A stretch of DNA of 64,000 nt from Eutreptiella sp. 'Long Island Sound 2002'. Its lineage: Eukaryota; Protista; Euglenida. Both the position numbers and the translations under genes were made by a program. Under the pieces are notes generated by a model. The model saw nothing but the letters and a program-made list of their open reading frames with translations. It had not been told where the DNA came from and ran no database searches. Numbering within the stretch: the first letter of the stretch is position 1; every line of letters starts with the position of its first letter. This document shows positions 1 through 64,000 of this stretch, piece by piece. The stretch is from the NCBI GenBank assembly GCA_964036045.1, contig OZ038378.1:174964001-175028000 (forward strand), written 5' to 3'.

Positions 1-1065
1 TGCAGAACTGGAGGTCACCGGCTCACTGGTAGTAGTTGCCTCTGGAAACGCAGTGGTAGGTGGGCCCATACCATAGGCAGGGTAGGTAGGCATACCAGTA
101 AAGCCTATGCCCGCAGCCATAGGCGGGTTGGTTATGGGTGTGGATGTTGCAGCGGCTGGGTCTGGAGTTGGGAGTGTGGTGGTTATAGGAGAGGGTGATG
201 CGTGGAGGCCAGAAGCGCTTGGTGCGCCCTCGAAGGTAGGATCATTCGTCGGGTCGTGCCCTTGGTCTGCTCCTTCGTCTGCTATGCTTTCTCCAGCATC
301 CTTCTCTCTCTCTCTCTTTCTCTTCACAGGATGGGTGTCCACCTCCTCGACTGAGAGGGCCCGGAAGGCCGACTGAAGTCCTTCCATCGAATCCTCCGCC
401 ACGTCCACTGGCCCATGTAAGGGCTCCGAAGGTACAGCGCTAGGTCCAGGTCCAGGTTCACCAGGTGCTGGCATTGCTGGTGCCTCAGGCGCCGTCTTCA
501 CGTCGGTGTCCTCTTTCTTGGTGTCCATATTCGTTCGCCCTTCTTGCTTATATATGACTGATCTCGGCGCACTGGATGTACGGCACGGGGTTGCTGCCAG
601 TACGCAGAGACAGTCTGCCTCTTGCTACCAGAACGTTTTATAGTGATTTCAACACTGTGTGTTTGTTGTGCCTCTCCTGCTGCTTGCTGCTGGTGTAGGG
701 TTCCTGCTGCTTGTTTTTGATGAGGAAAATGTTTAATTGTTGAAATACAACCAATCCAGGATAACCCAAGCCAGAGATAAGCAAGTAGAAGAAGGTCAGG
801 ATCAAAGCATGAAGGGCTGCAGTCACAAAGAGTTAGATAAAGAAAACTATCAACAATAGACCACAGCAATTAGCATACATTGCAACTCAGGATGAAATAT
901 TTTACATGTTTGAGAAAAACTGATTGGAAAACTGCCCCAAGGGCTCACTATCATCCACAGTGCCATCTTGAGATGTGCACTCTTTGTTTTTGGGTCCCAT
1001 AGGTGCTGAGGTGGCATGGCTTGTGGCGATGAGGTCACTGCCATGTCACATGGGATATTCCTACT

Positions 1066-1152
1066 TAGCTAGGCTGACTGGGTATTGAACCCAGGACCTC
1101 TCAAAAAGAGGTGCCCCCGCCCCCCAGGGTGCATACCACTAGGATAGCTAAG
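1066..1152 (-). other. tRNA-like Pol III promoter segment (SINE/LINE 5' head), not an intact tRNA
   Basis: Minus strand reads TAGCTATCCTAGTGGTA (A-box-like) ... CTGGG-TTCAATA-CCCAG (T-arm/B-box). The anticodon region is replaced by a G-rich stretch. It lies just upstream of degenerate Pro-rich minus-strand ORFs (1044 towards 1). Confidence 0.5.
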
Positions 1153-1415
1153 AATTCATGAGAAAACATAGATAAATTCATAGGCTCTGCCTTCAGTATA
1201 TCAGTGCCTCAGCAACGCGGGAAAAGATGTTTTAGTGCCTATAGCTTGGGCATAAAGGGGTCCACACCACATCCTGATTTAGTGTTTGGTTCCATAGGTC
1301 AAAATGTGTTATCACCCCTTTTGGTTGGGCCAATACTAAGATAAAAATGCCTGAGTGCTTAGAGCACCTCTAATACAACTAAAATATACCCTAAAGCATT
1401 GGAAAGGCACTTTTT

Positions 1416-1575
1416 CTTACTCCAAATCCAATCGAAACTCCGTTGGGGAAGGGAGGTGAGGTACGGCCTTCTCCAACCGGACCCGTTGTTGCGTCGTTGC
1501 CAAATCCAATGGAAACTCACTTGGGGAAGGGAGGTGAGGCGCGGCCTTCTCCGACCGGACCCGTGGTTGCGTTTT
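1416..1575. repeat. Two-copy tandem duplication, ~78 bp unit
   Basis: CCAAATCCAATNGAAACTC..TTGGGGAAGGGAGGTGAGG..CGGCCTTCTCC.ACCGGACCCGT occurs at ~1424 and ~1500. Confidence 0.8.
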
Positions 1576-2454
1576 CGTCGCTTGATCCAGGCTTTTCACG
1601 CTCCCGTCCAACTCCCGTAGAGCGGCCTTCACATCTTTTTTCCACTTCTTCCTAAATTCCTCCACTTTTTGGATCCATGGTGAGCTGCAATTCGTCAATG
1701 GGGATCGGCGGCCACACTCCACTCACAATCACACCGGGGCCACGCTTGTCGCAAACAAACATAGCGGCCGGCACGTCCATCGCCGTGAGCTGTGAAGGGC
1801 GGTTGCACAGGTGCAAGGTGTGCAAGTGTGTGGTTGCACAACAACTTTGCGTTCACAAACACCATGGCGAAAATGAACGGATTCATGTGTGGGACTGTAA
1901 ATTGGGCATCCGATGCAGGTCCAACAAACGAATCAATGCTAAACATCACCCTAGTTGCACCACGGGCCGCTTACCCACCCGTCCTACAATCATTGACACA
2001 TGGAGTGTGTGCACGACGGCACTTGCACACCCTTGCACAGCGGTTGCACACCTTCTCAACGGGGGTGCACGTTAGCGCCATCGCATTGAGAGGACTCGGT
2101 GTTGTTGGCGGTGCATTGGAGTGTGCCACGGCGCTGACGGCTTTCGCGGTGCGCTGATTGACATTACAATAGTGCTGAATTTTGGGAATCGCAAAATGCG
2201 TATCCCCAGGCAGCCTCTTGATTGCAAAATGGAGGATTTGAATAGAAAATGTAACATTCATAGAGAAGGTGTAATTTTTCCGATCGCTAAGCGACCGAAT
2301 CTCAGAATTATGACATCGCGACTAATATGGTCTCCGATCGAGATCGATCTTCATCAGAAGCTCGATCTCTCATACAATGCAGCACTATACTTACCATACC
2401 TTGTACAAAAAGACAATTTACGGACCATCTCATCTCTGGTACAAATAGGGTGAA

Positions 2455-4260
2455 AAGCACGTAAATACAGCCTAAAACATGCTGTACATACCTTGGATGG
2501 TCATATCGTATGATCACAATATCATCAAAATCAGTTTCAAAAACTCCGATTTTTGTGCTGCCCAAGGTGAAAGACTGCATCAGCAGGTTGTGTACCGGCC
2601 CATTCATTAGGCCATTATTGGTGGAAACATTCATTTCGCGTCTTTGGTACGGGCATGGACCAGCCCTCGGCAAGGCTAGAGACTGCACAAAACGCCATTC
2701 AGTATCCTAGCAGGCACATACGGTCACAACATCACCACTCACACCCCTCAGAGCGGGTACCACGGGATCACCGGGTTCGGCAAAACCGCCAACATAGCAA
2801 AAATGGCCGAAAAGTACAAAAACTGCATAAGCGCTCGTCCCACTCCGCCCCTTACAAACCCCATGGAGTCGGGACCTGGAAACACTTTTTTGGCTCAAAA
2901 TCTAAAAAAACGAAAGGATTCATGATTTTCGACCCAAAAATAGGGGGAGGGGTTATTTGTTAACCCCCCCTCCCACCCCCCTTACCGCCCCACCCACCTT
3001 CCCTAAAACCTCAAAAAAGTGGGTTTCAAGTGGGTGGGGGTCTGAGCGTCTTGACCAAAAACTCATTTGGGGATGTGTTTTTTAGACAAAATAATGCTTC
3101 TACAAAGGGTTAAACTATCAATTCAACCTCTTAGCGTAGGGTACGTGAATGCGCCCAAAAAGGCCCAAAATGAAGGGTATGTGGTGTTTTTCCCGATATA
3201 CGCCTGCCCGGCTTTGATCCTCTGCAAAGTGATTTTATTGCCTTTGGCAAATCCACCTCGCAGAGAATCTACCCCAAAAAACCGACACACGCAAAATGGG
3301 CCGGAAACTGCATAAACACGGCCTAAAACATGCTTTACATACACACCTTGGATGGTCATTTTTTGTGGTCACGATATCAAAAAAATACGTTTCGGAAACT
3401 TCGATTTTGGGGCTGTATAGGCTGAAAAACTACACAAATAGGTTGTGTACCAATCCCTTGGGAACGCCCCCGACCCCCCGGACCCGATACCCAAATAATG
3501 TGGAAAATACACAAATGCGGCCTAAAACATGCTTCAAACGGGCTGAATGGTCATTGTGTGTGGTCACAATATCAAAAAAACAAGTTTGGGAAACTTCGAT
3601 TTTTGAGCTGCCGAGGGTAAAAACTGCAGCAGCAGGTCGTGTACCAATCCTTTTGGAACACCCCCCCCCCCCCTGTAACCAATACCCAAATAATGTGAAA
3701 AACACATAAATACGGCCGAAAACATGGTTTACATAGGTTGGATGATCATTTTGTGTGGTCACAGTATCAAAAAAATACGTTTCGAAAACTTCAATTTTTG
3801 AGCTGCCCGGGGTGAAAAACTGCATGAGCAGGTTGTGTGTATTGTTACCATTCATGTAAACTATTATTGGTAGAATCAGTCATTTGGCGTCTTTGACACG
3901 GGTTTTGACTGGCCCTCGGCAAGGCTATAGACTGCAACAAAGCGTCCTTTTGCATCCTAGTGGGTACATACTGCCACAACATCCATGCTTGCAGCCCTTA
4001 GAGCGAGTACCACGGGGCCAAAACCGCCAACATAGCAAAAATGGCCGAAAAGTGCACAAGCTGCATAAGCGCTCGTCCCACTCCGCCCCATACAAACCCC
4101 ATGGAGTCGGGACCTGGAAACACTTTTTGGCTCAAAATCAAAAAAAACCAAAACGTTCATGATTTTCGACCAGAAAAAAAGGGGGGGTCATTTTTTGACC
4201 CCCCCCCCCCAACCCCCTCCCTCAAAACCTCAAAAAAGTGGGTTTCAAGTGGGGATTCTG
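2455..4260. repeat. Composite repeat: ~195-199 bp diverged tandem units plus a ~550 bp direct duplication (2455-3035 and 3700-4255)
   Basis: The motif GCCTAAAACATG...TTGGAT(G)GTCAT..TGTGGTCAC.ATATCAAAAAAA...AGCAGGTTGTGTAC recurs at ~2463, 3314, 3513 and 3708. The block CCCTCGGCAAGGCTA.AGACTGC...AAACCTCAAAAAAGTGGGTTTCAAGTGGG is present twice. Confidence 0.8.
3052..3270 (+). repeat. Interspersed repeat module, further copies at ~6590-6790 and ~41000-41170
   Basis: Shared GACCAAAAACTCATT.GGGGATG...CAAAATAATG...TACAAAGGGTT...CCCAAAAAGG...TGATC. Confidence 0.75.
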
Positions 4261-5761
4261 GGGGGATTATATTTTCTTTTAGATGCGAAAATATTTTTTA
4301 CACGCGCTAAAAAAATAATAGAACCTCTAATAAAAAATACAAACCACCTAAAATTTAATACAAAACATCTAAATAAAAAGGTTGAAAGTCACCAAAATTT
4401 TAGATGGCTCACTAAAAAATAATCCGGTGCAAATCTATAAAAAAAAACAACGTTTCAGGAACAAACTTTGAGATCTAAGAAAAAATTACAACCTCTAAAA
4501 AAACAATCCGCATCTAAAAACAAATGGATAACGCTACCTCCACGTCCCCGCCCTGCCCTTACAGGCAACATGCAATAGAAACCACTGATTCAGACTGCTG
4601 GTTGCATCTAGGGACAACATGACGCCCAGCATGACACCACTGCCAACAAGATTGCCTGATGCCATATGCACTTTCCGAACGTGTCGTTGCAGTACACTTT
4701 AGATTACTTGAGGATGATGGATAACGCAACCCACTTGATGGCATAGGAACCTGTCACTGTGCAACTGATGCACAAGACGCCTTCGTTGCGGACAAGGGCC
4801 GGAGTGCCATGGATTTTTGGACATGACCTAAACAAATACAGAAACAGCATCCCTCCCTGTGTGCACCCTGGTCGGCCTATGTTGACCCATCATCTGAAGA
4901 CATTTGGAAAGAGCAACACTTGAGCATGCAATTATGGGCAAACTTGTGCACGGACTTAGTAGTGCTGGAATACCACCTCTCAGAGGCAAAACCACTCGTC
5001 TTTGTGAACCGAATAATAGTCTAAGCAAGGAATCTGGAACTTGGGACTAACTGGGCAGGCTGCGAAACCCGCAGAAAATGCAAGAAATTTTGTGCTGAGA
5101 TGCAGGGTTGCAAGGTGTTGATAACTATGGCTATCAAACACTGCAGCAGAGCCACGTGGGTGGCACGTGGTACTTCAGAAGAAATGAGGAGAAAAAGCTT
5201 GGCTGGATCACCCTGTGTCTGGGCATTCTGCTAGGCAGCTGAGCGTAGGGACGTTTTTGGGTCAGTAGCTTCGTGCTCAGACACCAGATACAAAGGGGCC
5301 CGTGATGCACTATCCGAACTCGCAATGCTATGAAAAGCAGTAGGAAACACATCTGTAATACAATGGGAGCGGGCTTTCCTTTGTGCCTGCCACTTGATCG
5401 TGCACTCAGAGCCCTCCAGTGCAAGCACCTTACCCCAACCCTTGAAATTGTGCCCCTAGGCTCTGGCCGAGGTGGCTGAGTACCCTACTTCGCAAAATTC
5501 AGGCATTATGTATGATCCGATAGTACTTGTGATCCTTTGCGATGAACTCTCTGCATAGGTCCCCCAGCGAAGGAAGACCCTTGTTCTCTCTGTTCTCTGA
5601 GGGTAGGGTGAGAAATAGGAAAGTAAAGTACCCTATGGTTGAGTAGCCTAAGGTAAAGTGCAGTAAACCAAACCCTTGCATCTTAATCGGCACACATGGC
5701 AACACAACGCAATGCAACGCAAAAACGGTACTACGGTTGATCATGGTACTACGTGCATTGC

Positions 5762-5830
5762 GAGTCCCTAACCCCAACTCAAGGGGCCACGCAACAAAGC
5801 GTGGACTACGAGTCCCTAACCCCAACTCTA
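5762..5830 (-). repeat. Two copies of the 41 bp minisatellite found at 10982-11146, in opposite orientation
   Basis: GAGTCCCTAACCCCAACTC(AAGGGGCCAC) is the reverse complement of GTGGCCCCTYGAGTTGGGG...GGACTC. Confidence 0.7.
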
Positions 5831-6851
5831 GGGTGTACCGCAATTCCACTCCCGGGTTTCCACACGGCCACCAAACGCAGGTGGTCATGCGGTTCCACGC
5901 TTTGCCCACACTCATTGCTGAGTGGGGCACCGCTAGCGTAGCAAGGCTAGCAGCTCCGCTTGGAGAGTAGATGGATCGGACACAATGCTCAATGTGGGTG
6001 GCAGCGTCCCGCGCCAGGGGCCCCTTGTCTGCGGGCCGATGATTGCATTTAACATGTCTGGGCAACAAACAACATTTGTATAGCGCCTCGTCTTGCTAAT
6101 CTGGCGCTCCAGAGGGGGTCTAGAGGGGTGGGCGGGGGGTTGGTGGCAAGCCTCACAGGTCAGTGTCCCTTGTGGGTGGGGAGCAATAAACCCAGAAAAA
6201 GAGTGGATGTGGTGGGAATGCGCAAAAAGGTAGAAATGGGTGAAACTGGGGTGTAAATCCAAGCTGAGGGGGGAGGGGGGGGTCAAAATCAAACTTGCTT
6301 CATCACACGTGCTGTCATGGGGTCCCCGCACACACCACGTCCCCCACAGGTGTCTAGGGAATCGCCCATAACACTTTTTTGACCACTTCTAAAATTTTCT
6401 GCGCTAAAAAAAAATACTGCGCACAGGAAAAAAAAGTCTAAGCATTTTTTTTTTAGCGCGGAATATTTTTTTTAGCGCAGAATATTTTTTTTAGTGCGGA
6501 ATATTTTTTCTTAGGTAAGAAAAAATATAACCTCTAAAAAAAATAATCCGCATCTAAAAAGAAATTCAGAACCGGGTCTGGGGGGCTCCGGACCAAAAAC
6601 TCATTGGGGGATGCGTTCATTGGACAAAATAATGATTTTACAAAGGGTTAAACTATCAATTCAACCTGTTGGGGTAGGGTACGCGAATAGGCCCAAAAAG
6701 GCCCAAAATGGGGGGGTATGTGGCGTTTTCCCCTATATATGCCTGCCTGGCTATGATCTAACAACCTCTGCGAGGTGATTTCCGGCGCCTTTGGCGGTAG
6801 AGTTCATAATGACCAATAGTGCCTGTCAATTGAGCCCTTGGGGGCGTTGTC

Positions 6852-6902
6852 GCACGGTGCGCGCACGGTGCGCGCACGGTGCGTGCACGGTGCGCGCACG
6901 GT
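6852..6902. repeat. (GCACGGTGCGC)n 11-12 bp tandem array, second copy at 7604-7642
   Basis: Tandem GCACGGTGCGC units are directly visible. Related GCAC-rich motifs occur at ~41510, 43686, 45049 and 45616. Confidence 0.85.
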
Positions 6903-7232
6903 TCAATGTTTTTGGGATGGTTGCCCAACTTGTACCCCGTTGAATGGCCCCCATAGAAACACACCCAGGGTCCTGATTTCTGCACCTTGCAGTCCATACT
7001 GGCATACCAGGATTCTTCAATTTTTAGTCTGATGCTTGTCACGGGTTCCAGGGTCCTATTTTCTGCACCCTGCAGCCCCTATTGGCGTACCGGGAATTTT
7101 TTTTTTTTGAATTTGATGCTTGTCACAGGTTCCAGGCTCCCAGTTTCTGCACCTTGCACGCACCTCCGTAACAAACCATGCACAGGCGACAACACAAGCG
7201 ACAACACTGGTTGGGTTACGGGAATTTCAATT

Positions 7233-7544
7233 TCATCCGCCACAGCATTCTGGCTCATGATCATCAATTCTAGGGGCTTCAGCTTCCACTTCAGGTAATT
7301 GGGGCTCCAGCAAAGCGTCCATCGGCGCCTCATGGTGCACAGGTTGGGGGGAATCGGGGCTCTCAGCAGTCACAATTGCAAACTCCAACCGCTCCTCGGG
7401 TGCATGCTCATACAAGACCTCTTCACCACCCAATTCGTACCGAATAGAGACGCGACTCCCACCTCTTGGAGAAGGGTCAACGACAGTGGCCGACACCCTA
7501 TCCCCGTTGGAGCGGTGGTAGTACACAGGCAGTCCGGCGACAAG
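7233..7544 (-). CDS. Short ORF or exon with a beta-barrel-like (Tudor/SH3-like) N-terminal half and an acidic tail, function unknown
   Basis: LVAGLPVYYHRSNGDRVSATVVDPSPRGGSRVSIRYELGGEEVLYEHAPEERLEF has protein-like composition and follows CCCTAG (possible acceptor). No family was confirmed. Confidence 0.3.
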   Translation of the reverse strand, partial: LVAGLPVYYHRSNGDRVSATVVDPSPRGGSRVSIRYELGGEEVLYEHAPEERLEFAIVTAESPDSPQPVHHEAPMDALLEPQLPEVEAEAPRIDDHEPECCGG

Positions 7545-10500
7545 CTAGGGCAGCTCAGATTCAGGCATTGTGGATCTGGTGGACACAGAATACGCAAAAG
7601 GATGCACGGTGCGCGCACGGTGCGTGCACGGTGCGCGCACGGTTCAGGCAACACCCCCCTTTTCCCAAACCCCCCCCCCAGATTTTCGGGGCTCTATTGC
7701 CCCCCCCCCCCCCCCCCCTCTTCACTTGAAAACCCAGTATGCCCAGTGACCATTGAACCTTTGCCCTGCACGGTAACATTCCCTCATTGGCCAACCATTT
7801 CTCTGTCCTTCTCTGTTTGCTTCTTGATATTGTCACTAGCAGCACCTATCTGCCAATATCTGTCATCCCTTTCAGTAACTGCAAATGCCCAATACCATAC
7901 TATGTTTGACGACATCCTCTTTCAGTATGGCAAGGATCTTCTTGTTGTGCAAATTTCCAACCACAAACTTCCCAAAGACATGCATTCAAAACTCCTTCTC
8001 TGTGCACCCGTGCAAAAAACAAAATAGCAGGGCAAAAAAGATGGGTGTAATAGGTTTCACAACTTGGTCAGCAAGCAGTAGCATGTTGTGGATTCAAATC
8101 ACCACTTTCATTGCCTGAACTTCCAACTTGAACTGCGCCTTGAAAAAAACCACTTTGCAATCATCCCCCCCCCAGTGGGTAAAGAGACGAGGCACACACA
8201 AATATGTGCATTCCAAAGTGCAAATCTTCAAAGACTATGTTCTCAAATTGTTCCAAACCCTTTTGAATTTGGACAATACAATGTAAACCTCAAATGACAA
8301 AAGCAAGCCATCACAAATGACATCACCAACTGTTGCCAACCTTCAACCTGTATATAACATGCCGATTCCACTGAGGGGGTTCCGGGGAAAGAACCTTGCA
8401 GATGTTTTCAGGTCAAAAAAGAAAGGTTTGCAAGAATTGGTGTGTTTGGTGTACATCGGGTACACTTCCTTCCAAGCGAGAAGAATTTTGGAATCAGAGT
8501 TGCTGGAGTGAACTGTGCAGCATGTCTCACAGCCAGCTCCAACTTCCAAAAATTGGCAACATTGCAGTGCCATATAAATGAAATATCTTTTCTGTATTAC
8601 ATGGACTTGTGCTGCAGAAGGCCAGGCACACCCTGAAGGTTACTGTCAAATGCAAATTGCTTGTCGATTACCCAGGCTCCCCCACATAGCCCTTCCCCAT
8701 GGACAGACCATGAGTACATAATCTCTGCAAACAGGGAAACGCGCATCAATTGCCCATTGCTTGATGAGAAAAGGCTTGAGAAAAGGCTGAAGACTGATAA
8801 CAGTGTGCCTTGTGTGAATGGGTTTTCATGGAAAAATAAATGTAAAACTTCAAATCCTTCCCTTGCAACCGGTGCCAAGGCAATGCCCGCAGTGAACAGG
8901 CTTTGTCCAAGGAGGCTTCTAGTACGTGGCTTCTAGGGACCATCCACTTACCCTGTGCCAAGCCTCCACCTGACCAACAGACCATCTCAGGCTTGCTGAG
9001 ATTAGCAACCGTGACGCATTGCCTGTGGCTCTGTGCACAGGATTCAAATGCCACGTTACAGCCAGTCCTCATAACAGACAATAACTGTGCAAAAGGTGAT
9101 GAAAAGGAAGCACAGGGGGCAGTGACTGATGGCAGCAGACATAATTGTAATGTTGGGGCCACTGTTGTCGCAATCTTTTAGATCTAGGGGGGGCACTTGC
9201 GCGGCGCGCTTGCATCAGATATGGTGACGATTTCACGCTGCCACTGGCGAACTGATTCAGAATCGCGACTTTCCAACTCAAGCCATGAATCTGCAACCCG
9301 CAAAAGCCACAAATTCCGAACAAATGCCAACTTTGCAGCGGAGGACTCATTGCTACAGCCGTTGTGTGCGTTCCCAACTGTGCGCGCACTGCGGACTGTG
9401 CCTCTGAGCCATGAATTCCAAGAGACTTATGACGAGACGATATGTTGGGCTGCATTCACCCAGGGGTCCTCTTTACGAACGTCTGTTCAGCTGGGTTCCG
9501 GAGGGTGTCCCTCCTGTCCTCCCCATGGGTGACGAAAAAATGGGCACCACCCCAGGTCTGCCATGTTTGGACACAGCAGCGCTTGTGCACAACATGTGCG
9601 GCCGCTAACTCCACAAATGCACCCACCTTGAAAATACAAACCATTGCTACTGGGCAAACAGCCAGAGGTGCAGACACCCTGGTACCCAATTTTGAAGATG
9701 AGCCCTGTACCTCAACCAACAAATTTAGGGTTCAGGGGGATGGTGGTCTCAGCGAGTCCTACACTCCCACAACTACTTTCGCCTGTCCGTGACTGAAATA
9801 AGGGTGGGAGCGGAGCACATTAGAGGTGGGTGGAAGACTGTGTTTCACTTGGGCACTTAGGTGCCCAGAATTAAGGTCAATTGAGACCTTGGTGTCAGAA
9901 AGTGGAGATGATCTCTCGAACTCCAGATGCATCTCATTGCAGCACATGTACAGCCAAATCCAACCGGAACATAATTGAAAAAGCATGCTCTCTAAACAAA
10001 TTTGCCAACAATTTGACAACCCTCAACTCAGTCCAACCCCTCCCACTGACCCAGGCATACCCCACCAGGTCATACACTGCCCCATTTATTCTCAGGTCCT
10101 GAATGTTGTGCATGCACATTAAACAGACTGCAACCCAGAAACCTGCAGAAGCAGGACACAAATGCAGTCAACCAACCCCTGTGCACTTGGTTGAGCTGCC
10201 CTCATGTGGCTCACCACCATACCGCAATGCACTGCCAGGGCAACCGAAGGTCACTCTGCAACTCCGCTCTTTCAGTGCGAAACAAGTCTTGTTGGCAGAT
10301 CTGGCGAGCATCACATGGGCAGCCAGCCCTTGAGGGGCAATATGCTGCTTTGACTGGAATATGAGGGTGTGTCCGCAGCCCAAGTGCACAGTACAGGGTT
10401 TTGGACTGAAACCAGGGCCAGTGGTCTCCCTTCAGAATCCCCTCAAAATCCTCTCCCTTGGAGGCTGCCGGTGTGCGTTGTTGCGATTTAGTATCCCAAA

Positions 10501-10981
10501 AGATTTGCATTGTGGTGGGCCTGGACTGTTTTGCAGTGCAGTGTGTGTGCATGCCATACCCTCTAAACTAACATGCCGAATACTCCCTCACCCAATGCAC
10601 ACGCCATGCGCGAAACATGCCAAAGAGTTCCTCGATGAAGCTTGCCAGTGCCAACCCCTCTGAAAGCGGATGGAGAAAATGTAGTGGTGCGTATCAAAAA
10701 CCTCCAGTTATTTTACCAAAAAACCCTCCATTTCCTACCTCTTTTTATCAAAAAAAAACCCACCCCATTTTTCCCAAAAAAACCCCAGGGGTTTTTGTTG
10801 GTAAGGTTTGGGGGAGATTTTTGGTAAGAATTGGGGATTTTTTGGTAAGATTTGGGGGGTTGTTTGGTAAGGTTCCAGGGGTTTTATGGAAAGAACGGGG
10901 GGGGGGGAGAACCGGGGGGGGGGGGGACCTATTTCAAACGCCGGATTTTTTGGCCACAGACTTGAAACCCACAAATTTTTG

Positions 10982-11146
10982 GTGGCCCCTTGAGTTGGGG
11001 ATAGAGACTCATGAATCCACAAAAATGTGTGGCCCCTCGAGTTGGGGATATGGACTCCCACACTTCGATGTGGCCCCTCGAGTTGGGGATATGGACTCCC
11101 ACGCTTCCGTGTGGCCCCTCGAGTTGGGAATATGGACTCCCACTCC
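10982..11146 (+). repeat. Minisatellite, 4 copies of a 41-47 bp unit
   Basis: GTGGCCCCTYGAGTTGGGRATA at 10982, 11029, 11070 and 11111. Embedded in a TTTTTGGTAAGATTTGGGG low-complexity repeat. Confidence 0.85.
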
Positions 11147-12612
11147 CATTTATCTCCACAATTGGGTCTTTGGAGGGTTTTTAGGTGTAGTGTGGGGAAT
11201 TTTTTGGTAAGATTTGGGGTGTTATTTGGTAAGTAGTGTCGGGGGGGGGGGGCTTTGGTAAGATTTGGGGTATTTTTCGGAAAGAGTTGGGGGTTCACAA
11301 TTTTTGGGGGGGGGGGGTTTGCAAGAATTGGGGGGTTTTTTGGTATCATTTGGGGACTATTTGTATTGTGGTCGCATTGTGGCTGTGCAAGGTGACCAAG
11401 TGGATGTGCATGGGGATGCTGACTGCCAAGTCAAAACCCACTGCTGTATATGCATCCGAGTTTTGTATGTACTGATAGCCCTTTACCCTGTCCTCACCCT
11501 AAGACGCGCCGACACATGCAAAGCAACTGCAACACTCAGGGAATACTCTGGGATCCGGTGTCCCACAAAAACACTTCGGCTAACATGCACGTTCTGGTCT
11601 GTCTGGGTTTGTCTAGGCCTGGTACATGGTCTGGCCCCCCCCCCTCCCCCCCCCCGTTGTAGCAAAACCTAGGTATTGCTAACCTAGGTCGGCTACATGG
11701 CCTACTGCAATATGGAGAAGGATAGTGGCCGCTCCGCTGCCAAGGATGCACCACAACCGGCTGAGGATGCAACCCCCGCTCCCGTGTTCGTCAAAATCGG
11801 GAGGGAGCAGTTTCCGGTTCCTATTGGCTATGGTGGTAGGTTGGAGTCTGTCTGACCAAGAGACATGCCATGATATGTGGAGGATTTGCAAAAATTGCAT
11901 GCGCAAAGGGATCGTGGTTTGCATGTCTGATCCGGTGAGAGCCAAAGCAGAAGCTTCTGCAGACAAGACAAAAAGAGCATGCGGTCTTTGCCTGTGTGTT
12001 TGCTGGTTGGTTGTAGCGGTCATGAGTGCACAGAGATCCGGTTCGCGACAACCCATATTTTGCCGAACAGTCGGCGATTTTGACACGTCACTATGCTTTT
12101 TTCTATTCTTTTTGGCTGCTTCAGATGCAGTGCCTATGTCATAATATAACATATTGGTGTGGTGCAGCCAAGTGAGTACGGGTGCGCTGAATGTGTGGAA
12201 AACAAGGGATCCACCGGTGTGAATACACCTACGTCCATGCAACAACAATTGCTCGATGAGTTTGATCTATGCGGCCCAGTTCTAACCAAAAAACCCCCAT
12301 TTCTTAACAAAAAAAAACTTAGGAGACCATTTCTTACCACAAAACCCCTCTGTTTTTTTTACCAAAAAAACCCCTAACCCCCCATTTCTTACAAAAAAAA
12401 ACCCATACCTTCCCAAAAAAGCTGCTGCACCCCCAACCGTGTGGGGTTTTTTGGTAAGACCTTTTGCTGGGGTGGTTTTTTGGTAACATCGGGGGGGGGG
12501 GGGGAGAAATGGTGGGATTTGCAAGTAAACTTTGTTATCTCCGGGGGGCATGAGCAACCGATACTGAGCTCGCATACACCCCCGTGACACAAGTATATGG
12601 TCGGCATACGTA

Positions 12613-13200
12613 GGGCAGTGTATCCACCAGGGTGTAGGGGTACCGGGTGGGCTTTGGGAGGGAAGTAGCCCCCCCCCCCCCCCCATTTTGGGGTCGGGAA
12701 ACACAAAAAAACTGTTTTAGAAGGGAATTGGATGGTTATTAGTGGGTATTTGCCCCTGTGAAGGGCTCGCAATGGCTAACAATAGGGTATGACATCACTA
12801 CTAGTAGAATCCTAACCAGAGTACCAAAAAGAACCACCAAATTGTAAAAATACCCCACACCACCCCTATATCTAACCAACAACATAGTACTTCGCAATTC
12901 TTAACGTATTCTTGTCCATTTCGATGTCCCTCAAAATAATATTTGGGGTGGAAAGGGCTAGTACTAGGGGTTTGGACCACAATTGTTTTAGTACTCTAGT
13001 TGGATCCTACTAGCAGTGACGTCAGACCCTATTTTAGCCACCGCGAGCCCTTCATAGGGGCAAATACCCACCAATACCCATCCAATTCACTTCTTAAACA
13101 TGTTTTTCTTTGTGTTTCCCAACCCCAAAATAGGGGGGGGGGTCCTACTTCCCTCCCAAAGCCCACCCAGTACCCCTACACCCTGGTGGATACACTGCCC
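12613..13200. mobile_element. MITE/foldback element with ~220 bp terminal inverted arms, flanked by TA
   Basis: Left TA|GGGCAGTGTATCCACCAGGGTGTAGGGGTAC.GGGTGGGCTTTGGGAGGGAAGTAG matches the reverse complement of right CTACTTCCCTCCCAAAGCCCACCCAGTACCCCTACACCCTGGTGGATACACTGCCC|TA. The arms continue inward to ~12830 and ~12975. Confidence 0.8.
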
Positions 13201-15234
13201 TACACGTGCCATATGGTCATAGCCACAAACCTCAGTTTATTGTTTTGTTTTGTTTATTGTTTATTGTTTTGACTTGCTGCACTGCAGCGCAAACCAGCGC
13301 AAACCAGATCAGTGCCGAATGTTGCCTTGAGCTCGCCATGCACCACGGCTATCGAATGTTTCTTGGGCTGTCAGGGGGGGGGGGATCAGGGACCGGGGGG
13401 GGGGGGGGGATGGTACAAATTCAGTGTTTTTTTTTAAAGGGGGGCTGGACCAACGGGGGGGTTTTTGGTAAAGTTGGGGTTTTTTTTGGCAAAAATGGGG
13501 GGGTTTTTGGTGCATTGCACGGTCTTTTTTTCTACACACCAGAAAATGTAGTACCAGCTGCAGCAGCAAGAAGGGGGGGGTGGTGCAGTGGAGTAGTAAT
13601 ATAGGGGCAATGGTGCCAGGGTGGATGCATGAGGGGCCCAAATGTTGCCCTCCAGCACCAGGGGCCAGGGGCAGGGAGTGAGGTAGTTCATTGCTAAACA
13701 AGGAGCGGTTACCGGGGATGGGAGGGGGACTCAGTTCATATCAGCACCGAAACACCCGCCATGGGAGGGGGTGCAGCTTTGGGGGGGGGGGGGGGCTTCT
13801 TACCTTGCAAACAACAGCAAAGGCACAGACACTTACCGAACAACACCCGGCATTGTTTGGGCAAAACCGTTGTTACACACAACCCTACAACGTGTTCACG
13901 GGACAGATCAGGCAGGACCAGGGTATCCCACACCTTAGCCGGACGGCAGCACAAAGAAGACCCATTCCCAGGCAGCAAACCATGCACCAGCAGCAATTGC
14001 ACTGAGCTCTATTGCAATCAAAAAAATGGAACTGCAAAATCCATGGCTCCAAATTTGATGGGAAAAACACCAGGAATTTTCTTGCATGGTGTTGCATGCG
14101 CAGGGGGTAGGGGTTTCAAGGCAGTGCTCAGTGCCACGTTCCAAGCCGTCCCACCCGAACCTGCGCGTGCATGTGTTTTTGTGCCCGTGTGCACCTCATC
14201 ATGCGCATTTCCGCGCCGTGCACAATGTATATGTAGCCGTGCACATGGCTGCAGCTGCTTGCCGTGCGCCTTGCCCATGCAGTGCTGTGCGTGCACACCT
14301 TTGCGCCCGTACGCGTGCGTGTGTGAGGCTAAGCAAGGCTGGATGTGCTCCGCCTTGTGGCTGCACCCTTTTCCCTGGAGCACCCAGCCACAGCCATACC
14401 CACGGACACGGGTGGCGGTTGTGGCCTGCAAAACCCACGGTGTAGTTGCGCCGCTTCCAGCATCAGGCCACAGTTGCTTGCCTACCACACCACTTTACAC
14501 TTAGCGCTTCACCACTTTTAATGCTGCAATCCCAGGGGAAAGGGGGGGGGGATTCCTGAGGCGAGCCAGGACTACAAGGGAGGGGGCACAAAGGCAGCAG
14601 TATCCCGGGTGCATTATCCAGCAGTAGCGTCCACGTTCTGGCAGCAGACAGACCAACATACATTGTCGACGGGGATCCATACAGTGGATACATTTTTGGT
14701 GCTGACGCCTACCTGAGGGTGGGTGGGGTGGGTTCACCTGGAATGAGGGATTCGGTGGATGGCAAACCACTGTACTGGTGCGGGCTGCTCTGCGGGCACG
14801 CATGGGAGTGGAAGCGGGGGGCGAAGGACACACATGAAAGGTATGATTCCGCCTGCACACGGGTGCGATGGTGGTAAAGGCAACCCTTCCCCTTTTCAAG
14901 GGGTGTAACGTCAAGAGGGTCACCTAATGCTCATATGCCCGGATACCAAGACAGGAATGAGAGGCAATGCATGCCACAAAAGAGTGGTGCTGGACGTGGC
15001 AGTAATCCCTGGGAGTCTCAAGGACGTGTGGTGGCAGCACAGGGGGAAGGGGGATCAGCCCTCGGGAGAATCAAGACGTGGTGGAGGCTCAGGGGCGTGG
15101 CGGTGGGGAGGAGTGTGTCCTCCTGGTGGAGGTCCTGGTGGAGGCTCAATCCGAACGCCACGCACTGCACGTTCCATCATCTCTCTACCGTGCACAGACA
15201 CGTGCGGTTGATTCAATATGCACAGCCCCGCTGG

Positions 15235-15345
15235 GATAGAGATACTCGTGGTGGAGCAGACTTTGGGGAGCAAGAAGGGCTGGAAAGCACAGCCGGGCCA
15301 AGACATCCAGCACGAGGACCTCTGATCTACGGTGGCAAGGCGGGC
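15235..15345 (+). pseudogene. Degenerate RNase H fragment of a retroelement
   Basis: ILVVEQTLGSKKGWKAQPGQDIQHEDL*STV resembles LLVVNGALGKAQKWKRHRWVGSNGPVSHVDLWEEV in the RNase H at ~49100-49020. Contains a stop. Confidence 0.35.
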
Positions 15346-16080
15346 CTCTGATGTCGAAGCGCCAACTCGGGAGAATACCTTTGCCCCTTGATCGCGGTGT
15401 GTACTTTGCTCCCTCCAGCGCCCGCAGGGTTCGGCAAGGGGCAGGAAGGCCACACAGGTATGGGGTTGGGGAGGGGGGCCAGAAAGGCAACGGAACAATT
15501 GTGGTGCACGACCAACGCGCAAAATGTCACGTGTGCATCAGGACAATGGCAGTGGTGGCGTGCAGAGCTCCTCTTATGGACTGTAGCCATCCCAATGCCC
15601 CCTGGTTACACCATCAGTTCTTTCCAATGGGTCTTTCTCATTGCGCGTTTTGAGGTGCCTAACATTCTGGTGTTGTTTTTTCTGGTCCCCTCGCCTTGCC
15701 CCACTCTGCATGACAGACCCCAGCATTTTTGCATTACCTGGGCCCACCTGCTTTGCCAACGCCCCCCGAGCCCTTTGCTTTTCGGTTCGGGAGTTACTGT
15801 GTACCCCACACCCCTGAGCCTCGGGAGCAGCTCGCGCAATCCAATCGCAACCCCAACCCTCACCCCGTCTGCGCTGAGCTGGTGACTGGTGACAACAGCA
15901 CCCGCCACTGTCCTTCATGAGAATCCAGTTGACTCCAGATCCCACAGAAAAAAGCTTCGAAGAAAAACGCACACCCCATTACTCCCGCCACATTGTCATC
16001 ATGCCCGATGCTCACTACTGTGGTGGTGCCTCCTGGGAGCCCTGGTGCCCCGTTTGGGCCCACTGCAGGCACTCGGGCAC

Positions 16081-17184
16081 TTAATTCTTCTTGTTTTCTT
16101 GTTTCTTGCTTCCGCCCCATCGTCCCATGTCGATCATCTGGTGGCGGTGTCTCCCGAATGTGACCCCCAGAACGCTCAGCCCAAACAGCGACTTGAAGCC
16201 GAGACCGATGCCTGGGAGCTTGGTGAAACACATGAAACCCCCAAGCCCAAGTGCGAGAAGATTGGAGATGGGCATCGTAACGTAGTACATCCATTTGAGG
16301 GGTTCGGACTCCGGGTACATGGTCCGCAGGTTAAAGAAGATAGACCCCAGCTCTAGGATGAATGTACCCATGATGTACAGCCCGGCACCAGCCGGCGCTG
16401 CCAGCGTGGCGGCGCACGTGCTCATCACGACGACATGGTGGACCCAGAGCAGCATGTTCTCCCATTTGAGGATGTCTCGCGCCTGCGACCTAAAGCACAG
16501 GGGAGTAGGATGCAGCACATGGGGCCATGGAGCACAGTGCATGCAGCACCCAAAATATGGCAGGTACTGGGCACGTGGCCCAGAGCGCATAGCACAGAGC
16601 ACACAGCGGAGAGCATGCGCAGACAACCATGCTTCGTCAAGTAGCGCGAATGGTATGAAGCCCTTGATTGATGCCACTTAGAGATGATAGGTTGTACAGC
16701 AAGTAACTCCAAAGGCGCCCACAAAACATGCAAACACGAAACACAGGTGCAGCCGAACTGGCAGCACAGAGCCAACGCATGCAGCACACGGCATTGCAGC
16801 ATGGGGCATACAGCACATGGCATGCGACGCGAAGCATGGAGCAAATGACATGGCGCAAGACATTGACCGCAGGGCACAGAGCAAAGAGCCAGGGCAATGA
16901 GCACACCCGAACAGCACGTAGATGTACGCCAGCGCAAACGTGGGATCGGGGTAATCGGCCCAGGCCAGTGTCAAGAATTTCGAAGACAGCCCATGGTTCA
17001 TGGCCAGGGCCAGGCCAACAACAGGGGGGAAAACGACCACCTGTAGGCACACACTCAAGTACCAGCGCCAGCGCGGGAAGCCGTGCAGAGGCTCATGGGA
17101 AAGGCACCTGGAGGCTACGGCATTCAGGCCAAACCCGCCGGCGGTGCTCACTGCCAAGCCCAAGAGATGGGATGATGTGAGCAT
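16081..17184 (-). CDS. TLC (TRAM/LAG1/CLN8)-domain multi-pass membrane protein, 228 aa; exons 17184-16907 and 16489-16081
   Basis: A GT-AG intron at 16906-16490 (GG|GTGTGC ... CTTTAG|G) joins YVLFG-SQARDILKWENMLLWVHHVVV...LELGSIFFNLR in frame (687 nt including stop). HH and E-x-S-x-x-F-x-N-x-R motifs and several hydrophobic helices are typical of TLC proteins. A pyrimidine tract plus TTCAG lies just upstream of the ATG. Confidence 0.8.
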
Positions 17185-17316
17185 GGCAAGGACTCAAAGG
17201 TCTGAAGAGGCAGCAAGGGGTGCGAAGGTGGGGTGGGGTGCAAAGGCACCCTCAGGACGAACGCAACTACAACCCTGCCGCTGCCCGTTTGCCTGCCCTT
17301 GCCCTTGCCAAATCTC

Positions 17317-17705
17317 CCCAACTCCATGTTTGTTGTGGACACAATGCAGCGCATTCTGCAGTTTTGCAGTTCCAGAGTTGTGGAACTACCCTGCCCCTCT
17401 GTAGTCTGATGGTCAGGTTGCAGTGTCCGCATTAGGCTCTGGCTGCGCCTGCCCCGCGACTGTCATCGCCTTCTGTCCATGGTGCCATTGTTCGGCGCTT
17501 CCGCTGAGCGTTCGGTGAGCTGGTGCTGGTCCCTTGACCCTGCTTCCGCTATCTACACTGGCGCTTCGGGCTCTATAGGGTTATAGGTACCCTTCCGTGC
17601 TGCATGACACCGTTGAAGCCATGGAGGGGGACGCCGGCGCGGAGTTGTCCAAGCGGGCCCCTTGTGATGAGGTCGAGAAACTTAGATTGCGGGGGGAGGG
17701 GGGTT
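17317..17705 (-). repeat. ~387 bp direct duplicate (R') of the LINE 3' end at 27943-28331 (R)
   Basis: Colinear at a constant offset of 10626 bp, with about nine substitutions by manual count. Includes the last codons of the LINE ORF (SPRNLSFSTSSQGARLDNSA...CSTEGY). Confidence 0.9.
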
Positions 17706-18009
17706 TTGTTTCGACACCCTGCCTGGCATGCACAGCACTGCTACATTCACAGACAATTCTTCGGACAGCCCTGTACTGCTCACCATGCCAGTACCAGACA
17801 GCTGAATGCCCCCGCGCTGGGGCTATGAATAGACACAGGGCCCACGTACCTGGGTGGGTGGGTGGGCTGAAAAACAGTAAACTCTGAACAAGGGTCAAAA
17901 CATAAAGTTCTTGGGAACTTTTGGTTTTGTTTCGACACCCTGCCTGGCATGCACAGCACTGCTACATTCACAGACAATTCTTCAGACAGCCCTGTACTGC
18001 TCACCATGC
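17702..18009 (-). repeat. Split-direct-repeat 3' terminus of YR retrotransposon E1: B1 (18009-17923), A2 (17881-17864), B2 (17788-17702)
   Basis: An 87 bp segment (GGTTTTGTTTCGACACCCTG...CACCATGC) is duplicated with one mismatch. Between the copies lies GGGCTGAAAAACAGTAAA, identical to 27921-27938 upstream of the E1 gag start. Confidence 0.7.
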
Positions 18010-18164
18010 ATATATCACACTGCAGAGCAGTACCTTGGTGGTGTGTGCTAAGCGTGGTCATAACTGAAGGTGCAGAGAGGGCTGTCTGTCATGGAGGTCT
18101 GACTGGAGTGAAAAGAGCACTGTCAAACACCTGTCGTTCTCCCCCCCCCTCCTCCCGGCGCCGG

Positions 18165-18308
18165 CTAGCCTCGCAATGAGGTCTGCCCCATATAAGAGGT
18201 GGGCACATATTTTATAGTGGAGAGTGCAGTTTCAGTGGCCGCGGCCTCTATGACTGCCCGCTGGGCTGATCCCCACTTGAATATACGGGATATTGCATCG
18301 GCAGGGTT
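18165..18308 (-). pseudogene. C-terminal remainder of the E1 RNase H (NPADAISR...)
   Basis: AAC CCT GCC GAT GCA ATA TCC CGT ... reads NPADAISRIFKWGSAQRAVIEAAATETALSTIKYVPTSYMGQTSLRG*. This completes ...LSYVPSRW, which is cut at 23274. Confidence 0.75.
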
Positions 18309-18919
18309 TTACACTAACTCCAACAATCTGCAAACAAGCACGACAGAATCCAGCGCTCTCCGTAAACCAGACGACAGTCAATGCCACTCAGGCATACTCC
18401 TACCCCCAAAGAAATGGATATTTCTTAAGACAGTCACTGTCGTCGTCACAGAACCACCAGCTGTCAATCCTAGCATCCAAACTGGAAAGCACATAGCGGA
18501 AATAACGGACAAAACGTCCCCAGATCACATAAACTAAAGCTACTGTACAGCACGCCACCTCCTGTTGCACCCTTCAGGCCCACTCAACAGCACTAGAGGC
18601 CAGAGGGACCATCTAGGCAGCAAACAGCATTCAAACTGGAAGCACAAAGCAAAAAATGTCCGAGCAGCCTATGACGGCCACGCAGGACAGCCCCAACCTT
18701 CCTGGTCCACCTCGCTGTGGCAGGGTCGCTGCAGGCAGACCCGGCGAATATAAAGTGATTGCCTTATCCGCGATACGGACGTGGTTCGTAAGAACCAGCA
18801 AGTCACCATACATTCGCGGGGCCGGCGCCCACGTCAGCGCACTGCAGCACTGTTGAGGCAGAGCAGCTGGCTGGCGACCAATTCGAAACCGGCGTCCTGG
18901 ACCCCCCCCCCCTCCCCCA

Positions 18920-19381
18920 TCACTTGCCTGCAGGCCAGGGAAAAGGAGCCACCGACCCAAAATAAGGATACGGTCTCTGCAGCTCCTTCCACACCACATA
19001 CCTATCCTCTGCTGCTGTCCTGCATGCCTCTCTGTCAACGAATCGAGGCCTTCGGCTCGGCGGATCCGCCGGATTTTTATCCAACGGGACATAAAAAACA
19101 GCGAACTGCACCCTGCTCCAGCGCCTCCACCAAAAAAGGTGGCGTAAAATACGGTTCTGGACAGGCAAAGACGTCCCACAGCGCAAGCCCAAAAACTGAC
19201 TCCTTGCAACCAAACTGTCCGAGCCCACAGCCATCCACAGCCATTATATCCTGCTATTTTGAATGCTTGCACCAAAGCCAATAATTCTGCCTGCTGAAGC
19301 GAGTCAACCCAAGCAGGGCACTTATAGCACCTGATGCCACTGCCAGGCACAAAAATTCCATAACGGAAGCCTCTGTTGGGC
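18920..19381 (-). pseudogene. RNase H of YR retrotransposon E2, displaced by the inversion; one frameshift near 19240
   Basis: GFRYGIFVPG...VDSLQQAELLALVQAFKIAGY, then AVGSDSLVAR...QNRILRHLFW...FYVPLDKNPADPPSR. These are DIRS-type RNase H motifs. Confidence 0.75.
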
Positions 19382-19789
19382 CCACGCATTATTGGAGGGC
19401 CTCAAAACAGCATGCAGTGCTTCATCTGCGGTGGACCAGGCCAATGGGCCAGAAACTGCCCACACGCGGCCGTCACGGGAACTCTGCACCAGCCGCATGT
19501 CAGGGCCAAGATATCACAGGTGGGCGACCAGACCATCCTCACCAGCAACAAAGGGTGGTCGTTCGACTTGAACGGCCCCCCGCCGTCAAACTGCCGGCGT
19601 TGTGCGAGAATGCACTGGGAAATGTTCCCATGCGGCCAGCAAGGTACGGTGTCTGCACTGCCCCAGACAGACCAGCAGCCTGCCCAGAACGTGCAAATGC
19701 CACGGTCGTCGTCCAGCCAGGAGGATCTGCTCATGAAGGCGGTCGGAGCGCTTTTGCAGGGTGGTGGGGGCATGTCAAACCAGCAATGA
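19379..19789 (+). CDS. E1 gag C-terminal half with zinc knuckles
   Basis: CFICGGPGQWARNC (CCHC-like, H replaced by Q) and PPSNCRRCARMHWEMFPC. The N-terminus is missing here and is found at 27762-27196 on the minus strand. Confidence 0.75.
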   Translation, partial: GPRIIGGPQNSMQCFICGGPGQWARNCPHAAVTGTLHQPHVRAKISQVGDQTILTSNKGWSFDLNGPPPSNCRRCARMHWEMFPCGQQGTVSALPQTDQQPAQNVQMPRSSSSQEDLLMKAVGALLQGGGGMSNQQ

Positions 19790-21988
19790 GACCATGGCAG
19801 GACCGGCGTCTCCGCAGTGGGAAACGAGACGCTGGCCCCGATCACAGTACACATGGGCTGGAGGGCACATGATGCAGCACTACACGCTCTCACACAGGAG
19901 TGGGGCTCAGGAAACCTGGGCACTGCGGTCCGAGCCATCGAGGAAAGCTCCGTGGGAACATACCTCTGCCATGTCAGGATGGCATTACGAGGACGGGACC
20001 CGAATTCCCTATTGGAAGACGCCTTCACGACCAGCCTCCAAGTCCTCGCTCTCCGGAAACGGGGATTCTCAGCAGCCAAAAACCTCCAATCTGGCCTGTG
20101 CTACCTGGAGAGGTTGGGAGCACTACCGACTTTTATCACGGACCGCCACCGCCTTCAAGTCCAGGCCATTGGCAGGATGGCCCGAGGGGAGGAACTCCCC
20201 CGAATCTGGGCAACCATGGACCACTTCACGTCGCTGGGGGAGCACAGGGTTCACTGGGCCTGGGGCCGAGTCTTTTTCGCGGTGGGTATGGCCATCACCA
20301 TGTGCCTCAGGGTCACCGAGGTGGCTACGCTACGATGGGGTTGGCTCCAATACCCTGGATGGTTTGTCTTCTTCGACTACAAGGTCAACAAGACAATGGC
20401 TGCCCAGCCAATCCCACCGTTTTGGGAAACATGGAGGAGGTGGCTTTGGGAAAATCGCCGCGACCACCACCGTGAAGAATCCACCTTCTTGCCAGGAGGA
20501 CCAGACACCCTACGCCAGCTACAACGACAGCTCTTCAAGGGAACGGAATACGATCTCAGCGGCTGGCATCCATGGAAGAGAATGGGCGCCGCCTGTTTCC
20601 GCGCGCTGGGAGGCTCGCTCACAGCACTGGCAATATGGGCAAGATGGTGCACTCCAAGACAAGCGGCGAGGTACGCAGCCCACCCCCCATCATGGCAACT
20701 CCCAACCAGGGTTGTCCTACCTCAAGCCACAGGTCAATCGGGGTTCATCACACGTGACTGCGAGTGGAAGTGGATCAAGGTCAAAGAACTTTGGCATGAG
20801 GACGCCTTCGGATGGGACAAGGGGCGGAAAAAGGGACCAGGAATCCCAGTGGTCCAGAACTTCGCCAGACCCACTACAGTGGAAGAGGTGTTGGACTCCG
20901 ACACCGACGAGGACGGCATGGACGTGGCCGATGACGACACCTGGAGGCAGCCCCCAATCCAACCCACCGGGGCTGCGCCCAACTCAACCACCGCCCACAC
21001 GGAGCTTGGCAGAGACACGAGCACAGTCACGACAGGGACCGACAGGGACCGAAGGGGATGCAGCAAACGGAGCACACCAGCAACGCGAAGGAACCCCGAC
21101 CGCGGTCGAGGGAACACAGGGGCAACCTGCAGAACAGGGACCCCGACCTCCTACCCTGCCACACCCCCCATCACCAACACCCGTACCAGGGGACTCCAGG
21201 ACCGATCCAGCAGTCGACGCCCCCACCCTGTCAGCCATGGCAGACCCCCCAGGGTAGCCCTGCACCGCGGCTGCCGAGGCCCACACATCCATACCGCCGG
21301 CAACATGTACCTACAGAAACCCGGACAGACAGCCCAGCGGAGGAACCGCAAGATGTGGAGGATAAAATGTCCAGCGCTCCAACCGACTCCCAAGGACGCA
21401 AAGCCCTCAGTGGACCCGGATCCCGGACTTCACGGACTTTACCACAATGGTCTACTGATGGCTCTGAAAGGGACTGGTGACACGATACCGCCAGACCAAC
21501 TGTGCTGGGAAAGAGACCTCCATCCCCCTCCAATGAGTCCCTCGACACAAGACGTGGGAAGGCAAGGAAGCAGGACACTGACCCAGGCCCACCCCCTGCT
21601 CTGTTTGCATGGCCTGCTGCAGACGAGGTCCCACACTGGGGGTACTTGGTCTCGGCGCCTCAGAACCAAGGTAGATTCTGCCACTGGAGGCCTGTGCGTG
21701 TGCAACATGCTAGAGATGGAGCAGAATGGGAGCCCAATCGACACGCTGGAGACGATGAAGAACATTGTGAACCAGATGGCACGCAGGAAGAGCTCCCCCT
21801 GGACGATCTTTGGGTTGTTGCGGGACTTGGGGACAATGGTGCTGACCAAGGCAGCAAACCGCCAGCAAGGCCAAGTAGCCGTAACCCGGTTCCACGCCAT
21901 GTGGGCAGGCCTCAAGTTAGGGGACATGAGAGTCTGGGACGTCTGTACCAATCCCACGGGACATGTGGCAAAAGTTTCGGCCCCCTAA
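19790..21988 (+). CDS. E1 tyrosine recombinase ORF with a long low-complexity linker and a pre-RT region
   Basis: Catalytic signature: MCLRVTE (R), WHPWKRMGA (H-x-x-R), WARW (H/W), AARYA (Y). In frame with gag after a single TGA. Confidence 0.85.
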   Translation, partial: DHGRTGVSAVGNETLAPITVHMGWRAHDAALHALTQEWGSGNLGTAVRAIEESSVGTYLCHVRMALRGRDPNSLLEDAFTTSLQVLALRKRGFSAAKNLQSGLCYLERLGALPTFITDRHRLQVQAIGRMARGEELPRIWATMDHFTSLGEHRVHWAWGRVFFAVGMAITMCLRVTEVATLRWGWLQYPGWFVFFDYKVNKTMAAQPIPPFWETWRRWLWENRRDHHREESTFLPGGPDTLRQLQRQLFKGTEYDLSGWHPWKRMGAACFRALGGSLTALAIWARWCTPRQAARYAAHPPSWQLPTRVVLPQATGQSGFITRDCEWKWIKVKELWHEDAFGWDKGRKKGPGIPVVQNFARPTTVEEVLDSDTDEDGMDVADDDTWRQPPIQPTGAAPNSTTAHTELGRDTSTVTTGTDRDRRGCSKRSTPATRRNPDRGRGNTGATCRTGTPTSYPATPPITNTRTRGLQDRSSSRRPHPVSHGRPPRVALHRGCRGPHIHTAGNMYLQKPGQTAQRRNRKMWRIKCPALQPTPKDAKPSVDPDPGLHGLYHNGLLMALKGTGDTIPPDQLCWERDLHPPPMSPSTQDVGRQGSRTLTQAHPLLCLHGLLQTRSHTGGTWSRRLRTKVDSATGGLCVCNMLEMEQNGSPIDTLETMKNIVNQMARRKSSPWTIFGLLRDLGTMVLTKAANRQQGQVAVTRFHAMWAGLKLGDMRVWDVCTNPTGHVAKVSAP

Positions 21989-23274
21989 CTGGCTGGAAGC
22001 CCACTCGGAGGCGCCAGCACAACCACATGGCGCCGACCGCAAGCTGGAGGCCATGGCGACAAGGCTGGTGGAAGATGGCCTACTCCACGAGGTACTGGAT
22101 GGCAGGGCGCCAAATGCGCGAGCATTCACCAAGGCCAAGTCCCGGGAGAAAGGGTCCCTCATCATCAACATGACCATAGTCAATGAACGATGCACCAGGC
22201 TCCAACGCAGGCTACGGCTCCCCACCATGGAGTCGCTGGCGACATACTTGAGATCCGCAGCGACCGCGGGCAGGACCACGTACTTCTCTAAGTTAGATGT
22301 CAGCAACATGTTCTGGAGTTGCAGGCTGCCGCAGTCGGAGGCCGGCAACGTACGGTTTGGGGTCAGGGGCAAAGTTCTGGGCTTCCACAGCCTCCCGTTT
22401 GGATGGAACTACAGCCCTATCATGGCCACAGAGCTCCTGTCCAAGTCGTTGGACAAGCTGGGGGAGGTACCGGTGGAGGTGATAGTATATTTCGACGACA
22501 TCCTCATTGCGGGCGACAGCCCGGAGTGGTGGAACAGGTCACTCACAAGCTCGGGAGCATCCTTATGGCGGACGGATGGCGGATCAGTGCAAAGTCACTC
22601 ACGACGGCGGACACACACATCCAATGGATGGGGAAGGACCTCGATGGCCAGAGCTGGACTGTCACATCTTCAGCCGAATACACAGAAGGCATGGTGGCTC
22701 TCTGGATCTCCCTGGCGACATGCGGCTATAACCAAAAGCACCTCAGACGGCTACTGGGCAAGATGGCGTGGGCTGACAGGCCAGGCCGTGAAGCAATGAC
22801 GCACACAAGTGGTCCAATGGCGTGGCTGATGTTGGGGCCGGTCCAGACGACGTATACACCACCGGCAGTGCTGAAGGCATTTTGGGAGGCCACCCTCACC
22901 CCGTGGCAAGCGTAGCAGTACCACGACCCAGGGCCCGTTGACTGGTACGTGGACGCAGCACAATTCGGCAGGACCTATGTGGCAGGACTTTGGGGACGCG
23001 GCACTAGCGCACAATTGTGGGAATGCTCGTCAGGGGTGCGGAACCAGCAGGCAGCAGAACTCGATGGCGTCAAACGGGCAGTCAAATTGGCGGCATACAC
23101 TGGACGCAGGCACCTCCATTTGGGTGTGGACAACTTGGCGGCCGTATGGAGCGTCCTCCGTCGACGCACAAGGATCCACCACCGCGACAGGGCACGATGC
23201 CTCAGGCGTATCCAAAACACCATGCGCTGGAGCGGATTAACGCTGTCACTAAGTTACGTGCCTTCCCGTTGGAA
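21963..23274 (+). pseudogene. E1 reverse transcriptase and RNase H (frameshift ~22525, stop at 22913, truncated at 23274 by E2)
   Basis: FSKLDVSNMFW, LPFGWNYSP, YFDDILI, QWMGK, LRRLLGKMAW. RNase H motifs WYVDAA, QQAAELDG, GVDNLAAV, SYVPS. Confidence 0.9.
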
Positions 23275-26200
23275 GTGATGTTTTTATTGTAAAAACAGAG
23301 GTTTTGAGCGACTAACGAAATTGGTCTGCATTGTTTGCACTGCCTGTCTGAAATATACTGTGACCTCAGTACATTATTGCGATACATGTTTTAGTGCATT
23401 TTTGATTTGCATCCATGGGTGATGGTACTCTTGCGCTGGAAATCCTGCTTGATTTTGCTAAGCAGGCATTTGATTTGTGGTCGGAGTACCTGGGGTCTAA
23501 CATCCTGGAGCGGGCAGCCAACACCACGTGGAACCGCATGACCAACATGGAGGGTGGTGCTGGCAGAGTGACTGAAGCCCTGAATCGAATTTTCCCGGAG
23601 CAAATCGGAGACCACCAAAAGTTGCGGAACCTGCTGACGGCATATGAACTCTGGTCTGGTCACATTTTGGCGTCCCCGGCTTTGGTGTTTGTCCAGGATG
23701 GTTTAAGCTTTGTGCTGGAGCCGGGTTGGGAGGTACAGCTGCAGCAGTACAGGAATGGCTTTGTTGAAAAGGTCAGGGCTGGGAGGGACCATCACACTGG
23801 TGGTCACACGGCGACTCAGTCTGGGAAGAGTGGTTCTAAGCCACCAGTGGATAGTTTTGCGACCGAGCTATCACAGACAGATGACGATCAGCATATGGTA
23901 GACCCGGAGAGAGGCCAGCTGAATTTGGAGGGGGCGGCAGAAGTGGTGAATCAAGCGAAGGTCCTCTCGAAAAAGAACATGAAGAGTTTGCGCAAGAGGC
24001 TTGGGGCTCCCAAGTATGTTCACCACTTTGTGAAGTTAATAAGCGAACTCGCAGAGGAACATGAGGGGTCAGCGGAATTTGGCCCAGTGGAGGTAAAAAT
24101 CTGGGAGGTCCTGCTGAAATGCGACGAGAAGGGGGAAAAGCATTTGAAAGATGAAGAAAAGATCCGGAGGTCCAAGGAAAAAGAGCGCAAAAAGAAACAG
24201 AAGCGGCGGGCCAGAAAGAAGACCGAGAAGGCGCGTAAGAGCAAGAAAAAGAAGTCGTCCAGGTCTGGGAAGTGGAGTGATTCGAGCTCTGATAGCTCTC
24301 CGACGTCGGACTCGTCGTCAGGATCCAGCTCTGATGATACTTCGGATACGGACAGCTCCAATAGTGGGGATCGGAAAGACAGGAGGAGCAGTGGTGCTGA
24401 GCGCCGATCACGACCTAGCCATTTTGAGTTTTGCTGGATCAACGGCAAGAAACACTTTTGGATGCGGAATGGCCAATGGCAAGGCTGTTCTGGTCCACCA
24501 AGTAAGGAATGCAGGTACCGTGGGAAGAGGCACTGGGCGTTCCGAGCCCAGGAGTTCGGCTGCCGATGACATGCAGGGTCGGGGGGCCATGAGGCAACGG
24601 AAACTGGGCTCGCATACGCCCCCGTGTCACAGGCGCATGGTCATAACCACATTGTTCAGTGTTTTTCTTGCTGCACTGCAGCGCAGACCAGTTCTGTACC
24701 ACACCAGGTGGTTGCTGACTTTGGCTCGGGGGGGGGGGGGATCCAAAATGCGGAAGCGACGAAATAGCGAAATGGCCTTGAAGAATTCGTGGCGGCGGAA
24801 GGAGAACCATTCAGATCGTCATATGCATCAATCCTCTGGTGGAGATTGGAGCCAGGCACAAGGCTGGGGTATGTGGCAGCGCTGCGGCAGTTCCTCAGGT
24901 ACTCGCGCGTCCATGGGTGGTTATCCCCGAGGGAGGCCCTGGACGGCGATTGCTGGAGATTGCAAGGGATGGGTGTTTCGAAGGGCCGGTCAAAAAGGTC
25001 CTATCTGGACTCAGGATGGCGGAGAAGGCAGGTGTCATTCGGTCCCTGGTGCGAGGGTCGGACTGGATTTTCTCCAAGTCCCTGGAAAAAATGCGAACGA
25101 AAAAGAACAGCAGGCGGATACAATGGTCACCGTCAAGAATCCTGTATGAGGTGGCAGCCGGCAAAGGGACGTTCACATGGCCGGAAATGGAATGCATTGC
25201 ATTGGCAGCATTATCACTATGCAACCTGTTACGCATCAGTGAGGCATGGACGGCCCACCAGAGCGGGCTGGGCCAACTGGTATTCCGAGGAGAAAAGAGC
25301 CGCCCAGGCATCCAGGTGCAAGACTCGGGGCCGTGGGCCGACAGGTGGCTGCGCTTTCTCGACGAGGAGCGACGCAGGAGGGGGGGGAATGGTGCAGTGG
25401 CATTCAACTTTTCATCCCCGAGCGAATTGGAAGCCCAGTGGGTCGAGTTGGTCATTGGGACGAGCCACAGATCCTTGCGCTGGCATGGGCACCGACGGGG
25501 AGGCACAGCACAGGCATAGGCAGCTGAGGCTAGAGGTCCCCTCCTGCAGCTCATGGGAGGGTGGTGCACACCATCAGTGGCGGTCTCCTATGCAACGCCC
25601 ACTCACGCCTGGGAGTTCGAGAGTAGACGACGACAGCCAGTCCCGGTGCGAGAAGGAGGGAGCTCAAAGTCGCGTTTGGAGAGTGGTCAGCCCTTGAGTG
25701 GTGGGGTACGTGGGTCCGATGAGACATCCGTGAACTCGGTCGTGGTTCGGCCGAGAGGAGAATGGCGCGATACTGGGAACCGTTGACGTGGCCAGAAAGA
25801 GGAGAAGGGCAAACTCGACAGGACCTGGAGCGTTGAGGTTTGACCCGGAGGCAGTGGAAGACTCGACTGATGAGGGAGAAGGTATTGCAGATGCAGGAGA
25901 CCAGTGATTTGGAAGTTGGAGGGGTGCTGAAAAGATTGGTGGAGTCAAGCCCGAAGGCGTTGGAGAACGACCTGGAAGAAGGGTTGTTGGTCCTGTTATC
26001 AGGGGTCATGGAGGTGGCAGGCTCCCAGGCTGTGGGGGCATTAGCCTCTGTGCCGCAGGCTCTGGACGCAATGCCAAGAGATGAATGGGAGGATGAAGAT
26101 GAGGAGAGCTATTATTCTGATGAACATGGAGAGGAGGACGTCAACCCCGACCTGGCGGGCGAAGGCATTGGAGAGTGTGGAAGGGTGCAGCTCAGTGAGT

Positions 26201-27198
26201 CGCTGTGAAGCAGAGCTGTGCCGGACGACTTGTCGCACAAATGTCGAGATTGGTTAAAGGAGACGGGGGAGGGGGTTGGGGACAGCAAAGGAGTGGGGGT
26301 GGCTGAGATGCTTTAGAGCCTGGTGGAGGGCGGTTCTTTGCGCCGGGTGTCACAGTCACTGGGGGCGTCGGGCAAGGCCCGTGTCATTCCAAAGAATAGC
26401 GAAAAATGCAGCTTCATCATGAATTGCATGAAACAAAATGCTTCTGACTGTCGCCCTCCCCCCAAATTTGTGCTGCCCCAGATGGAGGCGTTGCGTGACT
26501 GTTTATTGCTGCGGAAGCGCAAAAGGGTTTATATGATTAGGTTTGATGTTTCCAATTGCTATTGGAGCATTTTGATACCCAAGCGTTGGAGGGATATTTT
26601 CCAGGTGTCAGTCTTCGGACAGAATTATGCATGGTCTCCCCTGCCTTTTGGCAGGGAATATTCCCCTGTGATCTGCCAGCGATTGATGGGAGCCCTGGCG
26701 GAAAATTCTGTATTTGATCTGCGAGTGCTCCTGTTTACTTACCTTGATGATATTCTAGCAGCAGGGGCGCTCAGACATCTGAAAAGGGCAGTGCATAGGC
26801 TGAGAGAAAGGGCTTCGAGAGGTTTTTGGGTAGGTTGGAGTGGGCTTTGAGGCCGCAGGGAGGAACTGCCCCTTTTTTGGCTGGGGCGTACACATGGAAG
26901 TTGCCAGGTGAACAAAGGGTGCCGCTAAGTCTGGTGAGACCGTTGCTTACGGCAGTGGTGTTTGCTGTTTTGCCCCCGTGTTATGCTAGACAACCATATG
27001 TGTGGCGAGGGCCACCTTGTTCTGTGCAAGATTTCATCATTTTGGCTGATGCCGCCAGCTTGGAACCTACTAGAGTGCTTGATTTTGTGGGGAAAAATTT
27101 TGACACTAAGAGGAGGCGCATGGAGAACAGGAAAGGAATGGTGACTGCTCTACTGCGGAGCTGGCTCAGGCTGAGGTTGGGTCCGGAGCGGCTACTGG
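23275..27198 (+). mobile_element. YR retrotransposon E2 (gag 23415-24569; YR ~24790-25620; RT 26323-27198), nested in E1; its 3' part is at 19381-18309 on the minus strand
   Basis: 384 aa gag-like ORF. YR motifs LLRISE, WHGHRRGG, GGW, VSYA (frameshift and stop present). RT motifs RFDVSNCYW, LPFGREYSP, YLDDIL. Confidence 0.85.
24587..24726. mobile_element. ~140 bp short insertion (copy 1) between E2 gag and YR, flanked by TCGGGGGG
   Basis: Near-identical to 28755-28885 (CCATGAGGCAACGGAAACTGGGCTCGCATACG...CACCAGGTGGTTGCTG). Confidence 0.75.
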
Positions 27199-27762
27199 GC
27201 CTTGGGACTGCGGTTGTGGGATTGGCATGGTAGAATTCTGGCCTTGGCGCTTATTGCGGAGGTCTTCATGTACCACTGTCCATATGCTCTGGGCCAGTGG
27301 GTGGCTGGCCCAATTTGGGTCCATGCGGGAGTATTCGCGCAGTGCCACGGCGCGGCTCTGCATCCAAGCGTATAGCAGGTTTTCTGCAAGCAGTTTTTCA
27401 AGTTCAGCATTCGTACGGTCCGGGAGTGCAGCTGAGCGGAGTCGTTCATTTTCCAGCTTTGTCGCCGCCAGCTCGGAGATCTTCTCGGGTGTAAATGAAC
27501 TGTTTCGGTTTTGGGCCTCTCCGGGGCCTAGTGCTGGCGAGGGCGTGGGTGGGGCTGCCACATCCAAGACGGGTATAAAGCACTGGTCCGCCACGTTGAC
27601 CCGCAGGCCCGTCTTGATCTCGTAAGCTCGCAGTGCCTGCAGTAAAGTCGCTTTCTCGAGGTGGTTGATACCCGCATTCTCCGCCAAGAGCTTGAGCTGG
27701 TCATCGCCAATCCCCTGGTCCACGTGGAGCTCCTCCTGTTTCAGTTGCCATTCTGTGGCCAT
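27196..27762 (-). CDS. E1 gag N-terminal half (189 codons), separated from its C-terminus by the inversion
   Basis: INHLEKATLLQALRAYEIKTG resembles E2 gag IGDHQKLRNLLTAYELWSG. Joins in frame at GGCCCA to 19385 (PQSQ-GP-RIIGGPQNSMQCFICG). Confidence 0.7.
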
Positions 27763-28754
27763 CTCAGTGTAGTTGTGCTGCCGCTGCAGTGTTTCTAAGG
27801 GTCCCAGGACCCAATTTCTGAACTTGAGGAGGTCATTTGATGGAGGGTCAGCGGGGAGACCTGTTGGGCCCCCATTATCGTCCTACATTGCATCACCCAT
27901 GTGCCCGCGCCGGGAGGGGGGGGCTGAAAAACAGTAAAATCACCCAAGTCCATGTTTGTTGTGGACACAATGCAGCGCATTCTGCAGTTTTGCAGTTCCA
28001 GAGTTGTGGAACTACCCTGCCCCTCTGTGGTCTGGTGGTCAGGTTGCAGTGTCCGCATTAGGCTCTGGCTGCGCCTGCCCCGCGATTGTCATCGCCTTCT
28101 GTCCATGGTGCCATTGTTCGGCGCTTCCGCTGAGCGTTCGGTGAGCTGGTGCTGGTCCCTTGACCCTGCTTCCGCTATATACACTGGCGCTTCGGGCTCT
28201 ATAGGGTTATGGGTACCCTTCCGTGCTGCATGACACCGTTGAAGCCATGGAGGGGGAGGCCGACGCGGAGTTGTCCAAGCGGGCCCCTTGTGACGAGGTC
28301 GAGAAACTTAGATTGCGGGGGGAGGGGGGTTCCTCGCCCTCCATTGCCACCAGCTCCAGCGATGCCAGCAGTTGCACGGATGCTTGGGGCGACATTCGGG
28401 AGAATGGATGAGTTGTTGTGTGTGTAGGCCTGACTCGGTAGGGCGTGGCGGCCTTGTTACACGCTGTGGGTGTCTGGTCGAACCCACTGGTCCTACCGGG
28501 GCGCATTGCAGACCACGGCGCACCAGACGGCGTGCAAATTTGGATGTCCCACAGTGATGCCGGTGACGGTGGCTGTGATTTTGCAGGCGTGCTTGGCTGC
28601 GTCGCCGGCGGCGTGTCGGCCTCTTCTCCTGCTGCCGGGGCCGACACTGGCTGTGACATTTGTCCCTCCTCCCAGCCCCAAATGGACTCTTCCTCCGGGT
28701 CCGGCCCTCGTCCTCCTGGGGCCATGAGGCAACGGATGCTCGTCCTCCTGGGGG

Positions 28755-28902
28755 CCATGAGGCAACGGAAACTGGGCTCGCATACGCCCCTGTGTCACAG
28801 GCGCATGGTCATAACCACATTGTTCAGTGTTTTTCTTGCTGCATTGCAGCGTAGACCAGTTCTGTACCACACCAGGTGGTTGCTGGCTGTGCATTGGCAA
28901 TG
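28755..28902. mobile_element. 148 bp short insertion (copy 2) in the LINE C-terminal ORF, with a 12 bp target duplication GTCCTCCTGGGG
   Basis: GTCCTCCTGGGG at 28710, 28742 and 28903. The left end also carries a ~32 bp tandem duplication. The insert matches 24587-24717. Confidence 0.75.
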
Positions 28903-31089
28903 GTCCTCCTGGGGGGGGAGGGGGTGCACAGACACACGCCCGAATAACAGGGGGGAGCGGCGTTGTCCCACATCCGCCAGGTGGTCTGCCCGCCCATTGC
29001 CTTTGATGCCAATGTGGGAGGGGATGTGCAGCCACTTACCCGCCTCTCCTAGCTGCTCGACCAGGTCCAGGATTTTCGTCCACAGGTCCACATGTTTAAC
29101 GGCACCGGATGTGTTTTGCCATTTATGTCGGCGCCACCGCCCAACGTAGCACCCCATTTACCACCAGCAGCGAGTCTGGGCAGATTAGGGAGTGGTGTCC
29201 TGTCCGGTGTCCCTGTAGGTTGCACAATGCTGCCCGCAGTTCCACCCGATTGTTGGTTTGGTCCTCCCCAAGGGGGCCAAAGGACACTCCATACCCTCCC
29301 ACCCACCCGACTTCCGGGTGTTTTTCGGAGGAGCCACCTGGATAGATGATGTCCCATCCTTGGTCTTTCTATGAGCTGATGATGGCTTCATACTGATCCG
29401 CCAGGGCCTCAGCGTTGTCGAATTTCTTTTTCCGTTTGCGTGTGGGGACGTACAGCTTTGGGGGGGAGCAATTGCTAGACACCACCACTGTGGGGTGCTG
29501 CAGCACTGTGTTGTTACGCATGGATTGGAGTGCGTGCACTAGTAAGGCAATTTCCTCCCTTGGCAACGTCGGGGTGGGGTGCTCCTCCCACCCTTGCAGT
29601 ACCCTCACCCACAGGGTTAGGAAGAGGTGCGACGTTGGGCGGCCCATACGGCCGTTGTGCTTGTGCATGCACCGTTGGGACCACGTTGCCCTTACCGCCG
29701 ACCACAGTGTGATGCCAGGGGGGGTGGTTAGGGACAGTTCGGGCTGTTTTCACACAATAACATTGGGATCCGTTGTCGGGCCATGGTCAGTGGACGCCGG
29801 GCCCATGCATTGTGTCGCCACGTGTGCTGCCACCGAAAAGAATTTGCACCCCGTCACTGCATGTTGCGTGGTTTCCAATTGCCCGCAGAATGGGGCAGGC
29901 CGTCCCCGCGGGTGGCCAATTGGCGAGGCGGACGCCTAACGTGAGTTTTTTCCACAACGTGGTTTGTATGAATTCCCTATCCGCTAGGGGAGGAGTAGTT
30001 TGTGCCATTCCTACCACACCTCTAGTCGCTGGCGCAGGGGTTCCGGCGTTAGTGCCATTGGATACCAGAGCATGCCGCGCTTGTTCCAATTCAGCCAAAA
30101 GGAGGGGGTCGCCGTCTCTAGGGTGGATGGTCGGGGCTTGGGTTGGGCTCAGAGCAAGCAAAAGCCTCCTCCCCCCTGGGGCTTCCATTTGCGCGACCAT
30201 TTGTACCCCTCGCCTCATCATGGCTGGTGAGTAATATGTGTTCTCATGGGTGTCCCGAAACCACGTGGAGTGCCACAGGGGCATCCCGGAGACCAGTTCG
30301 TCTTTGGGTGTCGGTATTGGTGCTTTTTTGCGCAGCAAGGAGAATGCCTTGCATGACATTCCCCAAAAGGGATAGGTTTTCCACATGATGGGGCCCAGCT
30401 GGAGCCAAGGTAGATACCATCTGTCCAGGTCTATCCCATTGTTGTGCGCCCATGCCTCAAAATGTCATCGAGACAGTGTTGGTACTCCCTGTGGCTCTGC
30501 GCTGGATAGAATAAAGGGGTGTGCCGTGCTGCCACAGGGGGTAGGTGCGTGGCTGGGGGCAGGTGGTATCCTCCTTGGTTGGGGGGCAGGGCCATGATCG
30601 GTAGCGCCAACCCCCGGCTATTGAGCCTCAGCGCCACCCTGTAAATCACAGAGATTTTGGCCACCACCGTGTCTGTGGGAAAATACGCCCTTGCAGGAAA
30701 GACAAACAGGGGAAGAACCCATTCCTGGAACGGCGCCACCCATTCATCCTGGGTCGGCTGAAAGTGGCTCATAAAATGTGCACGTAGGGGGGCCCTCGTG
30801 ATGACTGGTGCATACGCCTTCTCGCTGGTCACATGACCCAGCACAATGCCTAGATACTTGACCTTTTGTTTTACCTCCACCCCAAAGGACTTCAGGACTG
30901 TGACATATTGGTCGGTCCAGGCTCCCTTTGTGATGAACGCCGATTTGGACAACTCAATTTGCAGCCCCACAAAAATGCCAAACTGCCGAAGATGCTCGAA
31001 TATGGGGGGCAGGGGGGGCTGGGGTTCCGTTTCCGGGTGGGGGGGGGGGGGTTCGATAGAGCCCTCCGGCCGGACCCCCCCCAAAAAAA

Positions 31090-31343
31090 GGCTCAATTGA
31101 CAGGACCCCAAAAATCCTACCGAGATTGACCCCCGGGGCTTCAGAGGTGACCTAGACCCAAAAATGGGGAAAAAATGAAAATGGGATTTTTGCATTCAGC
31201 GCGTCGAGGGGATTCTAAAAAGTCATCATTTGCCATATATTTATTGAAAAAAAAATTGACCAAGTTTAATGCTAAAAAAAAAATCCAGCGCCTTTGGCGC
31301 CAGACTTCATAATGACTGGTTAATGGTGCCTGTCAATTGAGCC
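31090..31343. mobile_element. Small MITE-like insertion with 15 bp TIRs, within a poly-G-bounded insert in the LINE RT
   Basis: GGCTCAATTGACAGG (31090) and CCTGTCAATTGAGCC (31329-31343). The same right end occurs at ~6822-6836. Confidence 0.6.
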
Positions 31344-33438
31344 CTTTTCCCGAAATTTCCCCCCCCCGGAAGTGAAAACCCAACATGCCCAGGAGGGCGC
31401 ACGCTGGGCGGGGGGGGGGGGGGGGTGTACAACAGCAAAACGTCCGCATAGAACAGGATGCGCACGTGAGGCGACACCCGCAGCGCGTGAATGATGACCG
31501 AGCGTCTCCTTGTTTAAAAAAAAATGATTGGGGGGAAACGGCTATGTCTTTGACCACCCCCCTTCCCACGGCAAAAATAAATTGGGCTTTGAACATTGAC
31601 ATGAGTAGAGAGATTCAAAGTATGGGCAGGCCAATGTGCAGGAAGAATGCAACAAAATAATCGTGGTGGACCGAGTCATAGGCCTTTGAAAAATCCACAC
31701 TGACCACTAACCCTTGTTGCATGGCTTCCCATGCACTGCTCGCATGATCAAAAATGAACCGTCCCTTTGTGAACGCTTTGTGGGCTGGGGGGGTCACAAA
31801 AGCTACCACATCCTCTATCATTAAGTATATGGTTGCTGATACCCATATGAAGAGCATATTCCGTAAGCATATCAGCCGCAAGGCATTGATGGACACTCAG
31901 CCCAACTCTTTGGGATGAGGTCTGTACAGTCCCAACGCCCACTCGGGGGGAACGGTTCCTCTCTGGATGAACCGTGCTATTGTTGGCGTCATTTTGGGCA
32001 CTAGCGTGTCCGCTAGGGCTAGGAAAATCTCTACTAGGAGGCCATCAGTCCTTGGCGATGATCCTTTGTTCATATTTTCAAGGGCTATGCGCACCAGTTC
32101 GTGACTGAGAGTCGCATCAATGCAGGGGCCACCCCTTTGATGTTCGCTGGTAATGGTAGTGACCTGAGGTACTCAGTACGACCGGCCACAGACTTCGTAC
32201 CTGCCACCATTATGCCCGCCCAGTTTTCTTGGAGGGTTGTAGTGGTTCAGTTAGGAGTGCTCCGTACTTGTCTCGGAGCATGGACAACCGGCGCTGGTCT
32301 TGCGGCTCACGGACCACGCGTGCAATTTTCAGTGCGCCTGTTTTTCGTACGGGGATGCTGGTTCCGCGTGCAACGCGCATTTTACCTTGGTCAGCACTTG
32401 TGTTCCGCACCGGTCCACTGTTTTCGCTTCGGTGTAGGATGCAAGTAGCGCGTATGCACGACAAGGCGGCTCTGGCATCAACCCTTTACCCTCCCGGAAC
32501 GTTTGGGCTGCCGGGGGGGTGTGTTGCAATGAAGGTTCATGAAGCAAAGCCGTAGCTTCTTTGAGGCCTGTCGGGTGATGTGGCGACTCATGTTTGAAGG
32601 CTGTGGCTTTTATCTCAACCACAGCCTGGCCCCACCACTCATCGTCCAGCTATGGCAATTCCGCAAGACGGCGAGCGAGGGATTCCACTACAGAGGTCTC
32701 TTTCAGAAACGAGGTGGGGACTGGGAGTCGCCCTTGCAAAGAATGCATATGAGGAGGGGAGATGGTCGCGACGACCGCCTTATGGTTTGACCGTCCTAGG
32801 TGGTGCGTGAAACACCTAGTTAAGGAGGGGAGCATGTGCTGGGATTGGTGCACCCTATCGATCCTGCGGTGGTGCGATCTGGTCCCCCCGTTATCCTCAT
32901 CCTCTTGATGTTCGGGTCTACGGTTACAAGATGCTGCTTGTCTGTGTGGAATCCCCAAGTCCACCCCTTGGGGATGTGGTGTGTCTTGGGGTCCGGGGAG
33001 GGTTTGAAGGCCGTTGTCCACACGTCCGCCAGTGCATTTTCCATTAAAAGAGTTGTCTCCATTTCTCTGGCGTTGGCTCCCGCCGTGATCAGAGTGGTGA
33101 TCCGGGAGCAACACCACATGCTCCCCGAGTTGGAGGAGGGACCCATATTTTCTTAGCTGTGCGTATTGCGCTTCGTGCCGTGCTAGCTTGTGGTGGAAGT
33201 GTGCTCCCAACACCGTGATGGGTAGGCCATCTTCATTTTCCAAGTTGATTGTGAGGATTCGCGGGCACATTGAGGCTCAGGATACATGGGTCCATGTGCG
33301 CTGCCAGAAAATGGCAACCCCCCCATACCTTGTGTGGTCAGTTGTGTGAGGAATTTGTACCCTACCCTTCGGGCAAAATTGGAAATTTTCTCCACATTGC
33401 GCCGCCGGCAGACTGTAATTAACCACCATCCAAAGGCC

Positions 33439-34926
33439 ATTTGACTAGTGACTAGGAACTTGTTTCTTTTGATGAAATTTTTTTGATTTTTTACCTTTTT
33501 TTGACAAATTGTTTACAAAAATGGTCATTTTGCGGATGCTTGCCTCCTTTTACCTATTCCTTCCATTGCAGGTTCATAGGACACAACTTGGTTGGCTCGT
33601 ACCATTGAGCTCTAGTACATGTTCAGATATGTTTGTCTGTTTATTAAACATGGTTTCGTAGGTGTGGTTTGTTCATGGTTCCTTGCACGATGTTATTCTT
33701 CGATTTTGGTACAAAGCAAATCCCATGCTGTTTATTCTTCGATGTTCCCAATCCTTGTTTATTCTTGGGACCTTCATTCAAATGTTTATTTTTGGGACCT
33801 TCATTCAACCAAAAATGATTTTTCCTCTCTGCCTTGTTTTTTTCCCCCTATTGTTTGCGTTTGCATGCTAATAATAATCTTGGTTCATCCCTTCCTGTAA
33901 TCCATACCCTGCACATGAAACAAGAGCACAACATAAGCATGGGGAACATCTTTGTATTCGAATGCTTGTCCGTTTATATGTGCGCGGGCTCCACTGCCCC
34001 ACTATGGTTGCTTTAGTAGTCCGCCTCATCAACCACCTTGTGGCACCTCTGACATGAATACTTGGTGCCACAAATGTTTGCACCACAACATGCACACCTT
34101 ACAGAAACAAGAAAAAAAGGACTTAGGGAGGGGTGGCGTGTGAGGACGATGGAGGCGGGGCAGCCGACGCGCTTGACCTAGACGCCGGCTTCTTCATGGC
34201 GAAGGCCCGGCCATCACGCGTGCCATCCGTCTTGGCGGCGCGCATGGCCTGGGTGTGGGCCAACTTCGTCAACGACCCACCGTCAGGGGACTGCAAGTAC
34301 CGGAGTGCAGCCGAGGCATTGTTGAAATGCATCCAATCAGCACCCTCGGCAGCAACCGGACCGAGGCGGCACATCCATACATCACCACCCATCCCCAAAT
34401 GCGAGATAGGAAAAGAGGGTGTGAAGGTTGAACAAACAAGAAGACGAGAGATGATAATTCTTCTGGGAGAATGGAAAAACATAGGAACCACCGAAGTTCA
34501 GGCTTTCTCTATTTATTCATGGCACTGCTCACGGGCATGCAGCGAATTACGAGCGAGACCTTTTTTTATTTTAGGTTGAAGCTTTTTGTTCTAATGTGGA
34601 CGTACAAATGCAAGCCGTCACGAAGTGCCAAGAGGCACATTTCCCTAACCTCCTTGTTCTAAGCGGTCATGTGCCCGTGGGCACCAAATGTCGAGTATGA
34701 TTGTTGCTTTACGGAACCCTATTTAAGTGACACCTACCCGAAATGACAAATAGCAAGCAAATGGCACAACAAGGCAACCAAAACCTTCCCCAATGCATGC
34801 AACAATATGTGAAAACACCGATAAACATCAATAAGCATCAATAAACAACGGTTCTCTCCGAAAAATAGGCGTTTTTTCGAAAATAAACACAGAAACGCGT
34901 TTATTTTGAATTTGACTAGCGACTAG
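33439..34926. mobile_element. ~1.47 kb segment bounded by 17 bp direct repeats, separating APE fragments
   Basis: ATTTGACTAGTGACTAG (33439-33455) and ATTTGACTAGCGACTAG (34910-34926). Confidence 0.55.
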
Positions 34927-37900
34927 AATAGCAGTTCATTAGAGCAGCGCCGGAACTCACCCGGCTCCACATCTCCTGACACATGTGGCTCTTGTAGCGC
35001 AAAAACTTGTACATTGGTGCGTTTAAAGTATTTCAAGATGGCGTGTATCCTATACACCGGTTTGGATCCGTCCTCAATCTGTGTCATAAGACCATTACAG
35101 TTTAGCGTGGCGAAATTGATCCCCCCCCCCCCAAGGGGAGGGGCGTGCCATACTGTGTTGGGGCTCGAACCCATCACAATGATGTGTCGGATTCATTTTG
35201 GGCCCTGGGCCTCTTGCCGCGTACTGATGCCATGTCCACGTGCATTGGTCGTGGCTGGTCCTGAGATGCGTCTGTTGGCCTGGCTGAGATGCCTGTTGTT
35301 GTGTCTGTGTTAGGAGAGCGGGAAGGTAGTCTAATGGCTGCTCTGCGCAGAATTCTTGCTGTCCCTGCAGGGGTGGGAGGATGTTAGGCATGGGGTTAGC
35401 TGCTATTGAGGGGAGGAGAGATTGCACTCCGGCGACAAGCTAGAAAGCACCGATTGGCAGCACAGGTGCCTGCATAGGTACGGACTGGGGTTGGGGGGAT
35501 TGCTGGGACTGCCCCGTGGGCTGTTTGGCCGGTCGCTTGGCCACCCATTCCTCTCGGGCATTATCCCACTCACTCTTAGACCTCACTGTCGCCACTATGT
35601 CCTTCTCATTCTCACTTGTCATGGTGAGAACAGCACGTGCGATCTTGGCTGGCCCCCGTGCAGAGAGAGGCCACTTTGGCTTCCTAATACTACCCATACT
35701 CCACCGCAGCTTTGTGAAGGTTACAGTGCAGTCTTTGGTTTGGATTCCCTTGGAATGCAGTGCCGGCTGTACCAGCTCCCAGAGCTGTTTGGGGGGTAGG
35801 AACTTTGGGAGGTCCACGAACACTACCTGGTCCTCCGACGCAGGTTTGTGCGAGCCTGCCGAGCTCCACGATTTCATGGATGACGCATTGCTCGCACTGG
35901 CGTTGTCGTTGTTCCCATCCGAGAATTCATTGTTTTTCCCTTCCGTTTTGAAGTTGTACCCCGTTTCTTTGAGTTTGGGCAAGGAGCCTTTGATAAATTG
36001 TTGGGTGTCCTCCTTGGTGGAGAAGCCCGGCCCAGATTTTTTTTGTTGATTCATACTGGACCACGGGGCGGTTTTGATAGAGGTCCATTGTCTGGGCCAT
36101 GGGCCAGATGAAAATACAGCGTGGCTCAAAATGTGGTGATCTTGTCGTGTGACTTGTGGTGTTTTTCAAGAAAAACCTCTGCAATGGCATGGCAGTTGGA
36201 CAGGTCCCCCTGTTGTACTTTCAATGGGACCATGGAGTAATTTTCCTTTTGAAACCACTTTGTTTTCACCCCGGTGAGGGTGTCTTTCGGGGGGGGTGAT
36301 GAGCCATGATATTAGAGCCGGGTGCGGTCCCGGCGCAACGTACCGGTGCCCGCCTCGACACATACCAAGCTGTCTCCCTACTAGAGCCATCGGGCTGAGC
36401 TGCATGCTCAGCTTTTCTCGTAATCGAGGTGCCCCTTCCCAAAGCCGCATTTTGTTTCGAGTAAACACAAGCACTTTAAGATCCACTTCCTTTTATTGGT
36501 CGCAAACTTGCTTGACTGCAATCAGCATTTCCTACACCGCAGACTGAGCGACTGCTCGGGGGCTTTCACCAATGCAGCCCCCCCCCCCCCCCCAATGGCC
36601 CTGCTGCCAATCAAAACCATGTTTTTTGGCCTTTTCGGCCTTAAAATTCCCCATTTCCCCTAAATCAGCCCATTTTAGATAAATGCACGGTAACGTTCCG
36701 GAAACGGGTAGGTGTGAGGCCTGTTTTTTTTGTTCTAGCGCTGGGCGTACATGGACAGTGGGTCCAGAACTACATGAATGCCGTGCGGTCAACATATCAT
36801 GTCCCCTAAATGATCAGGATTGCCCTCAATTCTTCCATGTTGTTCCCAACAAAATGCTTCAATATACCAAAGGCACTGCACACCTGAAGGTGCTGTTCGG
36901 TGCTGTACAGTAGTGCAGGCTTTATTCGGCATGTTGACAACTTTCTTTCCTCCGTTTTGTTCCAGCACCAAAAGGTTCCAAGAGGCTCTGCACTTCATAG
37001 GCGCACATAAGCATATGCCTTGCAAGAAATACAGCCCATGTTGCATGACCCCTATTTTTTTTTGTGTTCCGGCGCGAGGTGTGTGCATCAGCCCCCAAGA
37101 AGAGCCACTTTCACAGAGCACACTTGGACAATGGGTCCAGAACAATGTACAGTCTCCATCTTATGACCTAGTCTCCATCTTGTGACGTGTAGCTTCACAC
37201 GGGTGAGGTGTGTTCCCCAAAAGGGACACCACGGCGGGCAAGACTTGGTTGTAGATTGTCCCACTTCAATAGCAGCAGGTACCACGACCCTGGTTGAAAC
37301 TATGGCCAGGCTAATTTTAATGTCATTGGGTCATGTTTGTCAGTCAGTTTCCTACACGCTGAGACTGGTGTGGTCAATCTCAAGGTGCACAAGACTACAG
37401 GTATGCAAGTAGTCGTTGCAGGTAGAGGCACCTGATCCTAATCTAATATTCCATGTGCCAGTGGCTACTTGTTGGGCAATATTTGGGGATCTAGTTAGCT
37501 GTACGACATCATGTGGGGTGCCCATGCCAAGGATGGGATTTCGTGGTGGATGGTGTGCCTCTTGGCATGTAGGAACGTATGATCTCCCCACTGGTAGTTT
37601 GGTGACATGCTTTGCATGGAGGTTACAAACCACAAGTCCCTACAGCAGTACGGAGGTAGTAACACACATGGCCGCCCATATTTCAAAGCGGCGAATTTCA
37701 ACTTTGAGTTGGTATAGGGCAGGGTTGCTGGCGGACGTGACCTGCCAATCATGCACACTACCTTGGCTGGATGCATTGCGCACCCATCGGCCGAAGGATC
37801 GGCATATGTGAAGAAGATGGCGGTGGGCTTGTAATAAACCTTGCGATCTATGATGGGGGAGGTGGCTCTGACCAGCGCCACCCACCATTACAAGGAGTCC

Positions 37901-38919
37901 CTGGTTGCATGAACAGGTTGCTTCTAATACTATAGAAACTATGTTGCCTTGGGTAGCGACGGAGTGTGCCAACATCACCATCATTAGTGGGCTTGCAACA
38001 TGCGCAAGACCGTGTGTGTTGGTAGCACCCCCTGGGTTACTGAGTGGTATAGCCACGCCCCCTTACAAGGAGGGAGATATGCCGAGCCTCTGGACACTTG
38101 CAAACGAATGGATCGAAGTCCCGAAGGTGTGGATGTGCTACTCGGTAACATCCATGTTAGCTCATAATTGCGCAGTATTAGGACTCTCTAGGAGGGAGTC
38201 GGTCCTTGACTCCTGCGCAAACAATGCCATGTCAGCCACAACCAGTCCAATGGGTAGGGGAGTTCCTTGGCCACGGATGTATTCCTCCATACAACCCATG
38301 TTGTATGACCCCAAATTACATGAGTTGAGGCCTACCCAACACAATGGACACTTCTTCAACATATTGACTACTTATAGGCACTAGTTTTGCATTGACCCCC
38401 CCCCCGTGTCCAAACAATGGGAAAAAGGACCAATAGATGATGTCTGGACATCACTGTTCGTATGCATCACAACACCACACATGCAGTATCCAGTAGCCCT
38501 CTCATTTGGCCACTACATCTCGTAACACCAAATTTCCAAATATATTGATGAGAGGACACATAATGACAAAGTATCCCCAATGTTGAAATGCAATTGGCCT
38601 ACAAGCTCACATTGATCAGGATGCTACCTTACATCACTGCAGTTGTTCCTTAATCACATGCAATCTTTTACCATTAATTTCGAAGTGGCCGTCGTGTAAA
38701 GGCCTGGCGTGCGTACACGAGCAAATTTCCGTCGTTCTCCTACTGTGATACCCACAATGCCATTGTTTTTTTTTTTTGAGTTTGTTGGGTTCGTTGGGTT
38801 ACGAATTCAAAGGTGCATGCTGTGCACCAACAGCGGCGAAATGTCGAATTCCGATAGTGCCAGATGCCTACAGCAATGCGCGCTCGCACCATAGCCATTG
38901 GCCATCAGCAATAAACATT

Positions 38920-39180
38920 AGTGAAGCCAGTGCAATAGCCACAAGTGAAGCCAGTGCCATAGCCATGAGTGAAGCCATAGAGTGAAGCTGGAGCCATAGC
39001 CATTAGTGAAGCTGGAGCAGTAGCCACAATTGAAGCCAAAGCCATAGCGATGAGGGAAGCCGGAGCCATAGCCATGAGTGAAGGCAGAGATATTGTCATG
39101 AGTAACGCCCATACAGTGACCCATGCAGTGAAGCTGCGGCCATAGAGTGAAGCTGGAAGCGTAGAGTGAAGCTGGCACCA
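38920..39180. repeat. Degenerate 24 bp tandem repeat (SEAGAIAM on +, HGYGSGFT on -)
   Basis: About 8 AGTGAAGCYRGWGCMATAGCCAYK-like units with partial units and frame breaks. Confidence 0.75.
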
Positions 39181-40710
39181 TAGAATGAACACAAAGCCTT
39201 ACATGGAATACGGAGCCGCCCCGCGCCTTTGCAGGCGGCCTATTCCCAATGGAGCTAGTGCATTCATGATGAGGATGCTGCAGCACTTCACAATGTGGTG
39301 TGTGTTGTATGTGGTACATGCATGGTCAATTCATGCTGATGGAGGGCAGATTCAAAGCAACAAGGAGTCCCTCTTTCACGGTAAAGCAAGGCAGAACTCG
39401 ATAAATCTATTGCATAGCAGGAACCACTTCAGGTCGCTATGGTCAAAGAGGTAAGGCTTTCACAGGAGGGCTCGGAAGGCGGAAATGTTCAGCAGCTGCA
39501 CAGTGGAAATCCACTTCCTCTGCTGTTGCTGATGCAATCCGGTAACGCGTAGCAATACATCACTTCTGCCCTGTCTGCTGATTTGTTGGACGTGTGCTCC
39601 AGGACATGCCCGGGAGGGGACAGGGTATCTACACTTCAAACCGCAATCTGTGCCGTTCAGCCCTGTGGCGGTTCATTGATGATGAGCAGCGTGTGGCATC
39701 TCCAACCAAAAGAGGATTCATACTTAAATTGTGTAATTTTTGCAAAGTTTTGCTTGTTGGCTGCTGACAATGAAAAACAGCTGCAGATGGAACATTGAGA
39801 AAAGGGTCCAAGACAGATAGCAGTCTCAAATGGCTGTCCTCTATTCTCAAGGAGGTAGGTCAAAGCTGGTGAGGGTTTTTACTTTTCGTTATGCTCTTTT
39901 ACTGGGGCCACTCCCTCAGCATGGACAGCTGCACTAAAAGTGAGGATCCTGCTGGAGACACAGGTGCCTTTCAAATTCACCCCCTGGCCTTGGCCAGACA
40001 CCGCCCCAAACGCCAGAATTTCCTGAAAAAGACGTGGCCTCGTGGTGCTCGCACGAAGGGGTGACAGGTGAATAAGCAGAAAAGGACAATGTTGCCAAAA
40101 TGACGGGCCTTACACCCAGTGGTGCACGCACCTATGGTGCATAGTGCATCTAAAGTACCGTGAAAATGACCCTGTTGGGACCTAAAATGTTCCAAAACTG
40201 GACCCAAACCACTTGGATGTGCCTGAACACGTTTTTTAGGTTCAAAAGAGTCCCAAAAGCTACGACATCTTGCTCCCCATAAATCCGCCACAAGCAACAG
40301 CAAACAAGCACTACCAGGATCGAGTGGCCACTGGCTGCAAGTCTATGGGGCTTAGACCCCTACAGGTTTTGCCAAATCTCATGTTTGAGCAATCAACGGC
40401 GGCGACCCGGGGTGGCAGCCGCATATTGCGTTTCTCCCCCCCAAACTGGGCCCTCTGTGCCTGCCCAACATGGTGTCTGGTGCTTGCCCATGCATAGCAC
40501 CATCAATCGGCATCACTGCAGCTTGCGTGCAACCATGTAGACCCCATCTTTGTCAATTCTATTGCCTTCGGCAGTGCACCTCGAAGAGAGGTTGACAGTC
40601 AGCCAATCAGTCCCTGAGCCAGCAAGCAGGCAGTCAGTCAGATACACACAGTTTGGGTTTTTTGTCAGTGGCAGATGCGGCCCCAAGCAGCAGGGATGTG
40701 TCACAACCCA

Positions 40711-40858
40711 AGCCTGGCCCAGTGGTAAAGCAGCCGACCGCTGCGAGCTGGTCGGCGGTTCAAACCCCAGTCTGGCCACTATGGCGCCGCCGCCGGCGGC
40801 GGCGCTAAAATTCGGCAGACCAGGATTCGAACCGGCTGCGTTACCATTGGACCGCTGA
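40711..40858. other. Two convergent tRNA-like (A/B-box) segments around a perfect 22 bp GC palindrome
   Basis: + strand: TGGCCCAGTGGTAAAGCAGCC...GGTTCAAACCCCAGTCTGGC. - strand: GGTCCAATGGTAACGCAGCCGGTTCGAATCCTGGTCTGCC. Centre: GCGCCGCCGCCGGCGGCGGCGC. Confidence 0.55.
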
Positions 40859-43800
40859 CCGTGTCAACAACATTGTGCGTCCCCACTGCTTGTAGCCTAT
40901 TAAGCAAAAACTTTTGACCCCCCCCCCCAACACCCCCACCCCCCCACCCCCCCAAAAAGTGATATCCAGTTTTAGGGGGTAGAGGCCTCAAAATCAAAAA
41001 ATCCATTGGGGGATGGTCTTACTGGGCAAAATAATGATTTTACAAGGGGTTGGACATCCAATATCATGCCTTGGGGTATGCTACGCGAATGACCCCAAAA
41101 AAGGGGGGGTATATGACGCCCACGCCCGCGCTTGATCTAACAACCTCTCTTCGAGGTGATTTGGCACCCATTTTGGCACCATTTGACATGCAATAATCCC
41201 AAAGCAAGATGAGGACATATCTTGGGCTACGTGACTCAAGATTCAGTCCCATGGGGGCGTTTTCGCCAGCGCGCGCACAGCGCCAATTATTACGCTGTTT
41301 AGGGGAACGCCCTTGAAAACCACCCACCTACAGAAGCATGCATGATCAATTCAAAACAACATGGGGTGCAGAATTCAGGACTCTGGGGCCTGTGGCAAGC
41401 ATCAGACTTGAAAAAAAAAATCCCTGGTGTATCAGCAGGGGCTGTAGGGTGCAGAATTCAGGACCCTGGGACCCATGGTGACCGGTGGTGAAGAACAGCC
41501 GACTTTTCGCACAGCGTGCGCACAGCGCACGGTGCGCCCCCCATGAGCACCCCGTGCACCCGCAAGCCCCCACTTTTGGTGGTTTCCACTCCTCAGATTC
41601 GCCCAAAGGACCCATAGACCCCTTCACAAGGCCACACTTCCTCCCAACCCTGACTGCATTGACCGTGTCATGGCCAATCTGGGCCCATTTGAGCATGAAA
41701 CAGCCGAAAAACCTGAAAGGCTGGGACGGTAAAGTAGGAAAACGGCTTGGAACATGCTTGATTACTCTAGTTTTATGGGGGTAGGGTTGTGGTGACATAT
41801 GTATGTATTCAATGACTGGTTGGGCTGATATCCAGCCAGTAGCGCAAGAGGGGGGGAAGAGGGTTGGATGAGTAGCAACACCTCAAAGGCCCACATTTTC
41901 TTGAACATCTCGACACCACTGCGAGGACGAGGGGATAATGCAACATATCCAGAAACCCAAGCCAAACTGAAAACAGTTCCAGGGCTTTGGCCACTGATTA
42001 GGCGCCGTGACCCAGAGAAGCCAGCAAGAGGGCAGACCATAAGGACCTGCAATGGACCTGATAGGGGATTGAAAGACTGTGATTCGCTGGTTTCTGTGTC
42101 CTTCCCTGAAATGAACGATCTGGATAAACATGTTTGAGATGATCGGCAGCTTGAAGGTCGATGCGAGAAGGTCGATACAATCTTGGCGCCACTTTTGCTC
42201 AACGAAGATTGCATCAAAACACGTGGAGCTCACAGGAGAGGGGCAGGATTGAAAGAAGAAGGAAAAGAATAATGGCTCCAATCTATTCACATTTCAATAC
42301 AGATCAGCAGAAAACGGAAGCGCTATGCAACCAACTGATAAATGAGCACAGACCATGAGCATTGCAGACAGGGGTGTCATGGCAACAGATATTTGGTGCA
42401 TGATAAACTATTAAACCCATGCCACACTTCAAGCGAGGGGCTGGAGAGGTAACTCAAACGCAGTGCAAATCTTGGTTTTCCGGATGTGAAATGAAGGTTT
42501 GGGTCATGTGGAAGGCATGAGCATGAGTTGTGTAGGCATAAAAGCACGCACACATGAAGAGGTGGCGTACGCTGCAGGTGAATACGTCTTTTTCGTTTGA
42601 CTTCAGCTGCACCAGCGGAAACCAACGCCAGCACGGACACCAGCATCAATTGCATCAGCCGGGGAGCAACGTGAGCACTGGCCCAGGACGAGGATAAGCA
42701 GCAATTGCATCAGCATCAGCACTGGCAAGCTACCAAGCAGCACTGGTACCAGCACCAGCGCTTGTGCACGAGCACATCTACATTCCCCGCGTTACAAATT
42801 AGAGATACCATGCAGCTCAAACTTGCCTAAAATGCCAAACCCTCCCTTTGCACTCTATAACAAAACACCCCTATGGTTGTAGGGTATTGTTCTGAACCAA
42901 TAATGCTCCATTTACAGAAAAGATCTGGGCAGCAGATATTCACAAATCGAGAAGGAAAGACACAAAGCAGCGTAGGAAATGAAAGGTCAAGAAAAAGTAA
43001 GTGAGGTCAACAAGGACGATTTGTTTCGGTAAAAGGCCATTTGGACAAGGTTAAAAGAACCCCCCGAGAGTTTGTCTGAGCTGTTGCCAATCCAAACTCT
43101 CAGGCCCTCACAACGGACTTGTGGAGCCCTCATGCACTGCATTCTACCCTACAAGTAATCGCGCCCCTGCACTGGAGGCGTTGCGTGACTAAAACAACTT
43201 TGTGTTGACCCCCCGGGGTACACGTGGACCCCCTTCAGCATTCCTTTCGCTCTCACGCATCCCAACCCCCAATCACTACTGTTTTCAGGCGAAAATCCAG
43301 ATGGAAAAGCTTCGAATGCTTCCTGCCAAGGCAGACGGCCAATAAACACATCGCCCAGATACCAGTCTCTAGCATAAGCGTGCCACAGCATGCTCGGCAG
43401 CGCCATTGACTGCCAACATCATGACATAAGAAAGATACAATGAGTGAAGCGGCACGACCAGCAACCACCGCATGCAGAACCTGCACTGGGAAGAGGGCGC
43501 GCCAGCGATAAGCACCAACAATAAGCAATGTACAAGGCCGCTATCCAGGGGGCGCAAGGCGGAGACACCCCCATGAACCTGAACACGACAGAAACGCATG
43601 ATCCACAATCCGCTCGGATTTGCAACCCACTTGGTATTGCCAAAGCAAAGAGAGGTGGGCTCGACACACTGAGGGGGAATCTTTGCACTGCGCGCGCACT
43701 GTGCGCTACTTTTAGACTATGTTCCCCCCGAAGAGCCCCCAAGCACACCCCTTGGAAACGCCCTTAGAATTAGGTGACCCAAACTGCCCCAGCTCAAGAA

Positions 43801-44057
43801 AGTTGCAAACCACCTTCCCTTCACATAACACACATCATGCACATCTGGAAAGGCCATGAACAGCGCATTGGTCGCCACCCTCAAGAACACACAACTGTCT
43901 TTTTGGTCCATTGTCAACTAAGTACACATTGAGAATACGCAACTTGTGTGCACAACATGACACAGTTGCAGAATCAAAGAAATGTCACACGGTCACATGT
44001 GTGTGTGTCAATGCAATCCGTACAATATTGCAATTCACACTTGTCACTTGTCACACT

Positions 44058-44986
44058 GCATTCTCGGGGGTCCCCAAAAAAAGGGGAACAAAATCAGAAG
44101 TCAACACCTACGCCAAGGGTCACCATGATGCACCATGCGACAAAGCGTGGATTCAAAGATTGTCCCGGTTTCCTCAATAGCACCGGAAGGTTGGGGCCCA
44201 AAAGAGGGCGGAAATGCTACGTCACCCCTGCATTCTCGGGGGTCCCCAACAAAGGGGAACAAAATCAGAAAACAAAACCTACACCAGGGGTCACCATGAT
44301 GCACCACACAACAAAGCGTGGATTCAAAGATTGTCCCGGTTTCCTCAATAGCACCGGAAGGTTGGGGCCCAAAAGAGGGCGGAAATGCTACGTCACCCTT
44401 GCATTCTCGGGGGTCCCCAACAAAGGGGAACAAAATCAGAAAACAAAACCTACACCAGGGGTCACCATGATGCACCACACAACAAAGCGTGGATTCAAAG
44501 ATTGTCCCGGTTTCCTCAATAGCACCGGAAGGTTGGGGCCCAAAAGAGGGCGGAAATGCTACGTCACCCTTGCATTCTCGGGGGTCCCCAACAAAGGGGA
44601 ACAAAATCAGAAAACAAAACCTACACCAGGGGTCACCATGATGCACCACACAACAAAGCGTGGATTCAAAGATTGTCCCGGTTTCCTCAATAGCACCGGA
44701 AGGTTGGGGCCCAAAAGAGGGCGGAAATGCTATGTCACCCCTGCATTCTCGGGGGTCCCCAACAAAGGGGAACAAAATCAGAAAACAAAACCTACACCAG
44801 GGGTCACCATGATGCACCACACAACAAAGCGTGGATTCAAAGATTGTCCCGGTTTCCTCAATAGCACCGGAAGGTTGGGGCCCAAAAGAGGGCGGAAATG
44901 CTATGTCACCCTTGCATTCTCGGGGGTCCCCAACAAAGGGGGACAAAATCAGAAGTCAAAACCTACGCTACGGGTCACCATGATGC
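44058..44986. repeat. 171 bp tandem satellite, ~5.4 copies, highly homogeneous
   Basis: GCATTCTCGGGG starts at 44058, 44230, 44401, 44572, 44743 and 44914. Flanked by ~130 bp direct repeats (~43665-43795 and ~45598-45725). Confidence 0.95.
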
Positions 44987-47900
44987 CCCTAGGGGCCCCT
45001 AGTATCTCAAAGTATGGGTCTCTAGTACGGCCAAACGCCCAAATAGTTGCACTGCGCGCGCACTGCGCTTAAGGCTCCCCCCAGTAAAAAGCGCGTCTTC
45101 GCAGGACCGTGTGCCACCCTGACCATTCCATACCCATTTGTAGAACATCCAAAGGGGAAAACAATGCTTTTACTTTAATCCAAGCCCTCAGACCCTCACA
45201 GCGGACTTATGGGGCTGTCTTGCGCTACACTGCTACACTGCACCCGGTGATAATGTTCCTACACTGGAAGTTTGTGTTACAGCCACAGTTGTTGTTGCTT
45301 CCGATTGCTGTTTAGAAACAAAGATCCAAAGCAATTCATCCATGGCCCAGATCCAGCGAGGCGTGCCACAATGACGACGTGCCTGGGCAGGAGGCCAGTG
45401 TGGGTGGAATTCAAGGCTGAAAACGGCCAAAACATAGGATTGGATTTCAAAGATGGGCAACTAGTGGCCCTAATTGAGTCAGGACAGTGAAAGGATTGCT
45501 TGAGGGTGCCAGCTTGCATGCCCCAGGCCTCACGTATCACAGAGCGCGGCTCGTCCTGTTAATATTCTCTGCAACATCAAGGGTGCAAACCCCACTCAGA
45601 CAAAAGGGATCCTTGCACTGCACGCGCACTGCACGCTATTTTTAGACTAAATTCCTCCCCAAAGAGCCCCAGACACACCCTTTCCAACCACCCTCAAAAT
45701 TTGGCCACCCCAGCTACCCTAGCTTGACCTCCTTTCCGACAAGATGTCATGCAAAATGGAACAGGCCATAAACCTCTTGATATCTTCTCTCACGCTGAGG
45801 TCGCATCATCAACCCACACATCCCGACAGCCAATGGAAAAGATGGTGCTGTTGTGGCCTCTAAGAAAGCACCACAGAGAAAGATTCCAAATATCGCCCCC
45901 AACGGTTTCAGCCCCGCCATTTTGCAAACCATGGCCATCAGCCTCATTTGCCATTGATACACAGCAGTCCTTCAAATCACAACCCCTGGAAGCGCTCCAT
46001 AATACAAACACACAGCTAGGGAAAGCAAGAGGCTTCACTTGTCTCCTGGTCTACACACGACAGGAAGCGGGACAGCACCACTGCACCATGGCCCCAACGG
46101 CAGGGCCAGATTGGAAAAAATTGTATGTCAGCCCTGCCGACCGCATCAGGAGCTTGGCATCGCAAAATAATGGGCACCAGATCAAATTGCGGTGGATGGT
46201 GGTACGGTGATTCTGAAATCTGGCCACATCAGTTGCTCACCCTCACCAAGGCGAGGCAGCAGAAGATGAGCTGGGATTTGCTTATGTTTGGCTGCAGTGC
46301 TGATCTTTGGGGGGGGGGGGGTGCTGAGGCTGACCTGTTGCCTGCGTGACCTCCCACCTCCGTTCGGTTCGGAAAGAGAGCCATGGTCGGGTTCCTCCTA
46401 CCGCAGGGAACAGGACACCGAAACGGGCGTCAAACAGCAGCAAAAGTACTGATTTCTGGGAGGTTGGGCAGTGGAATATAGAGAGCGGTTAACAAGAATT
46501 GGAGAGGCAAACCTGAAAATGGACAGAACCCTGGGTCAGACCATTGCTGTGCCACAGAGCGGGATCATTTGGGCCCCTTGCCAAGCGGTTGACCCACCCA
46601 CCCACATCAGAAACCTGTTAAGCAGGGGCGCTAAAGGAGTTTCTGTCCCACCCACCAACCCGGCCATCTTCCACTCCAGTGGAAGCACCTGAAGCCAAAA
46701 GCTGCCCTGGGTGCCCGGGAGGCCCCAGACGTAGATGTGCACTCAGAAAGGGGGAAAGGCGGCTGGGATGAGCTCATGGAGGGATGGAAGAAAAAGAGCT
46801 CAACCAGATTATTCCAGGGGATGTCTCACAAAGGCAGCAATGGACACATGCCCATTCTGATTCCATCCTCAGAACACCTCTGGGTCCAACTGTTACATTT
46901 GGTTGGGGTCATGCGCGCCGGGGGAGAGGGGGGGGGGGGCTCCTTTTAAAGGGGGTGTCCAGGGGGGGGGGGTCCAGCTGAGTTCTTGGGGGGGGGGTCT
47001 CCACAGCACGATCAACAAACAGCAATGCTTTGGGGGCCTGCCACACTTTGTATGCTGACACGTAATCACAGCAACACAGCGAAGAGGGCTCTAGAGAAGG
47101 GGCGACCAATGTCTTCCAATGGTCCGAGCCATTCTCCTGCTTCCCAAAGGGGCACCTATGCACACCTGGGGAGAGAGGCGTCTGAGCACCTGAAGTCGCC
47201 CAAAATTTTGCAATGATAAAATTTGACTTTTCCCAAGAGGCATTTTTCTGTTGGACCCCCCGGCCCACTCCGGAGGTTCCTTGGAAATAATTTCATTCTA
47301 AAGCATCACTGGGGTCCTATAAATTCTGACCATCGTAGCACAAGCCTACCTGCACCACTCTTCAGGCCAATGCCAAAGGTTGGGCATGTTACATGTGGAG
47401 GGAGAAACCCAGAAACCCAACCCCAAGCGACTCCTCCACCCATTATTCTCACTGTAAAGTCTCGAAGGCAGGCCAGGGGTGATGTCGGCTGTGGGTGGGT
47501 GACATCATTGGAGAGGTGTAGGAAATGCCATTCTTCACCAGGGCAGATCCGAGGTCAGTGACAGGGTTGACAGGGTTGTAGGCAGCCGTGGTCGGTGGGG
47601 ACTGCAGGGGCTTCATGGGGCTTGGCGCTGGGGTAGCCATGCATCGAGGAGACATGAGCCCCCGGGATGAGGTTGAGGTGGGGGTACCTGACAGCCTGCG
47701 GGCAATCTGTTGAAAAGTGAGGGGGATGGTGTGATGGAGGAATGGCGGGGACGGGTTGACCAAGGAAGGTTTGGGTGAAGAAGCAGTGAGGGCACCATGT
47801 CGGCCTTGGGGGCTGTGAGGGCCCCTGGGAGAAGCCGATGGACAATAACGTACCCCATACCACCACCTGCTGGGCATCAAATGGTCGGTCGGCTGAACTG

Positions 47901-48237
47901 GATGTCCCCGCCATAGACATTTCCAGCCATTGTTCATCAGCATGTTCGCACAGGGTCCGGGTTTTTGCTAGGCGACTGTCCCGGTGCTTCCGCCAATGTT
48001 CATTGTGCCTCGCTTCCGTATGTACACTGGTTCCTGACCTTGCAGAGTGTTCGTGCTGGTCATGACTCTACCGGGTGAGTGGCGTTTATGCTGGTCAGCG
48101 GTCAGTCCCTTGGTGTACCTGCTGGTAGCTGGCCCCACTCGGCCAGTACCCCTTGGGACGGTTATCGTGGTCCTTAGGTTGAAAAACCCAGTGGGTACAG
48201 GTTTGGTTAAGGTTACTTACATTCAACACACAACCAT

Positions 48238-49640
48238 TCAATGCATGGGGGGCCGTGGGGGGGTGGAAGACCTGGACCCTGCCGTGTCACAGGATATTGT
48301 TGATGCTGTGTCCTCTGGACTGCGTGTCCTGCTGGATGCATCGCTGACATTAAAATCAAGGGGGTCTGGGGGGGTGTCCTCCATTGGGACTAGGCACAAC
48401 TCCTCTAACAAGCAGAGCGAGGCCAGCGGAGTCATCGGAGACTCTCGCACTGGCGTCCTGAAGGTTTGCCGGTTCGGTCCCACCACTCTGGGAGTGGTAA
48501 ACTGGTCCAAGCCTCTGCGGGGCGTGACACTCGTCGACCGTGCCATTCCCCTCTTTATGCTGTAAATTGGCTCGAACTCTGGGGGGGGGGGGAGCTGGGC
48601 TTCGCTCTTTTGTTGACATGCACTGGTGTGCATATTTCCACATCCAGGAGCGGCGTGCCCCTGTCTGGAGCCCTGTGCATCGGCGGAGTCCCTCTCACTG
48701 GTGTACCCGGCTCAGCTGACACCTGGCCCAATGGTGTGGTAGGGGTGTCTGGGTCTTGGAGTTCCTCCGATTCCTCTGCACCCCTGCCCAAGAGTGACAG
48801 TTCATCAAACTCCTCTTCCTCATCTCCCGCTCCCTCCACCCTGCCCACCATGTTTACAGAAATGTGTCCAAACAGCAGGGGGGATGTTCGGCGTCCCACG
48901 TCCGCCAACTCATCGGCCTTGTGGTTGCCTTTGATTCCAATGTGCGAAGGCACTTGGATCCAGTGGACCTCGTGTCCACAAACATCTAACTGTGAGAGGA
49001 CCTCTTCCCACAAATCCACGTGACTCACCGGTCCGTTTGATCCCACCCACCGATGTCGTTTCCATTTTTGCGCTTTTCCCAATGCTCCATTCACCACCAA
49101 CAGGGAGTCGGAACATATGAGTGTTCGTTTGCCTCGTGTTCTACTCTGCAGCGCTCTCAGTGCCGCTCGGAGTTCCCCTCGATTATTGGTCTGTTTTTCG
49201 TGCACTGGGATAAACTCCGCCGTGTCCCGGCTGTCCCCAAAAAACACTCCATACCCTCCCACCTGCCCTGCTGATGTGTGCACTTCCGAGGATCCATCTG
49301 TATATATGATTTCCCACCCTGCCTGGGCATATCGTGCTATGATCCGTTCGTAATACTCGCACAGTTCTTTCTTGTGTAGTTCTTTCTTCCTGCGCTTGCG
49401 CTGTGGCTTCACCAGCCGTGGCGGCGTGCGATCCGCTGCCTGTTGCACCCTGGGGTGCCTCAGGCATTCCCCTTGTCCCAAGGACTCCAAAGCTTGTATC
49501 ATGAGCTGTGTTTCTGTGTGGGGGAATGAGGGATTAGGGTGCTCCATCCAGCCCGTGAGTATCTCCACCCATATCCGTAGGAAGTGTTGCCATTGGGGGG
49601 GCGCATGGATGTGGAACTTGTGGGCCGACCACCTGCTGGG
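48238..49640 (-). mobile_element. 5'-truncated LINE related to the 28-36 kb element, with an intact RNase H domain and C-terminal tail
   Basis: IYTDGSS, QTNNRGELRAA, CSDSLLVV, VPSHIGIKGNHKADELAD (complete D-E-D-H-D set). Tail DVEICTP...LVPMEDTPP...ASTISCDTAG aligns with DIQICTP...LVAMEGEEPP...ASTVSCSTEG at 28560-28210. Confidence 0.85.
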
Positions 49641-49757
49641 GGGGGGGGGGGGATTGCGGTCCCCCCCTGAAAAAATCGCGGTAAATTGCCGCAAAATTGC
49701 CGTAAAAGTTGCGGTCTTCAGAAACATTCCAAAATGGTCTCTGGAAAGGTGTTGCAA

Positions 49758-49970
49758 GGTCCTGGTGGTTTCTGCGTGGATGCTGATCTTTCCTGGGGTC
49801 TATGGATAGTTGCTGACAATTCTTGGTGGTCTCCGGATGGTTGCTGTTAATTCCTGGTGGGCTCTGGGTGAAACGTAATAATTCCTGGTGGTCTACGGAT
49901 GGATGCGGTTGATTCCTGGTGGGCTCTGGGTGAATGGTAATAATTCCTGGTGGTCTACGGATGGATGCTT
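49758..49970. repeat. 31 bp minisatellite, 7 copies, partly dimeric
   Basis: CCTGG/CTTGG cores at 49761, 49792, 49822, 49853, 49884, 49915 and 49946. Confidence 0.85.
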
Positions 49971-50674
49971 CACCGGTCTTTTGCCCTTGCCAGAATCACT
50001 GTCCCGAGAGGTTGACGACATTTCAGGCACACAAAAACAAGGAAGCGCACTGCCACAGAAATAAAATGCAGGACAGAGCTGAGGGCTCAGGTAAATGGGT
50101 AAACATCAAAGCACAGGGGTGGGATTGGGGCCATAACAAACTCGTGTGGTTACAGTGTGCCTAGTAGTGTGCCTAGTGATAGCAGTGGGAGTGAAAAAAA
50201 TTTCCTCGGGGGAAAAATGAAACTTTTGAGTAGAGGCAACACTGAAAAATTGTAGTAAAACTGCGGTACATTGCAATAAATCGGCCCACAACCCCCCTCC
50301 CCCCCCCCCCCCCCCCGCAGCCACCTGTCCCCCTGCTGAACCTCCTGCCTACCCTGCTGAGTTGCCTCACGGGCTGTCGGCTGCCTAGTGCCACGTTTGT
50401 GATCCTCCCCTGTCCGCATCCTCCTCACACGGCTCAGCCACCAACACACCAGGGGAGCCCCCATTCTGCCCGGCTGCTGTCATTGTACGGAGAGCACTAG
50501 GCGACGGGTCCAAGACCATGTTGCAGGGATGAGGAGCGGTCTTGTGTGGAGAAAAGAGTCCCTATAATGGTCAAACAGGCTGGCGCTCCAGGGTGTGTTC
50601 AGTGTGTGTCCATTTGTGTGTGTGTGTGTGGTGTGTCTACGCGTGTAATCTGTATTATTTACAAGGGTAAAGGC

Positions 50675-51225
50675 TGTAGTATTTACGAGGGCATGTGGCT
50701 TTTATTGTCTGGACGTTCTTGGGTCAAGGAAGGGCCTCTGGATTGCATTATTTACGAGGGCATGTGGCTTTTATTGTCCTTGGCGCTCTTGGGTCTGAGA
50801 AGGGCCGTGGGTTAGGGTTAGGGTTAGGGGGTTAGCCTAAGCCCTCGTCCTTGGTCTCCCCCCCATGGCGACCCGGTGCGATGGAAGGACAGGGGCGCTG
50901 AGGTCACGTATCTTCCCCTCCCACCCTCCCATGGCCCCGCCGCGGGTCGCCCGTGCGCCCTGTGGAGGCCGAATTGGCACCCGGCCTCTGTGAGGCCATC
51001 TCCTTATCAACCCCCCCCCAAGGGGGCAAGGGGCCACATAATCCTCCCGTCCCAAACAGCTCATTCCCACGGAGGAGAGAGCCCGTCTACACGTGGGGCT
51101 GCGGCCGGTCCAACGCCTACCTCAGCTGTACTATTTACGAGGGCACGTGGCTATTATTGTCTTGGACGCTCTTAGGTCAGGGTCACACCCATGGGATTGG
51201 GTTAGGGGTTGGCCTAAGCCCTCGC
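50675..51225 (+). repeat. Repeat unit ending in telomere-like GGGTTA, three TATTTACGAGGGCA copies
   Basis: TTTACGAGGGCAYGTGGCTWTTATTGTC at ~50682, 50751 and 51134. GGGTTAGGGTTAGGGTTAGG at 50809-50835. Confidence 0.7.
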
Positions 51226-53487
51226 CCCTGGTTGTATGATTTACTAGGGAGATCCACATGTAGCTTGGGAGTGGCAGGCACATTCGAGCAAGCTTCAGAG
51301 TCGGCTCTCTGTGTGTCTCTGTGTTTGTGGTCCACCCTTTCTACCGAATCGGAACCTTGGCACATTGACCGGATTATGTGTGTGCAGTGTCTGCATTGCT
51401 TGCCCTCCCATGCCCCTAGTGCTCGCCCTCACATGCCCCTGTGAAAACAAGGCGCAAAGTTGTATATCCATGTCCTCTTCCATACCCTGAGGCACGGAGG
51501 CCGGGGGGGGGGGGATTGTTGACTGTCTCTTAAGTGGTTGCGGAGTATTTGGTGTGTGCGGGGAACGTGTACCGTGCAAATCCTAAAGATGTGCGGAATC
51601 CTAATTTTTGCGTTGAGTGTTTTGAATTAATAATAAGCAAAATTTTGGCAACGGCATGCAAAATGGGCAAAAATATTTTATTTTTGCAATTTGTTTTTGC
51701 GGAACCCATTTTTGCGTAGGGTGTTGCACCAAAAATTACTATTTTTTTGTGTTTTTTTTTTTGCGTTCGGGGATTGGGGTTGATTCATTTTGTTGCTATT
51801 GCAAGAGACCGTGCGTACCTTGGACTCTGGGATTGCAGTCCATAGCATAGATGAGCACCGACAAGCATGATTCAGGTCTACCGGTTTTTCAACAAACCAG
51901 TTGCAAACTCGTCCATAATAGTGCCCATGGCACGTGAAATGCTGCCTTGTCATCTTGTCTCGATAATAGTGCATGAAAACCCAGGAGAAACCCTCGACCC
52001 GCGGGTTTACTCCTTTTTACCAACAACCAACAACCAACAACCAAATTCGAATCACAAATGGACTGGCAATCAAATGTCCCGAACTAGCCCCTTTATCTGC
52101 TTTGGGGCACATCAGCATCCAGATTGAAATATCTAATATTGTGACAATCTTGGATGCCCTGATACGTGGTCGCCGATTCATTATTCTCTGAAAGCAAAGC
52201 AAGGTGCAAAATGGGGCATGAGACGCGGAGCGGGGGGGGGGGGGGGACAAGCAGTGGGGCAAACACAGCATCTCTCCTGTGATTCTGGCATTCTTGCAAA
52301 AAGGGGGGGCATGGGCAAAAAATATTCTATTTTGCGTTTTTTTGCGGAACCCATTTTTGCGTAAGGCATGACGCCAAAAATTAATTTTTTTTTTGTTTTT
52401 TTTTTTTTGCGGACATCAACATCCTGTGGCGGGAATTAAATATTTTCACAAATCTTTAGGATTCGCATGGTATGTCCTGCGTGCGGGAGGAGGACACGGC
52501 GTTTCTTCTGTGGCAGATCTTGGGATGAAGATGGTCACTTGCGGGGGTGCTGCTTCCTGGGTGCTATTACTTTGTGGTGGCCCCTGCCACAACAATGTCT
52601 AACGCCTCTCCTGGTGACAGTGCATCTGGGGCATGGCGGCAAGTTGTGCAGCATACACGTGTGTGTGTGTGTGTGTGGGTGGGTGGGTGTGGGTGGTTGT
52701 GGGTGTTGGTGACAATGGGAGTGTGTGGGTGTTTGGGTGTGCTTTGTGTGCGTGCGTGCGTGAGATGACTCACAAATGTTTGCACAGAAAAGCGGCGGGC
52801 CGCCCATGGTCAAGGCGGGACAGGATTTACCACCACACCCACAGCCACAGCGGTATGCTTGTTCATCCCAAAAATTACCCGCATGTCGTTTCGCACCACG
52901 TGCTGTGCATATGTGTGTACGTGTGTTGCAGAGAGCAGATCGGGTGAGAGGAGACTCGGGATGGATTGCCTGAAGGACCATAAAAAACAGTGTGAGAGAT
53001 TGGGCTTCAGGACAGAGACAAAAATGAGAGTTACAGTGTTGTTGTTGCAAAAATCTGGCCTTCAATGATTTGCATGCATGTGGTCGTTCATGCTGACATG
53101 GACCTCTCACACACAGACTGTGGTAATCTAAAGTTTCCGGCTGTTCCGAGAACCCCGCCCAGTGTCACGCACTCCACACCACAAGCAGTCCACACCCCAC
53201 ACATATCAAGATTCCCAAAGCCCGGGAATCAAAATGGTTGAAAATCAAACATCAAGATCAGCAGATGGCCCTGCAAAGCGTTGGCTACGGTTTGAGACCA
53301 TGTTGTCTTTGCTCAACCCAACTTTGGCATCACATCACGAGAAGCATACGTGCTCACTCGCACAACGCACCCACCGTGCCCAATGCCCTGACAGCCAACC
53401 ACGCTCTTGAGGAGTAAAGGGCGAGGGAAAAATCCCTTTGCACTGGCCACGACCTCACTCCTCACTACCCGCCGCCCCCCTGCACAC

Positions 53488-56400
53488 CTTCTGGTGCGGG
53501 GGAGAGCCGAGGTGTGGCGACCCGAGAGTAGTCGCGTTGAAGGACGCGCTGCGGCGCATGGATGGGGACGGAGATACAGGGTAGCCCATGTCGGAGTTCG
53601 GTCGCATGGTAACGCTGGGGGAGGAACGGTGCGTGGGGGTCCCGGCGTATTCGACCCCCACCGAATTGAAACTCAGCCCTCGGTACGATGGCCCGTCTGC
53701 CATCGGCCCCCGGACATTTGAGCTCGGGGATCCCCACCGTGAATCGAGTGGCTCCAGCGGTGCGGGCGCAACCCGGGCTGGCGACTTTGAGAAGCCATTC
53801 GTCAGGCTGTTCGGGGAGGTCAAGGGGCGCCACATGTCGGAGGCGCTGTCGGAGAGGCTGCCCCGACGCGGCGCGTCAACGAGCGTGGCAGCAACAGGGT
53901 ACGGGAGTGGGACCGGGGGGGAACGAGTCGGGAGAGGGGCGGTGCGGACGGAGCGGACGTCGCTGTCGACGCTGTAAGAACTGCCGGCGTCACTGCACAG
54001 CAGCGATGGCTCAGAAATGAGGTGCATGGCAGAGTTGAGGTGTACATACCCATTCAACTACTTGCGGTTTCGACAATTTCATCCGTGGTGCAGGCTCAGA
54101 CCCAGGAAGTTCACGAAAAATGCTCTATTATTGTAGAGGGTTGTGAGCAGGTGTCAAAGGTTGGGAAGGTCTAGGGTTGCCGTGTAATGCCCGGGATTGT
54201 TGACCAGGGGTCTTGGCGGGTTGCGGAGCCTTTTAATCGCTGCAGATTGTTGAAATCACTGTGCAGGGCGGTGGAGGGGCTATGCATCAGGGTTGCGGAA
54301 AGTCCTTCAAGGTGTAACAGGGTTTTCCAAGGTTGTTACAAATATTCGAGGGTTGTTGAGAGGCTATTGAGGATAATGCAGAGTGTCGAGATTCCTTGAG
54401 GGTTTTTGAGGGTTGCAAAGGGTTGTTGCGAGCCCTCGAGGATCCTTGAAAATTGGGTGTGCATGGTTATGTAGGGTTGATGATGGCTGGTGGGGCCTGT
54501 TGAGAACTGTCTAGCATCGAGAACGGTTTTGAAGGGTTGTGGAGGATTAACAAGAATTGATGAAGGCTGAAGGGTTGTGATGGTTGTCGAGGGTTGTTGA
54601 GCATTGTGCTGTGGAGACTGATGTTGAAAGCTCCCGGCACCGTCCCTGGTTGTGGGGCTACCCCAATTGCTATCCCATGTTGCCAATCCCGTGTTGCAGG
54701 TGCTGCAGCAAAGCATTGAGAATAATTTGAAACCACAGCACGTCCGAAAAGCGGCACGGAAACAGCAAATCACGCACTGTGAAAAGAACCGGGGGTTACA
54801 TACACATTCTCAATCACAAAACCCCTGAACGGCTGCAACATTCCCCAGGGGCTGCCTGACAGACGCAACAAACCGGCACCATCGATGTGAACAACTTGAA
54901 GCAAACATAGCAAAACACCTGCGGGCATCACTGTTGGAATACGTTGGAAAGGAGTGCACTGCAAGCGGCTTGTCACGGCGGTTGGTGTTCGCAACCCTCG
55001 CACGGACGATGCGGTGCTGGCGGCACCACATGAGAAATTCATGTATAGTGAGGCTCGTTTTGCCATCTGGCATGGAAGATGCATCGTATGCGATCTCCAA
55101 ATTGTCACAGAGCTGTTTGATGCAGTTCCTGTTTGAACGCGATTCGATCACAGGGGCCATGAAAAACAATGGTTGGGTTAGGATTGGAACAAACGTGATT
55201 TTGACTTAGGAATATGGACGTTAAGGGGGAGCCAAACACCCCCACCACGGGAGCTCTGTTTGGAATCTCTCAATTCGCTCTGGTCGTGGTTCGCAGTTGC
55301 CCTTTTTCACCCGTCGCAGCCCATGGAACGTTGCTTTCATGCAATTCTGGTTTCTTAGAATGCAGTTGGTGGATCGGCGGGTACGTTTCTCAGTCGCTAT
55401 CCACTCATGCGGTATCTACCCACAAGGTCCGATTTTCCTTCCTTCATTTGGCATGTCCCCTAATTCCGCCTGTTTCCCCCTTGTTTTCCCCTGTTTCCCG
55501 TGCTGTTGGTGAGCTATTTTTCTTTGGCGTTGAGACCACTGATCCCTGTAAATATCAGTTCTGTTATGTGTTCTCATGGTGTGCAACACCATGCCACATT
55601 TCCTACCCATCAGTTTCGACAGCTGAGTGTGTTGCAAATGCTACTCCAGCATTCCAATCTGAAACCAAACTGACCTTGATGCACCAAAATTTTCATATTT
55701 CACAAAATTATCACTTGTCTGCAAATGTAAATGGTGGAGAAATGAGGGGAAACCACAGTGAAACCCGGAAACAGCGAGGAAGGTTCACAGCCAATAGTAA
55801 AAAAAAGGGAAATGGGGGCACAAGAAAAGGGTCTTCTTCTCTTTCCAAACCATCGCCCTTGTCTTCTGCATTCTTTGTCTTTCGTTGGATTTGTGCTTTC
55901 AGTCTCCCCTATCTTTCCTTGTTGCAGCCAGAAATGCCCCATCACATTTTTCCTGTGCCCAATGGCGTCTGTGTGTGAAGCCCTCAACATTTTGCGGGCT
56001 GTGGAGCCAAATGTTCACTTCCTTCGGCCATTCTGGTCCTTAATTGCCCTGGGTTTGGGCACCACATGTCAAATGCGGCAATTGGTCTATATTTGCCGCA
56101 GCCAAGGACTAATACATACAGGAACATTGTAGCCACTTTGCTTCTCTTCGCTTTGCAGACCCCAATACAGCAGCCCTACTGAGCCACCAGCAAGGGAAAA
56201 GCCAAAATGGTGGCTCGAATTTGGCCATGACAGCTTGGAGACTCGATAAATATCACTTGGAGATGAGTGACCAGGCAAAATACAACCCAGTAAGGATAGG
56301 CAACACACTCCATGGGCTGAGGGGGAGGCCACAACAATACCCCCTTAGCAAGGGATGGTCCACACGGGTGGGTGGCGAAAGCCACCGCCCAAAGGAGCAA

Positions 56401-59400
56401 GCGCCTAAAGGCCAAAGCCACCCTCCCAACACCCTCCCAACGAGAGCACATCGCTCGAGCTGGCGGTGAACATGCCCTTCTCGCCAGTAGCAAGGAGTTG
56501 CTACGTGCGGGCACACAGGGCACACAGGGCAGTAGGACGGGTAGAGTGCCAGAAAAAAATTCCTTCCTGCATCCCACGGGGGGGGGGGGGGGCGACTACC
56601 AACGGTCCTGATGCGACCAGCCCCCAGCTATCTGTCAAAACTCGGGGGGGGGGGGGGCAGCTGGGGTCGGGGGGGGGGATGTTCCTGCCGGGGGTCGGGG
56701 GGGGGTCTGGCCGGGGGGTCAGGGGGCGTCCAGCCAGGGGTGAGGGGGGGGGGTTAGGGTTAGGGTCACCGAGCTGGTGGAACCAGTCTTGGTTTTATAA
56801 CCCTTTTTAGTGTCTAGGGTGGACCTACCAGGTTTAAGCAGCAGCAAGCAAGCAGCAAGCAAGCAGCAAGCAAGCAGCACGTGCGAAATGGGGGAAAATC
56901 AGAACTCCGTCGTGGTGCTTTGGATTTGGTTGAAATTTTGGTGCATGATACCTATGGTTGTGAAGTACAATCACACAAAGTTTGAGCGAGAAACTCGACG
57001 GTGGCAGCCGGGAACGGGATTCGCAAGTGGCGGACCTCAGTTTCAAAAACTGCAGTTTAGGGCCAAAAACAGCCATTTTTGGGCAAAAAAGCCCTGGAAC
57101 ACATTCAAAACAGCCAACCAAACAAAGGGAAATGGCGGGTACACTACACGTGCGGCTTGACTTCCCCGTGTCAACGAGCTCTTTGCGGCCCTCTAACTCC
57201 ATGATATGTCCCGGAAACGGCCCAAAAAGGCCCCCAGAAGCTCCAAATGCCGACAGCCACAAACCAAGAATAGGCCATATCTTTGGCTACATGGCTCAAA
57301 ATGCGATTCCGAGGGCACCTACTCCACCCGCAATCCCCCACTTTTTGTGGTTTCCACCCCTCAGAATTGCCCAAACGGACGCCTAGACCCCCGTACCTAG
57401 GCCCACTAGGCTGCGCCAAGCTGCAAGCTCAAGCCCAAACAGGTGGGTGCCCAAATGGGTCAACAGGGTCCAGTAGGGGCAAAAAGATGACTTTTCTTAA
57501 AAATGATCCTAGACCATGTGCGACGCTAAAACAAGTGTTTTTGGACTGTTTTGAGCTTGTGGTGGCCCATTTTGGTCCTCCGCAAATCCCAAAATGCCTT
57601 GAAAATGGGCTGTTTTGGGACCAAAAAAGGGTCAAAAATGGGTCAAAAACGCATTTTTCCAAACCTCATCGTAGACCATTTGGGGTGCACAAACGGGTGA
57701 AATGAGCCCATTTTGAGCCCATTTTGAGCCCATTTTGGGGCATTTTGGCGCCTCAGAAGTCCAAAAAGCCTTGAAAGTGGGCCTCGTGGTGATGGGGTTC
57801 ACTTGCAAGCTGATTTCACTTTGTCAAGAGCCATCAATGCGTGAATCATTCTTGATGTCCTTCACCATTCATAGCTGATGTTCCCTCCCCCACCAGCTCG
57901 GTCCCAATATTGAGTCTTGATTAGGGTTAGGGTTAGGGGTTAGGGGTTACGGGTTAGGGGTTACGGGTTAGGGGTTAGGGTTAGGGCTAGGGTTGCTGTT
58001 AGGGCTTGCAGCCCTCCTGTAGCCCTCCTTCAGGTCAAAAATTTTTCTTGTTGTTTTAACACAAATATGAATTCTCTACAGAATTTTGAGTATTTTGAGT
58101 ATAAACACATAGTATGAAAAAAAAAATTGGCGCCTTTGGCGCCGGACAGTTTTCTCTAGGGACACTTGTTGAGGGCCGACCCGGCACCACTATCTTTCAA
58201 AACCCGGGGGGGAGGGAGGGGGGGGGGTTGGGGGGGGGTCGCATTCAAGGACCCGGCCCGGCCGCCCCCCCGTGCTGCATCCCCAACTTTCGAGGAGCCC
58301 TGCCGACTGAGTTAGGTTCCTCAGAGGCAAGTTTGGGGGGTTCCAGGGTTTCCCTTGGAGCTCCCGGTTTTCCCAGGTTTTCGCCTCTGAGTTCTCCGGA
58401 TTTTCCTATGATGGTCTGAAAAAGTGCGAAAAGGTAAGAAATTGGCAGGGGAAAACGGGGGAACAGGACTTGGAGTGTCAAGGGTTGAATGCTACCATCG
58501 ATCCATGTATGGATGCATGCATCGCAACTGCTGAACCCGCAAAATGCACGCCTGCCTCCAGCACCAATCTGCAAACAGCGGCCATGTCTTTGGGCTCGCT
58601 GCTTGTGGATGCGCTGACTGGGATCCCAAAAGAGGTCAATATAGTCTGAGACACAGCATCCGAAATGCAATTGCAGAACAAGGAATGCGAACAACTCACA
58701 TCTGGGCAGGACTGCATGCATACAAAATGTGGTCTCTGCCTCAGGGCCCACACATCATGAGGCACAAGCACACCTGTCCAACTCCCCTGTACAATCATCA
58801 TCCAATTCCTGAAACTTTTTGACAATTGCTTCATACTGAACACAGAACATGCCACTTGCGAGGGCACTCATCCCCTCCCATACTATACCAGCAGCGTCCC
58901 CAGCATCGGCTACACGGCACCCTGGGGCCCACATCACCGATCCCCATAGCAGGGAGGTCTGGTGCTGCGCATCCATCCACCACACGGTCTCCCAAGGGTG
59001 CTCAGCCCCTCACGGAAGAGCCCCTGATCCCTGACTGTCTGTGGAGCCATGCCACAACTCTACAGGAGGGGGGGGGGTTCTGTGGCACGGCCTCTGCGGA
59101 GCGATCTCAATCACAGCCTTCCCCTCTGGTACAGACAGTAATCGCCATACTGTCCCCGCCAGCAGTGACCAGATGATTCCCATGACTGGCCCATCACCCG
59201 AATCTCAGAGAAGCGCAGCACTTGGTGATGCTCCTTTGGACTTCTCGGCGGTTCAATGCCCAGTTTAGTTTTCGTGTGGCCTCATGCCGCAGGGGGCATC
59301 AGAGATCATGTCGGTGCTGACGATTGGGGCTGGGACGAAATCCTTTGGGGGGAGGGTTACCTCTTCGCCGGACAATCCGTAATCTGCTGTGGGACGATGC

Positions 59401-62400
59401 CGCTGTTGCAAAATATGGTTAACAAACTGTTCTAAAGAAAGCGCTTTGCATGGGTCAACCTTGGCACTGTGGAACACGCTGTCAAGAGTGCTCTGTGAAT
59501 GAGGCGTGAGAGGCAGTGTGAAACTGGAACGAAAGACTCCCCGGAAAAGAGGAGACTGCGAGCAACGGGTGGGTGATGCGAAGGGAAAGATTCATGTGCC
59601 ATCTGGGATATTGAATGCCCAACGGCTGGCATCATCATTGCATGGACTACTCCAAATGGTCCCCAACCCCCATCCCGTTGGGGGGGCAAAATCCACTCAT
59701 TCGGTCTCAACAATTCAGGCTGTCCGCACACTGTGTGAGGACCCAAAAACCCCTTCCTTTTGGCTGTTGTGCACTTACAGTCCTTTGGAAACCCAAACTC
59801 AAAATTTCACTCCTTGGTCTTTATGCCATCCATGAGCAGTTGTGTATCAGAGATGTGCAGAACCCTAGTGGTGTGTGGACTTGATTGTCATATGAAAGAA
59901 CAGAATATCTTCCGAGCAGAACATGAAGTGGGGTGGTAATGAGGCTCCGGATGCTGTCCTCCTGTTGATAATCCACCTTCTTCCCACGTTGTTGTTGTAC
60001 AGCCCATACGTGCCATACTTGACAACATGTTGAGCCCACCGGGCTGCTTGGGCTGATCAAGTTGGTCTTCTTGGCAGCAGTTGTCACATTGCTTTCGTTG
60101 GTCCCTGGTACTGACAAGGTGCTCTCTTCTTTGCAAAAAACGGTGCTAATTGAAAGTACTGCACACACAATGTACACAACAGAAGCCCTGTTGGCTTTTT
60201 CGGATGTTGTTCCTGAAACCGGACGTATTGAGTTATGGTAAGGTTGAAGTCAATGTTAACCCCTTGTTGCCACAAGCAGAACAGTTTGCGGTGAGAATTG
60301 TCTGTTAACAGAGATGGAACATAGTTGCGCGTAGGTATTTCTCACCACAACACAGGCACCTTCATTAAGTGGTCTTTTTTGCCGCTACTGCCAGAAATGC
60401 ACTGATTCAGGCTACGTTTTGGGCTCTTTCGGGCGAACTGGGTCCCTGAAACGGGGAGGGGGGGGGGGTGGCAGTCCCCAATTTCACAAACGAATGTGCA
60501 AAAAACTGCCACCTGGCGTGTGCACAGCGTTCGTGTACACCCGAATCTCTGCAAGAAAAGAAAGGTTTGCTGAGGCTGTCACGATTGTGAATCGTTGGGA
60601 TTGAGCTGTCATGCAAGAAAATGCGGGAAATGTAGGTGTGGATGAAATGCGACGCAAATTGTCTCGTGCGTCTAAAACCATCAAGACCCTTTACACAGCG
60701 TCTTCTTCAACAGGCACTGTTCATTTCTTCGTCTTCTTGCTCGCCACTGCCTGATCGTTGAGCAGGCTGGCAATACAGACGCATCGCACTTTGAGCAAAT
60801 TTGTTCCTGATGCTAGAAATCCGCTCAGTCATTCGGGGTGATGAGCACAAGGTCCCCAAAAACGCAGACTTGAAAGGAGCAGATTATCAAAAAAGGTTAT
60901 GTCTGCAGATACTTCAAAATATCCTCCACCTTACGGCTCGAGAACCCAAAAGCTCTTCGCGGACTTAGTCTTGCCCACACATCGTTGTGCAACCAGTTCG
61001 CTCTATCTCAAGCACTTTCAACGCGTCCATGATGCTGCACTCGAAGGCTGCATGAACATTGCCGGCACAAACCTCCACCAGGCCCAGAGTACCACATATG
61101 CGCCCCCTGGGGAGAGGGTGGGGTTGCAGGTTGACGTGTTGTGCTTACTTTGAAAGCGTCAGCTCAGAGCAATCGCAGTACGCGTCACATGTTCTTAAAA
61201 ACTCAGCACCTGACTTGCACAGGGGGGGGGGACCCCTCGGTTCTGAACGCCAACTACCCCCCCCAACTAACTGTTGGCCGGAGGCCCCTTGGGGGGGGGG
61301 GGGGAGGGGGGGGGGGGGGGGCATCTGAGGGGGGGTTCAGGGAGGGCGAATGGGGGGGGGGGGATAAGAGGGGCAGGGGGGGGGGTCCGGGAGGGTCGGG
61401 TGGGGGGGGGGGTCCAAGTGGGGCAATTCGGGGTGGTGGTGGTGGGGGGGGTCCAGGTAGGGCAATTTGGGGTGTTGGGGGGGGGGAGGGTTTGACCATG
61501 CCAGCCATGTTGATTGGGCTGAACAAGATCCCCCGAATTTCGTTCATGGCTGCTTTTGCCACATCATTGCTCTCCATTTTGGACCCCAACACTCACTCTG
61601 ACCAGGGTGAGAGCCAGGGCTAGGGTTAGGGCTAGGGTTAGGTGTAGGGGTGGGAGTAGGCCGAGGGTTGGGGGTGGGCGTTAGAGTCAAGGTTGCGTTT
61701 AAGGATAGTGTTGGGGTGCAAATTGGACAAAATTTTCCTTAGGGCACCTTTGGTGTTCATGTAGCATCGGGCGCCTTAGGCGCCCATGGACGCCTGAGGG
61801 CGACACCTTTGGCAACTAACTGTTGGCCGAAGGCCCCTAGGGGGGGGGGGGGGGGGGGCAGGGGTAGTTGGCGTCCCAGGACCCGCGGAGTCGCCCCCCC
61901 CCCCCCCCATGCTGACTTGTCAACTGTGAGAGTGTGGTAGAGAGAGATGCACACCTCGCCGTACGGGTAATTCATGTATTTGCACAACCGTTGCAATTCA
62001 GCTTTGCTCAATTTGCCTTCCCCTTGATCAAACGTAAAAAAGAGCATGGCCAACTGGTCATATTCATCCTGAACGCAAACAAGTTCGTGTAACCCCAGAA
62101 GAACCCGATGGATGTTTTGCGTGCATACTGACGCATGCACCACCGGCACCAACAACATGCGGCCAGACCATCAAGAGGAGCAAACTGAGACAATGCAATG
62201 ACACGAGATACGAAGAGCCACGTTGGCACCGCAAAATATGCAATTCAAATGCTGACCTCTGTGTGGCAATTACCAGCAATTACGGCAGTGCACCATCTGT
62301 GCAAGAGCAAAAGAAACACTAGGAGTCTTGTTGGTACCTGTGCAATTTCAAGCTTCTCCCAAGGAGGTGTCTTATCTTGGGATACGGGGTCAATGCTTGT

Positions 62401-62484
62401 CACCCGCTCAGTTGCAAGCTTGGTCCTTTGAGAGGGCACTGCTTTCTTGCCCTCTTTGTTCGGGGATGGCTTTTTCCTAGGACC
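53488..62484 (-). CDS. Multi-exon EF-hand (calmodulin-like, two lobes) protein with a Ser/Pro-rich tail; exons 62484-62338, 62068-61955, 59492-59361, 58835-58774, 55128-54919, 53992-53488; 5' and 3' ends unresolved
   Basis: All five junctions are GT-AG and phase-compatible (0,0,0,2,2). The spliced product reads ...WEKLEIAQDEYDQLAMLFFTFDQGEGKLSKAELQRLCKYMNYPYGESTLDSVFHSAKVDPCKALSLEQFVNHILQQRHRPTADYGLSGEEYEAIVKKFQELDDDCTGELDRNCIKQLCDNLEIAYDASSMPDGKTSLTIHEFLMWCRQH...SDARSDAGSSYSVDSDVRSV... Confidence 0.8.
56800..57780. mobile_element. Probable non-autonomous interspersed repeat inside an intron, bracketed by telomere-like tracts
   Basis: Non-coding. Contains (AAGCAGCAAGC)n at 56843-56878 and (TTTTGAGCCCA)n at ~57710-57735. 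GGGTTA tracts lie at 56751-56766 and 57921-57994. Confidence 0.45.
57921..57994 (+). repeat. Interstitial telomere-like repeat (TTAGGG and variants)
   Basis: TTAGGGTTAGGGTTAGGGGTTAGGGGTTACGGGTTAGGGG... Shorter tracts at 50809, 56751 and 61617. Confidence 0.9.
61263..61860. repeat. G-run-rich intronic insert bounded by direct repeats
   Basis: CAACTAACTGTTGGCCGRAGGCCCC followed by poly-G at ~61263 and ~61813. Dense G4-like runs at 61290-61490. Confidence 0.6.
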
Positions 62485-64000
62485 CTGTGGAGAGCATAGA
62501 GGGATACAACGGCGACATGGAGGCATCCTTACATACCTGTGGAGGTGCACTTCAAGGAGGATCAACGTTTCATTCATGTGGCTCACTTTCATTCATGTGG
62601 CGTACAATGCGGGTGTACAGTTGTGCTCCTTTCAAACATTGCAAGCTAAAAGTAGGATCCTTGCGGGGTCAGGTCACCGTACGTCATGTCATGTCAGGTT
62701 GGCAAAGAATGGGTACTCTTACTTCCTGCAGTGTGTGTTTCTTCTATTCAAATGGGTGCCAAGTGCAAGCCTGAGAGTCCAGAAGCAATTGCACGCAAAC
62801 GGCAAAAACAAAAGCAAAAGCAAAAACATCTGGCAGCACAACATGGTCCATCCAACAGGAGGTTGACGGTGGAGGAGAATAGGGTAGGAATGGTAATGGT
62901 TGAAGCAAAGTAGCCAAAGCTCCACGAGCATCGTGGGAAACCATGTCCTGAGTTGCTGAAGCTGCTCAAGCACTTCCATTGAGCCCATACAATTGGCTAC
63001 TGCCCTATGAAACCTTGTTGGTGAAGAACATGCCAGGTGGTGGTAAGATCCCAAACCTTCACCACGCACATGTAGAGAGACATGAGCTTCCTTTTGCAAG
63101 TGTGACCACTGAGGAAGTGGATTAAATGATGTAAATCCAGTTGTAGTTGTGTTGCAGCCACTGGTTTGCATGCTGTCATCTACACACCAAAAACACGATA
63201 CTATGCACATCGCACATTCTGCAGTGCATTGCACACATTTGCTGTGGCGGTGCACTTCAGACATTGATCCATGTGAATCCGAAATCATGCTCAATGTTGC
63301 ATGAGTTGTACGAGCAGCATGTTGGTGGGACACATCTCTGATTGCGTAACGTCATGGACTGACGGCATAGTTCTGCTAGACCCCCCCCCCCCCAAGTTGC
63401 ATGCGGGCCGCAGAGTTTGGCGCTGACGAGGCACGCGGGGGGATTTGGCGCTCATAAGGCGCGCGGGGCACACGGGCATGGCGGTCTATAGTCTGTAGAC
63501 ACTATCTACCACAAGTAGACACAATCTGCCAATTGTAGACACTGTCGGCATGTTATAGACAGGAAGAGACAACAGTTGGGAAGGGGGCCTCCATCTCCAA
63601 AACACGGTCCACCAATGTCGTTTACCCGTGCACATGAGCATGTATCTAGAGGGGGCGAAGACAGCGAGGAAGGTGCACAGGGCCAAGGGGGGGTTGGCGC
63701 ATTTTGGTGGGATTGGCGCAAAGGGGGGGGGGGGGGGGCTAGGTTGGCGCTAGGCACACACCCAGCTTGATTTGCACCTTATGTAAGGAGATGCACAAAT
63801 CTGGCGAAACACTTAGTGATGGAGAAATAGAAATAAGCCGAGGAATTCAGCGCCAAAATATCGGTGAAGAATGTAATTGGACTAACAAGGCCGGGCGGCA
63901 TGTTGGGTCAAATGAGACTTCGACGTCGAGTGCTGCACCTTCTTCTTCATTGGAGTGCTACCAATAGCACCAAACCAATAAAACACCACCAATTAGCTGT

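Follow-up and report, generated by a model that had tools for sequence, protein, structure and literature searches.

How did two retrotransposons at one locus of the euglenid Eutreptiella sp. 'Long Island Sound 2002' come to lie in pieces, with halves of the same genes on opposite strands? In the window (the whole stretch of DNA analysed, 64,000 nucleotides), a preliminary description had recognized two nested tyrosine-recombinase (YR) retrotransposons, termed E1 and E2, split by a single ~7.8-kb inversion that could be reversed to recover the reading frames. The nested pair and a later inversion of about that size, splitting both elements, are borne out by our analysis; its simple two-breakpoint form is not, as the rearrangement comprises four junctions with losses and a swap of two segments, X and Y. 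With a probability of roughly 70%, we thus regard the locus as a decayed nested pair, E2 in E1, that subsequently underwent a complex four-junction inversion through host repair or replication (Table 1). We take the rearrangement as one complex event; an identical picture would result if several double-strand breaks had been joined, or if two or three events had followed one another.

Table 1. Features of the nested E1/E2 locus, in window coordinates.
Feature	Position	Strand	Content
R_left	17316–17705		left copy of the 390-bp direct duplication flanking E1; part is a high-copy repeat
E1 3′ part	17700–18308	−	RNase H end (NPADAISR...) and split repeats B1, A2, B2
E1 repeats B1, A2, B2	18026–17923, 17922–17806, 17805–17702	−	repeat families D3 and D4
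E2 3′ part (W)	18307–19382	−	RNase H body/end, 3′ region, single B repeat
E2 B repeat	18400–18307	−	terminates GTGTAAAA
J_L, left inversion junction	19378–19382		E2 RNase H (minus) head to head with E1 gag C-half (plus)
E1 middle block, inverted	19378–23274	+	gag C-half, YR, RT, RNase H N-part
E1 gag C-half with zinc knuckle	19379–19786	+	
E1 tyrosine recombinase	~20060–20740 in ORF 19790–21985	+	
E1 RT	21930–22796	+	
E1 RNase H N-part	22916–23272	+	
E2 5′ block, inverted along with E1	23275–26804	+	first letters GTGATGTTTTT (repeat A1)
E2 gag-like ORF	23415–24566	+	
Insert in E2	24587–24722		137 nt, very high-copy
E2 YR-like ORF	24782–25516	+	LRISEA, HGHRRG
E2 RT	26317–26804	+	to YLDD and beyond
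E2 segment X	26805–27055	+	251 nt; RT thumb/connection to first RNase H motif, ILADAA
E2 segment Y	27055–27181	+	127 nt; RT piece, normally between 26804 and X
J_1	26804/26805		blunt join, E2 5′ block to X
J_2	27055		X to Y, single common C
J_R, right inversion junction	27182		orphan T between Y end 27181 and E1 gag N-half 27183
E1 5′ part	27183–27941	−	A1 remainder 27941–27917, leader, gag N-half (ATG at 27762)
R_right	27942–28331		right copy of the 390-bp duplication; abuts truncated E1 5′ end

E1 (~5.4 kb) and E2 (~5 kb) are degenerate members of two distantly related families of YR retrotransposons, each with the order gag, YR, RT and probable RNase H together with split direct repeats. 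Pfam RVT_1 was matched in E1 (5e-10) and E2 (5e-12), with scores across the two of 39.8–46.3 bits against a cut-off of 29.6, and the elements share 31% identity in RT (2e-18) and 23% in YR (2e-6). RVT_3 scored 21.5 bits on the E1 RNase H, just under its cut-off of 21.6; the RNase H motifs DAS/DAA, E and NPAD..SR are legible in the sequence. The E2 RNase H reads QQAELLAL... followed by YVPLDKNPADPPSR, with a frameshift, and the matching region of a continuous E2 relative falls into RT_RNaseH, RVT_3 and Peptidase_A17 clusters in the Atlas (score 0.94). No match to the E1 RT DNA was found in the phage collection.

The E1 recombinase is predicted to adopt the phage-integrase fold. Neither Pfam, searched with the window's YR ORFs and those of 12 close relatives, nor a PDB profile search with a shallow alignment gave a match, and with 12 sequences the AF2 model reached a pLDDT of only 38; a deeper alignment raised this value to 89.5. 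When the latter model was compared to the PDB with Foldseek, every one of the top 50 matches was to Cre, lambda Int, XerA, IntI or Tn1549 Int, with Cre and lambda Int at the best E of 4.7e-6. Moreover, PF00589 was matched by 4/40 relatives (best 2.5e-6), the Atlas score for Phage_integrase was 0.97, and the residues LRVTEV, HPWKR and AARY (R...HxxR...Y) are legible in the E1 sequence. The E2 YR aligns to that of E1 over the R and HxxR motifs, its C-terminal part being frameshifted.

Neither element can be functional at this locus. In E1, the zinc knuckle carries Q in place of H (knuckle comparison), ~104 nt kept in three other copies are missing at 21944|21945, and A1 is ~43 nt shorter than in six other copies for which 5′ ends were compared; B1 and B2 match at 96/104 positions, and A1 and A2 have a 25-nt remainder in common. 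The high-copy insert in E2 (k-mer depth ~1e5) corresponds to empty sites in other copies.

Comparison with intact E1 copies shows that E2 integrated into the part of E1 that encodes RNase H, in the same orientation and as one unit (GTGATG...GTGTAAAA). The nested arrangement reads TTGGAA|GTGATG...GTGTAAAA|CCCTG, whereas intact copies read TTGGAACCCTG. As had been described, the E1 RNase H is interrupted after ...YVPSRW and AA at 23274 and resumes with AAC CCT GCC GAT at 18308 on the minus strand, such that E2 lies beside an AA dinucleotide; these two positions are contiguous in four E1 loci (L013, L017, L019 and L020). The border near 18307–18308 is ambiguous by 2 nt within an A run. No target-site duplication is present at TTGGAA^CCCTG, as expected for recombinase-type integration, and the GGAA^CCCT insertion motif is common to a second copy. 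E1 itself is bounded on both sides by the 390-bp duplication, so its own borders lack such a duplication-free form. The two R copies match at 380/390 positions and are each other's closest kin, all remaining genomic matches being partial and ≤92% identical. Integration of E1 by homologous recombination via a captured R copy was considered and ruled out, as the 390-bp version of R occurs nowhere else in the genome. Because the E1 5′ end is truncated and this duplication flanks the element, the history of the locus may exceed a nested insertion followed by an inversion.

The inverted block (19378–27181, ~7.8 kb) has one edge midway through the E1 gag and the other where RT gives way to RNase H in E2. 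Several earlier observations hold at its edges: the gag N-half runs on the minus strand from 27762 downward, its zinc-knuckle C-half begins on the plus strand at ~19379, TGGGCCCA lies at 19377–19384, and the E2 RNase H is on the minus strand to the left of 19382. Alignment to other genomic copies, which the preliminary description had proposed as a check, joined the gag halves in 8 E1 copies, the RNase H halves in 4 E1 copies and RT to RNase H in 10 E2 copies. All eight other E1 loci have the gag N-half followed by 43 nt and then the C-half; these 43 nt, which fall between window positions 27183 and 19378 and encode about GMMMRQQGMQIATP, are missing from the window. Alignments of the E1 5′ part to nine E1 loci span 759–772 nt, every one ending at 27183. 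In E2, the 5′ block is collinear with L021–L030, and the order Z-Y-X-W is found in 10/10 fetched loci as well as in dozens of further matches; X comes after Y and directly ahead of W in all other E2 copies, with W starting 6 nt after X in ten of them. The window is thus alone in having X and Y swapped.

The four new junctions have 5 nt in common (J_L, where alignments to E1 and E2 copies place GGGCC on both sides), no bases in common (J_1), 1 nt in common (J_2) and a single orphan T (J_R). At these joints, gag lost 43 nt and E2 lost 59 nt, in pieces of 43, 10 and 6 nt. X, Y and the long tract are all in the same inverted sense. Re-inversion alone would restore neither element, because there are four junctions and not two. 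A simple inversion would have two junctions and keep its inner order; here, four junctions have few or no bases in common, short segments stand in a new order, and small losses and one added base are seen, as in complex rearrangements by template switching or multiple breaks. No inverted repeats were found in 14–32 kb, nor any copy-number gain inside the block, the sole nearby duplication being the 390-bp flank.

Could the arrangement be an artefact of assembly, through mis-joined repeat copies or a chimeric long read? The E2 family does have dozens of copies, and read support is limited to J_1 and J_R. Furthermore, a 252-aa ORF across J_L was found in an ENA contig that, being 100% identical to the window, we take to be the same assembly and not independent support; a 198-aa ORF across J_R is not on record in public assemblies. 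Against this stand the joints themselves, where the 0–5 nt in common are much too short an overlap to mislead an assembler, and their setting: the window contains no Ns, and the whole 20.8 kb lies gap-free within one 611-kb contig, the joints being ~66 to 86 kb from its end. Each of the four junctions, like each of the two E1|E2 borders, occurs only once in the genome, and other genomic matches stop at J_L. Read-derived contigs, compared over 22400–28300, bridge two of the junctions without any difference and at single-copy depth: J_1 is spanned by contigs from runs X2 and X3 (201 nt) and from run X4 of another study (289 nt), and J_R by a 141-nt contig of run X2 (27152–27292), the depth of which (12) is that of the single-copy E1 flank (11.4). 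On its left side, this last contig comprises only 30 nt and the orphan T, at the 31-letter minimum. Within the same interval, no read-derived contig is listed across J_2. The runs concerned may derive from the assembly's own sample or from the same clonal strain. In run X4, which carries J_1, the E1 parts are uncovered. Taken together, an artefact appears very improbable.

E2 inserted into the E1 RNase H first and the inversion came later; we favour a process in which the host's DNA repair or replication machinery rearranged the nested pair. As to mechanism, we incline to break-induced or fork-stalling template switching, whereby a polymerase would have made two short, poorly processive copies before one long tract. 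The four joints with losses, together with the segment swap, argue against a site-specific recombinase and for either template switching or end joining; the blunt form of two of these joints fits end joining better than template switching driven by microhomology. The proposal first made for this locus, i.e., a single two-breakpoint inversion via the 6-bp microhomology GGCCCA whose reversal restores both elements in frame, draws on the presence of this hexamer near both breakpoints and on the in-frame join there. However, TGGGCC is situated at 27195–27200, one base off from the 27196–27201 given for it, and neither position is the right breakpoint: E1 homology extends 13 nt past the hexamer to 27183, where E2 homology begins at 27181, and E1 resumes at 19378, 7 nt ahead of the point earlier assigned to it. 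Rather than breakpoint microhomology, GGCCCA is an internal repeat found twice in every intact gag at a spacing of 63 nt. The in-frame join omits 21 codons of intact copies, 20 nt of which remain in the window. Given also the 43 nt of missing gag, the X/Y swap and the 59 nt of E2 gone (from alignments of 8 E1 and 10 E2 copies), this version is practically untenable. Scarcely more credible is inversion of the block by an element-encoded tyrosine recombinase at inverted pseudo-sites, a role that had been suggested and that the data contradict. A YR is indeed encoded in both elements, and inversions were detected in 3/18 separately fetched copies; nevertheless, the breakpoints are in gag and RT/RNase H and not at the B|A junction, the elements' recombination site, no motif is common to the joints of the window and those of L017, L020 and L022, and an event with four joints, losses of 6–43 nt and one added base is not conservative.

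Template jumps by a reverse transcriptase on a composite E1::E2 transcript, with capture of the faulty cDNA at a chromosome break, would account for the ~43 nt lacking from the E1 5′ repeat and for the 390-bp local duplication in place of a clean recombinase-type border; few common bases and an added base are also typical of such joints, and the cDNA intermediates of DIRS-1 are for the most part linear and single-stranded (PMC7192593). However, the assembly has no locus bearing the E1|E2 borders that could have served as donor, and an inverted tract of 7.4 kb requires an opposite-sense template, which ordinary minus-strand synthesis does not offer. We hold this explanation to be very improbable. 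Several independent events, e.g., a tandem duplication of Y-X, a deletion in E2 and a later inversion with end deletions, could likewise yield the order Z-X-Y by steps that are each a common mutation; as at least three would be needed, all within 440 bp of one inversion breakpoint, and no intermediate is found in the genome, we consider such a history quite unlikely. No allele predating the inversion was found either. Finally, in-place inversions of 0.2–0.9 kb occur in L017, L020 and L022, with joints having 1–5 nt in common or filler bases. It is conceivable, albeit unlikely, that inversions are a recurrent, family-linked lesion of these retrotransposons arising from the elements' own replication rather than from host repair, possibly when cDNA synthesis jumps between templates or the recombinase nicks pseudo-sites; in that case, the inversion in the window, which spans two elements, would be the largest instance. 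L012, which has E2 pieces in both senses, was not counted as an inversion, as two adjacent copies may be involved.

Among known systems, the closest in layout are the VIPER/TATE elements of kinetoplastids (PMC6681497), which have the order gag-like, YR, RT/RNase H, as do E1 and E2 once their pieces are ordered as in other copies. Split direct repeats (A1 on the 5′ side, B1-A2-B2 on the 3′ side) are also common to VIPER/TATE, E1 and the E2 family. Some VIPER/TATE gag-like proteins have a CCHC knuckle, recalling the zinc knuckle of E1, and the hosts are in both cases Euglenozoa. Here, however, the host is a euglenid with a 2.3-Gb genome, and the likeness described is one of architecture. The window copy of E2 also differs in having only A...B, without the A2-B2 tail, whereas A2 and B2 follow B1 in L021–L030. 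DIRS1, Ngaro and PAT elements (order DIRS) resemble E1 and E2 in combining RT, and probably RNase H, with a phage-type tyrosine recombinase, E2 also in lacking a target-site duplication, and Ngaro and PAT resemble them in their split direct repeats as well; in most of these elements, however, the YR follows RT/RNase H. No methyltransferase domain was seen in E1 or E2. DIRS-1 is known to insert in other DIRS-1 copies and thus to form nested clusters.

Rearrangements by FoSTeS/MMBIR or by multi-break end joining typically have several joints in a small region, with 0–5 nt in common and at times one added base, and reordered short segments beside a long inverted tract with small losses; the locus is alike in these respects, differing in that no copy-number gain is seen in the block. 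With the Cre/lox pair of inverted sites and the Hin and Fim switches it shares a flipped segment enclosing a tyrosine recombinase gene, yet it has neither inverted recognition sites nor a conservative exchange, with four lossy joints instead. The locus does not work like recombinase-driven invertible segments; it is a case of ordinary genome decay, the inversion resembling sloppy DNA repair and not recombinase action.

The value of the locus is chiefly one of correction, namely that the inversion is neither cleanly reversible nor recombinase-made. It also documents, to the nucleotide, a rearrangement with four junctions in a euglenid, a setting for which the outcomes of DNA repair are little described; it gives the precise site at which a VIPER-like element inserted without duplication (GGAA^CCCT); and it hints that small inversions are frequent in these element families. 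As to the host, a 24-nt Euglena spliced-leader exon occurred 5458 times, against 0 for a control; the host is of the Euglena type in this regard.

The window contains no Ns. Between 17.3 and 28.4 kb it carries fragments of two retroelements, some on the plus and some on the minus strand, as read in six frames and with Pfam (see table). These are E1 and E2, the latter lying inside the RNase H of the former.

Element features and the four new joints (J_L, J_1, J_2, J_R) of the ~7.8-kb inversion
Feature	Position	Strand	Basis or joint structure
gag N-half	27762 downwards	minus	six-frame reading/Pfam
Zinc-knuckle peptide	from 19379	plus	six-frame reading/Pfam
Open frame, 732 codons	19790-21985		six-frame reading/Pfam
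RVT_1	21930-22796 and 26317-26847		Pfam
RNase H-like ends (YVPSRW..., NPAD..SR)	22916-23272; 18308 downwards; 19243-18923		six-frame reading/Pfam
J_L	19378-19382		GGGCC common to E1 and complement of E2
J_1	26804/26805		blunt
J_2	27055		one C in common
J_R	27182		one added (orphan) T between E2 start 27181 and E1 end 27183

Pieces of the window were located in other copies across the genome (2.28 Gb, 2317 contigs), where query 26600-27900 matched E1 at nine loci and E2 at dozens; 18 of these were fetched (eight E1, ten E2). As the preliminary description had proposed, the gag halves are neighbours in intact copies: in every fetched E1 locus (8/8), 27941 to 27183 is followed by 43 nt (41-44) and then by 19378 onwards; by the coordinates, this spacing puts both gag halves in one frame. 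The proposed contiguity of the E1 RNase H halves was likewise recovered, with 23274 passing directly into 18308 downwards in four E1 loci (reading ...TTGGAACCCTGCCGAT...), as was that of E2 RT and RNase H. All ten E2 loci share the order 26804, 43 nt, segment Y (27057-27181), 10 nt, segment X (26805-27055), 6 nt and the E2 3' part W (19382 downwards). By this comparison, nesting and inversion are real features of the window copy relative to its families.

The rearrangement itself departs from what had been described. In E1 sense, the ancestral order is a, m, b..Z, g1, Y, g2, X, g3, W, with a denoting the gag N-half, m the 43 gag nt now missing, b..Z the stretch from the gag C-half to E2 26804, and g1-g3 the E2 spacers that have gone; the present order is a, Y', X', (b..Z)', W. 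The three segments kept between a and W are all inverted, with the short two out of plain-inversion order. There is no support for a clean inversion that could be undone in frame: X and Y have changed places relative to their family order, all three spacers are gone, and 43 gag nt encoding about GMMMRQQGMQIATP are missing. Since X and Y are reordered and the spacers absent, E2 RT is broken at 26804/26805, where its frame also changes, and this would be so even without the inversion. Nor does the right breakpoint fall at 27196-27201, as E1 homology reaches 27183 and E2 homology starts at 27181. The GGCCCA named as breakpoint microhomology is present twice, 63 nt apart, in every intact gag; the in-frame gag join built on it relies on this internal repeat and omits 21 codons, 20 nt of which are still present in the window.

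That the scrambled order is an assembly artefact appears very improbable, as the joints are unique in the genome, lie within one contig and are in part bridged by read-set contigs. Probes of 100 nt centred on the joints matched in full at the window locus only, other matches ending at the joint, and full-match probes for both E1/E2 borders were likewise restricted to this locus. A public 611-kb contig, which from its sequence we take to be the same assembly, is 100% identical over 20.8 kb, every joint included; being a single contig, it places the joints deep inside, away from any scaffold join. Contigs built from public read sets were compared over 22400-28300, a stretch with J_1, J_2 and J_R. 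J_1 occurs without difference in 201-nt contigs of the runs X2 and X3, both from one sample, and in a 289-nt contig of X4 (another study, with another organism label). At J_R, a 141-nt contig of run X2 spans 27152-27292 at the depth of adjoining single-copy E1 sequence; left of the joint it has just the T and 30 further nt, exactly what the tool's 31-letter rule requires. For J_2, no bridging contig was listed among read-set contigs.

A site-specific recombinase needs inverted sites and exchanges strands without loss. No inverted repeat was found in 14-32 kb, bases were lost at all joints and one was added, and the breakpoints lie in coding regions, far from the B/A junction of the split direct repeats, where the elements recombine. 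The pattern in this single allele fits repair rather than a site-specific recombinase, and the suggested element-encoded recombinase is not supported as cause. Within repair, we lean towards replication template switching, whereby a broken end would copy 127 nt backwards, re-invade to copy 251 nt, and then copy a processive 7.4-kb tract until it switched back to the forward template. The joining of four double-strand breaks, for which two blunt joints speak, would look the same, as would a short series of separate events. Three of the 18 fetched copies carry in-place inversions (equivalent to 19780-20426 in L020, 21630-22382 in L017 and ~19079-19298 in L022) whose joints have 1-5 nt in common or none, with filler bases in some; these support a general process. 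Their sizes are ~650 nt (L020, C1:156.56 Mb), ~860 nt (L017, C7:65.54 Mb) and ~200 nt (L022, C1:13.50 Mb). For repeats, insertion into one another and scrambling afterwards are ordinary fates; the more exciting reading of the preliminary description is not supported.

As to identity, the RT domain is clear in both elements. Pfam gave no match on the recombinase frames, and a word search with the recombinase returned only unnamed close relatives. A profile search of a representative library yielded 144 relatives; four in a 40-sequence alignment match PF00589 (best 2.5e-6), and the profile's best PDB matches, weak at E ~0.1, are to lambda integrase. An AlphaFold model of the E1 recombinase (20060-20740; pLDDT 89.5) retrieved with Foldseek exclusively Cre, lambda Int, XerA, IntI or Tn1549 Int among its 50 best PDB matches (best E 4.7e-6, probability 1.0), and an Atlas feature search agrees with a tyrosine recombinase (0.97). 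The E2 recombinase frame aligns with that of E1 across the Arg and His-x-x-Arg motifs (23% identity, 2e-6), and the RTs are 31% identical; from these alignments, E1 and E2 are two distant families of one kind of element. Tool support for RNase H is weak (RVT_3 21.5 bits against a 21.6 cut-off; Atlas 0.94). VIPER and TATE have the order gag, YR, RT, RNase H with split direct repeats (PMC6681497), with which E1 and E2 agree, the likeness being one of gene order and repeats. The Euglena gracilis 24-nt leader exon occurs 5458 times in the genome versus 0 for its reversed control, and by this count the host is a Euglena-type protist.

Both elements are degenerate, and the other copies with ORFs listed are broken to differing degrees. 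E1 has Q in place of H in its knuckle, frame changes in RT/RNase H, and lacks ~43 nt of its 5' repeat A1 as well as ~104 nt at 21944/21945 that three other E1 copies have; this gap lies between the YR-linker and RT frames, its borders are not GT..AG, and it may reflect a simple deletion or a nonconventional intron that was spliced out. On either side of E1 lies one copy of a 390-bp direct duplication (17316-17705 and 27942-28331, 380/390 identical), the copies being mutual closest kin in the genome, with all other matches partial and at <=92%. The right copy adjoins the E1 5' end missing part of A1, and the left overlaps the normal 3' end by 3 nt. These flanks are not those of a clean recombinase-type insertion; the 390-bp repeat may have arisen as a large target duplication, or in a complex event, either the one described above or one before it.

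E2 carries frame changes, lacks the A2-B2 tail and holds a 137-nt high-copy insert. This ~137-nt unit (24587-24722, and 28750-28891) lies within the gag-like region, in a poly-G tract and with an ~11-nt duplication (GGNTCGGGGGG), and its site is empty in other E2 copies; a k-mer depth of ~100,000-fold in read sets marks it as a short repeat of very high copy number, SINE- or MITE-like. The window E2 is a single A...B unit (18307-18400 / 23275-23425), others end B1-A2-B2, and L026 has an additional A-B unit; terminal-unit number thus varies among copies, as recombination between repeats would produce. The target GGAA^CCCT is common to two independent E2 insertions (TTGGAA^CCCTGCC in the window, GAGGAA^CCCTTTC in L029), and the 3' flanks, in 6/6 clear cases, start with C right after the element end GTGTAAAA, which hints at a target preference. 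The E2 copies L024 and L025 (C10:46.5 and 48.6 Mb), 2 Mb apart, share flanks on both sides and are a segmental duplication; in L025, a tandem array of a ~26-nt unit is inserted at the X/W border.
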